Source: Solobacterium sp. UBA1761 (GTDB lineage Bacteria; Bacillota_I; Bacilli_A; Erysipelotrichales; Erysipelotrichaceae). Taken from it: a stretch of DNA of 64,000 nucleotides. Below are positions 1 to 64,000 of the stretch, piece after piece. The stretch is taken from positions 17,116 through 81,115 of the forward strand of contig DCHD01000002.1 of assembly GCA_002315565.1 (NCBI GenBank). The letters run 5' to 3'. The translations under genes and the position numbers were made by a program. Positions within the stretch are counted from its first letter, which is position 1, and each line of letters begins with the position of its first letter. The notes below the pieces were generated by a model. That model searched no databases. It was given only the letters and a program-made list of their open reading frames with translations, and was not told where the DNA came from.

Positions 1-908
1 AATGTATCATCAGCAAGAGCCTGTTCTTTTGTAGGCATCTTAACCATGATGATATGGTAACCGTATGTTGAAGTGATTACTTCACTTGTTTCGTCGTAGT
101 TTAATGCTGCTACGCCATCTGCGAATTCAGCAACATATGTGCTTGCTGCTGTATCATCATTTAACACGCCAAGGTAACCGCCTTCACTTGCTGTACCATC
201 ATCTGAGTACTGTTTTGCAACTTCTTCAAAGTCCTGTGTCTTTAAAGCTTCAAGAACTGCATTCAGTTTAGCTTTTTCATCATCAGTTGGGTTTGCTGTA
301 TGAACAGTGTTGCCTGATTCATCAGTTGATTCAGTAACATCGGCAACTTTAACCAGAATGTGATAGATTGCTTTCTGATTGTTTTCTTCAATGTAAGAAG
401 GAGCATACTCTTCATAGTGTTCAGTGTAATACTCTCTTAACATCTTCAGGTTCTTCTGATAAGTGATGTAGTAAGTAGTAAGATCTGAGATACCGTTGTA
501 GTAGCCCATAGACTGAAGTGATGAAACCAATGTTGATTCACCCTGTGTCTGGATATAATAGTTTGCCATATTTGAAGCAACAGTCTGCATTTCAGATGTT
601 GTTTCATAATATGCATTCAATACAGCAGCCATGAATGCGTTGTATTCCATTGATACGCCACTTGTAGCGTAGAGATCTTCATAAAGATCATCTGCATAAT
701 AGCTGTCACCGTCAAGGTCATAGATTACATCCTTGCCGTCAACATTTTTAGAATCTACTGTTACAGGCAGTGAATCGACATAGTTTTTGGCATACATGCC
801 AATGAATACTACCAGAAGAATAGATACTAATAATACAAACCAATACTTCTTTAAGAAACTGTCGTTAGTCTCTTCTTTTTTCTTGGTTTCTTCTTTCTTA
901 GTGCTCAT
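1..908 (-). CDS. prsA: PrsA-like membrane-anchored peptidyl-prolyl isomerase (parvulin type); 3' end runs off the window
   Basis: Absent from the ORF track because it is open at the window edge. My translation from ATG 908-906 gives MSTKKEETKKKEETNDSFLKKYWFVLLVSILLVVFIGMYAKNY (TM anchor), then QKAIYHILVKVADV and TYGYHIIMVKMP parvulin motifs. SD GGAGGA lies at 917-922 (minus). Confidence 0.75.
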   Translation of the reverse strand, partial: MSTKKEETKKKEETNDSFLKKYWFVLLVSILLVVFIGMYAKNYVDSLPVTVDSKNVDGKDVIYDLDGDSYYADDLYEDLYATSGVSMEYNAFMAAVLNAYYETTSEMQTVASNMANYYIQTQGESTLVSSLQSMGYYNGISDLTTYYITYQKNLKMLREYYTEHYEEYAPSYIEENNQKAIYHILVKVADVTESTDESGNTVHTANPTDDEKAKLNAVLEALKTQDFEEVAKQYSDDGTASEGGYLGVLNDDTAASTYVAEFADGVAALNYDETSEVITSTYGYHIIMVKMPTKEQALADDT

Positions 909-1030
909 AAGAAAAATCCTCCATAAAACTTAATAATTATATAATGTTTTATTTAGTAAGACAATTTAACATTTACTTATTCACATAAAGTTCACAAGAG
1001 AACATATAACAAGATATTTAGTGTATTAGG

Positions 1031-1039
1031 TGTTATAAT
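1031..1039 (+). promoter_or_regulatory. Extended -10 promoter element for the suf operon
   Basis: TGtTATAAT, 18 nt upstream of the sufC ATG, with SD GGAGA in between. Confidence 0.5.
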
Positions 1040-1057
1040 CTTTTCGGAGAAAAACAT

Positions 1058-1885
1058 ATGGAAAAGATTCTTAAAATAAATGACCTGCACGTAAGTGTCG
1101 GTGATAAAGAAATATTAAAAGGTATCTCACTTACAGTTAAACCGGATGAAATTCATGCGATAATGGGCCCTAACGGAAACGGCAAATCTACACTTCTTAA
1201 GGCCATTATGGGACACCCTGCATATACAGTGACATCAGGAACAATTACCTTTGATGATGAAGATGTACTGGCTATGAGTGTCGATGAAAGAAGCAGAAAA
1301 GGTCTTTTTCTTGCAATGCAGTATCCAAAAGAGATTTCTGGTGTAACCAACTCTGATTTTTTAAGGGCTGCCATCAATGCCAGAAATGAAAAACCTATTT
1401 CACTTTTCAAGTTCATTAAAGAAATAGATAAAGGAATTAAAACGCTGAAGATGAAAGATGACCTCGCTCACCGTTTTGTGAATGACGGATTCTCCGGTGG
1501 CGAAATGAAGAGAAATGAGATTCTTCAGATGATGATGATCAAACCTGAACTGGCAATGCTTGATGAGATTGACTCAGGACTTGATGTTGATGCGATCAAG
1601 CTTGTAGCTGATGCAGCGCTTAAGCTCAAGGAAGAAACCAAACTTGGTCTTATGGTTGTTTCTCACTATGAAAGATTCTTCTCACTAATGAAGCCAACAC
1701 ACGCCCATGTTATCGTCGATGGAAAAATTGTTGTTGAAGGTGATGCAGAACTTGTTGAAAAGATCGATACAGACGGTTACGACTGGCTGTATGAAGAGTT
1801 GAAGATTAAACCTTTGAAAGAGGAAAGACCTATGGTTTATTCTCTTGGCACATGTGCAAGAAACAAGAGGAATGTCAATGAGTAG
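1058..1885 (+). CDS. sufC: Fe-S cluster assembly ATPase SufC
   Basis: Walker A GPNGNGKST, ABC signature FSGGEMKRNE, Walker B LAMLDEIDSGLD. First gene of a sufCDSUB cluster. SD GGAGA at 1046-1050. Confidence 0.93.
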   Translation: MEKILKINDLHVSVGDKEILKGISLTVKPDEIHAIMGPNGNGKSTLLKAIMGHPAYTVTSGTITFDDEDVLAMSVDERSRKGLFLAMQYPKEISGVTNSDFLRAAINARNEKPISLFKFIKEIDKGIKTLKMKDDLAHRFVNDGFSGGEMKRNEILQMMMIKPELAMLDEIDSGLDVDAIKLVADAALKLKEETKLGLMVVSHYERFFSLMKPTHAHVIVDGKIVVEGDAELVEKIDTDGYDWLYEELKIKPLKEERPMVYSLGTCARNKRNVNE

Positions 1886-2624
1886 ATCCATTACTCTTAA
1901 GGACAATAAAAATTATGTACTTGAAATAGACGGCAATGATACTGTCACTTTAATTGTGGATTCAGCAGAATGCAATATTGAATATGCAGCAAACAATGCT
2001 GATGCCAATGTGCTTGTCTATATTAAAAATGAAAAAGATACTGTACTGAATGAATCAGGTTCGATTGTCAATTCAAAACTTTGTATCAAATATATTGAAC
2101 TGGCCAACCACTGTTTTAAACAGAACACAAATATCGATGTATGTGATAATTCTATACTTGAAATCAGAACTATCTATCTTGGAATCAATGATAAAAAAGT
2201 AGATTTTGATCTGGTTAATAAAGGTGTTGATACTGAAGTAAACATCAGAAACAATGTTGTATGTCTTGATAAGGCTAAAGTGGTTCTGAATGTCATCGGT
2301 ACTATTGTTAAAGGTGCCAAAAGAGCAAAATGTCATCAGAAGAATCATTGTCTGACAGTTGATTCACCTGAGAAAGCTGTTGTGCTTCCTGTTTTGAAGA
2401 TAGATGAAAATGATGTCGAAGCATCTCACTCACTGTCTTCAGGAACCATTGATGAAGAAGTTATGTTCTATATGAATTCAAGAGGTCTTTCAAAGAAAGA
2501 AGCGCTTAATCTGATGGTGCTTTCATATCTTATGCCAAATGAAGAAGAGTTCAATGTTTTTGAAAACGGCAAAGAACTCTATGAACTATCATTAGGGAGA
2601 GTAAAAGAAGTATGTTCAATGTAG
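1878..2624 (+). CDS. sufD: Fe-S cluster assembly protein SufD (short form, ~248 aa)
   Basis: C-terminal SufB/D-family region (HSLSSGTIDEEVMFYMNSRGLSKKEA) and position between sufC and sufS. Start moved to ATG 1878, which has AAGAGG 7 nt upstream. The track start at 1845 lies well inside sufC. Confidence 0.8.
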   Translation: MSRSITLKDNKNYVLEIDGNDTVTLIVDSAECNIEYAANNADANVLVYIKNEKDTVLNESGSIVNSKLCIKYIELANHCFKQNTNIDVCDNSILEIRTIYLGINDKKVDFDLVNKGVDTEVNIRNNVVCLDKAKVVLNVIGTIVKGAKRAKCHQKNHCLTVDSPEKAVVLPVLKIDENDVEASHSLSSGTIDEEVMFYMNSRGLSKKEALNLMVLSYLMPNEEEFNVFENGKELYELSLGRVKEVCSM

Positions 2625-3835
2625 AAAAGATCAGAAACGACTTTCCGATGATTAAAAATGCTGGGTGCATTTATTTTGATAATTCTGCAACTTCATTCAA
2701 ACCGCAGTGTGTAATTGACAGAGTAAGTGAATATTATACAAATGAAAACTGTAATATTCACCGTGGTGATTATGATCTGTCTGTCAAAGTTTCAAAAGAA
2801 TATGACGACACAAGAAAAACCATTAAAAAGTTTATTAACTGCAGAGATAAGAATGAGATCGTGTTTACTCATGGTGCCACTTCTTCTTTGAACACTGTTG
2901 CCTATGGATATGGTCTAAGTCATCTTTCAAAGGGTGATGTAATTCTTACAAGCCAAGTAGAACATGCTTCAAATATTCTTCCTTGGTTCAGAGTATCTGA
3001 TCTGACAGAGGCAGAAATAAGATATATCCCGTTTGATGAAGATGCCAAGTTCAATCTTGAAAAGTATGAAGAATGTTTTAAAGATAGAAAAGTTAAAATA
3101 GTTTCTCTTACATATGTTTCAAATGTTATGGGTTATAAATATCCGATGAAGGATATTGTGCGTATTGCCCATAAATATGGTGCACTTGTCAATTGCGATG
3201 GAGCACAGGCTGTTCCTCATATGAAAGTTGATGTTGAAGATCTTGATGTGGATTTCCTTTCTTTTTCATCTCATAAAATGTGTGGTCCTGCCGGAATAGG
3301 CGTACTTTATGCAAAATACAAACTTTTACAGGATATGGATCCTGTATGGCTTGGAGGCGGTTCAAATGCCCGTTTCAAATCAGATAAAGAACTGATTCTG
3401 AAAGAATCACCTGATAAATTTGAATCAGGTTCACCTTGCATAGAAGGTGTTCTTGGACTTGATGTGGCAGCAAGGTATCTTATGGATATCGGTATGGAAA
3501 ATATAGAAGCTTATGAATCAGAACTTTCTGAATATCTTGTGCATAGACTTTCTGAATTAAAGAATGTCCATATCTATAACAGGAATACTGATACGGCAAT
3601 TGTATCCTTCAATGTCGATGGCATATTTGCCCAGGATACAGCATGTTATCTCAATGCCAACAAATTTGCGTTAAGAAGCGGAAATCACTGTGCCAAGCTT
3701 TTGATTGACCTGATTGGCACAAACGAATCAGTAAGAGCATCTCTTTATTTCTATAACACCAAAGAAGAAATAGACCGTTTTGTTGAATGTCTTAAGGATA
3801 TTACACTGGAAAAATGTATTGAGGCTGCAATATGA
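2612..3835 (+). CDS. sufS: Cysteine desulfurase SufS (class II aminotransferase V)
   Basis: PLP-lysine motif SSHKMCGP and catalytic-Cys motif RSGNHCA. Lies in the suf operon. Confidence 0.93.
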   Translation: MFNVEKIRNDFPMIKNAGCIYFDNSATSFKPQCVIDRVSEYYTNENCNIHRGDYDLSVKVSKEYDDTRKTIKKFINCRDKNEIVFTHGATSSLNTVAYGYGLSHLSKGDVILTSQVEHASNILPWFRVSDLTEAEIRYIPFDEDAKFNLEKYEECFKDRKVKIVSLTYVSNVMGYKYPMKDIVRIAHKYGALVNCDGAQAVPHMKVDVEDLDVDFLSFSSHKMCGPAGIGVLYAKYKLLQDMDPVWLGGGSNARFKSDKELILKESPDKFESGSPCIEGVLGLDVAARYLMDIGMENIEAYESELSEYLVHRLSELKNVHIYNRNTDTAIVSFNVDGIFAQDTACYLNANKFALRSGNHCAKLLIDLIGTNESVRASLYFYNTKEEIDRFVECLKDITLEKCIEAAI

Positions 3836-4263
3836 TGGACAAAGAATTCAAAAGAGAAATCATGATGGATCATTACACTCATCCAAGAAATAAAAGGGAA
3901 GTGAATGATGAAAATTATCTTAAGAAGCACAACGCATCTGACAGCTGTATCGACGATATAACTGTGTATATGCTTTTTGATGGGGATGTTGTTAAAGATG
4001 TTGCGTTTGATGGTGTAGGATGCACAATCTGTACGGCTTCAACTGATATCATTGCTGATCTTATCAAAGATAAAACCATTGAAGAAGCAAAAGAGATACT
4101 TCGTAACTATTACGCAATGGTTGATGAAGAAGAATACGATGAAGATATACTTGAAGAGGCAAATGCTTTTGATACGCTGTCAAAGCAGGCCAACAGAATA
4201 AAATGTGGAACAATCGGCATTCACGCAATGTCCGATATTATAAAACAGTATGAAGAACGATAA
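3832..4263 (+). CDS. sufU: Fe-S scaffold/sulfur acceptor SufU (IscU-like)
   Basis: Conserved Cys positions ([19 protein letters not shown]). ATGA overlap with the sufS stop. Confidence 0.9.
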
Positions 4264-5653
4264 GATTTTAGAGTCTCAGGACGATTACAAATACGACTTC
4301 AAAGATGAAGACGTCACAATATACAACACCGGTAAAGGCCTTACAGAAGATGTAGTCAGAGCCATTTCCAAAGCCAAAGATGAACCTGATTGGATGCTGG
4401 ATATAAGACTTAAGGCATATCACAAGTTTGTAGAGATGTCTTTGCCATCTTTTGGTCCGGATTTAAGTGAAATTAATTTCAATGATTTTACTTATTTTAA
4501 ACGTCCAAGTACTGCTGTTGAGTCCAAATGGGACAAAGTGCCTGAGACCATTAAAAATACATTTGAGAAGCTGAAGATTCCTGAGAGTGAGCAGAAGTTT
4601 CTGGCTGGAGTATCAACCCAGTATGAATCTGAAGTTGTGTATCATAATATGCTCAAGGAAGTTGAAGAAAAGGGTGTTCTTTTCTATGACACCGATACAG
4701 CATTGAAGAAGTGTCCGGAAATTGTTAAAGAATATTTCGGGAAGATTGTTAGTTATGCCGACAACAAGTTTGCCGCACTTAATACAGCAGTCTGGTCAGG
4801 CGGTTCGTTTATCTATGTACCAAAAGGGGTAAAACTGGAAAAACCTTTACAGTCTTATTTCCGTATAAATTCTGAACTTATGGGTCAGTTTGAAAGAACG
4901 CTAATTATCTGTGATGATGATTCTGATCTTCATTATGTTGAAGGATGTACTGCTCCTAAATATTCAAATGATTCGTTGCATGCTGCAGTTGTTGAAATCT
5001 TTGTCAAGAAGAATGCAAAGTGCAGATATTCCACTGTACAGAACTGGTCACCTAACATCATCAATCTTGTTACCAAGAGAACTCTGGTTGAAGAAAACGG
5101 AGTCATGGAATGGATTGACGGTAATGTCGGCTCACATCTCAATATGAAATATCCTGCCTGTGTACTTGCTGGAAAAGGTGCAAAAGGTGTCTGTATTTCA
5201 ATTGCAGTAGCATCTAATTCACAGTTCCAGGATGCCGGAGCAAAGATGATACATCTTGCACCTGATACATCAAGTACGATTATTTCCAAGTCTCTTTCAA
5301 GACGTGGCGGTAAAGTAAACTACAGAGGTCTTGTATCTATCGGACCAAAGGCTTTTAATTCAAGGGCCAAAGTTGAATGCGATACACTCATTCTTGACGA
5401 TATTTCTTCAAGTGATACTATTCCTACAAATATCGTTTCCAACAATACTTCAACCATTGAACATGAAGCTACTGTCTCAAAGATTTCTGAAGAACAGCTT
5501 TTCTATCTGATGTCGAGAGGCTTAAGTGAAGAAGAAGCTACACAGATGATTATCCTGGGCTTTATTGAGCCGTTCACAAGAGAACTGCCAATGGAATATG
5601 CTGTTGAACTTAATCAGCTGTTGAAGATCAATATGGAAGGTTCAATCGGCTAA
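4250..5653 (+). CDS. sufB: Fe-S cluster assembly scaffold SufB
   Basis: Full-length SufB-like sequence ([44 protein letters not shown]). Confidence 0.95.
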
Positions 5654-6126
5654 TGAGAATTGCCACATTAAAAACCGATGAAACTGATGAGCTGGCAAAA
5701 CTTGCCAAAACAATATGGCATGAATGTTTTGTGGACATTATATCGTATGAACAGATTGAATATATGACCGATATGTTTCTGTCTACTGATGCGATAAAAG
5801 AAAACATCAGGAAGGGTTATCTCTACAGAATTGTCTATGAAAAAGAAAAAATGATCGGTTTTACAGCTTCGGTAAATGAATCTGAAAGAACATTTCTTTC
5901 AAAACTGTATCTGTTAAAGGAATATAGAGGTAAGGGTTATGGAAGAAAGCTGATTGAAGATGTTCATGAGAATATGAAGCTTGAGCGTATGTATCTTACT
6001 GTAAACAAACACAACAAGGCATATGATATGTATCTTCATCTTGGCTTTGAAGTAATTGATTCTGTAATAACCGACATCGGAAACAATATGGTTATGGATG
6101 ACTATGTTATGGAGAAAAAGTTTTAA
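5653..6126 (+). CDS. GNAT family N-acetyltransferase
   Basis: Acetyl-CoA pocket motif LLKEYRGKGYGRKLIE. Its start overlaps the sufB stop (TAATG). An intrinsic terminator follows. Confidence 0.8.
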   Translation: MRIATLKTDETDELAKLAKTIWHECFVDIISYEQIEYMTDMFLSTDAIKENIRKGYLYRIVYEKEKMIGFTASVNESERTFLSKLYLLKEYRGKGYGRKLIEDVHENMKLERMYLTVNKHNKAYDMYLHLGFEVIDSVITDIGNNMVMDDYVMEKKF

Positions 6127-6153
6127 AAGATAAGTTTATGACTTATCTTTTTT
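6127..6153 (+). terminator. Intrinsic terminator after the suf-GNAT unit
   Basis: AAGATAAGT-TTATG-ACTTATCTT followed by a T-run. Confidence 0.8.
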
Positions 6154-6155
6154 AG

Positions 6156-6161
6156 TAAAAT
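6156..6161 (+). promoter_or_regulatory. -10 box (TAAAAT) placed 6 nt before the priA ATG; candidate leaderless promoter
   Basis: TAAAAT-ATTGTT-ATG directly after a terminator. No SD. Confidence 0.45.
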
Positions 6162-6167
6162 ATTGTT

Positions 6168-8324
6168 ATGTATCTTTATGAAGTTTATGTCACCAATGAA
6201 TCACTTAATGTAAATCAGTCGTTTTCTTATTATCATCTTGATAAGTTTGAATTATATACAAGAGTGAAAGTTAAATTTCATAACAGCGATAATGTTGCGA
6301 TTATTGTTGAACGTAAATTTACAGATAAGACTGCACTGGAATTAAGCAGTGAGTTTGGATATACAATTCTAGAGATAAAGGAATGCATAGATGAAAAACC
6401 CGTATTGAATGCTGAGCTTTTTGAATTGGCCAAATGGCTTTCCAAGACCACTGTTTCTCCACTTATCAGCTGCATCAATACACTGCTTCCCAAGGCTTTA
6501 AGAACCTCAAAAAACATCAAAGGTCCTAAGATGTGTGAATATGTTCATCTTACTGGAAACAATGCTGAATTAAGCGAAAAACAGGCCAATCTTTTAGATC
6601 AGCTATTTGAAGGCATGGAAGCCAGTGCTGCAAGAAAGATATCTGTCTCTCTTTTCAATAAACTGATTGAGAAAAAAGCAGTAGAAGTCATAAGAAAAGA
6701 ATATGAATACAAGAACAATGTGATTGATAAGACGGCATTTAAAACACTTACAGATGAACAGCTTGATGCCTATAACTCATTTGTGGAAACTGATAAGATG
6801 GTTTCACTTCTTTATGGAGTAACAGGTTCAGGAAAGACCGAAGTCTATCTGCATCTTGCCAGATATTATCTTGCACAGGGAAAAGAAGTATTGATTCTGG
6901 TACCTGAAATATCTCTTACTCCGCAGATGATTCAAAGAGTAAAAGAAAGATTTGAGGATGTAATATTCTATCATTCAGAACTCAGTGATCAGGAAAGATA
7001 TGAACAGTATCACCGTGTACTTGAAGGAAAGGTTAAGATAGTTGTCGGAACAAGATCGAGTGTCTTCCTTCCTTTTAGTAATCTGGGACTTGTAATTATT
7101 GACGAAGAACACGACTCTTCCTATAAACAGGACTCAAGTCCATGTTATTCAGCAAGAAACGTGGCAATAAGAAGAGCTTATGACTTTCATGCGAAAGTGC
7201 TTCTAGCAAGTGCTACACCATCACTTGATTCCTATACCAGAGCTTTAAAGGGTGAATTCAACCTGATGAAGCTTAAAAACCGTATAAATCTGAAGATGCC
7301 GGATATCGAGATTGTCTCACTTGCTGATGAAATCAAGTCAAGAGGTTCCTATATCATCTCAAGAAGACTCTTAAGTGAACTTAAACAAACCGTTTCAAAT
7401 CATAAACAGGCTATCATTCTGCTTAACAGAAGAGGGTATTCACCGATTGTCAAATGTACTTCATGTTCTAAAACGTTGATGTGTAATGACTGTGATGTTC
7501 CGCTCAACTATCACAAAGACAGCGGTTTACTGGTTTGTCATGCCTGCTCTAAGGCTTATAAAAAGATTGATATCTGTCCATATTGCGGTAAAAAGACATT
7601 GATGCAGTATGGTTTCGGTACGGAAAGAGTAGAAGAAGAAATACATAAACTCATTCCTGAAGTCAGAACGCTCAGAATGGACAGAGATACTACATCAAGA
7701 AAAGGTACACATAAGGCAATACTGGATGCTTTCGGAGAAAAGAAAGCTGATATTCTTATCGGTACACAGATGATTTCGAAAGGACTTGATTATCCTGATG
7801 TTACTCTTGTTGGAATACTGAACGGCGATGCCGGACTTATGCATCAGGATTATAATTCCAGCAAGCTGACATTTGACCTTCTGATGCAGGCAAGCGGAAG
7901 ATCAGGAAGAGCTGATTCACCAGGTAAAGTAATTATTCAGGCTTATGATACTGAACACTATGCAATAAAAGCGGTACTTAAACAGGATTATGAATACTTT
8001 TTCAACATTGAGATGTCATATCGAGAAAAAGCCAAATATCCGCCATATTCCCATATAATTGCCGTTTATCTCAGTGATACCGACAGAAGCCGAATCAGTG
8101 AGTCAAGTGATTATCTTAAAGAAGAATTAAGAAAATCTGATTATAAGGTTCTTAATCCTTTAGAATTAAATAGGATACAGTCTTTGTTCCGTATCAGAAT
8201 CATGCTTTTTTGTCCATCGCTTAAAGAAGGACTTGATACCGTTAATTCTGCAGTTGAAAAATATATTAAAAGGAAGGTCAGATCCAACATTAAAGTTGAT
8301 GTAGACCCATTGTATCTTGAATGA
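6168..8324 (+). CDS. priA: Primosomal replication-restart helicase PriA
   Basis: Walker A GVTGSGKTEVY, DEEHD box, Cys-rich zinc-binding region (CTSCSKTLMCNDCD, CHAC, CPYCG). Confidence 0.95.
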   Translation: MYLYEVYVTNESLNVNQSFSYYHLDKFELYTRVKVKFHNSDNVAIIVERKFTDKTALELSSEFGYTILEIKECIDEKPVLNAELFELAKWLSKTTVSPLISCINTLLPKALRTSKNIKGPKMCEYVHLTGNNAELSEKQANLLDQLFEGMEASAARKISVSLFNKLIEKKAVEVIRKEYEYKNNVIDKTAFKTLTDEQLDAYNSFVETDKMVSLLYGVTGSGKTEVYLHLARYYLAQGKEVLILVPEISLTPQMIQRVKERFEDVIFYHSELSDQERYEQYHRVLEGKVKIVVGTRSSVFLPFSNLGLVIIDEEHDSSYKQDSSPCYSARNVAIRRAYDFHAKVLLASATPSLDSYTRALKGEFNLMKLKNRINLKMPDIEIVSLADEIKSRGSYIISRRLLSELKQTVSNHKQAIILLNRRGYSPIVKCTSCSKTLMCNDCDVPLNYHKDSGLLVCHACSKAYKKIDICPYCGKKTLMQYGFGTERVEEEIHKLIPEVRTLRMDRDTTSRKGTHKAILDAFGEKKADILIGTQMISKGLDYPDVTLVGILNGDAGLMHQDYNSSKLTFDLLMQASGRSGRADSPGKVIIQAYDTEHYAIKAVLKQDYEYFFNIEMSYREKAKYPPYSHIIAVYLSDTDRSRISESSDYLKEELRKSDYKVLNPLELNRIQSLFRIRIMLFCPSLKEGLDTVNSAVEKYIKRKVRSNIKVDVDPLYLE

Positions 8325-9523
8325 TAAACACCAGAGAGATAGCTTTAGAAATTCTGAATAAAACCATCAGTGACGAAGCATACGCCAATCTTTTGATGCG
8401 TACTGAACTGAATAAAATACCACCAATCAACAGACCTTTTGTTTCGGAAATGGTATATGGAGTATTAAGAAATTACTATCTTCTTGAATACCAGGTTAAA
8501 GATGAAATAAACGAGAAGACAAAACTGAATCTGAAACTTCTGATACTGATGGCTCTTTATGAGAAGTATTTCCTTAAAACAAAAGAATATGCACTGGTGA
8601 ATGAATATGTTGAACTTGCCGGAAACAGATATGACAAGTCATTTGTAAATGCCGTATTAAGAAATACAAAAGAACTTACATATGCAGAAGGTGATAATGC
8701 GCTTTCTATAAACAGTTCGCTTCCTTTGTGGATTGCAAGACTTTTGAGCAAGCAGTACGATGAAGAAAAACTAAATCAGATACTCGAGGTATATTCATCA
8801 AAAGCAAAAACCTATTACCGCATCAATCACAGAAAATGCGGTATTAATGACCTCAATAAACCGGGAATAAACAGAATAAATGATGATTTCTTTACATCAG
8901 ATGTTCCTTTACTTAATACTTTAGAATTCAGAAAGGGAATGTTCTATGTGCAGGATATTAATTCTGCGTGTATTACTGATAATCTTGAACTGAACAATGA
9001 TTCATTATTCCTGGACATGTGTTCTGCACCCGGTTCAAAACTTTTCAATGTGCTTGAAAAGGTGAAAGAAGAAAACTGTTATGCAAATGATCTTCATTCT
9101 CACAGAGTGGAACTGATCAAGAAAAGAGCAAACCAGTTAGGATACAGTAAGGTTCATTATTTCAACTGCGATGCGACAAAACTTCCTGAAACTACTGATA
9201 AAAGGTTTGACAGAATACTGCTTGATGCCCCTTGTTCAGGCTTGGGCGTTATTTCAAGAAGACCGGATATTAAATTTCATATCAGACCTGAGTCTTTGGA
9301 TGAACTTGAAAAACTTCAGCACGATCTGCTGGAAAGTGCCTATCTTCTTTTGAAAGATAAAGGCATTATGGTTTATTCTACCTGCACTGTTAACCGAAAA
9401 GAAAACGATAAACAGATTGCTCACTTTATTTCTTCACATCCTGATATGAAACTTATGAAAGAAGAAACAGTAATTAAAAAGGGTGGAGATCTCTTCTATT
9501 TTGCTAAAATGATTAAGGAATAG
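8321..9523 (+). CDS. rsmB: 16S rRNA m5C967 methyltransferase RsmB (Sun)
   Basis: N-terminal NusB-like domain. SAM motif DMCSAPGSK and catalytic Cys motifs DAPCSGLG and YSTCT. Confidence 0.9.
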   Translation: MINTREIALEILNKTISDEAYANLLMRTELNKIPPINRPFVSEMVYGVLRNYYLLEYQVKDEINEKTKLNLKLLILMALYEKYFLKTKEYALVNEYVELAGNRYDKSFVNAVLRNTKELTYAEGDNALSINSSLPLWIARLLSKQYDEEKLNQILEVYSSKAKTYYRINHRKCGINDLNKPGINRINDDFFTSDVPLLNTLEFRKGMFYVQDINSACITDNLELNNDSLFLDMCSAPGSKLFNVLEKVKEENCYANDLHSHRVELIKKRANQLGYSKVHYFNCDATKLPETTDKRFDRILLDAPCSGLGVISRRPDIKFHIRPESLDELEKLQHDLLESAYLLLKDKGIMVYSTCTVNRKENDKQIAHFISSHPDMKLMKEETVIKKGGDLFYFAKMIKE

Positions 9524-9526
9524 TAT

Positions 9527-10561
9527 ATGCGTCTTATTTATGATTTGAATCTTAAAGATCTTGAAGACTACCTGGTTGACAAAGGATTGAAACCTTTCAG
9601 AGCCAAGCAGATTTTCAAGTGGCTATACGAGAAAAATATCTCATCTTTTTCTGAGATGACCGATATCTCTAAAGATCTGATTGCGACATTTAATGAAGAT
9701 TTCTATATAGATGGGCTGATCATCAAGGACAGACAGACAAGTAAGGACGGTACTATCAAGTTTTTGTTTGAACTTAAAGACGGTAACTTTGTTGAATCGG
9801 TACTGATGGTATTTGACTATGGTTTTTCTGCCTGCTTGAGTACGCAGGTCGGCTGTAATATGGGCTGTACTTTCTGTGCATCAGGATTGCTTAAAAAGCA
9901 GCGTAATCTTGAACCTGGTGAGATTGTTTTACAGGCTCTTACAATTCAGAAAGTTCTTAACGAAAGAAACGAAAGACTCGGCAATATTGTTCTGATGGGA
10001 ACTGGTGAACCTTTTGACAATTACGACAATGTAATGAAAGCTTTAAGTATCATTAATTCTCCATACGGACTGGCAATAGGACAAAGACATATTTCCATTT
10101 CAACATGTGGTGTCGTTCCGATGATCAAAAGATTTGCCAAAGAGAATGTACAGTACAATCTGGCAATATCGCTTCATGCGTCAAATAACGAATTAAGAAG
10201 CAGACTTATGCCCATCAATAACGCCTATCCTCTTGAAGTTCTGTTTGAAGCTCTTCATGAATATGTCGGCAGCAATAACAGACGCATAACTTTTGAATAC
10301 CTTCTTTTAAGAGACATCAATGACTCTATAGAAGACGCCAGAAACATAAAGAAACTTTTAAAGGGTCTTGATGCCTACATCAATCTGATTCCTTACAATT
10401 CAGTTGAAGAAAATGACTATGAAACCAGTTCTGATGAGAATGCGTTAAGATTCTATGACATACTCAAAAAACTGAATGTTGCTGTTACACTCAGACAGAA
10501 ACGAGGAACCGATATTGATGCGGCATGCGGACAACTTCGTGCAAAGGCTATGAAAAAATGA
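9527..10561 (+). CDS. rlmN: 23S rRNA/tRNA A2503 C2-methyltransferase RlmN (radical SAM)
   Basis: CNMGCTFCASG radical-SAM cluster motif. C-terminal DIDAACGQL motif. Confidence 0.93.
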   Translation: MRLIYDLNLKDLEDYLVDKGLKPFRAKQIFKWLYEKNISSFSEMTDISKDLIATFNEDFYIDGLIIKDRQTSKDGTIKFLFELKDGNFVESVLMVFDYGFSACLSTQVGCNMGCTFCASGLLKKQRNLEPGEIVLQALTIQKVLNERNERLGNIVLMGTGEPFDNYDNVMKALSIINSPYGLAIGQRHISISTCGVVPMIKRFAKENVQYNLAISLHASNNELRSRLMPINNAYPLEVLFEALHEYVGSNNRRITFEYLLLRDINDSIEDARNIKKLLKGLDAYINLIPYNSVEENDYETSSDENALRFYDILKKLNVAVTLRQKRGTDIDAACGQLRAKAMKK

Positions 10562-11286
10562 AATATTATGGATTGAGTGACATTGGTTCTTTCCGTGAAA
10601 AGAATCAGGATTCATATACCATTATCACCAATAATAACGGTGATCTTTTAAGTGTAGTAGCTGATGGAGTAGGCGGCAGTAATGCCGGAGAAGTTGCTTC
10701 GCTTAAGACGTGTGAATTTCTTAAAGAAGAATTTCTTAAAGCCGGTGAATTTAAAGATACAGAATCACTTAAGAATTATCTGAAAGACCTTATTGAAAGG
10801 TGCAATTACTATATTTCTAAAGAAGCTTTAAAAGATTTCAGTTACTATGGCATGGGTACTACTCTTACCGGTATTGTTGTTTCAAGTTGCGGTAAAGTCG
10901 TGTTCAATGTCGGTGATTCAAGATGCTACGGCATTAAAGAAGACACGATTGATCTGTTGACTTATGATGACACGCTGGTAAACGAAATGATCAGAATGAA
11001 AGAGATAACAGAAGAAGAAGCTCTGACTCATCCTAAAAGACATTTCCTTATGAAGGCTATCGGTATGAACTCTCTTGTAAATCCGCAGGTTGAAGAGATT
11101 AGTGAATATGATTATTATCTTTGCTGTTCAGATGGACTTCACGGCTATCTTGAAGAAGACAAGATAAAAGAGATCATTATGAATAAAGAAAGTGATCTCG
11201 AAACAAAATGTTCAAATATGCTTTCATTGACGCTTCTGAAAGGAGGATATGACAATATCACTATTGTCCTTTTGAAGAATGACTGA
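10558..11286 (+). CDS. prpC: PP2C-family Ser/Thr phosphatase (PrpC/Stp)
   Basis: MKYYGLSDIGSFREKNQDS, ADGVGGSNAGEVAS and CSDGLH motifs. Start set at ATG 10558 (ATGA overlap with the rlmN stop). The track start 10525 lies inside rlmN. Confidence 0.9.
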   Translation: MKYYGLSDIGSFREKNQDSYTIITNNNGDLLSVVADGVGGSNAGEVASLKTCEFLKEEFLKAGEFKDTESLKNYLKDLIERCNYYISKEALKDFSYYGMGTTLTGIVVSSCGKVVFNVGDSRCYGIKEDTIDLLTYDDTLVNEMIRMKEITEEEALTHPKRHFLMKAIGMNSLVNPQVEEISEYDYYLCCSDGLHGYLEEDKIKEIIMNKESDLETKCSNMLSLTLLKGGYDNITIVLLKND

Positions 11287-12961
11287 ATTACTGGGAAACA
11301 GATACAGAATTGAAAAGATTATCGGAAAAGGCGGTATGGCTACTGTCTATCTTGCCTACGACACTATACTGAACAGAGAAGTAGCAATTAAAGTGCTTAA
11401 GGATGAAATGAGTTCAGATCCTTTGGCAATCGAAAGATTCAACAGAGAAGCAAGAGCTACCGCCAGACTTGTCCATCCGAATATTGTAGAAATATACGAC
11501 ATCAACGATGAAGGTGATAAACATTACATCGTAATGGAATATATCAAGGGTTACACTTTAAAGAAACTTATTGAAGTAAGAGGCGCAATACCTGTCAAGG
11601 AATCTGTATGGATGATTAAACAGCTGTCATTAGCCCTTTTAGAGGCCCATACAAACGGAATTCTCCATCGTGATATAAAATCACAGAATGTTCTGATTAA
11701 ACCTGATGGAACTGTAAAAATGGCTGATTTTGGCATTGCACAGGCCAATGACGATATTCAGATAACCAAACAGGATACTATTCTTGGTTCAGTTCATTAT
11801 CTTGCTCCTGAACTTACCAAAGGCAAGCCTGCAAGCATGCAGTCTGATATCTATTCTTTAGGCATTGTTTTCTATGAACTCTTGGTTGGTGATGTTCCGT
11901 TTAAAGGTGACTCTGCTGTTGCTGTTGCGCTTAAACACATCAATACTCGTATTCCTTCATTGAGGAAAATCAATGATGCCATACCGCAGTCAGTTGAAAA
12001 CATCATCATAAAGGCTACTGCGAAAAATCCAAAGAACCGATATGAAAATATTGCGCTGATGCTCAAGGACCTGAATGAATGTCTTAAACCTGAGCATCTG
12101 CATGACAAGAAAATTGTACTGAATGAAAATATCGAAGGTACTCAGACAATGGAAATTGTCGGTGCCTTAAAAAACAGAGAAATGGACGGACGCAAAAAAG
12201 GCATATTCTCTAAGGGTTTAGGAATAGTAGGGCTTATTGCACTTTCGCTTGTCTGTGTATTTGCGCTTGTTGCTGTACTTTATCTTTCAGGGTTTATTCA
12301 TTTCGGTAAAGAATCAAAGCTTACAATAGTTCCGGATGTAGTAGGCATGTCAATTACAGATGCCAAGGATGTTCTTGATGAGGCTACTCTTTCCATTGAT
12401 TACGACAATATTGAAAGAGTTATGACTGATGATAAACCGATCGATGTAATCATCGAAATTGAGCCTCTTGAAGGTGAAGAGGTAAACAAATATTCAAAGA
12501 TTAAACTGGTTGTTTCAAGCGGTATCTACAAGAAAATGCCTTCATACATCGGTTTGAGCATTGAAGAAGTAAAAGATATGCTCAAAGATACAAAAATAAT
12601 CGCAAAATATGATTATGTTGAATCAGAATACGAATCAGGAACTATACTTACCCAGTCATTAAAAGAAGGGTATAAATATGATGAAAACTCTCTGACAGAG
12701 ATAACATTTGAAGTATCTGGCAAATCTGAACCGATTTATATTGAAAATCTTTCACATCGCAATGTTGATGAAGTCTTTGAAGAACTGACAGAAAAAGGAG
12801 CAGTTGTAGAAAAGATACTTCTGTCGGATGATGAACTCAACAGTGAAATTTTGAAAGAATATGCTGAAAACACAGTTGTCAAATACTCTCCATATGAAGG
12901 ATCAACAATTGAAGAGGGGGCAACTGTAAAACTGTATTATTACCTGAAGGAGGGAAACTGA
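11279..12961 (+). CDS. prkC: PASTA-domain Ser/Thr kinase PrkC
   Basis: GKGGMATVY..AIKVL, HRDIKSQN, DFGIA and APE kinase motifs. Single TM (LGIVGLIALSLVCVFALVAVLYL), then extracellular PASTA-like repeats. Confidence 0.93.
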   Translation: MTELLGNRYRIEKIIGKGGMATVYLAYDTILNREVAIKVLKDEMSSDPLAIERFNREARATARLVHPNIVEIYDINDEGDKHYIVMEYIKGYTLKKLIEVRGAIPVKESVWMIKQLSLALLEAHTNGILHRDIKSQNVLIKPDGTVKMADFGIAQANDDIQITKQDTILGSVHYLAPELTKGKPASMQSDIYSLGIVFYELLVGDVPFKGDSAVAVALKHINTRIPSLRKINDAIPQSVENIIIKATAKNPKNRYENIALMLKDLNECLKPEHLHDKKIVLNENIEGTQTMEIVGALKNREMDGRKKGIFSKGLGIVGLIALSLVCVFALVAVLYLSGFIHFGKESKLTIVPDVVGMSITDAKDVLDEATLSIDYDNIERVMTDDKPIDVIIEIEPLEGEEVNKYSKIKLVVSSGIYKKMPSYIGLSIEEVKDMLKDTKIIAKYDYVESEYESGTILTQSLKEGYKYDENSLTEITFEVSGKSEPIYIENLSHRNVDEVFEELTEKGAVVEKILLSDDELNSEILKEYAENTVVKYSPYEGSTIEEGATVKLYYYLKEGN

Positions 12962-13620
12962 TGATAATAGCACCATCTGTACTGTCACTGGATTATTCTG
13001 ATTTCAAAAATCAGCTCAATACACTAAACAGAACTGTAGAATGGATACATTTTGATGTCATGGACGGTCACTTTGTGCCTAATCTGACATTTGGTCCTGA
13101 CATTCAGAAAGCATTCAGAAAGAATACATCATTATTTATTGATACACATCTGATGGTCAGCAATCCTGAATTCTTTGCCGATGTATTCATTAATGCCGGA
13201 AGTGATCAGATAACCTTTCATTATGAAGTCTATGACAATGATGAAGACTGTATTAAACTGATAAAGAAAATCAAAAACAAGTATGTAAAAGCCGGAATTT
13301 CCATTAAACCTAAAACCCCTGTAAGTGCCATAAAGGGTATTCTTCCATATGTTGACAATGTGCTTGTAATGTCTGTAGAACCGGGTTTCGGAGGACAGAA
13401 ATTCATCGAAAATGCTCACGCAAAAATAAAAGAATTATCCAGGCTGAAAAAAGAAAACGGCTACAGTTATCACGTTGAAGTGGATGGGGGAATAAATGAT
13501 CAGATTTCCAGATCCGTATTGCTAGATGGTGCCGATGTACTGGTAGCCGGAAGTTTTATCTTTAACGGGAATATCGAGTCCAATGTTGAATCATTAAGAA
13601 ATACAGAACCAAAACTATAA
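12961..13620 (+). CDS. rpe: Ribulose-phosphate 3-epimerase
   Basis: HFDVMDGHFVPN and MSVEPGFGGQKF motifs. Confidence 0.95.
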   Translation: MIIAPSVLSLDYSDFKNQLNTLNRTVEWIHFDVMDGHFVPNLTFGPDIQKAFRKNTSLFIDTHLMVSNPEFFADVFINAGSDQITFHYEVYDNDEDCIKLIKKIKNKYVKAGISIKPKTPVSAIKGILPYVDNVLVMSVEPGFGGQKFIENAHAKIKELSRLKKENGYSYHVEVDGGINDQISRSVLLDGADVLVAGSFIFNGNIESNVESLRNTEPKL

Positions 13621-13643
13621 AAAAAGACCGAAAGGTCTTTTTT
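13621..13643 (+). terminator. Intrinsic terminator after rpe
   Basis: AAAGACC-GAAA-GGTCTTT followed by TTT. Flanked by A- and T-runs, so possibly bidirectional. Confidence 0.8.
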
Positions 13644-13647
13644 GATA

Positions 13648-13673
13648 CAAAAATAAAACCACATCACTGTGGT
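13648..13673 (-). terminator. Intrinsic terminator after rpmB
   Basis: On the minus strand, ACCACA-GTGA-TGTGGT followed by TTTTATTTT. Confidence 0.7.
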
Positions 13674-13691
13674 ATTTACTTTTTTTGATAA

Positions 13692-13886
13692 TTAAGCAGC
13701 TTTAGCCTGAGTTTTCAGAGTTCTAAGTGCACGGGCAGAAACGCGAACCTTCTGTGGTTTGCCATCTACCATAAGTGTTACTGTTTGAAGATTTACATTC
13801 CATTTACGGCGTGTAGCACGAAGTGAATGTGAACGATTATTTCCTGATAAAGCTCTTTTACCTGTAATTTCGCATACTCTAGACAT
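13692..13886 (-). CDS. rpmB: 50S ribosomal protein L28
   Basis: [34 protein letters not shown] is a canonical L28 sequence. A G-rich SD lies upstream. Confidence 0.95.
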
Positions 13887-14119
13887 ACCGGATTGCCCCC
13901 TTTCATAAATACGCTTATTTATAATACCACAACAAATTATATTAAATCAACGACTTTTAATAAGTATTTTATAACTCAATATGCGTTACTGTTGTGAATG
14001 ATTGTTCATTATTTCATAAACTTAATTCAATATTAAACTAATGTATATATATTTATAAAAAATAGTGTTCATTTATGATTTATATGGTAAATATGGTGTG
14101 CTAAAATTTAATTGATATT

Positions 14120-15370
14120 ATGCCTAAAGAATTATATGCCTCTTTAGAACTTTCAGAAAAAGAAGTAAGGGTATTGGTAAGTGAATGCTTCAACACCCGT
14201 TTTAATATACTGCAGGTTGTAAGAATTCCGTGTAATGGTTTAAAGAATTTCAGAATTACTGACCGCGAAGAAATAGTCCGTGCTATTAAAGAAGCAAAAA
14301 AAGAAGTCCTGAACAAGATTGGATCAGATCTGCATAAGGCCATTTTGCTTATACCTCCTGTCAATTTTAAAAGGATTGCACTGGAAACTGAAATCATACC
14401 TGATGAAAAAGGTCTGTCAAGAGATGATGTGCTTCGAGCATTAAACAAAACCCTCGAGATTGAGATTGATCCGGACCTGCTTGTAATCAACAGGGTTCCG
14501 GTAAGTTATACAATAAACGGCATTACGTCAAAAAGAATTCCATATAAAGAAATCTCTGATTCTGCCAGAATTGAAATTGATCTGTTATGTGCTGATAAGA
14601 ACCTGACATTTGATTATGTATCACTGGTAGAAGAAAGCGGTATTGAAGTAATTGATATCTGCCTTAGCAATTATGCAATATGCAAAGAAGCATCATTGTT
14701 TGAGCAGTCTACAAACAGAAATATCATCCTTCTTGACATAAATGATAACTATACAAATATGTCACTGATTGTAAAGGGCAAGATGATGACCTGCGAGGTT
14801 ATTGAAAAAGGTATTGAAAGTTTTGCAAAAGACCTTTATGAGAAATACTCTATTCCGTTTGTGAAGATGTCAAGACTGATCAAATACAATGGTTCCAGAG
14901 ACATCGAAAGCAAGGATACGGTCTATGCCTATAACCGCAATAAAGGCAATGTGAATATTTCACTAAGTGAACTTAATACTGCGATTCTTCCGTATGTGAA
15001 AGATTATCTTGACAATATAGCCGAGATGTCCAAACCGGTTATTGAGTCAAAGGAAACATTCTTTGCGGTAGTATCTGAAGGCAGTGATATGCTGCTGATT
15101 GCCGATATCCTTAAAGAAAAGACCGGATGTGAAATAAAGATGATTCATCCTGATTCAATCGGTGTAAGAGAAGCCAATCTAATAAGCCTGTACGGATCAC
15201 TGTTTGCCGCTAAGGAAATGATTGATATTTCACAGAAAAACGTCTGCTGTCTTGATGAATTTGAATTCAACAATGTAGTGGACAGAAAAATATTTGAAGA
15301 TGAAGGTGAAACCTTCACGACCAAGATAAGAACATTTTTTAAACAATATATGGATAAGGAGAATGATTAA
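14120..15370 (+). CDS. ftsA: Cell division protein FtsA
   Basis: Actin-fold FtsA-like sequence immediately upstream of, and overlapping (TAATG), ftsZ. Confidence 0.88.
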   Translation: MPKELYASLELSEKEVRVLVSECFNTRFNILQVVRIPCNGLKNFRITDREEIVRAIKEAKKEVLNKIGSDLHKAILLIPPVNFKRIALETEIIPDEKGLSRDDVLRALNKTLEIEIDPDLLVINRVPVSYTINGITSKRIPYKEISDSARIEIDLLCADKNLTFDYVSLVEESGIEVIDICLSNYAICKEASLFEQSTNRNIILLDINDNYTNMSLIVKGKMMTCEVIEKGIESFAKDLYEKYSIPFVKMSRLIKYNGSRDIESKDTVYAYNRNKGNVNISLSELNTAILPYVKDYLDNIAEMSKPVIESKETFFAVVSEGSDMLLIADILKEKTGCEIKMIHPDSIGVREANLISLYGSLFAAKEMIDISQKNVCCLDEFEFNNVVDRKIFEDEGETFTTKIRTFFKQYMDKEND

Positions 15371-16479
15371 TGACCAGACTAGATTATAACCAGGTAGTAA
15401 AGATTAAAGTATTCGGTGTTGGCGGCGGTGGCTGTAATGCTGTTAACCGCATGGTTAATGACGGCGTTAAAGGCGCAGAATTCTATGTAGTAAACTCTGA
15501 TATTCAGTGTCTGAATGTTTCTGCGTGCAAGAACAGAGTTGTCATCGGTAAGGAACTGTGCAAAGGACAGGGCTGTGGTGCTGATCCTGAAAGAGGTCAG
15601 AAAGCTGCCATTGAGTCATCTGAAGAAATAAAGAAACTTATTCAGGGAACAGATATGGTATTCATTACTGCCGGAATGGGCGGTGGAACAGGTACTGGAG
15701 CTGCTCCGGTATTTGCCAAGATTGCTAAAGAATCTGGTGCTTTGACTGTTGCTATTGTAACTACTCCTTTTGATTTTGAAGGTACAAAAAGAAGCAATCA
15801 GGCAAAGATTGGTCTAGAAAAACTGAAAGAATACTGTGATTCATTAATTGTTGTTTCCAACAATAAACTGTTGTCAGTTATCGGAAAGATTCCTCTTATG
15901 GATTCATTCAAAGAAGCTGACAACGTATTAAGACAGGGCGTACAGACTATTACAGATCTGATTGCTGTGCCTGCATTCATCAACCTGGATTTTGCTGATA
16001 TTGAAACCGTTATGAAAGGCAAGGGAACTGCTTTAATCGGTATCGGTATGGCAAAAGGTGAAGATAAGGCTAAAGTTGCTGCTCAGCATGCGATTGAGTC
16101 TCCGCTTCTTGATGCTCAGATCAAAGGCGCAAAATCTGCTATCGTCAATATTACAGGCGGTGCTAATGTTTCTATCTATGATTCAAGTGTTGCAGTTGAC
16201 TATATCAGAGAAGCTGCCGGCGGAAATATTGATATTATCTATGGTGTAGCAATCAATGAACAGCTTGATGACAATATTATCGTTACTGTAATTGCTACCG
16301 GTTTTGAACTGAACAGTCCAAACGTACAGGTTAAACCTCAAATCAATCCTGTATATTTCCAGAATGAACAAGAACCTGAAACAAAGGTCGAAGAAGAACC
16401 TGCAGTTGAAAGAAACGAAACAGTTGTTAAAGAAAAGGAACAGGATGGTATTCCATCATTCTTCAAATCAAGATTCTAG
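15370..16479 (+). CDS. ftsZ: Cell division GTPase FtsZ
   Basis: Tubulin signature [10 protein letters not shown] and the NSDIQCL and NLDFADI motifs. Conserved C-terminal peptide [11 protein letters not shown]. Confidence 0.97.
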
Positions 16480-16482
16480 TAT

Positions 16483-17193
16483 ATGAAAAACATCTGTGAT
16501 CTGCATACGCATTCTGTGCTTTCAGGACACGCTTTCTCTTCAGCAACAGAGAATATTGCATATGCAAAAAGTATCGGTATCAGATACTATGGACTTTCTG
16601 AACATCAGACAGACAATGTCGGTATCGGCGTACAGAAATATGTCGGAAGCAATATGCGCGTATTCCCAAGAGAAGTAGATGGAATGAGAATACTGCGCGG
16701 AATGGAATTCAACATTCTTGAAAAAGGCAATATTGAACTGTTTGAGTCAAAGACTAACTATCTTGACTATGGTATAGCTTCAATGCATTCATACATGTAT
16801 TCAAAAGATCATACATTTGAAGAGAATACTGAAGCTTATCTTAATGTGCTTGATAATCCGCTGATAAACATTGTCGGTCATATTGATGATGGAAATTATC
16901 CTTGTGATATCTACAATATCGTCAAAAAAGCCAAAGACTTGGGTAAACTGGTTGAACTGAACAATACTTCAATGCATCCGGATTCGCCAAGAAAAAACGG
17001 CAGAGAAAACTGTGCAAAACTTATTAAGGCCTGTATAGATCTTGATATGCCGCTTATTATCAACTCTGATGCTCATATCTGTTATGACATCGGAAGAATG
17101 GATTTTGTATATCCTTTGGCCAAAGAACTTGGTTTTAAGGACGAAAATATTCTGAATTTCAATGAAGAGCTCTTCTTGAAATATTTCGGGTAA
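16483..17193 (+). CDS. PHP-domain phosphoesterase (YcdX/histidinol-phosphatase-like)
   Basis: N-terminal CDLHTHS metal motif plus later H/D motifs (GHIDD, NSDAH). Confidence 0.75.
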   Translation: MKNICDLHTHSVLSGHAFSSATENIAYAKSIGIRYYGLSEHQTDNVGIGVQKYVGSNMRVFPREVDGMRILRGMEFNILEKGNIELFESKTNYLDYGIASMHSYMYSKDHTFEENTEAYLNVLDNPLINIVGHIDDGNYPCDIYNIVKKAKDLGKLVELNNTSMHPDSPRKNGRENCAKLIKACIDLDMPLIINSDAHICYDIGRMDFVYPLAKELGFKDENILNFNEELFLKYFG

Positions 17194-17288
17194 CTAGTAA
17201 AATAAATATATTTGAAGAAAGGATGTGATTTTAAAGTGGACCCGTCAGCCACAATTCCAATATTAAATAAAAGGCATGGTGATGCCTC

Positions 17289-18536
17289 ATGAGTTACAAT
17301 CTGATAATTGTACTTATCGTTCTGATCATATTAAGTGGATTCTTTTCAGCAACTGAAACAGCATTCACATCTTTAAACAGAATCAGAATGAAATATCTGG
17401 CCAATAATGGTGATAAACGTGCAGAAAAGATTCTGGAGTTGCTTGATAACTACACCTCTTTGCTGTCTACGATTCTAATAGGAAACAATGTTGTAAATAT
17501 ATTCTCTGCTTCACTGGCAACAGTGCTTTTTGTTGCGGTATTCGGTGAAAACGGTGTTACTTACTCTTCACTTACAATGACGCTGATTGTTCTTGTATTT
17601 GGAGAAATAGGCCCTAAAACACTGGCTAAGCAGCAGCCTGAGAAGTTTGCGATGTTTGCACTTCCGTTCATATCTGTACTTGTGTTTATTCTTAAACCTG
17701 TTGCTGTTATATTCAATGGGCTTGAAACACTGCTTTCAAAAACATTCAAATCTGAAGATGCTGAAAACCTGAGAGCAGAAGAATTTGTAACTATGGTAGA
17801 AGAAGCAAATGAAGATGGCGATATGGATGACGAAGAAGCAGATCTTATAACCAATGCAATTGAATTTGATGATGTTGATGTATCTGAAATCTTTACACCA
17901 AGAGTTGATGTTATTGCGATAGATATTGATGAAGATTCAATGGATGATATCGAAAAAGCATTCAGAGAATCAGGATATTCGAGACTTCCAGTCTATAAAG
18001 AGTCAATTGACAATGTTGTTGGTGTTATTCATGAAAAGGATTTCTATTATATCTACTATAAAGAGAAACTTAAAAAGGTTGATTCTATTCTGCAGGAAGT
18101 GGTCTATACCAGTGAACATGTAAAGATTGATGCTTTATTAAGACAGCTTCAGTCCAGCAAACTTCATATGGCAGTGGTTCTTGATGAATACGGCGGTACA
18201 GCCGGAATCATTACAATGGAAGATATTCTGGAAGAACTTGTCGGTGAAATCTATGATGAACACGATGAAATAGTTGAATACTTCAATAAACTCAATGAAA
18301 ATGAATACATCGTCAACTGTGAAGTTGATGTTGATGAATTCTTTGAATACTTCGATATGAAACCTGAAGAAGAATACGACTTCAACACCTTAAGTGCCTG
18401 GGTTATTCATATGATGGATAAAATCGGTGATGTAGGTGAGACATTTGACTATGAAAATCTGCATATCACAATAACCAAGACTGACAAGAAAGTAATCGAA
18501 GAGATAAAAGTAGAAATAATCAAGGAAGACGAATAG
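17289..18536 (+). CDS. CNNM/HlyC-CorC family transporter (DUF21-CBS pair-CorC_HlyC)
   Basis: Four N-terminal TMs with the GEIGPKTLA motif, a CBS pair region, and the C-terminal transporter-associated domain. Confidence 0.85.
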   Translation: MSYNLIIVLIVLIILSGFFSATETAFTSLNRIRMKYLANNGDKRAEKILELLDNYTSLLSTILIGNNVVNIFSASLATVLFVAVFGENGVTYSSLTMTLIVLVFGEIGPKTLAKQQPEKFAMFALPFISVLVFILKPVAVIFNGLETLLSKTFKSEDAENLRAEEFVTMVEEANEDGDMDDEEADLITNAIEFDDVDVSEIFTPRVDVIAIDIDEDSMDDIEKAFRESGYSRLPVYKESIDNVVGVIHEKDFYYIYYKEKLKKVDSILQEVVYTSEHVKIDALLRQLQSSKLHMAVVLDEYGGTAGIITMEDILEELVGEIYDEHDEIVEYFNKLNENEYIVNCEVDVDEFFEYFDMKPEEEYDFNTLSAWVIHMMDKIGDVGETFDYENLHITITKTDKKVIEEIKVEIIKEDE

Positions 18537-18547
18537 TCTTCCTTTTT
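18524..18547 (+). terminator. Intrinsic terminator after the CNNM transporter gene
   Basis: GGAAGAC-GAATA-GTCTTCC followed by TTTTT. The stop codon sits in the loop/3' arm. Confidence 0.8.
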
Positions 18548-18551
18548 GAAG

Positions 18552-18557
18552 TATAAT
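18552..18557 (+). promoter_or_regulatory. -10 box TATAAT 6 nt before the rsmE ATG; candidate leaderless promoter
   Basis: TATAAT-TTAGAC-ATG, 5 nt after the terminator T-run. Confidence 0.45.
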
Positions 18558-18563
18558 TTAGAC

Positions 18564-19250
18564 ATGCAGCAGTATTTTACTGATTTGAAAGCTGAAATAA
18601 ACAGAGAGATTCCACTTGATGCGGATTCCCTTTATCATCTCAAAAAAGTATTAAGAAAACAGAATGGCTGGAATTTCAGAATAGCTGATTGTACAGGTAC
18701 AATCTATCTTGCCGAACTGAATGGAGATTGTGCCTTAATAAAAGAAAATACCCATGAGAATAATGAACTGGATACAGATATAACCGTTATTCTGGCGCTT
18801 GTAAAATCAGACAAGTTTGAAATGAGTCTGCAGAAACTGACTGAACTCGGAGTAAAAAGAATTGTTCCTTATAATGCCAGAAGATCAGTTGTTGAAATAA
18901 CCAAAAATTCAAAACTTGACCGTTTCAGAAAAATTGTCAAAGAAGCAAGTGAACAGTCTCACAGAAACATCATTCCTGAAGTATGTGAAGCAGTAAATCT
19001 GAAAGATATCAGGAATTATATGTCAAAGAATAACTACATCGCTTATGAAAAGGAAGACGAAAAGTTTTCTGATATTGACTGTAAAGAATCGGTAACCGTG
19101 GTTATCGGACCTGAAGGCGGTTTTGAACCGGCTGAATTTGAAAAATTCAGAAAGCTTGGCTTTAAATCAATAAGTCTTGGCAAGAGAATACTGCGTGCAG
19201 AAACAGCTGCAATTTTTATGACATCACTGATTGTTGCGAAAAATCTATGA
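18564..19250 (+). CDS. rsmE: 16S rRNA m3U1498 methyltransferase RsmE
   Basis: MQQYF N-terminus and the GPEGGF..E motif. Start set at ATG 18564. The track's TTG 18546 lies inside the upstream terminator T-run. Confidence 0.88.
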   Translation: MQQYFTDLKAEINREIPLDADSLYHLKKVLRKQNGWNFRIADCTGTIYLAELNGDCALIKENTHENNELDTDITVILALVKSDKFEMSLQKLTELGVKRIVPYNARRSVVEITKNSKLDRFRKIVKEASEQSHRNIIPEVCEAVNLKDIRNYMSKNNYIAYEKEDEKFSDIDCKESVTVVIGPEGGFEPAEFEKFRKLGFKSISLGKRILRAETAAIFMTSLIVAKNL

Positions 19251-20512
19251 AAACATATGCAAAGATGGTACTGGGATGCAAGGTCAATGACTATGAAGCT
19301 ACCTGCATCACCAATGAAATGGACAGACACTTTATAGAAGTGTCTTTTAATGAAAAAGCAGATATCTATCTGATTTTTACCTGTTGTGTAACAAATGTTG
19401 CTGAAGCAAAGACGCGAAAGTTCTTTCATAAAGCCAGAAGACTTAATCCTGACGGTTATATCGTTGCGATTGGCTGCCTGTCTCAGATTAAAGGAGATAC
19501 CGAGGATTTTAAAGATGTCGATCTGATAATCGGATCAAGCAAAAAAGATAAAGCAGTCGAAATGATTATTGAAGGTTATAAAGGCTCTCAAGTAGAAAAC
19601 AGGCAGGTTTTTGAATATGAAAACCTATCTGTTGATGACTATCCAGGTAAATCCAGAGCCTTCCTGAAGATTCAGGATGGCTGTAACCAGTTCTGCACTT
19701 ATTGCGTAATTCCTTATACAAGAGGCAGAGAAAGAAGCCTTGACCATAAAGAAGTATTAAACTATGCAAAAAAACTGGAGAATTCTTATGAGGAAATAGT
19801 TCTGACAGGCATACATACAGGAAGATATTTTGATGGTGAATATCATCTTGTTGATTTACTGAAAATGCTTCTTGAAAAAACAAAGCTTAAGACAATAAGA
19901 CTGTCTTCAATTGAAATGACTGAAGTAACAGATGAAATAATTGAGCTGATGAAAAACTCTGATGGCAGAATTGCTCATCATCTGCATATACCCGTACAGG
20001 CCATGTCTGATGATGTGCTCAAGGATATGCATAGACCATACACAATTGAAGAATTCATCAAGAGAATCGAATATATCAGAATTAAATTGCCTGATGTAGC
20101 AATTTCAACAGATCTGATTGTCGGGTTTCCTGGTGAAACAGACGAAATATTCAATGACTCTTTAAAAAATATGGATAAAATCAGATTTTCTTTCATCCAT
20201 GTATTCCCTTATTCCAAAAAAGAGGGAACAGTTGCTGAAAAGATGAAGAATCATGTTCATCCTGATACAAAGAAGGCTAGAGTTAAAACAATTGAAAATA
20301 CCGAGAAAAAATATACTCTTGAATACAACAGGTCTTTTATCGGAAAGGACGTAGAAGTACTTATTGAGAAAACCGATGAAGAATATTCATATGGATATTC
20401 AAAACAGTATTTCTATGTGAAATCAAAAACAAAACTGAATGTTGGTTCATTATATAAGATAAGAATTGATGAAGTTAATGAAAGTGAGATAATTGGAACG
20501 TATGTATCTTGA
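19247..20512 (+). CDS. mtaB: tRNA methylthiotransferase, MiaB-like (MtaB)
   Basis: N-terminal UPF0004 Cys triad (GCKVN, TCCV, GCLSQ), radical SAM motif QDGCNQFCTYCVIP, C-terminal TRAM-like region. Confidence 0.88.
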   Translation: MKTYAKMVLGCKVNDYEATCITNEMDRHFIEVSFNEKADIYLIFTCCVTNVAEAKTRKFFHKARRLNPDGYIVAIGCLSQIKGDTEDFKDVDLIIGSSKKDKAVEMIIEGYKGSQVENRQVFEYENLSVDDYPGKSRAFLKIQDGCNQFCTYCVIPYTRGRERSLDHKEVLNYAKKLENSYEEIVLTGIHTGRYFDGEYHLVDLLKMLLEKTKLKTIRLSSIEMTEVTDEIIELMKNSDGRIAHHLHIPVQAMSDDVLKDMHRPYTIEEFIKRIEYIRIKLPDVAISTDLIVGFPGETDEIFNDSLKNMDKIRFSFIHVFPYSKKEGTVAEKMKNHVHPDTKKARVKTIENTEKKYTLEYNRSFIGKDVEVLIEKTDEEYSYGYSKQYFYVKSKTKLNVGSLYKIRIDEVNESEIIGTYVS

Positions 20513-21959
20513 TCAGATATTTTCAAAAGCTCCGCATATAGAAATCAATCAGTTGTCGACAGATTCAAGAATGCCTATGAACAATGCTATTTTCTTCTGT
20601 ATTGAAGGAGTTGTTTATGATGGCCACAAGTTTGTTGAACAGGCTATAGTCAATGGCGCAAAAGTTGTTATCTATGAAAAAGATATTGATACAACGCTTA
20701 ATGCGATTTTTATCCGCGTAAATGATGTTGTTGAAGTACTTTTAAAGGTGGCTGACGCTTTCTATGGACATCCAGCGAACGGTATGGATACTTATGTTGT
20801 GTCTGGCTGCTATGGAAAGTCTATGGTCAACTATCTTCTAAGGGAAGTGCTTTTACGTTTTGAAAAGACCGGAACAGTAGGCGAAAGAGGAATTGACGAT
20901 GGACTTGGTTACTACATTAATCCAGCCAGAACGCTTTCGATAATCGATCTGTTCAGAACTCTTAACAAAATGAAGAACAACAACATTACTTCTGCCGTTT
21001 TTGAATCATCCGTCATGAATCTTTCATACAGAAAGCTTGATGGAATAAAACCGAAAGCTTTTATTTATACTGTTACAGGTGAAGAATCCTTAGAATTCAG
21101 AGAAATGAACAAAGACTATGAAAAGTCACTGTTTGAATATATGTCGTCTTTGCCAAGAGAGACACAGATGATCATCAACGCTGATGATATTCTTTATAAA
21201 GACATGATGCTGAACACATCAAACAGATATATATCATATGGCTGTTCCGATTCAGCGGATTTAAGAATAACTTCTGTAGCATTAAGTGCAGAACACAGTT
21301 CTTTCAATATAATTTACGGAAACGACAAATATCACATAGAAAGTAAACTGGTAGGAATTTCTTCTGTATACAATATTGCTGCTGTTCTTGCTGCACTATC
21401 ACTTAAATATCCGATGAATCAGCTTATTGAAGTTATTTCAGAAATCAAACCTTTTGCAGGGTGCTGTCAGCAGATTGATGAAGGTCAGAATTTCCACGTA
21501 ATAATTGATGGAGCAAGTTCATTCCAGACAATTTCAAGAGTATACAGTTTTGCCAAGCTCATCTCTAAAGGAAAGAAGATAATTGCTGTTGTTCCTGTCA
21601 ATTATATTGATAACGCCGTAAAACTGAATGATCTTATGTATCTGTCCCAGGATGTATGTTCACTTATCATACTTACAAGTGGAGATACATATGGAAAAGA
21701 TATTTCAGATCTTCTTAACAAGGCTGAAAAAGCTGTTACAAAAACCAAGTGTGTTGTAATCAACGACAGACAGTCTGCTATTGAAGTAGCACTTGATTCG
21801 GCAAACAGCGAAGATATTGTATTGCTGCTTGGAAAGGGTGAAGAAAACTTTATTTATAAACAGAATGGTAAAGTTCATTACGATACAGATGAGGTTATTA
21901 CCAGAAATTATCTTAAAAGGATGAATGATACGTCTTTGGATGCATATTTTGATTTGTAA
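20502..21959 (+). CDS. Mur ligase family protein, MurE-like with degenerate catalytic motifs
   Basis: N-terminal MurE-like region (STDSRMPMNNAIFFCIEGVVYDGHKFVEQAIVNGA, FYGHP). The P-loop reads SGCYGKS rather than GTNGKT. GKGEE replaces GKGHE, and no DNPR motif is present. Start set at ATG 20502. Confidence 0.7.
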   Translation: MYLDQIFSKAPHIEINQLSTDSRMPMNNAIFFCIEGVVYDGHKFVEQAIVNGAKVVIYEKDIDTTLNAIFIRVNDVVEVLLKVADAFYGHPANGMDTYVVSGCYGKSMVNYLLREVLLRFEKTGTVGERGIDDGLGYYINPARTLSIIDLFRTLNKMKNNNITSAVFESSVMNLSYRKLDGIKPKAFIYTVTGEESLEFREMNKDYEKSLFEYMSSLPRETQMIINADDILYKDMMLNTSNRYISYGCSDSADLRITSVALSAEHSSFNIIYGNDKYHIESKLVGISSVYNIAAVLAALSLKYPMNQLIEVISEIKPFAGCCQQIDEGQNFHVIIDGASSFQTISRVYSFAKLISKGKKIIAVVPVNYIDNAVKLNDLMYLSQDVCSLIILTSGDTYGKDISDLLNKAEKAVTKTKCVVINDRQSAIEVALDSANSEDIVLLLGKGEENFIYKQNGKVHYDTDEVITRNYLKRMNDTSLDAYFDL

Positions 21960-21972
21960 TTTAAAAAACTTA

Positions 21973-21981
21973 TGTTAAAAT
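21973..21981 (+). promoter_or_regulatory. Extended -10 promoter element for rpsU
   Basis: TGtTAAAAT about 31 nt upstream of the ATG, with SD AAGGGGGTG in between. Confidence 0.45.
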
Positions 21982-22012
21982 AGAAATTGCCGAAAAAAGG
22001 GGGTGTAATTGC

Positions 22013-22192
22013 ATGGCTAGAGTTATCGTTAAAGAATCTGAACAACTTGATGACGCATTAAGAAGATTCAAGAGACAGGTATCTCGTAATGGCACTCTTC
22101 TTGAAGTAAGAAAGAGAGAATATTACGTAAAACCTGGCGTTAAGAAAAGACTTAAGCAGGAAGCTGCTCGTAAGGCTAGACGTTCTAAATAG
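22013..22192 (+). CDS. rpsU: 30S ribosomal protein S21
   Basis: 59-aa ORF below the track cutoff. My translation is [70 protein letters not shown] is upstream and a terminator is downstream. Confidence 0.93.
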
Positions 22193-22200
22193 TTCAATTA

Positions 22201-22228
22201 AATCAGTTCAAATGAACTGATTTTTTTA
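22201..22228 (+). terminator. Intrinsic terminator after rpsU
   Basis: AATCAGTTC-AAAT-GAACTGATT followed by a T7 run. Confidence 0.85.
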
Positions 22229-22234
22229 TATAAT
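22229..22234 (+). promoter_or_regulatory. -10 box TATAAT 6 nt before the phoH ATG; candidate leaderless promoter
   Basis: TATAAT-TTAGGT-ATG immediately after the rpsU terminator. Confidence 0.45.
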
Positions 22235-22240
22235 TTAGGT

Positions 22241-23152
22241 ATGTATACATTTGACATTTCAAAACTGACAAGTGAAGAAATAAAGGAACTGGCTGGAGTT
22301 AACGATGAAAACCTGAAGTTTTTGTCTGAAACATACAGAACAGACATAGTATTAAGAGACAATGAAATCAAATTTTTAAGTGATGATGAAGAACTTTTCA
22401 AAAAGTTCAAAAGTCATCTTGAAAGAGTAATTGCCAATGAGGATATTTCATATGACTCAATCAAACAGTCATATAAAGACAAGGATTGTTTCTTTCTTGA
22501 TAAAGTACTGGGATATACTTTTTCCGGTAAACCAGTAAAGCCAAGAACACTCAATCAGTATAAATTATCAGAAGCAATCAGAAATTCTGAGCTGGTATTT
22601 GCGATAGGTCCGGCAGGAACCGGCAAAACTTATATTGCCATTCTTGAAGCTGTTAAAGCCTATAAGGAAGGCCAGGTTAAAAAGATAATTCTCACGCGTC
22701 CTGCAGTAGAGGCAGGTGAGTCACTGGGATTTCTTCCAGGAGATTTAAAAGAAAAGATTGACCCGTACCTGATGCCTTTGTATGATTCGCTTTATGACAT
22801 TATGGGACAGGAAACAACAGAAAAACTGATTGAAAAAGAAGTTATTGAAGTACTTCCTCTTGCCTATATGCGCGGAAGAACACTTAATGAGGCATTTGTG
22901 ATACTTGATGAATCACAGAATACAACAAAATCTCAGATGCTTATGTTTCTGACCCGTCTTGGTAAAGATTCAAAGATGGTTGTCAATGGTGATGTAACTC
23001 AGATTGATCTGAACATCGCTAAAAACAAATCAGGTCTTATAGTGGCTAAAGAGAAACTTGCCAGAGTAAAGAAGATTAAGTTTATAGAGTTTACGAACAA
23101 TGATATTGTACGTAATCCGCTTGTACAGATGATAATAGAAAATTTTGAATGA
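22241..23152 (+). CDS. phoH: PhoH-like ATPase
   Basis: Walker A GPAGTGKTYIA and Walker B ILDESQN. C-terminal motif FTNNDIVRNPLV. Confidence 0.9.
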   Translation: MYTFDISKLTSEEIKELAGVNDENLKFLSETYRTDIVLRDNEIKFLSDDEELFKKFKSHLERVIANEDISYDSIKQSYKDKDCFFLDKVLGYTFSGKPVKPRTLNQYKLSEAIRNSELVFAIGPAGTGKTYIAILEAVKAYKEGQVKKIILTRPAVEAGESLGFLPGDLKEKIDPYLMPLYDSLYDIMGQETTEKLIEKEVIEVLPLAYMRGRTLNEAFVILDESQNTTKSQMLMFLTRLGKDSKMVVNGDVTQIDLNIAKNKSGLIVAKEKLARVKKIKFIEFTNNDIVRNPLVQMIIENFE

Positions 23153-23153
23153 T

Positions 23154-23729
23154 ATGGATAAATTATTTATAGCTTCCAGCAATGCACATAAAATAAAAGA
23201 AATCAGAAAGATCCTCAGTGATAACGGTTTTAATACTGAAGTATTATGTCCGAAGGATTTCAACGACTTTGAAGAAGTGATTGAGGATGGTTTTACATTT
23301 AAAGAAAACGCTGAAATCAAAGCCAGATATTATTACGGTAAGTATCATCTTCCGACTCTTGCTGATGATTCAGGAATCTGTATTGATTATTTCGGTGGTT
23401 TTCCTGGACTTCATTCAGCGAGATTTCTTGGACAGTATGAAACTTATGAGAAAAACGAAATCATTCTGAAAATGATGAAGGGCATAAAGAACAGGAAAGC
23501 GCATTATATATGCGGACTTGTTTATATGGACGAAAATGGTTCCAGATATTATGAAGGCAGATTTGATGGAGAAATATCAACTTATCAGAACGGAACAGAA
23601 GGTTTTGGCTACGATCCGATATTCTATCTTCCTGAATATGGCAAAAACGCAGCCGAAATAAAAGGAATCAAAGATACGACAGGGCACAGATTCCAGGCAT
23701 TAAGCAAATGGATACAAGACATAAAATAA
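23154..23729 (+). CDS. rdgB: Non-canonical purine NTP pyrophosphatase RdgB/HAM1
   Basis: ASSNAHKIKEI, DDSGICIDY and FGYDPIF motifs. Start set at ATG 23154; the track start 23145 is a TTG overlapping the phoH end. Confidence 0.9.
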   Translation: MDKLFIASSNAHKIKEIRKILSDNGFNTEVLCPKDFNDFEEVIEDGFTFKENAEIKARYYYGKYHLPTLADDSGICIDYFGGFPGLHSARFLGQYETYEKNEIILKMMKGIKNRKAHYICGLVYMDENGSRYYEGRFDGEISTYQNGTEGFGYDPIFYLPEYGKNAAEIKGIKDTTGHRFQALSKWIQDIK

Positions 23730-24397
23730 GCACCATTTTAAGGCCACTGACCTTTATTCTTTTGTGTATAGTAATAATAATCACAACGATAGATCTGTGC
23801 TGTTTTGACCGTGATTTTTATACTGAAGAATATATTAAATCAGATACGGCTTCAGTCATAAAAACAAGTGAAGAAAATCTAGAAAAGATGACCGATGTGG
23901 TTCTTGAATATCTTAAAGATAAAGATAAGACCATGGATTTAAGACTTATGGTAAACGGTAAAGTACAGGAAGTATTTTCTGTTAGAGCAAAGACACATAT
24001 GATCGATGTGAGAAATCTCTATCTTAATGCGCTAGAAATAAGAAATATTGCATTGGTAATGTTGACTGTCTGCGTAATAGGAATGGCGCTGTTAAAAGAA
24101 AAACCAGCAGAACTTCTGAAGTCATACATTTCTGTATTGAAGTGGATGGGTTTTATCTTTACAGGTATAGGCGTATTTGCGCTTGTTGACTTCAATACAT
24201 TCTGGATCGGATTTCATAAACTGTTATTCACCAATGATCTCTGGCTTCTTGACTATGACGATGTACTTGTCAACATGGTTAATGAAACATTCTTTTTTGA
24301 CCTTGTCATTAAAATAGTTGTTATTATACTTTTGTCATTTATTCTGATATATTCATTACTGTATATAGGGAAAAGAGTTATTAAATATGAAGATTAA
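23708..24397 (+). CDS. Integral membrane protein (TIGR01906/DUF1461-like)
   Basis: N-terminal TM, an extracytoplasmic segment, then three C-terminal TMs. The family assignment is from memory of similar Firmicute proteins, not a search. Confidence 0.5.
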   Translation: MDTRHKISTILRPLTFILLCIVIIITTIDLCCFDRDFYTEEYIKSDTASVIKTSEENLEKMTDVVLEYLKDKDKTMDLRLMVNGKVQEVFSVRAKTHMIDVRNLYLNALEIRNIALVMLTVCVIGMALLKEKPAELLKSYISVLKWMGFIFTGIGVFALVDFNTFWIGFHKLLFTNDLWLLDYDDVLVNMVNETFFFDLVIKIVVIILLSFILIYSLLYIGKRVIKYED

Positions 24398-24902
24398 TGT
24401 AGTATTGTATGAACCGGAAATTCCACAGAACACAGGTAATATTATACGTACCTGCAGTGCTTTTGAAATGTCACTGCATCTGATTGAGCCACTTGGATTT
24501 GAACTTGATGAGAAACATCTGAGACGTGCAGGAATGGATTATGTTGAAACACTTGATTATCATCTCTATCCAAACTGGGAGGCATTCTACAGCACGCATA
24601 AAGATAAGGGACAGTTTGTCTATTTTTCAAGATATGGAATGCAGTCATTTGAAAACTGTGTATTTGACACAAATGCTGAAGAAATCTTCATTCTTTTCGG
24701 TAAAGAATCAACCGGTATACCCCGTGATATATTGAAAAATCATCTTGAAGAAACATACAGACTGCCAATGAAGGCAAGTGCCAGAAGCCTGAATCTTTCA
24801 AACTGTGTGGCAATCGGCGCATTTGAATGTTTAAGACAGGTTGGCTTTTCTGACTTATCAAAAGTTGAAGTAATCAAGGGCGAAGACTGGCTTTTGAAGT
24901 AA
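24387..24902 (+). CDS. trmL: tRNA (cytidine/uridine-34 2'-O)-methyltransferase TrmL (SpoU family)
   Basis: Short SpoU-type sequence: YEPEIPQNTGNIIRTC, GKESTGIP, SLNLSNCVAI. Confidence 0.88.
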   Translation: MKINVVLYEPEIPQNTGNIIRTCSAFEMSLHLIEPLGFELDEKHLRRAGMDYVETLDYHLYPNWEAFYSTHKDKGQFVYFSRYGMQSFENCVFDTNAEEIFILFGKESTGIPRDILKNHLEETYRLPMKASARSLNLSNCVAIGAFECLRQVGFSDLSKVEVIKGEDWLLK

Positions 24903-24911
24903 TGGTATAAT
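24903..24911 (+). promoter_or_regulatory. Extended -10 (TGgTATAAT) 6 nt before ATG 24918; candidate leaderless promoter
   Basis: TGGTATAAT-GGCGTT-ATG. No SD. Confidence 0.45.
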
Positions 24912-24917
24912 GGCGTT

Positions 24918-25760
24918 ATGAAATTCAGACAGTGTTTACTATTTATGTTTGTGACAGTCATCTTCCTGACTTGTTTTTGTGTCATCAACAGCAAGTATGA
25001 CCGTCTTTCACGTTATCCATATGAAGATGAAAATGCCAGATATCTCATAAAGAAGTACATGAGTGATGAAGATATTGAGTACATTATTGATTATGCAATC
25101 ACACCAGGTTACTTCATTAAATATATCGAATGTCCTGATTTTAATATCTATCATGTTGATGCCTACGACAAAGCAGGTGCTTTTTATTGGTATGCAGATA
25201 AAAATGATGTTGTAAAGCTGGTTGAAACTATCTACAATTTCGACAACAGTGAAGATATTGATTACTATATGTCACTTTTGGGAAATTATCATTTTGATGA
25301 AATGAGTTATTATCTTAACCACCAGGATGAATTTGAAGGCCTGATGCTTTCAGATAATCCATCCGAATTCTCTGATGAGATTGAAAGTGATAAAACAGTC
25401 GGTATATATGCACCTAGAGATATGTTTGCAAATGGCAATGTTGTATTAAATGAAAATGCATTATATGCATATGAAACTTCATTAAATGAAATAAATGAAA
25501 CTTTCAATTGCAGTAATTTCGGTGGTATCAAGGAATCTGACAGTTATCTTTCATATAAAGATCTGAAAGAAAGAAATGCCAACCCAGGCAGAAATATTCA
25601 TCAGCTTGGAAACTCTGTTGATATTGATCTGAGTAACTCCATATTCCTTAACAACGCTGATTATGTCACTATGAAAGATATTTTTGAAAGTCATGGCTTT
25701 GAGATTGATGAATGTATGTTTTCAGAATTTCATCTGACCTATAAAGGTGATATTCAATGA
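24918..25760 (+). CDS. Membrane-anchored protein with a VanY/M15B-like D,D-carboxypeptidase C-terminal region
   Basis: N-terminal TM (LLFMFVTVIFLTCFCVI). The C-terminal NPGRNIHQLGNSVDIDL resembles the M15 pG.sEHq.G.A.Di metal motif, and the terminal EFHLTY resembles EPWH. Confidence 0.5.
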   Translation: MKFRQCLLFMFVTVIFLTCFCVINSKYDRLSRYPYEDENARYLIKKYMSDEDIEYIIDYAITPGYFIKYIECPDFNIYHVDAYDKAGAFYWYADKNDVVKLVETIYNFDNSEDIDYYMSLLGNYHFDEMSYYLNHQDEFEGLMLSDNPSEFSDEIESDKTVGIYAPRDMFANGNVVLNENALYAYETSLNEINETFNCSNFGGIKESDSYLSYKDLKERNANPGRNIHQLGNSVDIDLSNSIFLNNADYVTMKDIFESHGFEIDECMFSEFHLTYKGDIQ

Positions 25761-26221
25761 TCAGAATTGTTTTGGCCAGTGACAATCATCAGGACATGGA
25801 TTCTATCAGAAAAATACTTAAAGCTGAGCCTCAGGCTGATTATTATCTGCACTGTGGTGATTCATGTCTTACAAAAGATGAAATGAGACCTTTCATTTCA
25901 GTCAGGGGTAACAATGACTACAATGGTGATTTTGAAAAACTCAGAACTGTAAAAATAGGGGACCACAATATTTTACTGATTCATGGCCACCATGAGATCT
26001 ATTATGATTCATTTGAAACACTTGCTGGTATTGCCAGAAATCATGACTGTGACATTGTGTTCTTTGGCCATACTCACAGATATACCGATATTACATATGA
26101 CGGTATTAGAATGATTAATCCCGGTTCAACATATTACAACCGTGATCTATCAAAACCATGCTATGCAGTTGTAACTATTGATGGTGAAAAGATAACAGCA
26201 GAAAAGAAAGAAATTGCTTGA
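25757..26221 (+). CDS. YfcE/MJ0936-family metallophosphoesterase
   Basis: Motifs SDNH, CGDS, GNNDY, IHGHH and GHTH in canonical order. Confidence 0.88.
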   Translation: MIRIVLASDNHQDMDSIRKILKAEPQADYYLHCGDSCLTKDEMRPFISVRGNNDYNGDFEKLRTVKIGDHNILLIHGHHEIYYDSFETLAGIARNHDCDIVFFGHTHRYTDITYDGIRMINPGSTYYNRDLSKPCYAVVTIDGEKITAEKKEIA

Positions 26222-26246
26222 TTTATTCAGGTGATATTGTTATTAT
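26218..26246 (+). promoter_or_regulatory. Sigma-A-type promoter of the infC-rpmI-rplT operon
   Basis: -35 TTGATT, a 17-nt spacer, and extended -10 TGtTATTAT. Confidence 0.55.
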
Positions 26247-26252
26247 ATTAGA

Positions 26253-26391
26253 GCAATAAAAAGATTGTAGAAAGTAGAAGACCACTTCTCGCCTGATTTC
26301 CTTAAGGGAATGGGCCAAATGTTACAGACTCTAGTATATGTAATGTTAAGTGGGCTTTGTCTCGCTTTTTATTTAGTTGGAGGTGCTATTT
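26253..26391 (+). ncRNA. ~140-nt infC leader, candidate L20-responsive ribosomal-protein leader
   Basis: Long structured 5' UTR in the position of the Firmicute L20 leader. Hairpins include GCCTGATTTCC-TTAA-GGGAATGGGC. A long-range GACCACTT/AAGTGGGC pairing is possible. T-run at 26366-26374. Homology to the Rfam model was not testable by eye. Confidence 0.4.
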
Positions 26392-26916
26392 ATTACAAGG
26401 AAAAACCAGAATGACGATTTAGTCAATGAAAGTATTCGTTTCAAAGAAGTGTTCCTGATCGGTCCAAATGGAGAACAGATGGGAACAATGTCAAAGTGGG
26501 ATGCACTTAATAAGGCTCAGGAAGAAAACCTGGACTTACTGTGTGTAGCTCCAAACGCTCAGCCACCCGTATGCAAGATGGTTGATTATGGAAGATATCG
26601 TTTCGAACAGCAGAAGAAGGCTAAAGAAGCAAAGAAGAAACAGGCAGTTACAGAACTTAAACCTTTACGTTTATCACCTGTAATTGACACAAACGACTTT
26701 AACACCAAACTTAAACAGGCAACTGGCTGGGTTAATGAAGGTAAAAAGGTCAAAGTTGATATGCGTTTCAGAGGTCGTATGATGACTCGTCAGGAAGTTG
26801 GTATCAAGATTATGAATGAGTTCATTGAAAAAATGTCAGAGATTGCCGTGGTTGATAAACAGCCAAAACTAGAAGGCAATATCATGTCCTGTACATTAAC
26901 ACCTAAAAAGAAATAG
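26392..26916 (+). CDS. infC: Translation initiation factor IF-3, probable ATT start codon
   Basis: IF-3 sequence (DDLVNESIRFKEVFLIGPNGEQMG...). GGAGGTG at 26379-26385 sits 6 nt before ATT 26392. The in-frame TTG 26377 and GTG 26383 lie on or before the SD. Confidence 0.85.
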   Translation: MTRKNQNDDLVNESIRFKEVFLIGPNGEQMGTMSKWDALNKAQEENLDLLCVAPNAQPPVCKMVDYGRYRFEQQKKAKEAKKKQAVTELKPLRLSPVIDTNDFNTKLKQATGWVNEGKKVKVDMRFRGRMMTRQEVGIKIMNEFIEKMSEIAVVDKQPKLEGNIMSCTLTPKKK

Positions 26917-26928
26917 GAGGGTAAACAA

Positions 26929-27123
26929 ATGCCAAAGATGAAAACAAAAAAGACCTTTGCCAAGAGAGTTAAAGTAACTGGCACAGGCAAGTTAGCTAGA
27001 CATCACAACTTTACAAGCCACTTTGCAGCTAACAAAACACACAAACAGAAGGTTCAGTTAAGAAAGGCCGGCCTGGTATCTCAGTCAGACTACAAGAGAG
27101 ACAAGGCATTACTTCAGGGATAG
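26929..27123 (+). CDS. rpmI: 50S ribosomal protein L35
   Basis: [26 protein letters not shown] is canonical L35. SD GGAGGG is upstream. Confidence 0.95.
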
Positions 27124-27135
27124 GAGGAATAAACA

Positions 27136-27690
27136 ATGAGAGTAAAAGGTTCAACTCCTACTAGAGACAGACGTAAGAGAGTATTAAAACAGGCTAAAGG
27201 TTACTTTGGCTCTAAACATTTACTGTTCAGAACTGCTCATGAACAGGTTATGCATTCATTAAGATATTCTTGGATTGACAGAAGAAAACTTAAGAGAGAA
27301 ATGCGTAAATTATGGATCGCTAGAATCAATGCTGGTGCTAGAATCAATGACATGTCATATTCTCAGTTAATGCATGGTCTAAAGATCGCTAATGTTACAA
27401 TCAACAGAAAGATGCTTTCTGAAATCGCTATTCATGATCCAGAAGGATTCAAATCAATCTGCGAAACAGCTAAAAAGGCTATCAAAGAAGGTCCTAAGGC
27501 TATCGTAGTTGAAGAAGCTCCAGCAGAAGAAAAGAAAGCTCCTGCTAAGAAAGCTGCTGCTCCAAAAGCTGAAAAAGAAGAAAAGCCAGCTGCTAAAAAG
27601 GCTCCTGCTAAGAAAGCTGAAAAACCAGCTGCTGAAAAGAAGCCAGCTGCTAAGAAAGCTCCTGCTAAGAAAGCTGCTAAAGCTGAATAA
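27136..27690 (+). CDS. rplT: 50S ribosomal protein L20 with a ~65-aa Lys/Ala/Pro/Glu-rich C-terminal extension
   Basis: Canonical L20 core ([55 protein letters not shown]) followed by the tail [57 protein letters not shown]. Confidence 0.93.
27500..27687 (+). repeat. Low-complexity coding repeat (GCTCCTGCTAAGAAAGCTG-like units) encoding the L20 tail
   Basis: Three near-identical copies of gctcctgctaagaaagctg plus related AAG/GCT/CCA units. They produce stop-free ORFs in several frames. Confidence 0.85.
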
Positions 27691-27693
27691 TTC

Positions 27694-27715
27694 ATTCACG
27701 GGAAATCCCGTGAAT
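27694..27715 (+). other. Perfect 9-bp hairpin between rplT and tRNA-Glu that copies the tRNA T-arm sequence
   Basis: ATTCACGGG-AAAT-CCCGTGAAT. The same ATTCACGGG...CCCGT string forms the variable/T-arm of the tRNA 2 nt downstream. No T-run follows. Confidence 0.6.
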
Positions 27716-27717
27716 CT

Positions 27718-27793
27718 GGCCAATTGGTGAAACGGTTAACACATTGCCCTCTCAAGGCAACATTCACGGGTTCGAATCCCGTATTGGTCACCA
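27718..27793 (+). tRNA. tRNA-Glu, anticodon CUC
   Basis: Hand-folded 76-nt cloverleaf. Acceptor GGCCAAT/ATTGGTC; anticodon stem TTGCC/GGCAA with loop CTCTCAA; T arm ACGGG-TTCGAAT-CCCGT; encoded CCA. Close to the B. subtilis tRNA-Glu sequence as I recall it, except C34. Confidence 0.85.
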
Positions 27794-27807
27794 TAATAAA
27801 AAATAAC

Positions 27808-27830
27808 AAAGACTGCTGTGCAGTCTTTTA
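27808..27830 (+). terminator. Intrinsic terminator after tRNA-Glu
   Basis: AAAGACTGC-TGT-GCAGTCTTT followed by a T. Confidence 0.7.
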
Positions 27831-27871
27831 ATATATATAAAATAATTATAAATATCTAAAATAATTGATAT

Positions 27872-27885
27872 TGTAAACGATTACA
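27872..27885 (+). promoter_or_regulatory. cre-like / LacI-family operator palindrome
   Basis: TGTAAACGATTACA fits the cre consensus TGWAANCGNTNWCA at every specified position. It lies upstream of TATAAT (27909-27914) and the decayed sugar-locus remnant. Confidence 0.6.
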
Positions 27886-28063
27886 TTTTTGTTAAACTTA
27901 AATTGCATTATAATAGCCAATCCACAATATGGCTGATGCGAAAGGAGAAAAAGTATCCGTGGACCCGCGGTACGACATAGTGGAGACATGCCGTATGCAT
28001 TTGTCTAGCTCGACTTATGCGAGAGAGTGTTCGAGGTTTCGACACAATTAGGGCTTAGGAAAA

Positions 28064-28668
28064 ATGGCAGAAGTAAAACTAGTCAACATTAAGAAGATTT
28101 ATCCGTACTGAAAGAAGACAGAAAGAAGAGAAAAGAAGACAAGGCTGAAAAGAAAGTTAATCTTCAGATTACTGATGAAGAGTTCATTGAACTGTTGGCA
28201 AGAAAGAATGATTATTACAGGGAAATGCTGAAGGAACTTACTCCTGAGGCTGTACTTCCTGGAGTTCTTGATACTATTGAAATGCTAAAGAATAAAGGCA
28301 TCAGAATAGCACTTTTCTCTGTCAGCAAGAATACTCCGGCAATACTTGAAAGGCTGAATATTACTGAAGTCTTTGATGAAATTGTATGTGGAAATGACAT
28401 CGTTAATTCCAAACCTCACTATGAAGGTTATCTGCTCGCTAGTGACAGACTTGGAATTGATCCTAGACTATGTGCGATGGTAGAAGATTCAAAAGCAGGT
28501 ATCGAAGGCGCAAAAGCTCTTTCAATGAAGACTGTTGCTATTATGGAATCAAATATCTGTAATGCTGATGTCTGGATAACTTCTACGAGTGAACTTGGAA
28601 GAATTATTAGTTTAATAAAAGAACTGCTCGGGCAGTTCTTTTATATACGGACAGATATTAGTCTATAA
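28064..28668 (+). pseudogene. Decayed sugar-utilisation remnant: frameshifted N-terminal stub of an MsmX/MalK-type ABC ATPase fused to the C-terminal ~150 codons of beta-phosphoglucomutase
   Basis: ATG 28064 gives MAEVKLVNIKKIYPY then a stop. The +2 frame continues LKEDRKKRKEDKAEKKVNLQITDEE and runs directly into FIELLARKNDYYREML...SKPHYEGY...VEDSKAGIEGA (HAD motifs III/IV). HAD motif I (DxDG) and a proper start are missing. Confidence 0.6.
28617..28645 (+). terminator. Intrinsic terminator at the end of the pgmB remnant
   Basis: AAAAGAACTGC-TCGG-GCAGTTCTTTT. It lies inside the last codons of the open frame. Confidence 0.75.
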
Positions 28669-28669
28669 T
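28664..28669 (+). promoter_or_regulatory. -10 box for tldD-pmbA-TSCPD
   Basis: TATAAT 21 nt before the ATG, with AAGGAG in between. Confidence 0.4.
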
Positions 28670-28690
28670 CTAAATAAGGAGATTTTTATT

Positions 28691-30070
28691 ATGCTTAATA
28701 AATTTTTGAAGTCAAGAATCAAAACAGCAAAATCTTTAGTAAATGAACTTTCTAAGTCCTATGATTATGTTTCTGTTTTGGGTTCTTATGCAAAGACAAA
28801 ACGCATTGTTTCATCAACAAAAACAACTGGTATTGATGAAATGGATAATGAATGTGGATTTGTTATTAAGGTTTACAAAGACGGAAGATATTCTGAATAT
28901 TCATGTGATGATATTGATGGTTTAAGTGTCAATACTGTTAAAAAAGCTATCACTCTTAAAGATGTCCCTGAATTCAGGAAAGTACCTGTATTAAAAGAAG
29001 ATAAGACCGTTAAATCTTACGCAAGAGAAGATGGTCATCCTCTTGGCAATAAAGAGATACTTGAAAAGCTTGAAGCAATAAGACACGAACAGGAAAAATA
29101 CAATGAAAAGATTATTCTTTCCAATCTTGTATATATCAAGCACGAAGTGTCAAAGATATTTGTTTCAACAAATAAATGCCTTGATCAGAAGTATGACTGG
29201 ATTAACGGCATCATGGTTGTTGTAACAAGAGATGGCAACAATATCCAGCAGAATTTCCACACTGAAAATGAAGCAGACAGCGAACTTGTACTAAAGGAAC
29301 TTGATGAAGTTAAATTCAGAGAAGCTGATGTTGCATTGAAGATGCTGGAAGCTAAACCGATTGTTCCTGGTGTTTATGACATCATTACAGATCAGTCCAT
29401 ATCAGGCCTTATAGCTCATGAAGCATTCGGACACGGTGTTGAAATGGATATGTTTGTAAAAAACCGCGCAAAAGCTAAAGACTATGTAGGTAAATATGTA
29501 GCAAGTCCTATTGTCAATATGTATGATGGTGCTGCTAGTGCTTTATCTGCGGCTTCATACTTCTTTGATGATGATGGTGTTGAAGCTCATAATACCCAGA
29601 TTATCAAAGACGGTATTCTTGTTTCAGGTATTTCCGATTCTTTAAGTGCTCTTGAACTTGATAAAGAACCTACTGGTAATGGCAGAAGAGAATCTTATGA
29701 AAGAAAAGTTTATACAAGAATGACTAATACTTTCTTTGCGAAAGGAAAAGACAAGTTTGATGACATGGTCAAGTCAATTAAACATGGCTATTATCTCTGT
29801 CAGACCAACAACGGTATGGAAGATCCGAAGAACTGGCAGATTCAGTGTACAGCAGCTTATGGACTTGAAATAAAAGACGGTAAGTTTACAGGTGAGATTG
29901 TTGCTCCGGTTGTAATAAGCGGATATGTAGTAGATCTGCTTTCAAGCATTTCCATGGTATCTGATGATTTTAAAGTTATCGGTTCTGGAATGTGTGGTAA
30001 AGGTCACAAAGAATGGGTTTTTGTTTCTGATGGTGGACCAAATCTGAAAGCGAGGGCAAAGTTAGGCTAA
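28691..30070 (+). CDS. tldD: TldD-family metalloprotease
   Basis: HEAFGHGVE zinc motif. Full-length TldD-like architecture. SD AAGGAG. Confidence 0.9.
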   Translation: MLNKFLKSRIKTAKSLVNELSKSYDYVSVLGSYAKTKRIVSSTKTTGIDEMDNECGFVIKVYKDGRYSEYSCDDIDGLSVNTVKKAITLKDVPEFRKVPVLKEDKTVKSYAREDGHPLGNKEILEKLEAIRHEQEKYNEKIILSNLVYIKHEVSKIFVSTNKCLDQKYDWINGIMVVVTRDGNNIQQNFHTENEADSELVLKELDEVKFREADVALKMLEAKPIVPGVYDIITDQSISGLIAHEAFGHGVEMDMFVKNRAKAKDYVGKYVASPIVNMYDGAASALSAASYFFDDDGVEAHNTQIIKDGILVSGISDSLSALELDKEPTGNGRRESYERKVYTRMTNTFFAKGKDKFDDMVKSIKHGYYLCQTNNGMEDPKNWQIQCTAAYGLEIKDGKFTGEIVAPVVISGYVVDLLSSISMVSDDFKVIGSGMCGKGHKEWVFVSDGGPNLKARAKLG

Positions 30071-31332
30071 TGAAGACAAATGATATTATTAAAATTCTTA
30101 AAGAAAACAAGAAAATCGCTGATTATGAACTCACTGTTACAGAAAAGAAATCAAGAGAACTTTTCTATGTCCTTAAGAATCTGGAAATAAACCGTGCAAC
30201 CGAGATTACAAAAAACAGAATAACTGTCTATGTAGACAAAAAAGACAAACGCGGTTCTACAACCATAATGATTACTTCAAGTGATGATGAAAAATCAGTT
30301 GTTAAGAAAGTTAATGATGCTGTTGTAAAAGCTTCGCAGGCACTTAATCCATATTTCCCTTTACAGAACAAAACTGTCAATATAAAGGAAAAATGCGAAT
30401 TCAAAGAAGACCTCAATGAAGTTGCATTAAAGATTGGTAATGCAGTATTCAAAGCTGATGTTTATAAAGAGGGCTGGATTAACTCAACTGAAATATTTGT
30501 TTCCAAATATACAAAACATTTCATTAACTCAAAAGGAATTAATCACAGCTATGAATTCTTAAGATGTGAAGTTGAAGTAATTCCTACATGGTCAAACGGC
30601 AAAGAAGAATTTGAACTTTACAAATTCTTTGAGTCAGCCAAACCAGACTATAAACTCGTTACAAAAGAAGTAGAAGAAATACTTGAACTGGCTAAAAACA
30701 GAAGTATTGCCAAAAAGATTGATGAAGTTAAACTTCCTAAAAATCTGAAAGTACTTATTCAGGGCGATATGCTTAATAACCTGGTATGGAACTTTGCGAG
30801 TGAACTTTCTTACAGAGCCAATTACTATAAAGTTAATCATTATCAGCTTAAGGATGAAATATCAGGTGTTCCGTTTGATATTACATTAAAAGGTGTTGAC
30901 AAGAAATGTTCAAACTCATGCCCGTTTGATCAGAATGGTGTGGTACTTGAAAACAAGAAGATTATTAAATCTGGTAAAGCCGTTTCATTATGGGGCGATA
31001 TGCAGCATGCTCACTATCTTGATAATGCTGCTACAGGTAAATATTCAATCCTTGATTTAAAGGGCACTGAACTTGATTATGAAACTGACAAGCATTTAAT
31101 CATTTCCAATTTCTCAAGCCCACAGCTCGACGAAAACAGCGGTTATTGGGGCGGAGAAGTAAGACTTGCATTGTATTTTGACGGAAAGAAATATATTCCT
31201 GTTTCTAACTTCTCAATATCAGGGAATATCTTTGAAGATGTTAAGAAAATGCATGTTTCAAAAGAAAAGGCAGCTCAGCCAGATTACACTGGACCAAGAT
31301 ATCTGATATTTGAAGGACTGAATATATTCTAA
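30070..31332 (+). CDS. pmbA: PmbA/TldE-family protease partner
   Basis: TldD/PmbA-fold paralog lacking the HExxxH motif. Start overlaps the tldD stop (TAATG). Confidence 0.8.
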   Translation: MKTNDIIKILKENKKIADYELTVTEKKSRELFYVLKNLEINRATEITKNRITVYVDKKDKRGSTTIMITSSDDEKSVVKKVNDAVVKASQALNPYFPLQNKTVNIKEKCEFKEDLNEVALKIGNAVFKADVYKEGWINSTEIFVSKYTKHFINSKGINHSYEFLRCEVEVIPTWSNGKEEFELYKFFESAKPDYKLVTKEVEEILELAKNRSIAKKIDEVKLPKNLKVLIQGDMLNNLVWNFASELSYRANYYKVNHYQLKDEISGVPFDITLKGVDKKCSNSCPFDQNGVVLENKKIIKSGKAVSLWGDMQHAHYLDNAATGKYSILDLKGTELDYETDKHLIISNFSSPQLDENSGYWGGEVRLALYFDGKKYIPVSNFSISGNIFEDVKKMHVSKEKAAQPDYTGPRYLIFEGLNIF

Positions 31333-31341
31333 GGAGAAATT

Positions 31342-31587
31342 ATGATTTATAAATATAATCCACAGGGTGTATGTTCAAGTGAATTCACATTTGAAATTGA
31401 AGACAACAAAGTAAAGTCATTTAACGTAATAGGCGGATGTCATGGCAATCTTCAGGGTATTGGCAAGCTCTTAGAAGGCATGGATATTGATGAAGTAATC
31501 ACTAGACTTGAAGGTATAAGATGTGGCTTCAAGAATACTTCATGTCCAGACCAGATATCAAAAGCCTTAAAATCATTTAAAAGATAG
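31342..31587 (+). CDS. Small TSCPD-domain protein (TIGR03905-like)
   Basis: 81 aa with the pattern GVCS...GGCHGNLQGI...CG.K.TSCPDQ. An intrinsic terminator follows. Confidence 0.75.
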   Translation: MIYKYNPQGVCSSEFTFEIEDNKVKSFNVIGGCHGNLQGIGKLLEGMDIDEVITRLEGIRCGFKNTSCPDQISKALKSFKR

Positions 31588-31593
31588 TTAAAT

Positions 31594-31621
31594 AACCATC
31601 GTCTTAACGATGGTTTTATTT
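31594..31621 (+). terminator. Intrinsic terminator after the TSCPD gene; insulates the SipW-type operon
   Basis: AACCATCG-TCTTAA-CGATGGTT followed by TTATTT. Confidence 0.8.
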
Positions 31622-31694
31622 ACATTGTATTTTTGTGTTTGTATAATTAACTTGATACGTTATGTATTCTTTTTAATATGGAAAGGGGAACTAT

Positions 31695-32228
31695 ATGAAA
31701 AAAAGAAGTACTAAACTGATATTTGGTTTATTTGCACTAGTTGTATGTCTTGCTGTAGGCTTTGCTACTGTAAGTTCAGTTACACCAACTGCAACCGGTA
31801 GTGCCGCAATGAAAGACAGCAACCTTAATGTTGTTTTTGATGGAACACCTGTTTGTTCAGATACAACAAATGACTCTGCATCAATTGACTCAACTGATAA
31901 ACTGAAAGCTACATTCTCAGTTACAAACCTTGCAGCTGTAGGTGACACAAGAACTGTAACTTATACAGTAAAAAACAATGAGGTAGACCTTGCTGCAAAG
32001 ATTTATGTAGCAACTGCTGCCACTGATATTACAAATACTAAATCTGATTATTTTGAAGTAACTACAGATTGCACAGGAAGTTCTAATGCCAAGACTATTG
32101 CAAAGAATGGTGCAACTACAACTGTTGTTATTACTGTAAAACTTATTAAGGTTCCAACCGCTTCAGCTGACAGTTCTTCTACGATTACTGTTAAATTTAC
32201 TGCTGATCCAACACAGCCAACTGACTAA
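31695..32228 (+). CDS. Small secreted beta-rich protein with a SipW-cognate-like signal peptide (TasA/camelysin-like candidate subunit)
   Basis: SD AAGGGG. N-terminus is MKKRSTK plus a hydrophobic core ending VGFATVSSV. The mature part is Thr/Val/Ser-rich with alternating beta-strand patterns (TVTYTVKNN, TTTVVITVKLIKV, STITVKFTA). First gene of a 4-gene operon. Confidence 0.6.
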   Translation: MKKRSTKLIFGLFALVVCLAVGFATVSSVTPTATGSAAMKDSNLNVVFDGTPVCSDTTNDSASIDSTDKLKATFSVTNLAAVGDTRTVTYTVKNNEVDLAAKIYVATAATDITNTKSDYFEVTTDCTGSSNAKTIAKNGATTTVVITVKLIKVPTASADSSSTITVKFTADPTQPTD

Positions 32229-32234
32229 TCAATT

Positions 32235-33374
32235 ATGAAATCTGATAAGTTTAAAATCTATATACTTGAAGTTGTATTTGATTTTATGCTTATTTTGATG
32301 CTGTTTTATGACAAGCTTTCAAAACCTTTAGTCTGTACTGCGGTTTCTTTATTTGCTTTATTTGTATATTTTGTACAAGGGAAAAATACAGTAAAAATAA
32401 ATGGCAAAAACATTATTGTGTTTATGCTGATAGCGGGAATGATGTATCTTTGTGGATATTATCTTCTTGGATTGTATTTTGGCTTTATAAACAATAAACA
32501 GCTTCTGGTTTCTAATATAGTTACTGATTATGTGATTCCTGTAACATTGCTGATAACAGCAGGGGAATATATCAGAAGTGTATTTATTAGAAGCAATACA
32601 GAAATACGTATAAGATCATATAAAATTGATCTTTCAAACCTTCTTGTAAGTATTGGACTGATTGTTCTAGATTTTCTTATATACAATGGTATTTATGATT
32701 TAAGCAGTTTTTCGAATTTTATGACACTTGTTGGATATGTCGGATTTGCATCTTTTGCAAACAATATGTTATTCAACTACCTGTCAGAAAGATTTGATGT
32801 TAAAGGAATTATTGTATATCGACTTATCACTGTACTCTACATTTTTATCATCCCCGTAATTCCTGATGTAAGTACATATCTTAAGTCAGTACTGAGAATT
32901 ATTTATCCTTACATACTTTATCTGTTTATTGAAAAGGTCTATCCTTCAAAAACTGATAATGTTGGATACGTTTCAAAGAAAGTATCTAATGTGTTGAATG
33001 TTATTGTTATTATTCTTACCATTCTGGTTGGAATGCTTATATCCTGTAAATTCAGATATCGAATGCTGATTATAGGAACTGACAGTATGACTGGCACCAT
33101 CAATGCTGGCGATGCTGTTATCTATAAAGAATTCAAAGATGAAAGTCTGAGTGTTAATGGCGTTATAGTCTTTGATTATAATGGCATTAAAACTATTCAC
33201 CGTATTACTGATGCAAGAAAAGTAAACGGTGAAATAAGATACCTTACAAAAGGTGATGCCAACAGCAAGATTGATAACGGCTATCGTACAAGTGATGATG
33301 TTGAAGGTATTGTAAAACTAAGAATCAAATACATCGGTTATCCGACACTGTGGTTAAGATCGATGTTTGACTAA
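32235..33374 (+). CDS. SipW/ER-type (S26B) signal peptidase I fused to a ~250-aa N-terminal polytopic membrane domain
   Basis: C-terminal ~110 aa carry GTDSMTGT (catalytic Ser box), TIHRITD (His box) and TKGDANSKID (GDxN box). They are preceded by about 6-7 predicted TM helices with no His residue. Confidence 0.75.
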   Translation: MKSDKFKIYILEVVFDFMLILMLFYDKLSKPLVCTAVSLFALFVYFVQGKNTVKINGKNIIVFMLIAGMMYLCGYYLLGLYFGFINNKQLLVSNIVTDYVIPVTLLITAGEYIRSVFIRSNTEIRIRSYKIDLSNLLVSIGLIVLDFLIYNGIYDLSSFSNFMTLVGYVGFASFANNMLFNYLSERFDVKGIIVYRLITVLYIFIIPVIPDVSTYLKSVLRIIYPYILYLFIEKVYPSKTDNVGYVSKKVSNVLNVIVIILTILVGMLISCKFRYRMLIIGTDSMTGTINAGDAVIYKEFKDESLSVNGVIVFDYNGIKTIHRITDARKVNGEIRYLTKGDANSKIDNGYRTSDDVEGIVKLRIKYIGYPTLWLRSMFD

Positions 33375-33377
33375 AAA

Positions 33378-34430
33378 ATGAAGAAAGAACATGTAAACGA
33401 AAAACTTAAAAACATTGTTCTGCAGATTGTATTGATCTGTGTTTTAGTCGTGCTGTTTGTTCTTTCTCTAATTTTCTATAACAAGCTCAATCAGAACCGA
33501 TATGTCTGTTTCAATGAGTCCAGCAATATCTCTTATGATGTAAAACTTAAAGATAATCCTTTCCTTGATGAAACAAAGATTATCAGTTCTGAACAGGAAT
33601 ATCTTGATACACTCATTGAAAAGATAAACAGCACATTCAACTACTCTTTAAAGCTTGATCAGGAAGATCTTAATCTTGAATATGTTTATTATATTGATGC
33701 CAACATTGAAGTAAAAAACAGAAACAGCAGCAAATACCTTTACCGTTATTCTGAATATTTGTTGAATGAAACGGAAAAGAAAGCTGTAAATGAAGGCATA
33801 AACATATCAGAAGCAACTGTAATTGACTATAACCGTTATAACAGTAAAATAAAAGAATTTGTTAATGCATATGGGCTTGACAGTGCCGATGCGCTTCTTA
33901 CAGTTTCGCTCCATGTTGTATTACTTGACAACAACTGTCAGCTTGTTGAATGCAATCAGGATGAATCAATAGTTTCTCTTGAGATTCCTCTGACTGAAAA
34001 AACTGTAAATATTGATATTGTTGACAATCTTGTTAATTCATCTACGCGTTTCCAATTGTGTGAAGAAAACAGAATTCTAAAGAATGTTCTTTTGGTTTTT
34101 ACCGTGATTGATGTATTGGCACTAGTTATTGCTGTATACAGATTTATTGCATTAAATATCGCTTCAAAATCTGCACAGGAAAAATACAGAAGAGAACTTG
34201 GCCGAATTGTAAGCAATTATGCATCATATATTCAGGAGATTGAAGAAGAGATTGATATCAGCAGATATGAAAGCTGGAAAATCAAGAACTTCGAAGATCT
34301 TATTGAAATATCTGAAAGAATCAATCAGCCAATTCTTAAAGTAGAGAATATTGAACTTATGTATACCAATTTTGTTGTGCCTGTAAGTGACAGCAGAATA
34401 TATGTTTATAGAATAGAAGTTGAAGAATAA
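33378..34430 (+). CDS. Two-TM membrane protein of unknown function (possibly DUF5305-like)
   Basis: TM1 IVLQIVLICVLVVLFVLSLIFY, a ~200-aa extracytoplasmic segment, TM2 VLLVFTVIDVLALVIAVYRFIAL, and a ~90-aa charged C-terminal tail. The gap to each neighbouring gene is only 3-4 nt. Confidence 0.5.
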   Translation: MKKEHVNEKLKNIVLQIVLICVLVVLFVLSLIFYNKLNQNRYVCFNESSNISYDVKLKDNPFLDETKIISSEQEYLDTLIEKINSTFNYSLKLDQEDLNLEYVYYIDANIEVKNRNSSKYLYRYSEYLLNETEKKAVNEGINISEATVIDYNRYNSKIKEFVNAYGLDSADALLTVSLHVVLLDNNCQLVECNQDESIVSLEIPLTEKTVNIDIVDNLVNSSTRFQLCEENRILKNVLLVFTVIDVLALVIAVYRFIALNIASKSAQEKYRRELGRIVSNYASYIQEIEEEIDISRYESWKIKNFEDLIEISERINQPILKVENIELMYTNFVVPVSDSRIYVYRIEVEE

Positions 34431-34434
34431 CATT

Positions 34435-36864
34435 ATGAAAGAAAAGTTTAAAGGATTTAAAACCGGAAATCTTGCGATAACTTTTCTTTTTATTTTATTC
34501 TTTGCTTTTTTACAGATAGGTTATGCGAAAGTTGATTCAGTAAATCTGAATGTTGAAGGAACTACAGAGGCAATTGTTCCTGATTCAGTATTTATTTCAG
34601 ATATTGTTCCTTCAGATAATTCGTTTGCTATTATAGAAAATTATGACAAGACTGTATTTTCTGGATCAGTTATTCTTTCAGATTCTGATTTAAATTCTTC
34701 GCAGTCATTTGATATTACAATTACCAATAATTCTATCAGTTCTCAGTTCTTTAAAGAAATCAAATATCAAAGTGGTGCAGATACCTACAGCAATGAAGAC
34801 ATCGTATTCAGTCTTGATTCAAGGATGTATGACGGCTATGAATTGGCATCTGGTTCTAGCGTAACATTTAATTTGTCATTTAATTATTCTGATTCATTTA
34901 AAAGTGAACATCAGATAAATCCGATTACAGAAAGTGATATCAGACTTAAATTTGTTCTGAACTTTTACTTCAGCAGAATAATTTCATTTAATCTCAATAA
35001 TGGTGAAGGAACTGCACCTGCATCATATGAAATATCCTGTGATGCAGATCTCAATGAAATAACAGGTACTGCTCCAACAAGAACAGGATATACTTTCCAG
35101 GGATTCTATGACAGCAGTGATTATACCTCAGGACAAAAGTTCTACGATAGCCAGCTTAATGCCTCGGATATTTCAAATCTTACAATCAATCAACATGAAA
35201 CTGTTCTGTATGCTGGATGGAAACCAATTGAATATACAATTACTTATCACAGTGGTATTCTTCCTGAAGGTTATACACAGGTTACATATATTTCCAGTGG
35301 ATCAAGTCAGTATATAGATACTGGAATTAAAGGAAACAACAGTAATCTAAGTTTTGAAATCGAGTACGAATGGAACAGTTTCCCAAACGGATACAGTACT
35401 GTTTTTGGCGCATATCAAAGCGAAAATCACGTGTGCACCAGATTCTGCCAGTATCAGAATTCTATTACCTATTTCAATATAAACAGTATGGCAGGAGGTT
35501 CAACTCCATTAAATAAAACAAGGGCAATAAATACCAGATATACTGAAACATTAAAACCTAAAGGTACAAATCAGTTTACTATGACATCTGGTGGACAGAG
35601 TTCAACCGGTACAAGAACAACCGCAACCGATATAAACAATAATATATTCCTTTTCAGTTGCAGTTCCAGTGGTACTTTTTCAAATATTAAAGTATATTAT
35701 TTTGTTATATACGATAATGGCACTCCTGTAAGAAACTTCATTCCTTGTAAAAATGCAAGTGGTGTACCTGGAATGTATGATACAGTTGAAGGTAAATTCT
35801 ATGCCAGTGGTAATGGTACTTTTAATGCCGGAGCTGATGTATCAGATACTTCGATTCAGACACTTATTTATGACGTTAAAGATGAAGTATATGAAAACAG
35901 TTTTACACTTACTGGATTCAGTTTTGTAGATTGGACTTATGACAATGGAATATCAGTAACGGATTATGATGAGAAAGAAGAAGTGATCAATCTTTCATCG
36001 GTTTCTGATTCTAATTTGGATTTCTACGCAAAATGGAACAGGCAGGTAAGAATATATTTCTCAGACCTAAAGCGAACGGTTGATACTACTGAAGCAGATA
36101 TTTCAGAAATTACAGATATTATTCCTTCTAATGATTATCTGACTTTCGGTGGCTGGTATGACAGTAAGAGCGTTAAATATTTTGATGAGAATGGCGTTTA
36201 TACAAATGAGTCTATCAAAACACATTATCTGAATCTTGTAGGAAAATTCTATTTCAATGATGATGCATTTGAAAATGACTACTATTCACTTGCCTATATT
36301 CAGACAAACGGATCACAGTATGTAAATACAGGTGTCCCTGGAAACAATAACAATCTAGGATTTGAAATCGAATATGAATGGGTTTCCTTCCCAAGTGCTT
36401 ATGGTGCGCTTTTCGGATCGTATGTTGATGAAAATACAGTTTCAACCAGAATAATAATGTATAGAAACGAAAGAACATTCTTCAACATCAACTCAAAAGC
36501 AGGTGGTTCAAGTAAATATGAGGCTGCTACAAGACAATTAAATACGGTTTATGTTGATACACTTTTGCCAAGCGGCAACGATTTTGCTTATACTACAAAC
36601 TCTGTTACAACAAATGGAACAAGAACAACTGCAAACAATTCAAGTGTTCCAATTTACATTTTTGCCAACGGCAATGGAACAGGGGCAACCGTTTCTATAA
36701 AACTCTATTATTTACGTATTTATGATGGTGATAATCTGATCAGATTCTATATTCCATGTAAACGTAAATCAGATAATAAAATCGGACTATTCGACGCGGT
36801 TAATGGAACATTCAATGTATCGGTGACAAATTCTAACTTTACTGCAGGACCTCAGACTAATTAG
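34435..36864 (+). CDS. Large secreted repeat protein: SipW-like signal, N-terminal beta domain, Listeria-Bacteroides (Flg_new)-type repeats and two copies of a ~190-aa module
   Basis: Signal region ends LQIGYAKVDSV. GYTFQGFYD...YAGWKP and FGGWYD repeat signatures. The duplicated module spans 35272-35832 and 36280-36849. No LPxTG motif. Start set at ATG 34435; the track's TTG 34420 overlaps the upstream gene. Confidence 0.7.
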   Translation: MKEKFKGFKTGNLAITFLFILFFAFLQIGYAKVDSVNLNVEGTTEAIVPDSVFISDIVPSDNSFAIIENYDKTVFSGSVILSDSDLNSSQSFDITITNNSISSQFFKEIKYQSGADTYSNEDIVFSLDSRMYDGYELASGSSVTFNLSFNYSDSFKSEHQINPITESDIRLKFVLNFYFSRIISFNLNNGEGTAPASYEISCDADLNEITGTAPTRTGYTFQGFYDSSDYTSGQKFYDSQLNASDISNLTINQHETVLYAGWKPIEYTITYHSGILPEGYTQVTYISSGSSQYIDTGIKGNNSNLSFEIEYEWNSFPNGYSTVFGAYQSENHVCTRFCQYQNSITYFNINSMAGGSTPLNKTRAINTRYTETLKPKGTNQFTMTSGGQSSTGTRTTATDINNNIFLFSCSSSGTFSNIKVYYFVIYDNGTPVRNFIPCKNASGVPGMYDTVEGKFYASGNGTFNAGADVSDTSIQTLIYDVKDEVYENSFTLTGFSFVDWTYDNGISVTDYDEKEEVINLSSVSDSNLDFYAKWNRQVRIYFSDLKRTVDTTEADISEITDIIPSNDYLTFGGWYDSKSVKYFDENGVYTNESIKTHYLNLVGKFYFNDDAFENDYYSLAYIQTNGSQYVNTGVPGNNNNLGFEIEYEWVSFPSAYGALFGSYVDENTVSTRIIMYRNERTFFNINSKAGGSSKYEAATRQLNTVYVDTLLPSGNDFAYTTNSVTTNGTRTTANNSSVPIYIFANGNGTGATVSIKLYYLRIYDGDNLIRFYIPCKRKSDNKIGLFDAVNGTFNVSVTNSNFTAGPQTN
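35272..35832 (+). repeat. Copy 1 of the ~190-aa duplicated module in the large secreted protein
   Basis: YTQVTYISSGSSQYIDTG...FEIEYEW.SFP...FFNINS.AGGS...GTRTTA...IKVYY..IYD...IPCK...GMYD.V.GKF...FNAG. Confidence 0.85.
36280..36849 (+). repeat. Copy 2 of the ~190-aa duplicated module
   Basis: YYSLAYIQTNGSQYVNTG...FEIEYEWVSFP...FFNINSKAGGS...GTRTTA...IKLYYLRIYD...IPCK...GLFDAVNGTF...FTAG. Offset from copy 1 is 1008 nt. Confidence 0.85.
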
Positions 36865-36902
36865 GCTTACTCATTAGAAGTAAAATTCTGTCGTTTTGTT
36901 TG

Positions 36903-36908
36903 TATAAT
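36903..36908 (+). promoter_or_regulatory. -10 box TATAAT 6 nt before the lspA ATG; candidate leaderless promoter
   Basis: TTGTATAAT-ATATAC-ATG. No SD. Confidence 0.45.
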
Positions 36909-36914
36909 ATATAC

Positions 36915-37385
36915 ATGCGTAAACTTTTATATTTTGCAGTTGTACTGTTTATTACTGCTTTGGATCAGATTTCAAAATACCTTGCACAGGCACGTCTTGT
37001 GCTGAACTCAAAAGTATGGATTATTGATAACTTTTTTGCACTGTTTCTTACACATAATGATGGAGTTGCTTTTTCAATGCTGGAAGGTAAACAGCTTCTT
37101 TTAAAGTTTATTACTGTTGTTGCAATAGGAATATTCGTTTACCTGATTGTTGATGCCGATAAAAAGAAAAACTGGTTTGAAGTAGGCTGTATATTGATGA
37201 TGTTTGGCGGCTGTATCGGAAACTTTATTGACCGTATCCAGTATTCATATGTTATTGATTATTTTTCATTCAGATTCTTCGGCTGGGATTTTGCCGTATT
37301 CAATGTAGCAGATTGTTTCATTACAGTAGGAGCTATTCTCTACATAATTGTTTTATTTAAGGAAATGAAAAATGCCAAAGATTAA
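36915..37385 (+). CDS. lspA: Lipoprotein signal peptidase II
   Basis: Motifs NDGVAFSM and FNVADCFITVG with four TMs. Start set at ATG 36915. The track's TTG-TAT-AAT at 36900 looks like a -10 box rather than coding sequence. Confidence 0.9.
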   Translation: MRKLLYFAVVLFITALDQISKYLAQARLVLNSKVWIIDNFFALFLTHNDGVAFSMLEGKQLLLKFITVVAIGIFVYLIVDADKKKNWFEVGCILMMFGGCIGNFIDRIQYSYVIDYFSFRFFGWDFAVFNVADCFITVGAILYIIVLFKEMKNAKD

Positions 37386-38286
37386 AGTAATTGTTGATGA
37401 AGATATCTTTGATGAAAGACTTGATGTATATCTGAAAGATAATACAGAACTTTCAAGGTCATATATTCAGAAACTGATAGGGGATAAAAGAATAACCGTC
37501 AATAATGAACCGACGATCAATAAATACAAGGTTCAGATCAATGATGAGATTGATATTGACTATGATGAAATGACCCTTACGGACATCAAACCTAAAGAGA
37601 TACCTTTGGATATTGTCTATGAAGATGAAGATGTAATAGTTATAAATAAACAGAAGGATCTTGTAGTTCATCCTGCACCTGGTAATTATGACAATACTCT
37701 TGTTAATGGACTGCTTTATTTATGCAAAGATTTATCTGATGTGAATGGTTATTTCAGACCGGGTATTGTTCACAGAATTGATAAGGATACAAGCGGTCTT
37801 TTGGTTGTTGCCAAGAATAATGAAGCACACCGTTTTTTAAGCGAACAGCTTAAAGACAAAACATGTTACAGAAAATATATCGCAATAGTAAGTGGCGTTG
37901 TCGAAAACAATCAGGGTATCATCAATGCACCTATTGGAAGAAACCCAAAGGACAGACAGAAGATGATGGTTACCGATGTAAATGCCAAAGAAGCAGTTAC
38001 AGAATTTGCTGTACTTGAAAGATATGATGATTCTACGCTTGTTGAATGTAATCTTAAAACCGGAAGAACACATCAGATCAGAGTACATATGAAGTTTATC
38101 AATCATCCTGTTATTAACGACAATAAGTATGGAAGAAAAATCATCGATGAAACAGGTCAGTATCTTCACGCTTATTATCTGAGTTTTATTCATCCTCGCA
38201 CAAATCAAAGAGTTGAGTTTAAAACTGATATTCCAGAATATATGAAAAAATACATTTCGGACAAAGGAGGAAAGTATGGCATTTAA
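37372..38286 (+). CDS. rluD: 23S rRNA pseudouridine synthase RluD (RluA family with S4 domain)
   Basis: S4 domain (RLDVYL), catalytic HRIDKDTSGLLVVAK, and TGRTHQIRVH. Confidence 0.9.
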   Translation: MPKIKVIVDEDIFDERLDVYLKDNTELSRSYIQKLIGDKRITVNNEPTINKYKVQINDEIDIDYDEMTLTDIKPKEIPLDIVYEDEDVIVINKQKDLVVHPAPGNYDNTLVNGLLYLCKDLSDVNGYFRPGIVHRIDKDTSGLLVVAKNNEAHRFLSEQLKDKTCYRKYIAIVSGVVENNQGIINAPIGRNPKDRQKMMVTDVNAKEAVTEFAVLERYDDSTLVECNLKTGRTHQIRVHMKFINHPVINDNKYGRKIIDETGQYLHAYYLSFIHPRTNQRVEFKTDIPEYMKKYISDKGGKYGI

Positions 38287-39499
38287 CTATAAAGTAATGC
38301 AGATTGCTGCTTTTTTCCTTGCTGATTACAATTACAGAAGAGTCATGGTAAATGGACTGCTTAAGGAAGATGAATACTATCTTTTCAATAAAGACAATCC
38401 ATATTATCAGCTAATTCATATTGTTTCAGAACCACTTGAAACTTATTATCAGGATCAGGAAAAGAATAATGCAATTTGTGAACTTATTGGCAAGAATGCA
38501 AAAATAAAAGATCTGCAGTTTCTTGAAATACACGTATGTAAAGATGAATGCACAGAAGATATGAATGATCTCTGTATCTGTATTGATGAAGACTATTACA
38601 GCGGCACTGACTTAAGTAATCTTTATCCTGGCATAAAGAGTCAGGTACATGCTGTTTTAGACGCTCAGAAAGAAAAAACCGCTTTAGAAAAAAGAATCAA
38701 CAAGGCTTTCTTCAAAAGAGCCAGAAAATCAATCAAAGTATTTTCTAAAGAGTATATTGTTACATATATTCTGATGGCAATCTGTGTCATTAATTTTATT
38801 GTTCGTTCGATTCTGGTTGCAAAAGGCTACAGTGAATCTGCTGTGCAGGTTTTCGTTGGTGGAGACTATAAGACATTCACCTATGGTTTAAAACAGTTCT
38901 ACAGACTTGTTACATATGCTTTTGTACATGGAAGTGTTACCCATCTTATCTGCAATATATATTCACTTTTTATCCTTGGAAGATATATTGAGTCAAAATA
39001 CGGCGCTTTGAAATATCTAATTATTCTTTTAGGTTCTGTATTATCTGGGTCACTTGTCTATGGACTGTTTACGACAAACGGCATTATTGTTGGTATGTCT
39101 GCTTTCCTTTATGCGCTGATAGTGATGTTTGTACTGGAAGCGGTTATGGAAAGAGGCAATGTCAGCCGTTCACTGGTATATATTCTCTTTTTGAATATTA
39201 TGTTGAACTTTCTTCCAGGTGTCGGATGGCAGGCTCATCTTGGCGGTGCAGTATTTGGACTTGTAGCTTACTTTATGTTCAAGGATAAAGAAGTCAATAA
39301 AAGCTATATAGTGCTTGCAGTAGTAATGCTTCTGGTACTTGGTGTAAAATATTATTCAAATAAGACTATTAATCCAATATATGCAGGAACTGACTTTGAA
39401 GTTTGTGAAATGAATGAAAAACTCATTTCTGAAAAAGCCGGTAATTCTCTGTATATGAAACTGTACAAATTCTATGAAGGAAGGGGAGACTATGAGTAG
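38276..39499 (+). CDS. Rhomboid intramembrane serine protease with an N-terminal cytoplasmic domain
   Basis: YRLVTYAFVHGSVTHL, catalytic Ser in VGMSAFLYAL and catalytic His in AHLGGAVFG. Six or seven TMs. Confidence 0.85.
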   Translation: MAFNYKVMQIAAFFLADYNYRRVMVNGLLKEDEYYLFNKDNPYYQLIHIVSEPLETYYQDQEKNNAICELIGKNAKIKDLQFLEIHVCKDECTEDMNDLCICIDEDYYSGTDLSNLYPGIKSQVHAVLDAQKEKTALEKRINKAFFKRARKSIKVFSKEYIVTYILMAICVINFIVRSILVAKGYSESAVQVFVGGDYKTFTYGLKQFYRLVTYAFVHGSVTHLICNIYSLFILGRYIESKYGALKYLIILLGSVLSGSLVYGLFTTNGIIVGMSAFLYALIVMFVLEAVMERGNVSRSLVYILFLNIMLNFLPGVGWQAHLGGAVFGLVAYFMFKDKEVNKSYIVLAVVMLLVLGVKYYSNKTINPIYAGTDFEVCEMNEKLISEKAGNSLYMKLYKFYEGRGDYE

Positions 39500-39962
39500 A
39501 GTTATTTCTTGGGATGAGTATTTTATGGGACTTGCACACTTAAGTGCAATGCGTTCAAAAGATCCAAACACACAGGTTGGTGCCTGCATTGTCGATGACC
39601 ATAACAAGGTTGTATCTATCGGCTATAACGGTTTTCCAAGAGGAATCAAAGATTCTGATCTTCCTTGGAGCAGAGAAGGAAGTTTCTTAGAGACAAAGTA
39701 TGCCTATGTTGTACATGCTGAACTTAATGCCATTCTCAATTCTCCTAGACTTGTAGATGGCTGTACACTTTATGTGTCACTTTTCCCATGTAACGAATGC
39801 GCAAAGGCTATCATTCAGTCTGGAATCAAGAAAGTTATCTATGAATCTGACAAATACAATCTTACCGATGGCAATATCGCATCCAAGAAAATGCTCGATG
39901 GTGCTGGTGTAGTATACGAACAGCTGCCATTTGAAGTTGATGTAGAACTGAATAAAAAATAA
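39492..39962 (+). CDS. comEB: dCMP deaminase (ComEB type)
   Basis: Zinc motifs HAELNAI and PCNECAKAI. Start set at ATG 39492, which has a GGGGAG SD. Confidence 0.9.
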   Translation: MSRVISWDEYFMGLAHLSAMRSKDPNTQVGACIVDDHNKVVSIGYNGFPRGIKDSDLPWSREGSFLETKYAYVVHAELNAILNSPRLVDGCTLYVSLFPCNECAKAIIQSGIKKVIYESDKYNLTDGNIASKKMLDGAGVVYEQLPFEVDVELNKK

Positions 39963-39967
39963 AACAC

Positions 39968-40531
39968 TTATATTTCAAAGTGTCCATTCTTTTTAAACTG
40001 TCTGTAAAGCTCTGAATAGTATTTCAGGGCTTTTTCTTCACCGTTTTCTTTCAGATAAAGAAGAAGTTTACTGATCTTTTCTTTGGTATCTGAATTCATG
40101 AGCGTTATCTCATGTGATTTCATAAAGAACTCATAAGGATAATTCACGTTATAATCCTGTTTCTTATAGATCTTTGATGCAGCAATTCTATCCAGTACTG
40201 ATTCAATTACATAGTTATCAGGCATCGGAAAAACATGTACTTTATCCTCTTTAAGAACCATATCGCACCAGTATTCCCAATGGTGCTTATTTCTGCCATG
40301 GTGATGCATAAAAGCTTTTGAATAACCGATAGCTTCTTTTTCAGCACTTATCGGAGACCTGTACCCTTGAAAATATTTAACGCCTGAAAAGAACTCTTCA
40401 AAAGAATATTTTGACCAGTCATGCATAAAACCCTGGTAATAGAGTCCGCACTTGAAACAGAGTTTTCCTACCATAAGTTTATGCGATGTGATGGTTTTAA
40501 GATGTCCAAAGTATCTTTGTGTAAGATTCAT
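39968..40531 (-). CDS. Conserved hypothetical protein (DUF5662-like)
   Basis: His-rich motifs (HDWSKYS, FMHHHGRNKHHWEYW) resemble proteins I recall as DUF5662. Start set at ATG 40531; the track's TTG 40546 reads a -10 box as codons. Confidence 0.55.
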   Translation of the reverse strand: MNLTQRYFGHLKTITSHKLMVGKLCFKCGLYYQGFMHDWSKYSFEEFFSGVKYFQGYRSPISAEKEAIGYSKAFMHHHGRNKHHWEYWCDMVLKEDKVHVFPMPDNYVIESVLDRIAASKIYKKQDYNVNYPYEFFMKSHEITLMNSDTKEKISKLLLYLKENGEEKALKYYSELYRQFKKNGHFEI

Positions 40532-40537
40532 AAGAAA

Positions 40538-40543
40538 ATTATA
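40538..40543 (-). promoter_or_regulatory. -10 box TATAAT 6 nt before ATG 40531 (minus); candidate leaderless promoter
   Basis: Minus strand reads TTGTATAAT-TTTCTT-ATG. Confidence 0.45.
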
Positions 40544-40562
40544 CAACTTAAGAATAAAAGAG

Positions 40563-40568
40563 TATAAT
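40563..40568 (+). promoter_or_regulatory. -10 box TATAAT 8 nt before the nusB ATG; candidate leaderless or very short-leader promoter
   Basis: TATAAT-AATCAAGT-ATG. It diverges from the 40538-40543 box within a 45-nt intergenic region. Confidence 0.4.
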
Positions 40569-40576
40569 AATCAAGT

Positions 40577-40948
40577 ATGTTAAACAGACACCTTACCCGT
40601 GAAAGACTGGTATTTGTTCTTTATCAGCACTTATTACTTGAAAAAGATATTGATGAGTGTTTTTTGAATGTGTTTGAAGAAAATATTGATGACTTTGCAT
40701 TAGGAATCAAAGAAGATATAAAGAAGAATGAAGATAATTATATAAACCAGATTTCAAGATACCTTGTTGAATGGTCTTTTGATCGACTCAATTATGTTGA
40801 TCAGGCTATTCTGCTGGTGGCTTTAGCTGAAATAAGACTTAAGCTGAATGATAATGCTGTTGTTATTGATGAAGCAATCAGACTTTCTAAAGAATATTCT
40901 GATGAAACTGCTTACCGTTATATCAATGGTGTTCTGGACAATCTATGA
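40577..40948 (+). CDS. nusB: Transcription antitermination factor NusB
   Basis: NusB-like length and sequence (RLNYVDQAILLVALAEI, DEAIRLSKEYSDE, YINGVLD). Sits upstream of xseA as in Bacillus. Confidence 0.88.
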   Translation: MLNRHLTRERLVFVLYQHLLLEKDIDECFLNVFEENIDDFALGIKEDIKKNEDNYINQISRYLVEWSFDRLNYVDQAILLVALAEIRLKLNDNAVVIDEAIRLSKEYSDETAYRYINGVLDNL

Positions 40949-42255
40949 GCATTAGTGTTGCACAACTTGTAGGATATTTAAAGAATAAACTAGAAAATGA
41001 CCCTAATCTTCAGGGTCTTTTAGTAACTGGAGAAATAAGCAATTTTCACCGTCAGATGGGCAGTGGACACCTGTATTTTACTTTGAAGGATGAACGGGCT
41101 CAGATAAGTTGTGTCATGTTCAAAGGAAGTGCTCTAAGTCTCAGATTTGAGCCAAAAAACGGCGATAAAGTTGAATTAAACGCAAGAGCAAGTATTTTTG
41201 AAGCCAGTGGTCAGATGCAGCTTTATGTTTCATCTATGAGACTTAGTGGTCTTGGCGATCTTTTCCAGAAGTATGAAGAGCTTAAAAGGAAACTGAATGC
41301 CGAAGGTTATTTCAGTGAACAGCATAAAAAGACATTAAAAAGTAAATATCTAAGCAGAGTTGCCGTACTGGTTGGTGATAACTCGGCGGCAATGTCGGAT
41401 ATAAAAACATGCTTTAAAAGAAGATGGCCTTTATGTACAGTTGATTATTATACTGTTCTTGTACAAGGTGAAATGGCAAGTGAAGATATAATCAGAAAAC
41501 TCAAGGAAGTTGATGAACTTGATTATGAAGCGATAATATTGGCAAGAGGTGGAGGTTCATTTGAAGATCTTTTCTGTTTCAATGATGAAAATCTTGTAAA
41601 GACAATCTATTCATTAAAAACTTTCATTGTATCTGGTGTTGGTCATGAGCAGGATTTTACACTTTGTGATTTTGTTGCCGATTTAAGAGCACCTACACCG
41701 ACTGCATCAGTAGAACTTATTACAGTGAATATTGCTGATATCAAAAAACAGGTCAATGAACTAACAAATGCAAACTGTTTTATAAATCCCCGTTCTATAT
41801 TTGAAAGAAAACAGATGGTTCTTGATTACTACAGTTCAAGGCTCTTAAACTACAGAACAAGACTCAACGAAATTGCTGCATCTCTTGAAAGATTCAGAAC
41901 CAGAATGAGCATGTTGATGAAAGATAGAATTGTAAGCATTCAGCTCGTATTAAAAAACAGTGAACAGAGAATGTATAATTCTTCAAAAATGCTTATTAAA
42001 AGAAATGAAAATATTGTTGAATCTGATACTTTAAGAATTAACCATTCTATGCAAATCAAATATAATGAATATAGAAGTACATTGACAAAATATGCGGAAC
42101 TGTTGAGCGCATATTCAAAGGAAAATGTACTGAAAAGAGGTTATACACTTATCAGACAGAATTGTCATTATGTGAAGAATATGTCTGAACTTAAAGATAA
42201 AGATATTGAAGTTGTATTTGCTGATGGAACAGTAAATGCACAGGTAAAGGAGTAA
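40945..42255 (+). CDS. xseA: Exodeoxyribonuclease VII large subunit
   Basis: OB-fold N-terminus (VTGEISNF...GHLYFTLKD) and catalytic region (ARGGGSFEDLFCFNDE, GHEQDFTLCDFVADLRAPTPTA). Confidence 0.93.
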   Translation: MSISVAQLVGYLKNKLENDPNLQGLLVTGEISNFHRQMGSGHLYFTLKDERAQISCVMFKGSALSLRFEPKNGDKVELNARASIFEASGQMQLYVSSMRLSGLGDLFQKYEELKRKLNAEGYFSEQHKKTLKSKYLSRVAVLVGDNSAAMSDIKTCFKRRWPLCTVDYYTVLVQGEMASEDIIRKLKEVDELDYEAIILARGGGSFEDLFCFNDENLVKTIYSLKTFIVSGVGHEQDFTLCDFVADLRAPTPTASVELITVNIADIKKQVNELTNANCFINPRSIFERKQMVLDYYSSRLLNYRTRLNEIAASLERFRTRMSMLMKDRIVSIQLVLKNSEQRMYNSSKMLIKRNENIVESDTLRINHSMQIKYNEYRSTLTKYAELLSAYSKENVLKRGYTLIRQNCHYVKNMSELKDKDIEVVFADGTVNAQVKE

Positions 42256-42257
42256 TT

Positions 42258-42458
42258 ATGGCAGAAATTAAATTTGAAGATAAACTTAAAAGACTGCAGG
42301 AAATCGTTTCAACTTTAGAAAACGGAGAAGCTGCTCTTGATAAGAGTATTGAAATCTATGAAGAAGGTTTAAAGCTCTCTAAAGAACTTAATGAGATTCT
42401 TTCCAAATATGATGAGAAGATTTCAAAGATTAATTCCGGAGCAGACAATGAACAGTAA
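42258..42458 (+). CDS. xseB: Exodeoxyribonuclease VII small subunit
   Basis: 66 aa with FEDKLKRLQEIVSTLENGEAALDKSIEIYEEG. Confidence 0.92.
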   Translation: MAEIKFEDKLKRLQEIVSTLENGEAALDKSIEIYEEGLKLSKELNEILSKYDEKISKINSGADNEQ

Positions 42459-43272
42459 CTTTGAAAAATATATTACTGATTACTTTAACAGATTCAGTGA
42501 CAATCAGGTAACTTCAGCAATGAAATATATGATGGATGGCGGTAAAAGAATACGTCCTGAAATCATCTTTTCTGTTGTCAAAGGCTATGGCATAAATGAA
42601 GAAGAAGCCTATCCATGTGCACTGGCTTTAGAAATGATTCAGACATATTCTTTGATTCATGATGATCTTCCAGCCATGGATGATGATGATATGCGAAGAG
42701 GCAAACCATCATGTCATAAGGCATATCGTGAAGACGTTGCAATTCTGGCAGGTGATGCTTTACTTACACACTCTTTTGGTGTAATTGCTGAAAGCAGTTA
42801 TAAGCCAGAAGTAAAAGCCAGAATGATTGCTGCCATGTCAAAATATGCCGGAATGTCAGGAATGATTTATGGGCAACTGCTTGACTGTACAGAAGAAGTT
42901 GAAAAGACAAGAAAAGGTCTTGTAGAAATACAGGATAACAAAACAGGTGGACTGTTTAAAATCGCCTGTCTTTTTGCCGGCTATATTGCGGGTATAAATG
43001 ATGAAGAATCGCTTATCAGACTTGGCAGTCTTATCGGAATAATCTTTCAGAATCAGGATGATCTTTTTGACGCAACAAAGACAAGCCTTGAACAGGGCAA
43101 ATCATATTCAAAGAAAGATCAGAACAAGTTTACTGCTTTGAGTGTATATTCTGTTGAAGAGCTCAAAGAAGAAATTGAAAAAGAATTCAAAGAACTTTAC
43201 AGTATTGTAAATACACTTAAATTTGATGTTGTATATCTTAATGAAATTCTAGAAAGAATAAAGAAAAGATAG
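42448..43272 (+). CDS. ispA: Farnesyl/geranyl diphosphate synthase (polyprenyl synthetase)
   Basis: First DDxxD motif LIHDDLPAMDDDDMRRG and second motif QNQDDLFD. Start set at ATG 42448 (GGAG SD), overlapping the xseB end. Confidence 0.9.
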   Translation: MNSNFEKYITDYFNRFSDNQVTSAMKYMMDGGKRIRPEIIFSVVKGYGINEEEAYPCALALEMIQTYSLIHDDLPAMDDDDMRRGKPSCHKAYREDVAILAGDALLTHSFGVIAESSYKPEVKARMIAAMSKYAGMSGMIYGQLLDCTEEVEKTRKGLVEIQDNKTGGLFKIACLFAGYIAGINDEESLIRLGSLIGIIFQNQDDLFDATKTSLEQGKSYSKKDQNKFTALSVYSVEELKEEIEKEFKELYSIVNTLKFDVVYLNEILERIKKR

Positions 43273-43274
43273 AA

Positions 43275-45140
43275 ATGAAAATAGAAGATATTAAAAATCC
43301 TGATTTTCTGAAAACATTGTCAGTTGAAGAACTGAACGCTCTTTCTGGTGACATCAGGAAGTTTTTAATTGAGTCGGTTTCAAAGACTGGAGGTCATCTT
43401 TCAAGCAATCTTGGTATTGTTGAACTGACGGTTGCGTTACATTATGTGTTCAACTGTCCAAGAGACCGCTTTTTGTTCGATGTAGGACATCAATCCTATA
43501 TTCATAAGATTCTTACTGGTCGTGCAGACAAAATGTCTACACTTAGACAATTTGGGGGTCTATCTGGCTTTATTAAAAGAAATGAAAGCGAATATGACTG
43601 TTTTGAAGCAGGGCATTCATCAACTTCCTTAAGTGCGGCTTTAGGTATGGCGGTTGCCAGAGACTTAAAGGGTGAGCATTATGACATCGTGCCAATAGTA
43701 GGCGATGGTGCTTTGATGTCTGGACTTTCATTGGAAGCACTCAATCAGATAGGCTATGAGAAAAAGAAAGTCATAATTGTCTTCAATGACAATAATATGT
43801 CTATTTCCAAGAATGTCGGGGCATTGTCCAAATCATTCGCTAAGCTCAGATCAAGTGCTTACTATAATGAACTTAAATCTGATGTCAAAGACGCGCTTAA
43901 AACCAAGAAGTTAGGCAACTTCTTTATAAAGGGTGTTCACAACTTCAAAGAGTCTATTAAAAAATCAGTTGTCGATTCCGGTGTTTTTGGTGAATTCGGA
44001 ATTGAATATCTTGGCCCGATTGACGGATACGATATGAACACTCTGATCAACGCATTCAGAACTGCCCAGGCCGAAAACGGACCTATAGTAGTGCATGTAA
44101 TTACTCAGAAAGGTAAAGGTTATAAGTATACAGAACAGGATAAAAACGGCACCTGGCACGGAGTAGGCAAATTCGATGTTGAAACAGGAAGATTTTTAAG
44201 CAGCGTACCAGCCGGCTATAAATCATACAGTGAAATGGTATCTGATGAAGTGCTTTACAATATGGATAAACGTAAAGATATTGTTGCGCTTACTCCTGCA
44301 ATGATATCTGGAAGCAAGATGGCAAAGATATTTGCCAAATATCCTACACGCAGTTTTGACTGCGGTATTGCTGAAGATCATGCGCTTGAATTTGCTGCCG
44401 GTCTTGCGTTAAATGGCATGCATCCTTTTGTTGCAATCTATTCATCATTCCTGCAGCGTGCATATGACCAGCTTAACCATGACCTTTGCCGTATGGATCT
44501 GCCTGTAGTATTGGGTCTTGACAGAAGTGGACTGGTTGGTGAAGACGGTGATACACATCACGGTGTATTTGACATAAGCTTTATGAAATCTCTTCCAAAT
44601 ATGATTATTGCTGAAGGAAAAGATGCCAAAGAAACAGGTAATCTTATTTATACTGCATTCAATACACCTCATCCTTTCGCCATCAGATATCCAAGAGGCA
44701 ACGTTAAAAATAAAGAAAATGAAGAAAATTCACTAATTGAAGTAGGAAAATGGACAGTTGAGTACAATAATGATAGTACAAGGGCCATCATCATTACTTA
44801 TGGAAATGATGTTGATGAACTTGTAAAACTTGTTTGTGAAAATTCATTGAACTATGAAATAGTCAATGCGCGTTTCATTAAACCAATGGATTCAGACATG
44901 CTGTGTTATATAGCTGAAAGAGATGTTCCGGTATATGTTTATACCTGCGATATGCTTTCGGGCGGACTGGCTGAAGAAATCCTTTCTTTCTATAATAAGA
45001 AGGGAATGGATGTAAATCTGAAATCTGTCGGTATCCCGGATACTTATGTTCCTCAGGGAACTGTTGCTCAGCTTAAGGAGTATCTTGGTATTGATCTGAA
45101 AACATTCTTAGAACAGGTAGAAAAGGATTTAAATGCTTAA
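43275..45140 (+). CDS. dxs: 1-deoxy-D-xylulose-5-phosphate synthase
   Basis: GGHLSSNLG, GHQSYIHKILTGR, and TPP motif GDGALMSG..NDN. Confidence 0.95.
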   Translation: MKIEDIKNPDFLKTLSVEELNALSGDIRKFLIESVSKTGGHLSSNLGIVELTVALHYVFNCPRDRFLFDVGHQSYIHKILTGRADKMSTLRQFGGLSGFIKRNESEYDCFEAGHSSTSLSAALGMAVARDLKGEHYDIVPIVGDGALMSGLSLEALNQIGYEKKKVIIVFNDNNMSISKNVGALSKSFAKLRSSAYYNELKSDVKDALKTKKLGNFFIKGVHNFKESIKKSVVDSGVFGEFGIEYLGPIDGYDMNTLINAFRTAQAENGPIVVHVITQKGKGYKYTEQDKNGTWHGVGKFDVETGRFLSSVPAGYKSYSEMVSDEVLYNMDKRKDIVALTPAMISGSKMAKIFAKYPTRSFDCGIAEDHALEFAAGLALNGMHPFVAIYSSFLQRAYDQLNHDLCRMDLPVVLGLDRSGLVGEDGDTHHGVFDISFMKSLPNMIIAEGKDAKETGNLIYTAFNTPHPFAIRYPRGNVKNKENEENSLIEVGKWTVEYNNDSTRAIIITYGNDVDELVKLVCENSLNYEIVNARFIKPMDSDMLCYIAERDVPVYVYTCDMLSGGLAEEILSFYNKKGMDVNLKSVGIPDTYVPQGTVAQLKEYLGIDLKTFLEQVEKDLNA

Positions 45141-46785
45141 AAGTCTACATATTCAGTCATATGCGATTATTGATGATCTGACTATCGATTTCGATAGAGG
45201 TTTTAATGTCTTTACAGGTGAAACCGGTGCCGGAAAATCAATTATTATCGGTGCTCTTTCTTTTCTTTCCGATAAAAGGGCAGATACATCTGTAATCAAG
45301 TCAAATGCCAATAAAGCAGTTATTGAAGGTGTATTTTCAATTGAAGACAAAGATGTTCATCTTAAAGAGATACTTGATGAAGCACTGATAGATTATGACA
45401 ATGAGCTTATAGTCAAAAGAGTTATATCACGCGATTCAAACAGTACAATAAAGGTTAACGGTTCTACTGTTACACTTTCTTTTCTTGATGAACTGCTTAC
45501 TCCGCTGATTGATATCCATTCACAGAAAGATTCTCAGTATCTTTTCAATAAGAAGAATCATCTTATACTGTTGGACAGATATATGAACAACGGTTCACTT
45601 ATTAATGAATATAAAGATGCATACAAAGAATACAGAAAACTAAACAACGAATATAACGAACTGAAGAATTCAACATATTCTGAATCAGATCTTGAATATA
45701 TTACTTTTGAACTTGATGAAATCAGGAAAGCTGACCTTACAAGTGAAGAAGAAAGTGACCTTATCAATAAAGAGAAGAAATACAGGATGATGGAAAAGTA
45801 TATTACTAATCTGTCTGGTGCTGTTGAACTTTATAATGGCTATGAAGGCATTAAAGAAAAAATTCAGTCTCTTGTTAAGGTTATGGATATAGATGACGAG
45901 ACAATACAGAATGAAAGAAAAGCCATTGAATCACTTTACTATGATATTGATGACCATATGTCAAACATTGAAAAGATTTATTCTTCTTTAGATGATGGTG
46001 AAATGAATATTGAAGTAATAGAGGAAAGACTTTTCGTTTACTCCAAACTTAAAAGAAAATACAGTAAGGATACAGATGAACTGAATGCTTTTGCCAATGA
46101 ACTGGAAGAAAGAATAAATTCCTATAAAGACAGAGATGCTATATTGGAAAACAAACTGAAGGCCTTAAATAAGGCAAAAGAAACAGTTTTAACAATCGGC
46201 AATAAACTGAGCGAAGAAAGAAGAAACAGGGCACTGAGCTTAGAAAAAGAGGTTGTTCTGCAGGCAAAAGACCTATTACTTCCGGATACTGATTTCAGAA
46301 TCATGTTCAATGAAAAAGAACCTGATGAAACAGGTATCGATGATGTAGAATTCTATCTTTCACTTAATAAAGGTGAAGATATTAAACCGCTTAAGAATAT
46401 TGCTTCAGGTGGTGAAATATCCCGAATCATGCTGGCACTGAAGATTATCTTCTCCAGACTTTCAGATACAAAACTTATTGTCTTCGATGAAATCGATACG
46501 GGAGTATCTGGCAAAGCTGCTTTATCAATCGGTTCAAAAATGTCACTTATTTCTAAAGACCTTGAAGTTATCGCAATCAGTCATCTTGCTCCGGTTGCGG
46601 CTTTTGCTGATCATCATTATTACATCTATAAACAGGTTGTTAATGAAAATACAGCAACTTCAGTAAGAAAACTGGATACATCAGATATCTTTAAGGAGCT
46701 TTCATTAATGTCCACCGGTTCTGTTACCGAAGAATCATACATCAATGCAAAGGCGCTTTATGAAAAGTGCCAGTCATTAAAATGA
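45133..46785 (+). CDS. recN: DNA repair protein RecN
   Basis: Walker A GETGAGKSIIIGAL, a long coiled-coil, signature ASGGEISR, and Walker B LIVFDEIDTG. Confidence 0.95.
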   Translation: MLKSLHIQSYAIIDDLTIDFDRGFNVFTGETGAGKSIIIGALSFLSDKRADTSVIKSNANKAVIEGVFSIEDKDVHLKEILDEALIDYDNELIVKRVISRDSNSTIKVNGSTVTLSFLDELLTPLIDIHSQKDSQYLFNKKNHLILLDRYMNNGSLINEYKDAYKEYRKLNNEYNELKNSTYSESDLEYITFELDEIRKADLTSEEESDLINKEKKYRMMEKYITNLSGAVELYNGYEGIKEKIQSLVKVMDIDDETIQNERKAIESLYYDIDDHMSNIEKIYSSLDDGEMNIEVIEERLFVYSKLKRKYSKDTDELNAFANELEERINSYKDRDAILENKLKALNKAKETVLTIGNKLSEERRNRALSLEKEVVLQAKDLLLPDTDFRIMFNEKEPDETGIDDVEFYLSLNKGEDIKPLKNIASGGEISRIMLALKIIFSRLSDTKLIVFDEIDTGVSGKAALSIGSKMSLISKDLEVIAISHLAPVAAFADHHYYIYKQVVNENTATSVRKLDTSDIFKELSLMSTGSVTEESYINAKALYEKCQSLK

Positions 46786-47684
46786 GAATAGATTCAGCAA
46801 TAAATGAATATATTCTGTCTTTATCCATCAATGATGGAAAAGCTGATAATACTGTCAAATCATACACAAGAGACCTTCAGATTTATCAGAACTATCTTGA
46901 AGATAAAAACTATCTCAATCTGAAAGAAATAAATCCGGCTGTAATAAACGGGTTTCTTTCTTATGCAGGTAAAAAATATTCGAATGCATCTGTAAACAGG
47001 CTGAAAACTGTTGTCAGAAGTTTTCATAGCTATCTGAATTTCAAATATGGTCTTTCTGATCCGAGTGAAAATATTGAAGTTCATAAGACTTCAAAAAGAT
47101 TACCTGTTTTCTGTACTAAAGACGAAGTCGAAAGACTTATGAAAACTTTCTTAGACAGTAATGAAGAAATATTTGATCACGCACTTATTGAATGTATTTA
47201 TGGCTGCGGATTAAGAGTATCAGAATGTACCGGACTTAAAATATCACAGGTAAATCTTGAAGACGGTTTCCTTAAAGTACTTGGAAAGGGATCCAAAGAA
47301 AGAATTGTACCTGTTCCATACCAGACTAAAGAAATAATGAAGACTTATTTCATTAATGTACGTCCATTATGGCTCAATACAAGAAATACTTCGTTTTTTA
47401 TCAATAAACAGGGAAGAAGTACTTATCCCAGATATGTAGAAGAAATGCTTAAAAGACACGTCGCAATGGCTGATATCTCAAAAGATATTACTCCTCATAA
47501 ATTAAGACACTCTTATGCGACACACTTGCTAGAAGGGGGATCTGATTTAAGAAGTATACAGGAACTATTAGGACATTCTGATATATCAACTACAGAAATA
47601 TATACACATGTTCAAACAGAAAGACTGAAAGAAAATTATCTGAAGTATCATCCGCTAGGTGATAACGTAAAACTTAAGAAATAG
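46782..47684 (+). CDS. xerD: Tyrosine site-specific recombinase XerD (XerC/D family)
   Basis: N-terminal SAM-like domain. GLRVSE, HKLRHSYATHLLEGGSDLRSIQELLGHSDISTTEIYTHV with the catalytic Tyr. ATGA overlap with the recN stop. Confidence 0.88.
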   Translation: MRIDSAINEYILSLSINDGKADNTVKSYTRDLQIYQNYLEDKNYLNLKEINPAVINGFLSYAGKKYSNASVNRLKTVVRSFHSYLNFKYGLSDPSENIEVHKTSKRLPVFCTKDEVERLMKTFLDSNEEIFDHALIECIYGCGLRVSECTGLKISQVNLEDGFLKVLGKGSKERIVPVPYQTKEIMKTYFINVRPLWLNTRNTSFFINKQGRSTYPRYVEEMLKRHVAMADISKDITPHKLRHSYATHLLEGGSDLRSIQELLGHSDISTTEIYTHVQTERLKENYLKYHPLGDNVKLKK

Positions 47685-47718
47685 GGTAAAATATTATTGT
47701 TGAAAGGTAAAAACTAAT

Positions 47719-48906
47719 ATGAAAAAAAGAAGAGTATTCGTTGTAGTTATTGATTCCTTAGGAGTAGGAAGCGAACCAGAATCTTACAAATATGGTGATG
47801 ATGGATCAAACACACTTTCTCACATATTCTCTGCAACAGATGGTAAATATCAGATTCCTGAACTTGCCAAACTCGGCATGTGCAATCTGACAGAAGTTAA
47901 AGGTAATCCTGCAGTTGATAAACCACAGGCATATTATCTGAAAATGACTGAAAAATCAGTCGGAAAAGACACGATGACAGGACACTGGGAAATGATGGGT
48001 GTATATACCACTAAACCATCAGTAACCTTTACTGATACCGGTTTCCCTAAAGAACTTATTGATGAACTTGAAAGAAGAACAGGATACAAGTATATAGGCA
48101 ACTGTGCAGCAAGTGGAACAGAGATCATTGCTGAACTTGGCGAAAGACAGTTAAAGACTAAAGAAATGATTATCTATACATCTGCTGACTCAGTGCTTCA
48201 GATTGCAGCACATGAAGGAACATTTGGTATTGATGAAATATACAGAGTATGTTCAGAAGCAAGAAAGATGTGTTCTGAAAATCCTGACTGGATGGTAGGA
48301 AGAATTATCGCAAGACCATATATCGGAACCGATAAATCAAATTTCGAAAGAACAGCAAACAGACATGACTATGCGCTGTCTCCAACTGATAGAACTACTC
48401 TTGAAGTATTGAAAGAAGAGGGGTATGACGTTATCTCTGTCGGAAAGATCAACGATATCTTCAATACAGTCGGCATAACAAAAGCAATCAAATCAAAATC
48501 AAGCCATGAAGGTTTAAGACAGACTATTGATGTAGCAAAAGAAGATTTCAATGGTATCTGTTTTACAAATCTTGTTGACTTTGATGCCAAGTGGGGTCAC
48601 AGAAGAAATCCGGTAGGGTATGCTGAAGAACTCGTTGACTTCGATAATAATCTGAAAGATCTGATTGAAGCGCTTAGAGAAGATGATGTTCTGATGATTA
48701 CCGCAGACCATGGTAACGATCCAACCTGGACAGGTACAGACCACACAAGAGAAAGAGTACCACTCATTGTCTATTCAAAGAGTTTCAAAGAGCCTAAAGA
48801 ACTTGAAACAACTGATTCATTCGCTACAATCGGTGCGACGATTGCAGATATGTTTGAAGTTGAAGCACCACATATCGGAACAAGCATCTATAACAAACTT
48901 AAATAA
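47719..48906 (+). CDS. deoB: Phosphopentomutase
   Basis: [19 protein letters not shown] and TADHGNDPT motifs. Confidence 0.95.
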
Positions 48907-48927
48907 GCCATCTCAAGATGGCTTTTT
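48906..48927 (+). terminator. Intrinsic terminator after deoB
   Basis: AGCCATC-TCAA-GATGGCT followed by TTTT. Confidence 0.8.
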
Positions 48928-48998
48928 AAATATAAACAACTATTTATAGAAGCGTTTATATTCCAAATAATAAAATAGAAATATGGAGGATTTTTAGA

Positions 48999-49697
48999 AT
49001 GAAAAAATTATTCGTAACTTTACTTTGCGTATTATGCGCATTAACTCTTGTTGGCTGTACTTCAAAAGTTGAAGAACCAGTAGAAGAAGTTAAAGAGCCT
49101 GTTGCTGCAACTGGTACTTACACAGTTTACAACATGACTGGTGCTCTTGTTACTGAACTTTACTTATATGAAGCAGGTGCTGCTGAAAAGGGCGAAAACC
49201 TGGCAGGTGAAGGTTTAAAGAACACTAAGAGCGTTACTTTAACTTATGAAGGAACTGAAGAGACTGTATTATGCCTTGAATTCAACTATGAAGGCGGCGA
49301 AGCTCAGAAGTTTGAAACTCTTCACATTGAAGAAGCTCCAATCACTTTAAAGTCAGTTGATGAAGCTGCTGGTGCTACTGCAATCGCATTCGCACAGCCT
49401 GAAGGAACTGGTCATTATGCAATCACCAACAACACTGGTGCTGATGTTACTGAACTTTATATGTATGCTGAAGGTTCAGAAGACAAGGGTACTAACTATG
49501 CTGAAACAGCAATTGCTAACGGTGCTTCTTATGATCTAGAATTCAATGGCAAATATGGTGTTAACTATGTTCTTGAATGGGTAGCTGGAAGCGATGAAGC
49601 TAGAAACTTCCCAACTCTGCACATTGAAGATGCATCTATCGAATTACTTTCAATCGATGCTGCTGCTGGTGCAACAAACATCAAATTCGGTTGGTAA
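48999..49697 (+). CDS. Lipoprotein of unknown function with two tandem ~94-aa repeats
   Basis: Lipobox LTLVGC at Cys20 and a GGAGG SD. Repeats at 49110-49391 and 49407-49688 (TGTYTVYNMTGALVTELYLYE... versus TGHYAITNNTGADVTELYMYA...). Confidence 0.8.
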   Translation: MKKLFVTLLCVLCALTLVGCTSKVEEPVEEVKEPVAATGTYTVYNMTGALVTELYLYEAGAAEKGENLAGEGLKNTKSVTLTYEGTEETVLCLEFNYEGGEAQKFETLHIEEAPITLKSVDEAAGATAIAFAQPEGTGHYAITNNTGADVTELYMYAEGSEDKGTNYAETAIANGASYDLEFNGKYGVNYVLEWVAGSDEARNFPTLHIEDASIELLSIDAAAGATNIKFGW

Positions 49698-49743
49698 TAA
49701 CTAAAGATTGTCAAACCATCAGGTTTACAATAAACGAGCTAAG

Positions 49744-49775
49744 AGGGAAGCAGTATAACTGCTTCTTTCTTTTTG
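49744..49775 (+). terminator. Intrinsic terminator after the lipoprotein gene
   Basis: GAAGCAG-TATAA-CTGCTTC followed by TTTCTTTTTG. Confidence 0.75.
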
Positions 49776-49834
49776 TTTGTTTTCTATATAATTAATTTAT
49801 ATAGTTAATTACTCATTAAAATTACATAATTAAT

Positions 49835-49862
49835 AAATCGCATAACATACATTATGCGAAAT
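49835..49862 (+). other. Candidate dif (XerC/XerD chromosome dimer resolution) site
   Basis: AAATCGCATAA-CATACA-TTATGCGAAAT has the 11-6-11 dif architecture. Against E. coli dif GGTGCGCATAA-TGTATA-TTATGTTAAAT (from memory), the XerD arm matches 9/11 and the inner XerC arm CGCATAA matches 7/7. Confidence 0.55.
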
Positions 49863-49905
49863 ATAATATATAAGAGAAGAATATAGATAAAAGTATAAAT
49901 ATTCA

Positions 49906-49943
49906 ATCTGATTAATATATATCTGATTGTTTCAAATCTGCAT
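49906..49943 (+). repeat. Three direct ATCTG(A/C)(T/A)T repeats at exact 15-bp spacing
   Basis: ATCTGATT at 49906 and 49921; ATCTGCAT at 49936. An inverted copy ATGCAGAT at 49978-49985 brackets a TATAAT at 49961-49966. Confidence 0.6.
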
Positions 49944-50002
49944 CCAGAAATGAATTAATGTATAATTCCCTGTGTGAATGCAGATATGAAGAAGTAATTG
50001 TG

Positions 50003-50011
50003 TGCTATTAT
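50003..50011 (+). promoter_or_regulatory. Extended -10 (TGcTATTAT) 7 nt before ATG 50019; candidate leaderless promoter
   Basis: TGCTATTAT-TTTAAAG-ATG. No SD. Confidence 0.4.
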
Positions 50012-50018
50012 TTTAAAG

Positions 50019-50978
50019 ATGAAAAAATCTGTTAACCGTAAAGAAACTTCAAAACGTAATCCTAAGGACGATAAACCTAAAATTGTATATACAAAATCTT
50101 TTAAGGTTGCTCGTTCCGATACCTTGCTGGAGTTTCTTTTAAATAAGATGGATCTTTCAAGGAATTCAACCAAATCATTGTTAGGTTCAAAAAAGATATT
50201 GGTGAATGGGGCGGTTGTTACACAGTTTGACTACCCTCTTGCCAAGGATGATGAAGTCAAAATAGCCAAGAATCCGGTAAGTACCCTTCCAAATCGTCGT
50301 TCTAAGGCCCAAAATATCCAAAATAAGCCAAATCCTATAAAAGAATGTGTCATTTATGAAGATGATGTATTTATCGCCATAAACAAGCCAAATGGCCTTT
50401 TATCTGTTCAGTCAGACAATGATACTGAATCAGCATATAAATATGTTGAAGAACTTCTCAAAGCCAGAGATCCAAAACTCAGGCCTTATGTATTACACAG
50501 AATTGATAAAGAAACATCTGGTGTGCTGGTATTTGCCAAAGACATAAAGATTCATTCAATGCTGAAAATGCATTGGAATGATGACATTAAAATGCGTGAA
50601 TACTACGCTGTAATCAATGGCAAAATGGATGAAAAAAACGGCATAATCAAGACTTATCTTAAAGAAAATGAAAACAACATGGTCTATGTTGCAAAATCAG
50701 GTAAGCTTGCTGTTACAAATTATGAGACTGTAAAGTCAAACGGACAGTATTCCCTTCTTAAGGTAGAAATTGATACCGGAAGAAAGAATCAGATCCGTGT
50801 ACATCTGAGTCATATGGGACATCCGATTGTCGGTGATGATAAATATGGTGATGGTGTATCTCCAATAATGAGACTTGGATTACACGCATCAAGATTAAGT
50901 TTCATTCATCCTTTAAAAAAGGAACTGATTACCCTATCAGCGCCAGTTCCTAAAGAATTCAATAATCTATTTAAATAA
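50019..50978 (+). CDS. RluA-family pseudouridine synthase with a basic N-terminal tail and S4-like domain
   Basis: Catalytic HRIDKETSGVLVFAK and TGRKNQIRVH. Start set at ATG 50019 (MKKSVNRKETSK); the track's TTG 49998 sits in the promoter region. Confidence 0.85.
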   Translation: MKKSVNRKETSKRNPKDDKPKIVYTKSFKVARSDTLLEFLLNKMDLSRNSTKSLLGSKKILVNGAVVTQFDYPLAKDDEVKIAKNPVSTLPNRRSKAQNIQNKPNPIKECVIYEDDVFIAINKPNGLLSVQSDNDTESAYKYVEELLKARDPKLRPYVLHRIDKETSGVLVFAKDIKIHSMLKMHWNDDIKMREYYAVINGKMDEKNGIIKTYLKENENNMVYVAKSGKLAVTNYETVKSNGQYSLLKVEIDTGRKNQIRVHLSHMGHPIVGDDKYGDGVSPIMRLGLHASRLSFIHPLKKELITLSAPVPKEFNNLFK

Positions 50979-51219
50979 TATTTGAGAACTGATCAAACGT
51001 AAACCCACGTTCACTCAGTTCTTTTTTCATCTGATTCATAAGCTCTCTGTTATGTTCAGAAATGTCTTTTTCATTATTATGCAAATCATTATAGAGAGTT
51101 ATAAGATCTGCATCTTTCATCTGTTTAAGTGTTTCGGCAAGATATTTCAGGTCAGATTTGCTCCATTTACTTTCTGATATGAAATCGTGAAAGTTAAAAT
51201 TAATGTCCAACAAATTCAT
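50971..51219 (-). CDS. Hypothetical small acidic/helical protein (82 aa)
   Basis: ORF only. It overlaps the upstream acetyltransferase gene by 20 nt and the convergent pseudouridine synthase gene by 8 nt. I recognise no motif. Confidence 0.35.
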   Translation of the reverse strand: MNLLDINFNFHDFISESKWSKSDLKYLAETLKQMKDADLITLYNDLHNNEKDISEHNRELMNQMKKELSERGFTFDQFSNII

Positions 51220-51793
51220 TCATGTCCACCTTGTCAAATGCTCTTCTTTCAAAATCGTACTTCAGCATGTGGTCTTCATCACATAACAGATACCAGTTGT
51301 TGTCTATTGGTTCTTTTTTCTCGATTATAACGTTGTTTCCTACTACTACTGAATTATCAGGCACATCTTTATAAACGACCGCATTTGCGCCGATTCTGAC
51401 GTTATTTCCGATATGGATATTTCCGATGATCTTCGCACCTGCACAGATATAGCAGTTATCCCCTATTGTTGGAGCACCGATCTTCTTTGAACCTTTAGTT
51501 ATTACAGTTCCAATTGTAACCTGCTGCATGATTATGCAGTTTTTACCGAATTTTGCGTTTTCAGAAATGAATATTGAGAATATGCCATGGGCAAAATGTG
51601 GCCAGTTGGCAAATGTAGCACCAATTCCTATTGATGAACAGTGCTTTTCACAGTAATAGACAAATACAGTTGCGTATATACCGGAATTGATATGGTTTTT
51701 ATAAAGATATTCATAGAGATCTTTAACGGTTTTAAATCTTAAGAATACAAATATGGATAGTATTTCTTTAATAAAGTTTTTTAATGTAATCAT
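51200..51793 (-). CDS. Left-handed beta-helix (hexapeptide) O-acetyltransferase, serine acetyltransferase-like
   Basis: Hexapeptide repeats IGDNCYICAGAKIIGNIHIGNNVRIGANAVVYKDVPDNSVVVG. Start set at ATG 51793; the track's TTG 51808 reads a -10 box as codons. Confidence 0.75.
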   Translation of the reverse strand: MITLKNFIKEILSIFVFLRFKTVKDLYEYLYKNHINSGIYATVFVYYCEKHCSSIGIGATFANWPHFAHGIFSIFISENAKFGKNCIIMQQVTIGTVITKGSKKIGAPTIGDNCYICAGAKIIGNIHIGNNVRIGANAVVYKDVPDNSVVVGNNVIIEKKEPIDNNWYLLCDEDHMLKYDFERRAFDKVDMNEFVGH

Positions 51794-51799
51794 GAATCT

Positions 51800-51805
51800 A
51801 TTATA
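51800..51805 (-). promoter_or_regulatory. -10 box TATAAT 6 nt before ATG 51793 (minus); candidate leaderless promoter
   Basis: Minus strand reads TTGTATAAT-AGATTC-ATG, just downstream of the hup terminator. Confidence 0.45.
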
Positions 51806-51821
51806 CAAAGAATAAATGAAA

Positions 51822-51849
51822 TAAAAAAAGCATCATCTTTCGATGATGC
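51822..51849 (-). terminator. Intrinsic terminator after hup
   Basis: Minus strand reads GCATCATC-GAAA-GATGATGC followed by a T7 run. Confidence 0.85.
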
Positions 51850-51858
51850 ATTGTTTAA

Positions 51859-52128
51859 TTACTTGCAAGCGTCTTTAAGAGCTTTTGCAGCCTTAAATTT
51901 AGGAGCTTTTGAAGCAGCAATCTTAATCTTTTCACCAGTAGCAGGGTTTACACCAGTTCTAGCTGCTTTTTCTTTAACTTCGAATTTACCGAAACCAGCG
52001 ATATCAACTACGTTACCCTTAGCGATTTCAGCGATTACAGTTTCGAATACAGCATTAACTAATTCAGTAGCTTCTTTCTTAGAATTTGCTTTTTCAGCAA
52101 CAACTTCAATTAATTCTTTTTTGTTCAT
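51859..52128 (-). CDS. hup: DNA-binding protein HU
   Basis: MNKKELIEVVAEKA...GFGKFEVKEKAARTGVNPATGEKIKIAASKAPKFKAAKALKDA is canonical HU. SD GGAGG and a terminator downstream. Confidence 0.95.
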   Translation of the reverse strand: MNKKELIEVVAEKANSKKEATELVNAVFETVIAEIAKGNVVDIAGFGKFEVKEKAARTGVNPATGEKIKIAASKAPKFKAAKALKDACK

Positions 52129-52216
52129 TTGGATGAACCTCCTTCATAAATATTTTATTAAATAAACAGCCTATATTCAATAAAAATATAACTGTTTAAA
52201 TAATCTCGTTTATGCA

Positions 52217-53152
52217 CTATTTTATTGAGTTAGTGCTAATCTCAAGAACAAGTTCTTTTACCTGTTCATAAGTAAGATTTTTAATACCGGAAGCATTCAC
52301 ATGGCCTCCTCCACCAAATCTGATTGCAGTCTCATTTACCTGGTGGCCAAGTCTTGAACGAAGTGATACATCATAGAGATGTGTCTGTTCATTCTGCGCA
52401 ATAACACCCCAGATATTGAATTCTTCAACATTCTTGAATTCAGCAACGTTATTCTTAGCATCTGATGAACTCATATCGAGATCTTTCAGATCATTTTCAT
52501 CAAGCAGAAGATATCCGAATCTGTTGTTTACTTTCAGATAAGTTCTGAGTTTGGTAATCTTTTCAAACTCATTCAGTTTTACTTTAAAGACATAGTCATT
52601 CAGCAATGAAACATTGATGTCATCCCCTACCAGCTTTCCCGCAAGTTTCAGCGTTTTTGCTGTTGTGGATGATGTTGTAAAGCTCATTGAATCTGTAAGA
52701 ATACCGCAATAGAGATATTCTCTTGTTTTTAATGAAACTTCGTATTCATTAAATTCATCTGAACAGAATATCTCAGTCAGCAGTTCTGAACATGCTGCCG
52801 ATTCCTTTGAAACAATATTCAGATCGCCATAATTGCTTAATGGTGGATGATGATCAATCTTTACTGTTTTATCACAGAGATTTATGCGTCCATCATCAAT
52901 TCTTTCAAGGTTTGCAGTATCAAGCACAATACCCAGAGAGCCTTTGATGAAATCATCTTCAACATCTTCGTGATATGGATTTATATCATAAGTATCATTT
53001 CCACAGATATGAATCTCTTTATCAGGAAAATTGTCATTGATGAACTGTTTGAATCCTAAACACGAAAAGATAGCATCGCCATCCGGATTGGCATGTCTGA
53101 ATAACGTTATTTTCTTATAGCTTTTTAATGTATCTAAAAGTTCTTTAAACAT
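52217..53152 (-). CDS. nrnA: DHH/DHHA1 phosphoesterase (NrnA-type nanoRNase / pAp phosphatase)
   Basis: HANPDGDA, DTAN, IDHH and GGGHVNASG motifs. Confidence 0.85.
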   Translation of the reverse strand: MFKELLDTLKSYKKITLFRHANPDGDAIFSCLGFKQFINDNFPDKEIHICGNDTYDINPYHEDVEDDFIKGSLGIVLDTANLERIDDGRINLCDKTVKIDHHPPLSNYGDLNIVSKESAACSELLTEIFCSDEFNEYEVSLKTREYLYCGILTDSMSFTTSSTTAKTLKLAGKLVGDDINVSLLNDYVFKVKLNEFEKITKLRTYLKVNNRFGYLLLDENDLKDLDMSSSDAKNNVAEFKNVEEFNIWGVIAQNEQTHLYDVSLRSRLGHQVNETAIRFGGGGHVNASGIKNLTYEQVKELVLEISTNSIK

Positions 53153-54345
53153 TACAGTCCAAGGATATTGACAGTGTCTCTTACAATAGCGAGTTCTTCA
53201 TTTGTAGGAATTACAAATACACGGATCTTAGAGTCAGCAGTTGAAATTTCTTTTTCACTGTGAGTCTTTGAGTTAAGCTCGTAATCAGCTCTGATTCCAA
53301 ATGGTTCTTCAAGTTTCTTGCAGATCATTTCTCTTACAAGAGTTGCGTGTTCACCTAAACCGGCAGTAAATACCATAGCGTCAACATGACCTAACTGTGC
53401 ATAGTAACCGCCAACCATATTTACAACTCTGTTAACATACAGATCGTAAGTCAGTTTAGCTCTTTCGTTGCCTTCTTTTAATGCAGCTTCTACGTCTCTT
53501 GAATCACTTGAGATTCCAGATACACCTGCCATACCTGATTTCTTGTTCAGATATGTTTCCATTTCTTCTGGAGTGCAGTTAAGCTTTTTAGCCATGAAGT
53601 ATACGACTGTAGGGTCAATGTCACCACATCTTGTGCCCATCATGATGCCACCAAGTGGAGAAAGACCCATAGATGTATTGATGCACTTTCCACCCTTTAC
53701 AGCAGAAATAGAAGCACCAGAACCTAAGTGCATAGTGATGATGTTGATATCTTTGATATCTTTGCCCATCAGTTCAGCACATCTGTTAGCGACAAACTTA
53801 TGAGATGTACCGTGTGCACCATATTTTCTTACTTTGTAATCCTGATACCATTCATAAGGTACTGGGAACAAATATGAATCTGCTTCCATTGTCTGATGGA
53901 ATGCTGTATCAAATACGAATACATGTTCGATTTCAGGAAGTGCTTTTTTGAATGCTTCATAACATGTCAGATGAGCAGCGTTATGAAGCGGAGCGATATC
54001 GATAAGTTCTCTTACTTTATTAACTACATCTTCATCAACTTTTACTGATTCTTTAAAGTAAGGTCCACCCTGCACAATTCTGTGTCCTGCGCCTTCAATT
54101 TCTTTAAGATCTTTAACGATTCCATATTCAACAAGAGCATCAAGAAGAAGTTTAACTGCTACTTCATGATTAGGAACTGGAACTTCTTTAGAAATCTTTT
54201 CACCGTTGACATTGATTCCGAAGATTCCCATTGGCAAGCCGATTCGTTCAACGTTTCCGCTTGTCAGAACTTTTTCTTCTGGCATCTGGAAAAGCTGGAA
54301 CTTTAATGATGAACTGCCAGAGTTTACTGCAATAATTTTTGACAT
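53152..54345 (-). CDS. ackA: Acetate kinase
   Basis: MSKIIAVNSGSSSLKFQLF, HRIVQGG, GAHGTSH and IPTNEE motifs. Confidence 0.95.
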   Translation of the reverse strand: MSKIIAVNSGSSSLKFQLFQMPEEKVLTSGNVERIGLPMGIFGINVNGEKISKEVPVPNHEVAVKLLLDALVEYGIVKDLKEIEGAGHRIVQGGPYFKESVKVDEDVVNKVRELIDIAPLHNAAHLTCYEAFKKALPEIEHVFVFDTAFHQTMEADSYLFPVPYEWYQDYKVRKYGAHGTSHKFVANRCAELMGKDIKDINIITMHLGSGASISAVKGGKCINTSMGLSPLGGIMMGTRCGDIDPTVVYFMAKKLNCTPEEMETYLNKKSGMAGVSGISSDSRDVEAALKEGNERAKLTYDLYVNRVVNMVGGYYAQLGHVDAMVFTAGLGEHATLVREMICKKLEEPFGIRADYELNSKTHSEKEISTADSKIRVFVIPTNEELAIVRDTVNILGL

Positions 54346-54350
54346 AAATT

Positions 54351-54659
54351 CTATCCTTTCAAAATTTTCTTTATTCTGTCTACATAGTTTATGGCAATTT
54401 CCTTATTTTCCATTTCATCAAGGACTTTAAGAATCTTATTGTCATGTGCTATGAACTTCAGCTTATCTTCATATTCAATAAGCTGCGAAGTACTTCTTTT
54501 AATTACATCTGATACTGCTGCTTTTGTGATGCTTAGTGTTTCAGATATCTCAATCATTGTATAGTCTTCACAATAGTAGAGTTTCAATATATCAAGCTGA
54601 TGATCTGTAAGAAGATCTCCATAATAATCAATCAGAAGATTATAGTCATTACGATCCAT
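54351..54659 (-). CDS. ylxM: YlxM/p13-like putative DNA-binding protein (UPF0122)
   Basis: 102 aa with a sigma-70 region-4-like HTH (YYCEDYTMIEISETLSITKAAVSD). Immediately downstream of ftsY as in Bacillus. Confidence 0.8.
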   Translation of the reverse strand: MDRNDYNLLIDYYGDLLTDHQLDILKLYYCEDYTMIEISETLSITKAAVSDVIKRSTSQLIEYEDKLKFIAHDNKILKVLDEMENKEIAINYVDRIKKILKG

Positions 54660-55608
54660 TGCTCAGATCTCCAATAATGCTGTAAAGGTACATTTCAAAG
54701 TCAAATTCTTCAATTGCTTCGATGTTTTCACCACTTGTGAAATATCTTACCGGAATACCGGTTTCATCCTTTATCGCAAGAATAATGCCCCCTTTTGATG
54801 TACCATCCATCTTGGTGAGAATAATTCCGTTAAGGTTAGTGATTTCTTTAAAGATGGCAGCCTGAGAAAGACCGTTCTGTCCTGTATTGGCGTCCAAGAC
54901 AAGCCAGGTATTGTGAGGTGCGTTTTCGATTTCGCGACCGATTACCCTTTTCATCTTTTCAAGCTCATTCATCAGGTTCTGCTTGTTCTGAAGTCTTCCG
55001 GCTGTATCGCAGAGTATTATATCAGGATTAAGTTCTTTGGCTTTTCTTAATCCGTCAACAAGAACACTGGATGGATCCTGCCCTTCTTTTCCAAGAACAA
55101 TATCGCAGTTAAGGCGTTTTGCCCAGTTGTTTAGCTGTTCAATCGCTCCGGCACGGAATGTATCGGCAGCAATAAGCAGTACTTTTTTACCTTCATTTAT
55201 ATATCTGTTGGCAAGTTTTGCGATACTTGTTGTTTTACCTGAACCGTTTACACCTACTATCAGATTTACTGTTGGCCCGTTTTGAGCGTATACAATGTTT
55301 CCATCATCTTTGGAAACATAGAGTTCTCTAAGCGAATCAGCAACCAGATCCATAATCTGTTTTTCATCCAAGTCACTGTTTTTACCGGCTTTTTTTACAA
55401 AGATATCAACAATTTTCTGACTGGTTTTATATCCGATGTCAGCTTCAATAAGCGTAACCATCAGATCTTCAGTAAAGCTTTTTGAGTCAATGTTTCTGGC
55501 TTTAAATCTGATTTTTTTGCCAATGACATCATTGGTTCTTGTGAAACCGGAAATATAACTTTCAGATTTCTTTTTAAACAGGTTTTTTATTGAGTCAAGC
55601 AAGCCCAT
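54649..55608 (-). CDS. ftsY: Signal recognition particle receptor FtsY
   Basis: NG domain motifs GVNGSGKTTSIAKLA, DTAGRL and TKMDGTSKGG. Confidence 0.95.
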   Translation of the reverse strand: MGLLDSIKNLFKKKSESYISGFTRTNDVIGKKIRFKARNIDSKSFTEDLMVTLIEADIGYKTSQKIVDIFVKKAGKNSDLDEKQIMDLVADSLRELYVSKDDGNIVYAQNGPTVNLIVGVNGSGKTTSIAKLANRYINEGKKVLLIAADTFRAGAIEQLNNWAKRLNCDIVLGKEGQDPSSVLVDGLRKAKELNPDIILCDTAGRLQNKQNLMNELEKMKRVIGREIENAPHNTWLVLDANTGQNGLSQAAIFKEITNLNGIILTKMDGTSKGGIILAIKDETGIPVRYFTSGENIEAIEEFDFEMYLYSIIGDLSNGS

Positions 55609-55610
55609 TA

Positions 55611-58553
55611 CTACTCACCATTAACCTTATCTGTTTCAGCCATTTCAATTGCATCAACCAGTTTAACTTTCAGCATGTTGCTGACACCGCGGTTCTGCAT
55701 AGTAACGCCATACAGCACTTCACACTGTTCCATAGTACCAGGACGGTGTGTGATGACGATAAACTGTGAATCTTTAGAGAAGACTTTTGTATATTTGGCA
55801 AATCTTTCAACATTTGCCTGGTCAAGTGCAGCTTCAACTTCGTCGAATATAACAAGCGGTACAGTTCTGACTTTCAGAATAGAGAACAGTACACAGATGG
55901 CAATAAGTGTCTTTTCACCACCGGAGAACAGTCTGATTGATTTGATTGACTTTCCTGGTGGCTGAATATCGATATCGATACCGGTATTCAAAACATCAGT
56001 TGGATCTTCAAGAACAAGTTTTGCTTTTCCACCGCCAAACAGCTGGGCAAAAGTAACTGGAAGTTCATTGTTTATTCTGTTGAATGTTTCAACGAATTTC
56101 TCTTTCATTACCTTGTCCATTTCATCGATGGTTTCAAGAATCTTATCTCTTGATGCTACAAGGTCATCATAGTTTTTCTTCATGAATTCATAACGTTCAT
56201 TGACTTCGTTATATTCTTCAGGAGCAGACATGTTGATGTTGCCAAGATTGATGATGTCCTGTCTTAAAGCAAGTACTTCGCTTCTTGCGTCACCTTCAAT
56301 TTCAATATTGCAGTTTTCAAGAGCATATTCATAAGTCAGAGAATATTCACTTGAAAGTCTTAACAGATCCTGTTCAAGTCTTGTTTCGTTTGTTGCTTTG
56401 TTGGCAGTTATCTGTTTGATATGTTCGTTGGTTTCATCAATAGAACGTCTGATCATTCTGATCTGCTGTTCTTTTCTGTCGATATCGTTTGAAAGTTTGA
56501 ATCTTTCTTCACGTTTTGTCTTTATTGAAGCGTTGATGTCATCACGTTTTGTGTAAGAAGCAGAAAGTTCCTTAACTAAAGAATCAATGAATGACTCTGT
56601 ATTTTCAGCATTTTCAGGGTTGATCAGATCGTAATCTGCCTGAAGTTTGTCATACTTGGCTTTCTTGGCTTCAAGTACAGGCTCAATCTGAGCAATCGCA
56701 ATACGTTTTTCAGTAATTGATGAGTTCAGTTCATCTTTAGCTTTGTCAAACTGATCATATTTCTTGATTACGATTTCCTTATCGGCTGATAAAGAAATCT
56801 GGTCATTTTTAAGTCTTTCAAGTTCACTTGATGCGGTGATGATCGATGTTTCATTCTTTACTTTACCGCCGGTGATAGAACCGCCTTTATTTACAACTTC
56901 ACCATCTACAGTGACAATACGGTAGTTGTACTTGAGAAGTGAAGCCAGATTTGTAGCATTTTCCAGATTATCACAAAGTAATACATTGCCTAAAAGACCA
57001 TATTTAACCATGTCGTATTCTGAATCACATTCACAATACTGGTCCATGGTTCCCATATATCCTTCAGTATTCTCGGCAATTATTTCATCTTCGTGTTTGA
57101 TATCACGGTCTTTAAGTACAGTCAAAGGAAGGAATGTAGCTCTTCCTGATCTGTTTTTCTTAAGGAAATTAACTGCATTTCTTGCAGCTTCTTCATTGGT
57201 TGTAACGATATTGTAGATAGCACCGGCAAGAGCTGTTTCAAGTGCAGATTCATAATCGGCAAGCGGTTTAAGTTCCTGACCAACAACACCCATGACACCG
57301 ATAAATGATGACTTGTTGTCAATGATAGCCTTAACACCAGCCTGTGCATTTGATGAGAAAGGATCTTTAAGCAGATTTTCAAGAAGTTCAATTCTTCCAT
57401 CCACCCTTCTCAGTTTTGAAATAACTTCATCTTTTTTTAATGATGTTTCAGCGAGATTCAAAGCACATTCTTCAAGATTGCTGTTTAAAAGATCAAGGTC
57501 TCTTCTGTAATCTTCAAGACGTTTCTTTCTGTCTTCATATTCAAACTTTGCTTCTTCAAGCATGCGTTTGATTTCTTTTTCTTTTTCTTTACCTGTAGCA
57601 GATTCTAAAGTATATTTACGCTTTTCATCAATTTCAATTTTTCTTGCTTCAAGAGCCTGGATATTCTTCATTACTTCATAGAGTTCTTCCTGAAGTGTAT
57701 TTACAGTTCTATCAAGTTCTTTAAGTTTTTCTTTTTCATCAGCGAGATTGTTTTCGTTGATCTCTGCAGTTGTCTGATGCATTGCCAGAGTTGTTTCAAG
57801 GTCAAAAGAAGTCTTGGCAATTTCTTCCTTGGCATTCTTAAGATTCTTTATTTCATCAACGAGAACAGCAATTTCTATTTCTTCAAGTCTTGCTTTCTTT
57901 TCTTTGTATATTTCGGCTTTTCTTGCAGCACGTTTAAGAGGAGAAACCTGCTTTTCAAGTTCGCTTAAAATATCGTATGTTCGATCAAGATTGTCTTTTG
58001 TACGATCAAGTTTATTCAAAGATTCGATTTTTCTTTTCTTGTACTTGCTGACACCGGCTGCCTCTTCAAAGATGGCTCTTCTTTCATATGGTTTTGCATC
58101 AGCAAAAGATGAGATATTGCCCTGTGAAATAATTGACAGAGAATCTTTACCAAGGCCTGTATCAAGAATCAGGTCAATGACATCCTTAAGTCTTACAATA
58201 TTATGGTTGATCAGATATTCACCATCGTTTTCAGTTGAATAGATTCTTCTTGTTACTTCTATTTCATCAAGTTCAGAGTTAAGTATTCTATTTGTATTGT
58301 CAAATACCAGAGTTACTTCAGCCATAGATACGGCTTTTCTTCCTTCTGATCCGGAGAAAATAACATCAGTCATTTTATCGCCACGAAGTGATTTGACTGA
58401 CTGTTCACCTAAAACCCATCTTATCGCATCGATGATGTTGGATTTACCACAACCATTAGGTCCTACAACACCTGTCATAGAACTGTCAAAGTTAATAACT
58501 GTTTTATCAGGGAATGATTTGAATCCCTGCATTTCAATTCTTTTTAAAAACAT
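55611..58553 (-). CDS. smc: Chromosome condensation/segregation ATPase SMC
   Basis: 980 aa. Walker A GPNGCGKSN, long coiled-coils with a hinge, signature LFSGGEKT, Walker B LVIFDEVEAALD. Confidence 0.97.
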   Translation of the reverse strand: MFLKRIEMQGFKSFPDKTVINFDSSMTGVVGPNGCGKSNIIDAIRWVLGEQSVKSLRGDKMTDVIFSGSEGRKAVSMAEVTLVFDNTNRILNSELDEIEVTRRIYSTENDGEYLINHNIVRLKDVIDLILDTGLGKDSLSIISQGNISSFADAKPYERRAIFEEAAGVSKYKKRKIESLNKLDRTKDNLDRTYDILSELEKQVSPLKRAARKAEIYKEKKARLEEIEIAVLVDEIKNLKNAKEEIAKTSFDLETTLAMHQTTAEINENNLADEKEKLKELDRTVNTLQEELYEVMKNIQALEARKIEIDEKRKYTLESATGKEKEKEIKRMLEEAKFEYEDRKKRLEDYRRDLDLLNSNLEECALNLAETSLKKDEVISKLRRVDGRIELLENLLKDPFSSNAQAGVKAIIDNKSSFIGVMGVVGQELKPLADYESALETALAGAIYNIVTTNEEAARNAVNFLKKNRSGRATFLPLTVLKDRDIKHEDEIIAENTEGYMGTMDQYCECDSEYDMVKYGLLGNVLLCDNLENATNLASLLKYNYRIVTVDGEVVNKGGSITGGKVKNETSIITASSELERLKNDQISLSADKEIVIKKYDQFDKAKDELNSSITEKRIAIAQIEPVLEAKKAKYDKLQADYDLINPENAENTESFIDSLVKELSASYTKRDDINASIKTKREERFKLSNDIDRKEQQIRMIRRSIDETNEHIKQITANKATNETRLEQDLLRLSSEYSLTYEYALENCNIEIEGDARSEVLALRQDIINLGNINMSAPEEYNEVNERYEFMKKNYDDLVASRDKILETIDEMDKVMKEKFVETFNRINNELPVTFAQLFGGGKAKLVLEDPTDVLNTGIDIDIQPPGKSIKSIRLFSGGEKTLIAICVLFSILKVRTVPLVIFDEVEAALDQANVERFAKYTKVFSKDSQFIVITHRPGTMEQCEVLYGVTMQNRGVSNMLKVKLVDAIEMAETDKVNGE

Positions 58554-58571
58554 AGATTTTACCGCTAAAAT

Positions 58572-58580
58572 ATTATACCA
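58572..58580 (-). promoter_or_regulatory. Extended -10 (TGgTATAAT) upstream of smc
   Basis: Minus strand reads TGGTATAAT, then 18 nt with no obvious SD, then ATG 58553. Confidence 0.4.
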
Positions 58581-58599
58581 AATATACCCTCAATTCCCA

Positions 58600-58629
58600 A
58601 TAAAAAACTGATATTTTGCATATCAGTTT
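58600..58629 (-). terminator. Intrinsic terminator after the E2-like acyltransferase gene
   Basis: Minus strand reads AAACTGATAT-GCAAA-ATATCAGTTT followed by TTTTATT. The stem overlaps the stop codon. Confidence 0.8.
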
Positions 58630-59494
58630 AATTCATATCGATATCTACCGGTGTATCAAGCGGAAGTTCAAGTAATTCCGGGTTTTCAAGCAGATGTCTT
58701 AAGAGTTTTACTGTCTTAGAGAAATAATAACCATCAGCTATTCTTTCGTCGATTGTAAGTCCCAGATCGACTGAATCTTTAAGTTCTGCTTCACCTTTGG
58801 AATTAAGCAGAGCCCTTTTCTTTATTTCACCTACAATCACAAATAAAGATGTGGTTCCCCAGTTAGTAAGATGATGATATCCGGCATGAAGTTTAATTGA
58901 ACCAAGATTAGTCAAAATTGCACTCGAATAGTAAGGATCTGAGTCAATCAGAAATTGAGGAACTCTTCCATAACGGTCAAGAATGACAATAATTTTTACC
59001 AGCAGTTTTGCAATAAAACGTGGCATTTTATTAAACATATCCATCGAATCGCTTGAAGAATCACTTCCTCCACTCTTTTGAGATGTTACCTGTGTATAGA
59101 TCTTTTCGTGAATTGTATCGATTGTATCGCTTTTTTCTGCCTTTATAAACGCCAGTCCTTCTTCTCCTTTGTCTGAGAACTCTTTCTTTACGACAAATGA
59201 TGTAGAAATGTAGTTTCTCTCATATAGATTTGAATCCTGAATAAAATAATTCATCTTAGGTCTTAAAACGATACATTTCAGTATTGCAGCGTTGATAATC
59301 TGAAAAAGATTGTATTTGTATACCGGATTATTCTTGTTCTTTTTCTTTAAATATTTATCGATACTGGTTAGATCGATTGTCTCTGAAATAAATGCTTCAT
59401 TATCACATCTTTTTGGATAGATAATAGGACAGATAAAATGCATGGGGTCGACATGTCTTAACATTTTTCCGTCTTTTCTGTCATAAATAGCCAT
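58628..59494 (-). CDS. Standalone 2-oxoacid-dehydrogenase E2 / CAT-like acyltransferase catalytic-domain protein (catalytic His apparently replaced)
   Basis: The C-terminal LGLTIDERIADGYYFSK aligns with the E2 catalytic motif DHRxxDG but carries Glu at the His position. No lipoyl or subunit-binding domains. SD GGAGGTG. Confidence 0.55.
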   Translation of the reverse strand: MAIYDRKDGKMLRHVDPMHFICPIIYPKRCDNEAFISETIDLTSIDKYLKKKNKNNPVYKYNLFQIINAAILKCIVLRPKMNYFIQDSNLYERNYISTSFVVKKEFSDKGEEGLAFIKAEKSDTIDTIHEKIYTQVTSQKSGGSDSSSDSMDMFNKMPRFIAKLLVKIIVILDRYGRVPQFLIDSDPYYSSAILTNLGSIKLHAGYHHLTNWGTTSLFVIVGEIKKRALLNSKGEAELKDSVDLGLTIDERIADGYYFSKTVKLLRHLLENPELLELPLDTPVDIDMN

Positions 59495-59526
59495 ATAACA
59501 CCTCCAAACAAATTACTATTATAGGA

Positions 59527-61566
59527 CTATTTCAGAATTCTACAACCTTCAGGGACATTTTCACGGGAATATGCTTCATTCAGTTCGGTATATTCATCAT
59601 GATATACAATTCTTAAAGTTGTATCGCTGTTTTTGAGATATGAAGCATCCCTGTACTTTACGAAAGGATTGTTGCGGATATACATAAGTGTTCTTTCACC
59701 ATCTTTAAAAACGAATGGTTTACAGTCTTTATGAGTTCTTTCTTCGTATTTTCTTATAAGTTCTTTAATCTGTTCATCATTCAGCTCACTTGATAAAACA
59801 ATATCCTTAAAGCCTGTTCTTTTAAGAAATTCGTAAGAATATGAGTTGGAGACATTAAGCGTATAGTAAGCCAGTTTGTCTGTATCTAATAATAAACCGC
59901 CGTTTTCACTTACACAGACATCAGCTGATTTGTTATATACAGAATGAATATTGATTACCGGATTTATTATGTATTCATTTATAGAATCTTTATTTCTTAT
60001 CAGTTGTTCTGTATCCGTTTCTTCCTGTATATCAGTCAGATTACAGAGCATTCTGTTTCCTTTGTGTTTGAACATATAAAGACGATAGTTGTTATATGCA
60101 TCAACGAAAGCATTTCTTATAGTGTTGAGATCGGACATTCTTAAAAATACCTGATTCATATCAGTTTCAATACTGTTAAGGCAATATGGTGTTTCTTTCA
60201 GTTTAGAGAACTGTTTTTCAATATTTTCGTAGGTTAAAGGTGCATTTTGAGCTTTTTCAGCAACAATATCTGATTCATAAACAAATTCATCAGTGGATAC
60301 TTTAACCCTTTCATTTGAATGAATATAGACCTTTAAATCAATTGGAAGATATTTTAATGGTCTCTTGTTTATTTCATCTTCAAGACTATGGTCTACTGTT
60401 TTAAGAAGCAGGTCACCTTTCTTAAACTGATGTCCTGTTTCAAGTTCAATGATTTCATTTCTGAATGCTTTTGAAACAAGTTTGTCCTTTACATAAAGTT
60501 TATTGACGATAAAACCGTCATCAAAACTCTTTGAATAAATTCTTACGCCATCAAACTGATTCAGCTCTTCACTCAGTCTTATCTGTACCCTTCTGTTTTT
60601 CCAGGATAATACTTCACCAATAACAACTCCCTGATGATTTGGCATACACTGATTGAAAATATCTTCTTTCTTATCAAAAAGATAGGTATTTGTAAAACCG
60701 CGGTTAAAAAGAACCTTCATATTGTCTATCTCTTTATTGGAGATATGGTAATTGTTCTTTTCATAGTAGGAATCAATAGCTTTACGGTAAACAGATGTAA
60801 TATAACCGACATATGCACTTGATTTCATTCTTCCTTCAATCTTCAAAGAAGAAACTCCAGCCTCAATAAGTGTTGGAATATCTTCAAGAAGATACATGTC
60901 TTTAGGACTTAAAAGATAATCGGTATCAGTTTCAATTCTGTTGTTGCGACTGTCAAGAAGTTCATATTTGAGTCTGCAGCACTGAGCACACATACCTTTA
61001 TTAGCGCTTCTTGACTTAACAGCACTTGAAAGCAGACACTGACCTGAATATGATACACAGATAGCTCCATGAACAAAAGTTTCAATCTCAATGTCTTCTT
61101 TACACGCTTCTTTAATGAAGTCGATAGTCGATTCTCTTGCAACTACTACTCTGTTGAATCCTAATTCTTTACAGTTTCTGACGCCGTTTAGATTGTGGAT
61201 ATGCATCTGAGTTGATGCGTGAACTTCCATATCCGGATAGTTTATCTTAATCCAGTACAGTAATCCGATATCCTGAACCAGAATGGCATCTACATTGTTT
61301 TCGTAATAGAACTTTACATCTTCACATGCCTTATCAAATTCAAAATCACTTAACAGTGTATTAAGTGTTACATATATTTTTACGTTTCTTAAATGGGCAT
61401 AACTTACAAGTTCTTTAAAGTCATCATGTGAAAAGTTCTCGGCAAAAGCTCTTGCTGAGAAATTAAGTCCTCCCATATATACGGCATCAGCACCGTTGTT
61501 TACAGCGGCATAGAATGCATCTTTGTTTCCGGCCGGAGCCAATAATTCTATTCTTTTTCTGTTCAT
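59527..61566 (-). CDS. Peptidase U32 family protein (long, two-domain form)
   Basis: N-terminal U32 signature region (ELLAPAGN..AVNNGADAVYMGG, EVHASTQM, FVHGAICVSYSGQCLLS). 679 aa. Confidence 0.85.
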   Translation of the reverse strand: MNRKRIELLAPAGNKDAFYAAVNNGADAVYMGGLNFSARAFAENFSHDDFKELVSYAHLRNVKIYVTLNTLLSDFEFDKACEDVKFYYENNVDAILVQDIGLLYWIKINYPDMEVHASTQMHIHNLNGVRNCKELGFNRVVVARESTIDFIKEACKEDIEIETFVHGAICVSYSGQCLLSSAVKSRSANKGMCAQCCRLKYELLDSRNNRIETDTDYLLSPKDMYLLEDIPTLIEAGVSSLKIEGRMKSSAYVGYITSVYRKAIDSYYEKNNYHISNKEIDNMKVLFNRGFTNTYLFDKKEDIFNQCMPNHQGVVIGEVLSWKNRRVQIRLSEELNQFDGVRIYSKSFDDGFIVNKLYVKDKLVSKAFRNEIIELETGHQFKKGDLLLKTVDHSLEDEINKRPLKYLPIDLKVYIHSNERVKVSTDEFVYESDIVAEKAQNAPLTYENIEKQFSKLKETPYCLNSIETDMNQVFLRMSDLNTIRNAFVDAYNNYRLYMFKHKGNRMLCNLTDIQEETDTEQLIRNKDSINEYIINPVINIHSVYNKSADVCVSENGGLLLDTDKLAYYTLNVSNSYSYEFLKRTGFKDIVLSSELNDEQIKELIRKYEERTHKDCKPFVFKDGERTLMYIRNNPFVKYRDASYLKNSDTTLRIVYHDEYTELNEAYSRENVPEGCRILK

Positions 61567-62519
61567 TTTCTGAAATTTTTGACTATGTAAAGTTCAAATC
61601 TGTCTTCAGGAGTTATCGAAGCGTCAGATTTGTTGAGACTGTCAATATCTGAAAGTCTGCTTAACAGATCAATTATCTGATATCTGCTCATACCTGCAAG
61701 ATTGCTTACAGCTTTCTGTACACGGAATCTCTTGCATTTAAGAATATCGGCAATCTCGTCATAACTGTATTTTTTAGATAGATAATAATCTACCTGGTAA
61801 AGAAACCTAAGTTGTCCAGCAAGTACTGCAATAATCATAAAAACCGATGTATTGGCCTTAAAAAGGCCTCTTAAAAGTGTTATAGATTTATTTAAATCCT
61901 TGGTTACAAGTGCATTTATCAGATCGAATATGTCAGAATCAATTTCTCTTGTGGTCAAGGCATCAACACATTTTTCATCAATCTTATCAGGATAGTTCTT
62001 AAGGACGTCTAGTGAAGAAATAAGAGCAGTGGTTGAACCTGCAGCATTGTCAATAAGTCTTTCAACTGCCTCATTTGTAATATTCAGTTTGTAATCTTTA
62101 AGAAGTGACATTGCTTCATTTCTAAAATTGTTCTGATCAAGAGCGTTCAGAGTTATCTGCTGTGCATTTAGAATCAGGTGCTTATATATTTTAGAAGTCT
62201 TGGAGAAGTTTGAATTATAGGTGTAGATAATCAAGTCAGATGCATAGTTTGGGTTGTCAATATAATTTTCAAATGCTTCCACACTATCGTTTTCTTTATC
62301 TTCGCCTTTCTCTTTTTTAACAAGAAAACCTGGTTCATTTACAAGAACTTTGGTATTTTCCGCAAAAAGTGAGCTGGTATCACAGGCTTCAAGAAGCGCA
62401 TTTACAGAAAAGTCGTTATCTGAACCATTAAAGCGTACAACATTGTCGCAGCCTTTAATGAGTTCATGAATTTTACGGTCTATCAGAAAAGCTTCTGTTC
62501 CATCAATTACAATAATCAT
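61563..62519 (-). CDS. holA: DNA polymerase III delta subunit
   Basis: The size, the position downstream of comEC (Bacillus-like synteny), and delta-like helical domains. Sequence conservation is weak, as is usual for holA. Confidence 0.7.
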   Translation of the reverse strand: MIIVIDGTEAFLIDRKIHELIKGCDNVVRFNGSDNDFSVNALLEACDTSSLFAENTKVLVNEPGFLVKKEKGEDKENDSVEAFENYIDNPNYASDLIIYTYNSNFSKTSKIYKHLILNAQQITLNALDQNNFRNEAMSLLKDYKLNITNEAVERLIDNAAGSTTALISSLDVLKNYPDKIDEKCVDALTTREIDSDIFDLINALVTKDLNKSITLLRGLFKANTSVFMIIAVLAGQLRFLYQVDYYLSKKYSYDEIADILKCKRFRVQKAVSNLAGMSRYQIIDLLSRLSDIDSLNKSDASITPEDRFELYIVKNFRK

Positions 62520-62522
62520 CCT

Positions 62523-64000
62523 TTAAATTATAACAAACCATTCACTGTTCGTTTTGACAATGCACAACCTGTAAAGAAATATAAACTCAATATTCCCTTC
62601 TTCTTTCGTGATTAATGTCTTTGATATATAGTTTTCAAGTGTATTTAATGTTTTTTGAGATGGATGATTGTATTTACCATTTGTAGATATAACTGATATT
62701 TCAGGTAAAACTGTTGAAATAAACAGATTACTGGAAGCAGTATCTGAACCATGGTGCGATACTTTTAAAATATCTGCACTATAACCATATTTTTCAATAT
62801 ATGAAAGTTCTGCATTTCTTGAAATATCACCGGTAAAAAGAAAAGAAATTCCGTTTATATCCGTAAAATAAACAAACGAATTATCATTATCGTTATCATA
62901 TTCCCCAAGATTAAGATATTTAAGAATAATATCTCCTGAACAAATGTCTTTACCATCAACTACGGTTTCTTTGATGCTGAAATCATTTTTAAGGTTATTA
63001 ATATTTCCTGAATGGTCTTCATCTTCATGTGTAACAACAAGATAATCTATATTCCTTATTGATTTCCCTTTAAGATATTTTTCAAGTTTGTAGTATGAAT
63101 ACTTTGATCCGGTATCGATTAAAGTTACATTTCTGTTAAAAGAATCTCTGATCAGTATCGAATCACCCTGTCCAACATCAATAAAACTTACGGATGTATA
63201 AGGAACATTCAGATTAAAAATCAGATATAAAGAAACAAGTGTTATCTGTATGTAACTGTTTCTTATTTTAAACACATAAATAAAACAGATTATGAAAATA
63301 AGTGATATAACATTCAGACTGCCATTAATCTTGATTGTTAATGAATTGTTGATGAATGAATAAAGTTCTATAAGTCTCAGATAAACATTTTCTAAAGATG
63401 GAATTAAAAGAACAATTATTGAACTGATATAAATAAATGCTCTAATCAAAATCAGATATTTGAAGAAAAACAGTGTAATCAGATCTGTATATCCAAAAAG
63501 AATCGATTCAACTATAAAAAGATACATCTCAAAAGATATTTCCGATTTAAAAAGAAAGAACATCTTTATAAGCAATACTATAAAAAGTGATTTGTCATGT
63601 ATAATATCAGGACCGATTATAAGAATCATAAAAATCGAAATTATATTTCTGTTTCTTGTGTCATTTATGAATCTTTTCAATAGACTATCAGATAAAAATA
63701 TCAGATACTTGCGGTTGAATCCAAACATCAATGAAAAAATCACTAACAAAATAAAACCGTATATTGTTTTCTTTCTGCCAACCGTTTTTACAAGATAATA
63801 TGAAGTAAGTCCATATGAAAGATTATAAATATTGGAATAATCATATTCATTAAAAAGAATTGTTTTAAGAATATTTTGAGTCTCATCTTTATATGCAAGT
63901 ATCCTGTTTTTTAAAAATGCTGTTACAGGATTGATAATATCCAAACTTAAAAACAGTTCTGTATTCTGCAATTTATATGACAAATAAAGGATTGATATTG
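62523..64000 (-). CDS. comEC: DNA internalisation competence protein ComEC/Rec2; 5' end probably beyond the window
   Basis: Polytopic competence domain followed by a metallo-beta-lactamase domain (DVGQGDSILI, VVTHEDEDHSGN, SHHGS). The reading frame stays open upstream of the track's TTG 63983 to the window edge. Confidence 0.85.
   Translation of the reverse strand, partial: ISILYLSYKLQNTELFLSLDIINPVTAFLKNRILAYKDETQNILKTILFNEYDYSNIYNLSYGLTSYYLVKTVGRKKTIYGFILLVIFSLMFGFNRKYLIFLSDSLLKRFINDTRNRNIISIFMILIIGPDIIHDKSLFIVLLIKMFFLFKSEISFEMYLFIVESILFGYTDLITLFFFKYLILIRAFIYISSIIVLLIPSLENVYLRLIELYSFINNSLTIKINGSLNVISLIFIICFIYVFKIRNSYIQITLVSLYLIFNLNVPYTSVSFIDVGQGDSILIRDSFNRNVTLIDTGSKYSYYKLEKYLKGKSIRNIDYLVVTHEDEDHSGNINNLKNDFSIKETVVDGKDICSGDIILKYLNLGEYDNDNDNSFVYFTDINGISFLFTGDISRNAELSYIEKYGYSADILKVSHHGSDTASSNLFISTVLPEISVISTNGKYNHPSQKTLNTLENYISKTLITKEEGNIEFIFLYRLCIVKTNSEWFVII

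Follow-up and report, generated by a model that had tools for sequence, protein, structure and literature searches.

The four genes described here form a real operon, coding for a small secreted protein (P1), a polytopic signal peptidase (P2), a DUF5305 protein (P3) and a large secreted protein (P4). Taken together, the data support a dedicated module of an ER/archaeal-type signal peptidase I (SPase I) with P1 and P4 as cognate substrates. On balance, we favour the view that this operon is a self-contained system making a surface or extracellular P1 fibre with P4. From a biological point of view, it would add a new bacterial example, from uncultured gut/rumen Bacilli and their relatives, to a fibre-assembly gene set recently described in archaea and bacteria.

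Operon structure

All coordinates refer to the window, i.e., the whole 64-kb stretch of DNA that was analysed. The following features were assigned:

31594..31621, +, intrinsic terminator closing the upstream TSCPD gene (stem of 9 bp with a 4-nt loop and a T-rich tail)
31619-31647, +, promoter-like site TTTACA-17-TATAAT (consensus scan, 11/12 matches; a consensus match only)
31680-31689, +, ribosome-binding site GGAAAGGGGA (sequence reading)
31695..32228, +, P1, small secreted protein and putative subunit, 177 aa (ORF)
31695..31766, +, P1 signal peptide, aa 1-24 (hydrophobic span 8-26)
31767..31823, +, P1 conserved post-cleavage segment, candidate donor strand, aa 25-43 (conservation, coevolution)
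31824..32225, +, P1 beta-sandwich core, aa 44-177 (AF2 model)
32235..33374, +, P2, polytopic SPase I, 379 aa (ORF)
32235..32969, +, P2 N-terminal polytopic membrane domain, aa 1-245 (hydropathy)
32976..33371, +, P2 ER/archaeal-type SPase I catalytic domain, aa 248-379 (TIGR02228)
33084-33086, 33198-33200, 33255-33257, +, P2 catalytic residues Ser284, His322 and Asp341
33378..34430, +, P3, DUF5305 accessory protein, 350 aa (ORF, PF17231)
33414-33470, +, P3 TM1, aa 13-31 (hydropathy)
33471-34082, +, P3 outside loop, 204 aa (hydropathy)
34083-34139, +, P3 TM2, aa 236-254 (hydropathy)
34140-34427, +, P3 cytoplasmic tail, 96 aa (hydropathy)
34435..36864, +, P4, large secreted protein, 809 aa (ORF from ATG; public gene calls agree)
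34435..34569, +, P4 signal peptide and shared motif FLQIGYA/KVDSVNLNVEGTT, aa 1-45 (N-terminal HMM)
34570..34974, +, P4 N-terminal beta-rich domain, aa 46-180 (conservation across loci)
34975..35226, +, Flg_new (Listeria-Bacteroides) repeat 1, aa 181-264 (PF09479, TIGR02543)
35257..35844, +, LamG/ConA-like lectin module 1, aa 275-470 (model, Foldseek)
35851..36252, +, two more Flg_new-like repeats, aa 473-606 (limits drawn by eye on the repeat motif)
36268..36861, +, LamG/ConA-like lectin module 2, aa 612-809 (model, Foldseek)

P1 to P4 are co-directional on the forward strand, upstream of lspA, and separated by gaps of 6, 3 and 4 nt. The tight operon between a terminator and lspA, proposed in an earlier sequence-only reading, is thus borne out by the ORF calls and the terminator scan. 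Its 5' boundary is the TSCPD terminator: the hairpin (31594-31615) together with its T-tail folds with -12.2 kcal/mol (z = -4.3 vs shuffles) and represents the sole good terminator-like site on the forward strand near the operon start. No terminator was found in a scan of the interval between P4 and lspA. A TTG at 34420 provides an alternative start for P4, yielding 814 aa.

The signal peptidase and its putative DUF5305 partner

P2 is an ER/archaeal-type SPase I fused to a domain of approximately nine TM spans. The C-terminus matches TIGR02228 with 58.5 bits (cut-off 51.85). Across 24 aligned homologs, the SM, GD, HR and TKGDxN..D boxes do not vary, and in 33 homologs the Ser/His/Asp boxes reach a conservation of 90% or more. 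Hydropathy indicates about eight hydrophobic spans in the membrane domain plus an anchor span at 253-271, i.e., about nine in all. Both the DSM, IHRI and GDAN boxes and the extra polytopic domain that had been read from the sequence are hence present. The N-terminal membrane domain has no match in Pfam; within it, Y76, G83, P102, E111, R114, N177, Y182 and P225 are invariant, and the fusion is preserved in P2 homologs of 371-383 aa at 33 loci. P2 was rejected as a SipW ortholog (37.5 bits vs a cut-off of 190).

P3 matches DUF5305 (PF17231) with 33.5 bits (cut-off 29). Its two TM segments, 204-aa loop and 96-aa tail are in good agreement with the two-TM topology and outside loop of approximately 200 aa suggested before. 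Among the related loci, P2 always precedes a P3-type gene.

Work published in 2025-26 reports such gene pairs for two filament types of the TasA superfamily, AbpX and Tafi, whose loci combine a polytopic SPase I and a DUF5305 protein with tip proteins and a small donor-strand subunit (PMC11821415; PMC12337348; bioRxiv 10.64898/2026.01.04.697558). In the Tafi system, TafA processing and filament formation require the SPase I TafD, and TafG, the DUF5305 protein, was proposed as its partner and SPase I accessory (PMC11821415; PMC12337348). In bacteria and archaea alike, AbpX loci code for tip proteins and minor subunits besides an SPase I with ten TM spans and a DUF5305 protein, and AbpX subunits polymerise through donor-strand complementation by their N-termini (bioRxiv 10.64898/2026.01.04.697558). 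The parts that had been taken as unusual in this operon, namely a peptidase fused to a polytopic domain, a bitopic partner with DUF5305 and a large tip-like protein, are published hallmarks of AbpX/Tafi loci, and the architecture is therefore not new. The suggested TasA-like logic holds for the dedicated S26B-type peptidase with cognate substrates, but P1 is not a Peptidase_M73 protein and P2 is not a SipW ortholog.

A shared N-terminal motif in P1 and P4

P1 and P4 have in common the motif LG[IV]GYA-x-V-x-x-V-x-L-x-[IV]-x-G, which covers the signal-peptide end and the post-cleavage residues, and are its only carriers in the window. The P4 N-terminus matches the motif HMM with E = 5e-5. Aligning the P1 family with the P4-N family by hhalign gives a probability of 99.1% (E = 6e-18), carried by the signal/motif region. 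The cores are a different matter: P4 N-domain core and P1 core align with E = 8e-3 and 5% probability, a level at which homology between them is undemonstrated. Nearly every related locus carries the motif at the N-terminus of one small and usually also one large protein. The SipW-cognate signal TIGR04088, recommended as a check along with Peptidase_M73/TasA-camelysin, is found in neither P1 nor P4.

At least 1771 clusters at 50% identity match P1, none with a Pfam assignment. At the signal-peptide end, G22 is invariant in the P1-family alignment A3, and conservation reaches 90% or more at G20, Y23 and A24; these four columns are among those of lowest entropy. This places the putative cleavage after the near-invariant G-x-G-[YF]-A, at aa 24. 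The family consensus of the following segment (aa 25-43) is VVSxVxLTIsGTA.

P1 as a candidate donor-strand subunit

Thr, Ser, Val and Ala make up 54% of mature P1, in line with the Thr/Val/Ser-richness noted at the outset. The AF2 monomer is an all-beta sandwich (pLDDT 90.7) with eleven strands in the core, aa 44-177 (pLDDT 96-98); over the first ~20 residues of the mature protein, confidence is moderate (pLDDT 68-87) and no secondary structure is assigned. In a mean-field DCA of 250 family members, this N-terminal segment couples to the C-terminal strand in antiparallel orientation (i+j = 199, z = 4.6), as strongly as genuine core strand pairs do. The segment also coevolves with strand 71-80, in ambiguous orientation (parallel z = 3.3, antiparallel z = 3.1).

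Approximately 17 of the best 50 Foldseek matches are donor-strand pilus subunits. Matches include CfaB, the Sulfolobus 0406 thread (TM 0.47), the TasA fibre, and Fim, Pap, CS17 and Csu subunits; none reaches E <= 1e-3, and all TM-scores are below 0.5. The proposed structural likeness to TasA thus survives in part, with TasA fibre and 0406 thread matched weakly. The AbpX structures 9sj2 and 9rhp are absent from these best 50. By sequence, P1 was rejected as a TasA/camelysin family member, since no P1-family member matches Peptidase_M73; weak generic Ig/E-set Pfam matches occur across the family, and profile searches of PDB sequences with P1 gave no match.

The likeness to AbpX concerns the N-terminus. 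The P1 G-x-G-[YF]-A site aligns with the AbpX cleavage site TYA/QW, and in hhalign its signal-plus-strand region falls on the cleavage site and donor strand of AbpX (E = 0.9-1.7e-3). By this same, weak method, TasA and AbpX, both accepted superfamily members, give E = 1e-3 for the equivalent region. The AbpX monomer prediction likewise leaves an N-terminal segment without assigned structure, and the register of the P1 N-/C-strand coevolution matches the self-complementing hairpin of AbpX. In contrast, the AbpX donor strand is aromatic at mature position 2 and acidic at position 4, whereas P1 starts T-V-S-S.

From genomic context, pilin fold matches, N-/C-strand coevolution and the AbpX-like N-terminus, we infer that P1 polymerises, and it is most likely a fibre subunit. 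P1 and P4 would be exported via Sec-type signal peptides ending in the family-specific G-x-G-[YF]-A, and P2, as a Ser/His peptidase working with the bitopic P3, would cut both precursors after this site. Cleavage would release a conserved amphipathic N-terminal strand, V-x-S-x-V-x-L-x-I-x-G-x-A, which may insert beside the C-terminal strand of a neighbouring P1 sandwich (donor-strand complementation) and so build the polymer. The copy of the strand in P4 could plug into the P1 acceptor groove, and P4 would therefore sit at the fibre end or decorate the fibre. No cell-wall or membrane anchor is encoded within the operon.

The same observations can be read for monomeric proteins: P2/P3 process P1 as a coat or binding protein and P4 as a lectin adhesin, and the N-terminal segment is each protein's own first strand and a recognition site for the peptidase. 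DCA coupling looks alike for a donated strand and P1's own first strand, and the contacts fit an intramolecular strand equally. The short linker to the next strand makes an intramolecular beta-arch sterically possible, residues 31-40 reach a fairly high pLDDT of 87 in the monomer, the pilin matches are weak, and the Pfam-level likeness is to ordinary Ig/E-set domains. Against this, AF2 leaves the strand out of the monomer in spite of coevolution as strong as that of core strands. The segment is moreover kept in both P1 and P4 while their cores diverged beyond recognition, which a shared acceptor site explains more easily than two private folds. Finally, the characterised systems with an SPase I and DUF5305 gene pair all make donor-strand filaments (PMC11821415; PMC12337348; bioRxiv 10.64898/2026.01.04.697558). 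We thus give the monomeric explanation a minor, though real, chance.

P4 as a candidate adhesin

P4 exceeds the Flg_new cut-off (PF09479, 34.3 bits vs 27; two stretches in Pfam, the best at 188-250), TIGR02543 matches at 219-270, and the two lectin modules are 46% identical (E = 3e-50). The Listeria-Bacteroides repeats and the duplicated module of ~190 aa recognised earlier are thereby confirmed. Model pLDDT is 70-97 for lectin module 1, 60-96 for module 2 and 45-74 for the N-terminal domain (aa 46-180), with low confidence over the repeats at aa 473-606. The N-terminal beta-rich domain is conserved in the large proteins of other loci. In Foldseek, both modules match laminin LG4-5 (E = 1e-9), and also neurexin LNS, agrin and the sialic-acid-binding CBM40; against BFVD, they match phage ConA-like lectins (E = 2e-14), with Siphoviridae proteins as best matches. 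P4 is most likely a large lectin-bearing adhesin, which the lectin-type domains fit, and the two LamG/ConA-like domains may be offered for binding glycans of the host, food particles or other cells.

The lectin module of P4 also occurs in many proteins of ~563 aa on contigs of 15-40 kb, some with Sipho_Gp37 or Laminin_G_3.

Distribution and genomic context

Co-occurrence beyond the source genome had been named beforehand as a test, and the gene set is indeed present in approximately 30 other species-level genomes. These belong to small-genome Bacilli, Mollicutes-like and other Bacillota MAGs, in which P1-P2-P3 forms a syntenic chromosomal core. The order subunit-P2-P3 is found in 29 out of 36 related loci; the other seven are interrupted by contig ends (2) or are extra paralog loci (5). 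Most related loci encode an additional large protein with the shared motif.

The immediate flanks of the operon are the housekeeping genes TldD/PmbA, TSCPD, lspA, rluD and rhomboid, its GC content (0.30-0.37) is the same as theirs, and no integrase, tRNA junction or repeats were found at its borders. One could take P2 for the general housekeeping signal peptidase I of the organism, placed by lspA, with P1 and P4 adjacent as abundant substrates. The position directly 5' of lspA with no terminator between, the typical GC content, the small genomes of the relatives and the lack of a further SPase I within the window would suit this. However, the context varies among genomes (beside ychF in L003), which makes the lspA linkage incidental. 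Synteny with motif-bearing genes is strict in ~30 species, and the cleavage-site motif is confined to two proteins in 64 kb. Genome L004 has the complete module in two paralogous copies, both with a peptidase-DUF5305 pair of their own beside a motif-bearing subunit, which argues for dedicated pairs. A housekeeping role of P2 is accordingly improbable.

A prophage or mobile-island remnant, with P4 as a receptor-binding or tail-fibre-like protein, is suggested by the Siphoviridae matches and the ~563-aa proteins mentioned above, yet is very improbable: P1, P3 and P4 have no PHROG matches, borders and composition are inconspicuous, and the sharing is limited to the LamG-like module, while the P1-P2-P3 core keeps its chromosomal synteny across bacterial MAGs.

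Structure and genomic context of the operon

The four genes occupy positions 31695-36864 on the forward strand, with intergenic gaps of 6, 3 and 4 nt. They encode a small secreted putative subunit (P1), a signal peptidase I (SPase I; P2), a DUF5305 protein (P3) and a large protein with predicted lectin modules (P4).

Features of the operon and of the region preceding it
27718-27793, forward strand: tRNA-Glu(CTC)
27902-28069, forward strand: malK-I RNA element, after tRNA-Glu(CTC) (Rfam RF03069, 83.6 bits against a gathering score of 60.3)
31594-31615: terminator hairpin with T-tail upstream of P1 (9-bp stem, -12.2 kcal/mol, z = -4.3)
31695-32228, forward strand: P1, ORF of 177 aa
32235-33374, forward strand: P2, ORF of 379 aa
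33378-34430, forward strand: P3, ORF of 350 aa
34435-36864, forward strand: P4, ORF of 809 aa from the ATG used in public gene calls, 814 aa from an upstream TTG

The ORFs and the folding of the hairpin confirm the operon of four closely spaced genes behind a terminator that the sequence-only reading had described. The hairpin is directly followed by the promoter-like sequence TTTACA-17-TATAAT and by a strong ribosome-binding site. At the other end, a terminator scan of the P4-lspA interval (window 36865-36915, after the P4 stop) found none, and TGTATAAT, which resembles an extended -10 element, lies just upstream of the lspA start. Judged from these two observations, lspA may be transcribed both by read-through from P4 and from its own promoter. 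The linkage of the module to lspA is not kept in other genomes.

The neighbours of the operon are housekeeping genes, and its GC content is the same as that of the flanks. A horizontally acquired island was rejected because the composition is not deviant. A prophage remnant was rejected as well; a PHROGs search gave no match for P1, P3 or P4. The tRNA gene and the malK-I element are the sole Rfam matches in the window.

A polytopic signal peptidase and its probable DUF5305 partner

Residues 248-372 of P2 pass the TIGR02228 model (sigpep_I_arch) with 58.5 bits against a cut-off of 51.85, and by this profile match the C-terminal 130 residues are an ER/archaeal-type signal peptidase I (MEROPS S26B). 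The Pfam model Peptidase_S26 scores 16.6 bits on P2, under its cut-off. In enzymes of the ER/archaeal type, the His of the HR box replaces the Lys of LepB-type enzymes. The residues S284-M285, H322-R323, T338-K-G-D341-x-N343 and D347 of P2, which form the boxes SM, GD, HR and TKGDxN..D, do not vary among 24 homologs and keep at least 90% conservation when 33 are considered. With its catalytic boxes conserved, P2 should thus be active via a Ser/His mechanism. The earlier designation of P2 as SipW-type does not hold at the level of orthology: P2 scores 37.5 bits on the SipW equivalog NF046067, which has a cut-off of 190, and has about nine predicted transmembrane (TM) spans versus one or two in SipW.

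By hydropathy, the N-terminal 245 residues of P2 contain about eight hydrophobic spans, to which an anchor span (253-271) is added, giving about nine in all. A Pfam search with this membrane domain (window 32235-32969) matched no family. Across 24 homologs Y76, G83, P102, E111, R114, N177, Y182 and P225 are invariant, and D146 is conserved in at least 90%. The invariant polar residues E111, R114, N177 and Y182, together with D146, argue for a function of the membrane domain beyond anchoring. An E-x-x-R pair within one of the membrane spans hints at a catalytic or substrate-binding role.

P3 passes the DUF5305 model (PF17231) with residues 126-344, scoring 33.5 bits against 29 and covering profile positions 4-217 of 217. 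It has TM helices at 13-31 and 236-254, an outside loop of 204 aa and a cytoplasmic tail of 96 aa.

Conservation of the module in other genomes

A scan of 185,579 species-representative genomes yielded 35 related loci, and one further metagenome locus brings the set to 36. All 35 loci are located in metagenome-assembled genomes (MAGs), mostly from gut, rumen or faecal samples, which are labelled as Bacilli, Erysipelotrichaceae, Mollicutes/Tenericutes, Clostridia or Firmicutes; one contig was binned as Muribaculaceae. Locus L024 comes from the complete MAG chromosome OZ006970.1. The order subunit, fused P2 and P3 is found in 29 of the 36, with the P3 gene directly after P2, and two others are cut by contig ends. 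The remaining five are additional paralog loci, from genomes with the module at another place, or arrays in one MAG. At least 19 loci have a large protein with the N-terminal tag described below, encoded after P3 or, upstream of P1, in divergent orientation; its C-terminal domains are variable. The expectation that these genes co-occur outside this genome is thus borne out, which favours a dedicated peptidase-substrate relationship. We consider it very probable that P2 and P3 form a pair dedicated to the processing of P1 and P4.

Relation to known filament systems

Several filament systems invite comparison. Experiments in Haloarcula show that without the SPase I TafD the pilin TafA is not processed and Tafi filaments do not form; the DUF5305 protein TafG is the proposed partner of TafD, and Thermococcales and Archaeoglobales have homologous clusters (PMC11821415; PMC12337348). 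A preprint on AbpX groups AbpX, AbpA, Tafi, 0406 threads, CanA and TasA as one TasA superfamily, whose defining traits are a jelly-roll core and donor-strand complementation through the N-terminus; in the AbpX loci of bacteria and archaea, it describes the filament subunit AbpX as accompanied by an SPase I of ten TM spans, a DUF5305 accessory protein, minor subunits and tip proteins (bioRxiv 10.64898/2026.01.04.697558). The sequence-only reading had noted a fused peptidase, a bitopic partner and a giant second substrate as departures from the B. subtilis system. All three parts are present; given the published AbpX gene set, they are the signature of the AbpX/Tafi class and not an oddity of this operon.

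The locus belongs to the SPase I plus DUF5305 kind of filament locus, and its closest relatives are AbpX-type loci. Like those of Pyrodictium abyssi and its homologs, it encodes a small secreted subunit, a TIGR02228-type polytopic SPase I (ten TM spans there, about nine predicted here), a DUF5305 protein and a larger tip or minor protein bearing the N-terminal strand of the subunit; the two peptidases are likened through the published ten-TM description. The cleavage sites, putative in P1, are similar as well (slash, cleavage position): AbpX has ..LTYA/QWSETLSLSATIST and the P1 family ..GVGYA/VVSxVxLTIsGTA. The mature proteins are of similar size (163 aa in AbpX, 153 aa in P1), both are acidic, and monomer predictions leave the N-terminal extension of each without structure.

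Differences from AbpX concern the core, which has no detectable sequence similarity to P1, and the aromatic-2/acidic-4 signature of the calcium site, which is missing in P1: the mature protein starts T-V-S-S, and V-V-S-x in the family. P1 is also less acidic (Asp+Glu 10.5% versus about 15%; mature pI 4.65 versus about 4.0). The acidic position is present in some distant relatives (L035, L037: YA/ALTDTL). Bacterial abpX loci carry SLH or LPXTG anchors, sortase and c-di-GMP or two-component genes, all of which this locus lacks. A scan of metagenomes for sequences from which to make an AbpX family profile found no relatives.

With Tafi the locus shares the adjacent SPase I and DUF5305 genes and, putatively, strand-donating subunits and variable large structural or adhesin proteins, and P3 has the published TafG-like layout of two TM helices, an outside domain, a cytoplasmic C-terminus and an SPase I neighbour gene. 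Tafi differs in its archaeal hosts, in the Tat signal peptides of the pilins in most haloarchaea and in a transcription regulator within the loci. TafD has four TM spans and a C-terminal extra domain, whereas P2 has an N-terminal domain of about nine, and neither P1 nor P4 shows sequence similarity to Tafi proteins. A third archaeal point of reference is the 0406 thread of Sulfolobus acidocaldarius, a donor-strand-complemented filament subunit.

The tapA-sipW-tasA operon of B. subtilis likewise encodes an ER-type SPase I with two cognate secreted substrates. TasA is the major fibre subunit and polymerises by donor-strand exchange; the second substrate is an accessory or nucleating protein. This operon has no DUF5305 gene, SipW has no fused polytopic domain, and P4 is unrelated to TapA. 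Features of its own set the present locus apart: an unannotated subunit family, a distinct tag, no calcium signature, no anchor or regulator genes and a lectin-bearing large subunit.

A shared N-terminal tag in P1 and P4

The signal peptides of P1 and P4 both end in G-x-G-[YF]-A, followed by an alternating segment V-x-x-V-x-L-x-[IV]-x-G-[ST]-[AT]. When the P1 family is aligned with the family of P4-like N-termini (hhalign), the probability is 99.1% (E = 6e-18), and the match stems from the first ~45 residues. For the cores on their own, E is 8e-3 and the probability 5%, and we therefore do not claim the P4 N-domain as P1-like. A direct BLASTP comparison of P1 with the N-terminus of P4 gave nothing significant, so that the link is seen at profile level only. 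An HMM of the tag recovers P1 and P4 and no other protein of the 64-kb window; nearly every related locus has one small match (~165-200 aa) and usually a large one (370-900 aa) as well. The layout G-x-G-[YF]-A/V-x-S-x-V-x-L resembles the SipW-cognate signal TIGR04088 and is distinct from it: a check for that signal proved negative, with no NCBIfam match of this model for P1 or P4 at E <= 1. As a searchable pattern, LG[IV]GYA-x-V-x-x-V-x-L-x-[IV]-x-G should pick out the substrates of peptidases of this class, whichever genome is searched.

In P1, the conserved alternating segment (V29, L31, I33, G35, A37) lies directly after the putative SPase I site. The signal-plus-strand region of the family (..GYA/VVSxVxLTIsGTA) aligns with the AbpX site ..TYA/QWSETLSLSATIS at E ~1e-3 in a low-power hhalign comparison; by the same method, TasA and AbpX reach E = 1e-3 over the equivalent region. 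Set against single sequences of TasA and AbpX, the P1 family aligns weakly. Mean-field direct coupling analysis of 250 family members (Meff 215) shows that residues 27-41 coevolve with the strand at the C-terminus in antiparallel register (i+j = 199, z = 4.6). They are the best partner of this strand anywhere in P1, and the coupling is as strong as that of modelled core strand pairs; it does not discriminate between a donated and an intramolecular strand.

The P1 family and its fold

P1 has no relative in Pfam, NCBIfam, PHROG or PDB sequences. A word-indexed search found 6 proteins only and understated the family: an exhaustive profile search gave at least 1771 clusters at 50% identity, 786 of them at E <= 1e-10. 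Most are 160-185 aa long and some carry C-terminal extensions. All named members are annotated as 'hypothetical', and there is no Pfam model for the family. Against PDB sequences P1, P3, P4 and the P1-family profile gave chance-level matches only, and a cluster look-up by exact sequence returned no names for proteins of the window.

The AlphaFold2 model of P1, built with 117 homologs, is an all-beta sandwich (pLDDT 90.7) with residues 25-45 free of secondary structure; the AbpX monomer is likewise reported with an unstructured N-terminal extension. Donor-strand pilus subunits make up about 17 of the top 50 Foldseek matches. Over the whole chain, P1 is matched best by the 0406 thread (PDB 7pnb; TM 0.47/0.45 over 188 columns, probability 1.00, E = 1e-2, 12% identity), and the TasA fibre 8aur matches with TM 0.28 and E = 1.4e-2. 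No Foldseek match reaches E <= 1e-3, and the AbpX structures 9sj2 and 9rhp are outside the top 50.

By sequence, P1 falls outside the TasA/camelysin family. P1 has no match to Peptidase_M73 (PF12389) at E <= 1, nor is this model among the 25 families most matched by 117 members; weak matches to generic Ig/E-set Pfam families occur in the family. In the controls, B. subtilis TasA reached E = 2e-37 and AbpX itself only E = 0.07, so that P1 may belong to the wider superfamily despite the Peptidase_M73 result.

Lectin modules in P4

P4 matches Flg_new (PF09479) in two stretches with 34.3 bits against 27, and TIGR02543 with 23.9 against 20.95. It contains two modules of ~190 aa with 46% mutual identity (window 35257-35844 and 36268-36861). 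In the predicted model these have a pLDDT of 60-97; outside them the model is poor. The P4 alignment comprised 46 sequences. Foldseek matches the modules in the PDB to laminin LG4-5 (E = 1e-9) and to single domains of agrin, neurexin and sialic-acid-binding CBM40 (TMt 0.5-0.62), and in BFVD to phage ConA-like lectin proteins (E = 2e-14, TMt up to 0.78). On the modelled structure, both have a LamG/concanavalin A-like lectin fold. Pfam searches with the isolated lectin module and the P4 N-domain gave nothing significant.

The module (consensus LPxGYTxxEYIESTGTQYIDTG ... LYDxVxGxFYxNxGxGxFxAG) recurs in many proteins of ~563 aa on contigs of 15-40 kb (P0258-P0313), some of which carry Sipho_Gp37 or Laminin_G_3 domains, and in Siphoviridae proteins at 20-24% identity. 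That it is shared with phage-type proteins suggests that phage receptor-binding proteins and bacterial adhesins have exchanged it.

Proposed mechanism and alternatives

In the proposed mechanism, cleavage would free the N-terminal donor strand, P1 would polymerise by strand complementation, and P4 would join through the same strand and display its lectin domains. We lean towards this full model of a donor-strand P1 polymer with P4 lectin display. Its main rival, which we think less likely, keeps the dedicated peptidase and takes P1 and P4 for surface or secreted proteins that do not polymerise. Against P1 as a donor-strand subunit stand the lack of any P1 fold match at E <= 1e-3, the absence of AbpX from the top 50, the Ig/E-set matches in place of Peptidase_M73 and the missing AbpX calcium signature, and the coevolution fits an intramolecular strand equally well; in its favour are the donor-strand pilus subunits among the fold matches of P1 and the gene set shared with AbpX loci. 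Two further candidates were rejected: a P1 lipoprotein, in view of the adjoining lspA, has no lipobox and Cys18 (LVVC) is not conserved (consensus LVLVLGVGYA), and for sortase substrates P1 (..ADPTQPTD) and P4 (..FTAGPQTN) lack an LPXTG end.

A more far-reaching interpretation, which we put forward tentatively, is that the P1 family, which among the species-representative genomes scanned is confined to MAGs of gut and rumen Bacillota, is an unrecognised chaperone-free donor-strand 'thread' clade of host-associated bacteria. P2 and P3 would then form a membrane platform that couples cleavage to strand insertion and loads onto the fibre interchangeable lectin-tipped large subunits, which have modules in common with phage receptor-binding proteins. 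The conserved polar residues E111, R114, D146 and N177 would, on this interpretation, make P2-P3 more than a processing enzyme.

If the donor-strand reading is true, the SPase I plus DUF5305 fibre system is not confined to archaeal extremophiles and a few cultured Firmicutes. It would then be present in many uncultured Bacillota of gut and rumen, among them Bacilli with small genomes and lineages that carry the label Mollicutes or Tenericutes. To our knowledge, nothing is known of the surface structures and adhesion mechanisms of these organisms. We regard this as an expected yet useful extension of the system. It provides a substrate tag, an unannotated candidate fibre subunit family and a candidate glycan-binding adhesin, and the unit of four genes is compact and should lend itself to a test by heterologous expression.

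Variants among the related loci

The DUF5305 homologs that follow P2-like genes range from 350 to 836 aa and measure ~500 aa in several cases (L035, 9753-12263; L023, L025, L026, L030, L037). Given this spread in size, the accessory protein gains extra domains in some lineages.

Locus L004 contains two complete, divergent modules. On its reverse strand (6-3034), a 231-aa protein with the N-terminus ..LAVGFAAFSDSLTIDGTA is followed by a fused P2-like peptidase, which is 25% identical to P2, and by a DUF5305 protein. The motif 'AFSD' of the 231-aa protein is nearer to the TasA/camelysin signal region than that of P1, and in sequence the protein could be an intermediate that connects the P1 family with TasA.

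MAG RGIG6403 contains tandem paralogs of 401-805 aa, arrayed in groups of two to four (L008, 5926-14167; L010, L018, L019). Their P1-like N-terminal domains are nearly identical (MKKTNKIIL..LLLGIGYAAIQNITLNISG..) and their C-terminal extensions vary. With no peptidase gene within 8 kb, these arrays may represent a variable repertoire of surface proteins whose peptidase is encoded elsewhere.

Follow-up and report, generated by a model that had tools for sequence, protein, structure and literature searches.

Textbook bacterial signal peptidases are single chains with one or two membrane helices. The window analyzed here (the whole 64,000-nucleotide stretch of the Solobacterium sp. UBA1761 contig, which sets the coordinates used below) encodes a long signal peptidase whose catalytic part is preceded by a polytopic membrane domain, which raises the question of what such a domain does for the enzyme to which it is joined. 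Our overall reading, to which we assign a probability of about 55%, is that the protein is a dedicated cassette peptidase whose N-terminal domain (N-domain) works with a DUF5305 protein to dock or gate a special signal peptide. The parts of the long peptidase needed first are as follows.

32235..33374, + strand: long signal peptidase ORF, 379 aa plus a stop codon, without an internal stop
32235..32939, + strand: N-domain (aa 1-235), eight predicted transmembrane helices with both termini cytoplasmic, belonging to no described family
32940..32966, + strand: cytoplasmic linker (aa 236-244), Lys-rich in relatives, where poly-A runs frameshift some metagenome contigs

Public records label the long peptidase plainly as "signal peptidase I".

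The ORF at 32235-33374 is a real, intact gene and is widely conserved. One search returned 389 matches for the gene at E ≤ 1e-3, the N-domain alone matched 319 clusters at 50% identity, and the Clostridia branch contributes more than 2,129 further. Metagenomic homologues that retain the fusion, each 370-385 aa long, number more than 2,000. Such a protein could in principle be an artefact in which adjacent genes were joined through an assembly or sequencing frameshift, and in two metagenome contigs the N-domain and the peptidase are indeed encoded by different ORFs. In both, however, the split is a one-base shift within a poly-A run, after which the peptidase continues in another frame, and the present ORF contains no run of A or T of six or more. 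A single ORF of 370-385 aa is also kept in hundreds to thousands of independent assemblies. The artefactual reading is already contradicted by these observations, and we reject it as exceedingly improbable. Stand-alone N-domain genes beside short SipW genes were searched for among the homologues and none was found; the short N-domain matches were contig-end fragments, apart from the two poly-A frameshifts. The concern of the earlier note that the N-terminal region might be a separate upstream gene is thus answered. Its other reservation, that the long form might be a common and already characterized architecture, is half right: the long form is widespread and has homologues in the thousands, but its prior characterization amounts to one preprint mention. 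The fusion is real and has become fixed in evolution, so that the peptidase is physically tied to a second membrane module, as that note had proposed, but the data do not distinguish among the docking, translocation and anchoring roles that it listed.

The catalytic part is readily placed. Residues 248-372 match TIGR02228 with 58.5 bits in a profile search of the protein (cut-off 51.85), and the in-genome profile search gave 54.9 bits. The closest PDB sequence matches of this part are SEC11C and SEC11A, while Foldseek with the peptidase model retrieves SEC11A/C and SipA. The above-threshold profile score and the SEC11C/SEC11A matches uphold the ER type named in the earlier note; the protein is not SipW proper, for which the equivalog model NF046067 scored 37.5 bits, below its cut-off of 190. 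Residue conservation was counted over 90 diverse relatives of the long peptidase.

32967..33044, + strand: helix 9 (aa 245-270), predicted in-to-out peptidase anchor (AF2), ending in a conserved S-C-x-F motif
33045..33371, + strand: S26B catalytic domain (aa 271-379), predicted to be extracytoplasmic, with profile, PDB and Foldseek matches
33084-33086, + strand: Ser284 codon, kept in 90/90 relatives
33198-33200, + strand: His322 codon, kept in 90/90 relatives
33255-33257, + strand: Asp341 codon, kept in 89/90 relatives
33273-33275, + strand: Asp347 codon, kept in 90/90 relatives

These residues fall into recognizable boxes: Ser284-Met285 (S-M), Gly292-Asp293 (GD), His322-Arg323 (H-R, with His rather than Lys as the general base) and Gly340-Asp341-x-Asn343 with Asp347 (GDxN...D). 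The segment LIIGTDSMTGT begins at residue 278. The stretch previously recognized as the peptidase's own anchor, VLNVIVIILTILVGMLISC, corresponds to residues 253-271 and lies within model helix 245-270; in the S-C-x-F motif that follows, Ser270 is present in 88 and Phe273 in 84 of the 90 relatives. The AF2 model ends in a short, 10-residue amphipathic helix at 369-378. On this evidence, residues 248-372 are an ER/archaeal-type (S26B) signal peptidase I with a complete set of catalytic residues, and are predicted to be active.

The genes around the long peptidase indicate what it may serve.

31594..31615, + strand: terminator-like hairpin after the TSCPD gene, at the left edge of the inserted cassette
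31619..31647, + strand: promoter-like site TTTACA-17-TATAAT upstream of the cassette, a consensus match only (11/12 positions)
31695..32228, + strand: P1, 177 aa, secreted; presumed substrate with signal peptide end ...AVGFA, then a beta-strand-like segment
33378..34430, + strand: bitopic DUF5305 protein, 350 aa (PF17231); proposed peptidase accessory subunit, a role taken from the literature
34420..36864, + strand: P4, 814-aa surface protein with a Listeria-Bacteroides repeat; presumed second substrate

P1, the long peptidase, the DUF5305 protein and P4 make up a 5.3 kb cassette of four genes between the TSCPD gene and lspA. The DUF5305 gene begins 4 nt past the peptidase stop, and its product matches PF17231 with 33.5 bits (cut-off 29). 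The order P1-peptidase-DUF5305 plus a variable surface protein recurs in about 40 loci, in L040 and L042, and in one Clostridia MAG. In the loci checked, a gene in the DUF5305 position follows the long peptidase, with PF17231 confirmed in L040 and L042, the two loci that have domain calls. As judged from sequence comparison, the uncultured Bacilli and Clostridia of gut and rumen that keep both fusion and gene order number in the thousands. Closer relatives give a different picture. TSCPD abuts lspA in one same-genus and one same-family genome, the TSCPD gene being directly followed by lspA-rluD in genomes G163 and G003; the N-domain is present in only 7 of the 401 genomes of the phylum sample, and the gene is absent from the same-genus and same-family genomes. 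Because of this junction in relatives, the sparse distribution and a cassette GC content of 0.328 against 0.351 for the window, the genomic pattern indicates that the cassette is an insertion.

Public annotation as merely "signal peptidase I" would suit a general housekeeping enzyme whose neighbors are coincidental. The genome, however, has a LepB-type peptidase gene on another contig (C20; 123.7 bits) and two short SipW-type genes on C51, so the long peptidase does not fill that role. It is also missing from same-genus and same-family genomes, and in the loci checked it is always accompanied by P1 and DUF5305. The housekeeping reading, rejected on the presence of LepB and the absence from close relatives, is very improbable, and the long peptidase is in all likelihood a dedicated cassette enzyme. 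One of the two short SipW-type genes (199 aa) adjoins a 179-aa secreted protein with the signal end GTFAKYT, and neither of the two has an N-domain-like neighbor within the stretch read.

P1 and P4 are the presumed substrates. In about 40 loci, the gene immediately before the long peptidase is an orthologue of P1 (162-204 aa, most 162-183); these orthologues share the motif LG[VI]GYA, after which comes A[VI]S.[VI].L.[IV].G. All P1 homologues are annotated as "hypothetical". P4 has a signal end of the same type, ...QIGYA followed by KVDSVNLNVEG, and the P4-equivalent gene in L095 bears CIGYAALSDSLGIKGSA. This short N-terminal motif is all that P1 and P4 have in common. The P1 motif aligns with the cleavage site of AbpX (GLTYA followed by QWSE; P 0.005), the alignment covering the signal end and the next strand only. 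Past that point P1 has no sequence similarity to TasA or AbpX, and its body gave no PDB match and only weak Ig/Fn3-like Pfam matches. Homology of P1 to TasA or AbpX by sequence was accordingly rejected, the likeness being confined to the N-terminus. By analogy, we infer with moderate support that the long peptidase cleaves P1 and P4 after the common G-[FY]-A motif. In this uncultured gut bacterium, the probable product of the cassette is a surface fibre or adhesin.

What the N-domain contributes is the harder part of the question. The AF2 models that include it (pLDDT 80.5 and 80.7) place helices at residues 3-24, 30-48, 57-82, 95-119, 133-150, 159-186, 189-205 and 214-235, eight in all and not the roughly six first counted upstream of the peptidase. 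The predicted topology agrees with the distribution of Lys and Arg, of which 13 fall in predicted inside loops and 3 outside. The description of the protein as lacking a single His applies to residues 1-245; the whole protein contains one, the catalytic His322. Across the 90 relatives, no N-domain column holds a conserved His. The best-conserved feature is a charged pair.

32565..32576, + strand: Glu111-x-x-Arg114, in the cytoplasmic half of helix 4; codons checked

With Glu111 in 90/90 and Arg114 in 88/90 relatives, sequence conservation indicates that strong selection acts on the N-domain. Asp/Glu146 is kept in 86 and Asn177 in 77 of the 90, and Arg196 is likewise conserved; position 181 is variable (N37, H22, T10, Q7). 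To have an invariant Glu within the membrane, and a conserved Asp/Glu and Asn besides, is less usual for a passive scaffold than for a site of catalysis or ion binding, which counts against the docking or gating role proposed below. Pfam and NCBIfam gave no match to the N-domain even at E ≤ 10, including for 21 family members, and a PDB sequence-profile search with it yielded chance matches only (E > 1). In the BFVD viral library, one 261-aa protein reached TM 0.50 and, being nameless, was uninformative.

Rce1 (4cad) is the sole PDB structure above TM 0.4 for the N-domain in Foldseek (TM 0.44/0.43 with the N-domain alone; TMt 0.49 and probability 0.98 with the full model), although the match is weak (E 0.05-0.27, RMSD about 7 Å). 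All other PDB structures stayed at TM ≤ 0.30; exosortase, rhomboid, transporter and GPCR-like folds were not prominent and were set aside. Rce1 (PDB 4CAD) has eight helices with both ends cytoplasmic. The N-domain and Rce1/CPBP proteases share the eight helices, a Glu and an Arg on helix 4, and polar residues at similar spacing on two following helices; they differ in that the N-domain has one Glu instead of EE, lacks both catalytic His residues and has no Pfam match. We consider it about an even bet, on these models, that the N-domain has an Rce1-like fold. The earlier remark that no CPBP/CAAX motifs are present holds for motifs and profiles but overlooks Rce1 as the nearest solved fold.

Sequence evidence for CPBP ancestry did not survive its controls. 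PF02517 (CPBP) gave no match at E ≤ 10 for the long peptidase or 21 family members. CPBP motif 1 (EExxxR) is absent: the corresponding [ST]-E111-x-x-R114 has a single Glu and a spacing shorter by one residue, whereas the canonical EE...R was found in 21 of 22 control CPBP proteins. Motifs 2 and 3 (FxxxH and HxxxN/D) are absent as well, the corresponding regions holding Asp/Glu146 and Asn177-x-x-x-Asn/His181. Alignment of the N-domain profile with the 22 CPBP proteins by hhalign gave a global P of 2.5e-4 (reversed decoys, 0.05-0.5) and was collinear, with E111/R114, D146 and N177xxxN181 placed on the three CPBP motifs. However, the unrelated family CdsA reached P 1.1e-4 to 2e-3 in some settings, and single CPBP sequences had no advantage in score over the decoys, 31 polytopic proteins of this one genome (Mann-Whitney p 0.6-0.8). 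The hhalign signal was discarded for these two reasons, and profile alignment was rejected as evidence of CPBP homology. With no Pfam match and the catalytic His pair absent, the sequence does not support filing the N-domain as a CPBP member.

These results bear on two other accounts of the domain. It could be an active, histidine-free intramembrane hydrolase, with Glu111 and Asp/Glu146 as carboxylates and Asn177 and Asn/His181 as an oxyanion hole, that clears or re-cuts the leftover signal peptide or trims the anchor, making the protein a two-protease machine. The high conservation of Glu111, Arg114, Asp/Glu146 and Asn177 speaks for such an activity, as do residue spacings of 35 and 31, inside the CPBP motif ranges of 29-37 and 25-53 (in relatives), and a nearest fold that is a glutamate-dependent intramembrane protease. 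Against it, both CPBP-defining histidines are missing across the family, homology to CPBP is unproven after the decoy controls, and the putative oxyanion position 181 varies. We know of no CPBP member that is active without both catalytic histidines, and we regard a hydrolase as improbable. Alternatively, the N-domain could be a new eight-helix fold unrelated to CPBP that acts as a conduit or anchor, for fibre export or holding, lipid or cation binding, or tethering of the fibre base. The empty Pfam, NCBIfam and PDB sequence searches, an hhalign signal indistinguishable from decoys and an Rce1 TM-score below 0.5 would fit a new fold, and the intramembrane Glu111, Arg114 and Arg196 would suit ion or head-group binding. 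Yet Rce1 is the one clear PDB outlier in two separate models, and the eight helices with both ends cytoplasmic match it. P1 and P4, moreover, have signal peptides of the usual Sec type, which makes an additional translocon unnecessary. A conduit or anchor of new fold thus seems unlikely.

We tentatively favor, at a little under even odds, an N-domain that is non-catalytic and docks or gates. In the mechanism that we propose, the peptidase, held outside the membrane on helix 9, would cut P1 and P4 after G-[FY]-A. The cut would bare an N-terminal beta-strand, as in donor-strand fibres of the AbpX/TasA type. The N-domain, a histidine-less bundle and not a protease, might serve as an intramembrane docking or gating platform. 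In the inner-leaflet half, Glu111/Arg114 and Asn177/Arg196 might grip the signal peptide at its Lys-rich start and hydrophobic core, or the two helices of DUF5305 might be what these residues bind. In both cases Ser284/His322, at the outer surface, would be offered the cleavage site, and the N-domain would play a part much like that of the non-catalytic subunits in the signal peptidase complex of eukaryotes. A bolder version, which we hold to be doubtful, has the eight-helix domain and DUF5305 turn an S26B peptidase into a multi-part prokaryotic machine that reads ...LG[VI]G[YF]A. The cluster of Glu111/Arg114, Asp/Glu146 and Asn177 would then have one of two jobs: to get rid of the signal anchor, as an intramembrane catalytic site without histidine, or to link cleavage with donor-strand fibre polymerization, as a switch.

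As carried by uncultured bacteria of gut and rumen in their thousands, this peptidase has eight extra, strongly conserved helices, a fixed partner and a particular secreted protein encoded next to it. To our knowledge, a catalytic subunit embedded in a multi-helix membrane complex is known in eukaryotes only. If the N-domain does select or gate the substrate, the cassette would offer a simple bacterial model of how peptidase complexes read signal peptides and would show a coupling of cleavage to fibre assembly. The cassette may also help abundant, uncultured Bacilli of the gut to form biofilms or to adhere.

The design itself, a multi-helix signal peptidase beside DUF5305, is not first described here. 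Polytopic "ten-TM" signal peptidases at AbpX fibre loci are noted in one sentence of a January 2026 preprint, in which the extra helices are assigned neither a function nor a fold nor conserved residues (Sleutel et al., bioRxiv 10.64898/2026.01.04.697558). These occur in Bacillota and archaea, with a DUF5305 accessory; that of Pyrodictium abyssi is WP_338249487.1 (bioRxiv 10.64898/2026.01.04.697558). Compared by description, such loci share with ours a TIGR02228-type peptidase with many extra helices, a small secreted subunit and a DUF5305 neighbor, and the signal end G-x-x-Y-A and following strand of the AbpX subunit resemble P1. They differ in that ten helices are given in the preprint, whereas we predict nine plus a C-terminal amphipathic helix, and in that P1 is not detectably AbpX-like past its N-terminus. 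In the Tat-fimbriae of Haloarcula hispanica, the dedicated S26 peptidase TafD is needed for fibre-subunit processing and is paired with the DUF5305 protein TafG (PMC11821415). TafD is archaeal and has four helices, a second outside domain and Tat-pathway substrates. The two systems are the source for DUF5305 as a peptidase partner and for dedicated peptidases as processors of fibre subunits (PMC11821415; bioRxiv 10.64898/2026.01.04.697558).

Among bacterial enzymes, Bacillus subtilis SipW (tapA-sipW-tasA) is likewise an ER/archaeal-type Ser/His peptidase in an operon with fibre substrates. The signal peptides of SipW substrates end in G-aromatic-A. The long peptidase is not its orthologue, given the equivalog score; SipW has about 190 aa and one or two helices, whereas the long peptidase has eight more and no C-terminal membrane helix. 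Streptococcus pyogenes SipA (PDB 4N31) shares the S26 fold (Foldseek E 1e-3) and a part in fibre assembly. SipA, which lacks catalytic residues, is a chaperone in pilus assembly, whereas the long peptidase keeps all of them. The best match of the catalytic domain in both sequence and structure is the eukaryotic signal peptidase complex (SEC11A/C with SPCS1-3; PDB 7P2P, 7P2Q). No SPCS1-3 homology was seen in the long peptidase, and in the eukaryotic complex the extra helices belong to distinct proteins with one or two apiece, as opposed to eight in one chain here. Nevertheless, a catalytic subunit that works with non-catalytic membrane subunits parallels the role proposed for the N-domain and DUF5305.

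ORF and domain reading of the window places the signal peptidase gene second in a tight four-gene unit, the cassette, on the + strand within 31588-36899:

31695-32228, +, P1, a secreted protein of 177 aa
32235-33374, +, long peptidase, a 379-aa ORF
33378-34430, +, DUF5305 protein (PF17231, 33.5 bits against a cut-off of 29)
34420-36864, +, P4, a surface protein of 814 aa bearing a Listeria-Bacteroides repeat

Adjacent genes either overlap or are separated by 3-6 nt, and upstream of the unit lie a hairpin resembling a terminator and a promoter close to consensus. An earlier note on this DNA had described the long peptidase as a peptidase fused to a polytopic membrane domain, and this observation stands with small corrections. 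Residues 248-372 reached 58.5 bits against TIGR02228 (archaeal/ER-type signal peptidase I; curated cut-off 51.85), and the SipW equivalog model gave 37.5 bits, far under its cut-off of 190. Human SEC11C and SEC11A were the top solved-structure matches, in sequence and fold alike. All catalytic boxes are present (Ser284-Met285, Gly292-Asp293, His322-Arg323, and Gly340-Asp341-x-Asn343...Asp347) and near-invariant among 90 diverse relatives. The anchor named previously corresponds to the helix at residues 245-270 (helix 9), ahead of which AlphaFold2 places eight helices, not the roughly six proposed (pLDDT 80.5 and pTM 0.70 for the full-length model; 80.7 and 0.80 for residues 1-235, the N-domain, modeled alone). 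Lys and Arg favor the predicted cytoplasmic loops over the outer loops (13 vs 3; family means, 14.4 vs 3.7), consistent with a predicted topology of an internal N-terminus, nine spans, and an external peptidase domain. By sequence and prediction, this is an S26B peptidase that looks active, with its catalytic domain predicted on the outer side of the membrane. The reported lack of His holds for the N-domain, where no column contains a conserved His across the family; the whole protein has one, the catalytic His322.

The long form is widespread. A search of 90%-identity clusters returned 389 relatives, nearly all 378-385 aa. Querying 1.84 billion representatives with the N-domain alone yielded 319 clusters, whose full-length members are almost all 369-390 aa, and a member of the Clostridia branch retrieved an additional set of more than 2,129 clusters, of approximately 373-375 aa. 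The relatives come from MAGs of the human gut, the rumen, and the guts of other animals, with labels such as Bacilli, Erysipelotrichaceae, Mollicutes/Tenericutes, and Clostridia. Within the phylum, the N-domain occurs in 7 of 401 sampled genomes, none from the same genus or family. Two genomes (G327 and G405) each carry two N-domain copies on separate contigs, which suggests several cassettes per cell in some lineages. By median identity to the query, the N-domain (25%) diverges faster than the peptidase domain (41%). Conserved N-domain positions among the 90 relatives are Glu111 (90/90), Arg114 (88/90), Asp/Glu146 (86/90), Asn177 (77/90), Arg/Lys196 (88/90), and Pro225 (87/90).

The earlier note had allowed that the N-terminal region might be a separate upstream gene, mistakenly joined. 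Candidate short matches to stand-alone N-domain genes turned out to be fragments. In two inspected metagenome contigs, a one-base frameshift within a poly-A run (A6 and A10; L107:1960-1995 and L108:2845-2890) splits the long-peptidase gene in the Lys-rich linker that joins the N-domain to helix 9, with the peptidase resuming in another frame; the ORF of the window is intact and contains no such run. These observations argue against an artifactual fusion. Either sequencing errors or on/off switching of the peptidase through slipped strands could account for the two frameshifts.

The cassette occupies the exact junction of a TSCPD-domain gene with lspA (signal peptidase II)-rluD. In one same-genus and one same-family genome, the TSCPD gene directly adjoins lspA-rluD (41-45 nt apart), indicating that the 5.3-kb cassette was inserted there. 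GC content is 0.328 in the cassette vs 0.351 in the window. Elsewhere, the source genome (1.63 Mb, 59 contigs) encodes one LepB-type and two short SipW-type peptidases, the latter on contig C51 (loci L005 and L006) as reading frames of 183 and 201 aa; the long form is accordingly an additional, specialized enzyme. ORF reading of locus L005 gave:

L005:1405-2004, -, short SipW-type peptidase, a 199-aa ORF (the 201-aa frame)
L005:809-1348, -, 179-aa secreted protein that follows it

The signal of the 179-aa protein ends GTFAKYT (...AVSGTFAKYTSS) and belongs to another cognate signal class than the G-[FY]-A-x-V motif of the cassette; the source genome may hold three parallel peptidase/substrate pairs.

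Approximately 40 loci of species-representative genomes retain the order P1, long peptidase, DUF5305, as do two long metagenome contigs and one Clostridia (Eubacteriales) MAG, in which the fourth gene again bears the signal end of the cassette. P1 in this MAG is immediately preceded by a gene (L095:1945-2748) whose N-terminus resembles a response regulator; the cassette of the window contains no regulator. In P1 orthologues, the end of the signal peptide is sharply conserved as L-G-[VI]-G-Y-A, and residues alternate after it as A-[VI]-S-x-[VI]-x-L-x-[IV]-x-G. The corresponding ends in the window (slash, presumed cut) are AVGFA/TVSSV for P1 and QIGYA/KVDSVNLNVEG for P4. The P4 end and strand (N-terminus, 34420-34470) are nearer the family consensus, LGVGYA/AVSSVNLDITG, than those of P1 (N-terminus, 31695-31800), where AVGFA/TVSSVTPTATGS places a Pro within the presumed strand. 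In the fiber protein AbpX, the precursor signal ends IGLTYA/QWSETLSLSATI, with the fiber donor strand formed by the residues that follow the cut (bioRxiv 10.64898/2026.01.04.697558). The P1 profile aligns with AbpX only at the signal end and following stretch (P 0.005), and the P1 body has no PDB or Pfam link save weak Ig/Fn3-like matches, with all homologues unnamed. The cut after G-[FY]-A and the participation of P1 in a fiber are thus proposed by analogy.

The N-domain matches no Pfam or NCBIfam family and no PDB sequence. In Foldseek searches of the PDB, both models yielded the CAAX protease Rce1 as the sole membrane-protein outlier (4CAD; full-length, E 0.05, probability 0.98, TM 0.49 on target; domain-only, E 0.27, probability 0.82, TM 0.44/0.43); remaining matches reached TM ≤0.30. 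Rce1 has eight helices, both ends cytoplasmic, and its catalytic Glu on helix 4. Glu111-x-x-Arg114, Asp/Glu146, and Asn177-x-x-x-Asn/His181 are spaced by 35 and 31 residues. Both spacings are covered by the range seen for the motifs EExxxR, FxxxH, and HxxxN across 22 CPBP proteins of relatives, and profile-profile alignment put the conserved residues onto these motifs, with reversed decoys far lower. We dropped this sequence evidence because, in some settings, the unrelated polytopic family CdsA equaled or outscored CPBP, and single CPBP sequences scored no higher than 31 other polytopic proteins of the same genome. From the weak yet unique structural match, we put resemblance to Rce1 at about even odds; CPBP membership was rejected, as the N-domain lacks a profile match and the defining EE and both His. 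In the BFVD viral library, the top structural match is A0A8S5VUJ7 (261 aa, TM 0.50/0.48, probability 0.98), an unnamed viral protein, probably from a phage metagenome, which could help name the fold.

Sequence and prediction further depict the eight-helix bundle as fused, under selection, and carrying a conserved polar cluster in its predicted inner-leaflet half, with a fixed DUF5305 partner and cognate secreted proteins. The second membrane function read into the fusion is partly supported. We infer that P1 and P4 lose their special signal peptides to the long peptidase. More tentatively, the bundle and the two DUF5305 helices would hold the signal anchor and present the cleavage site to the peptidase, conferring specificity and perhaps coupling cleavage to assembly. 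The main rival, a second, histidine-free catalytic activity inside the bundle, is hard to dismiss given the invariant buried Glu; an unrelated fold acting as conduit or anchor is a third possibility.

TafD, an S26 peptidase with a noted DUF5305 partner, is needed for fiber-subunit processing in a haloarchaeon (PMC11821415). A January 2026 preprint on Pyrodictium AbpX describes a dedicated signal peptidase I with ten membrane helices at bacterial and archaeal AbpX loci and DUF5305 as a putative accessory subunit, analogous to eukaryotic non-catalytic subunits, but does not discuss how the extra helices fold, which of their residues are conserved, or what they do (bioRxiv 10.64898/2026.01.04.697558). 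Literature searches turned up nothing more on CPBP with signal peptidase and TasA, or on polytopic SipW. The possibility that the long form is a common, already characterized architecture was thus half borne out: it is common and has been noticed, yet is uncharacterized. The cassette is a divergent member of this recently noticed kind of system, in which the proposed role of the bundle and DUF5305 would mirror that of the non-catalytic subunits of the eukaryotic signal peptidase complex.
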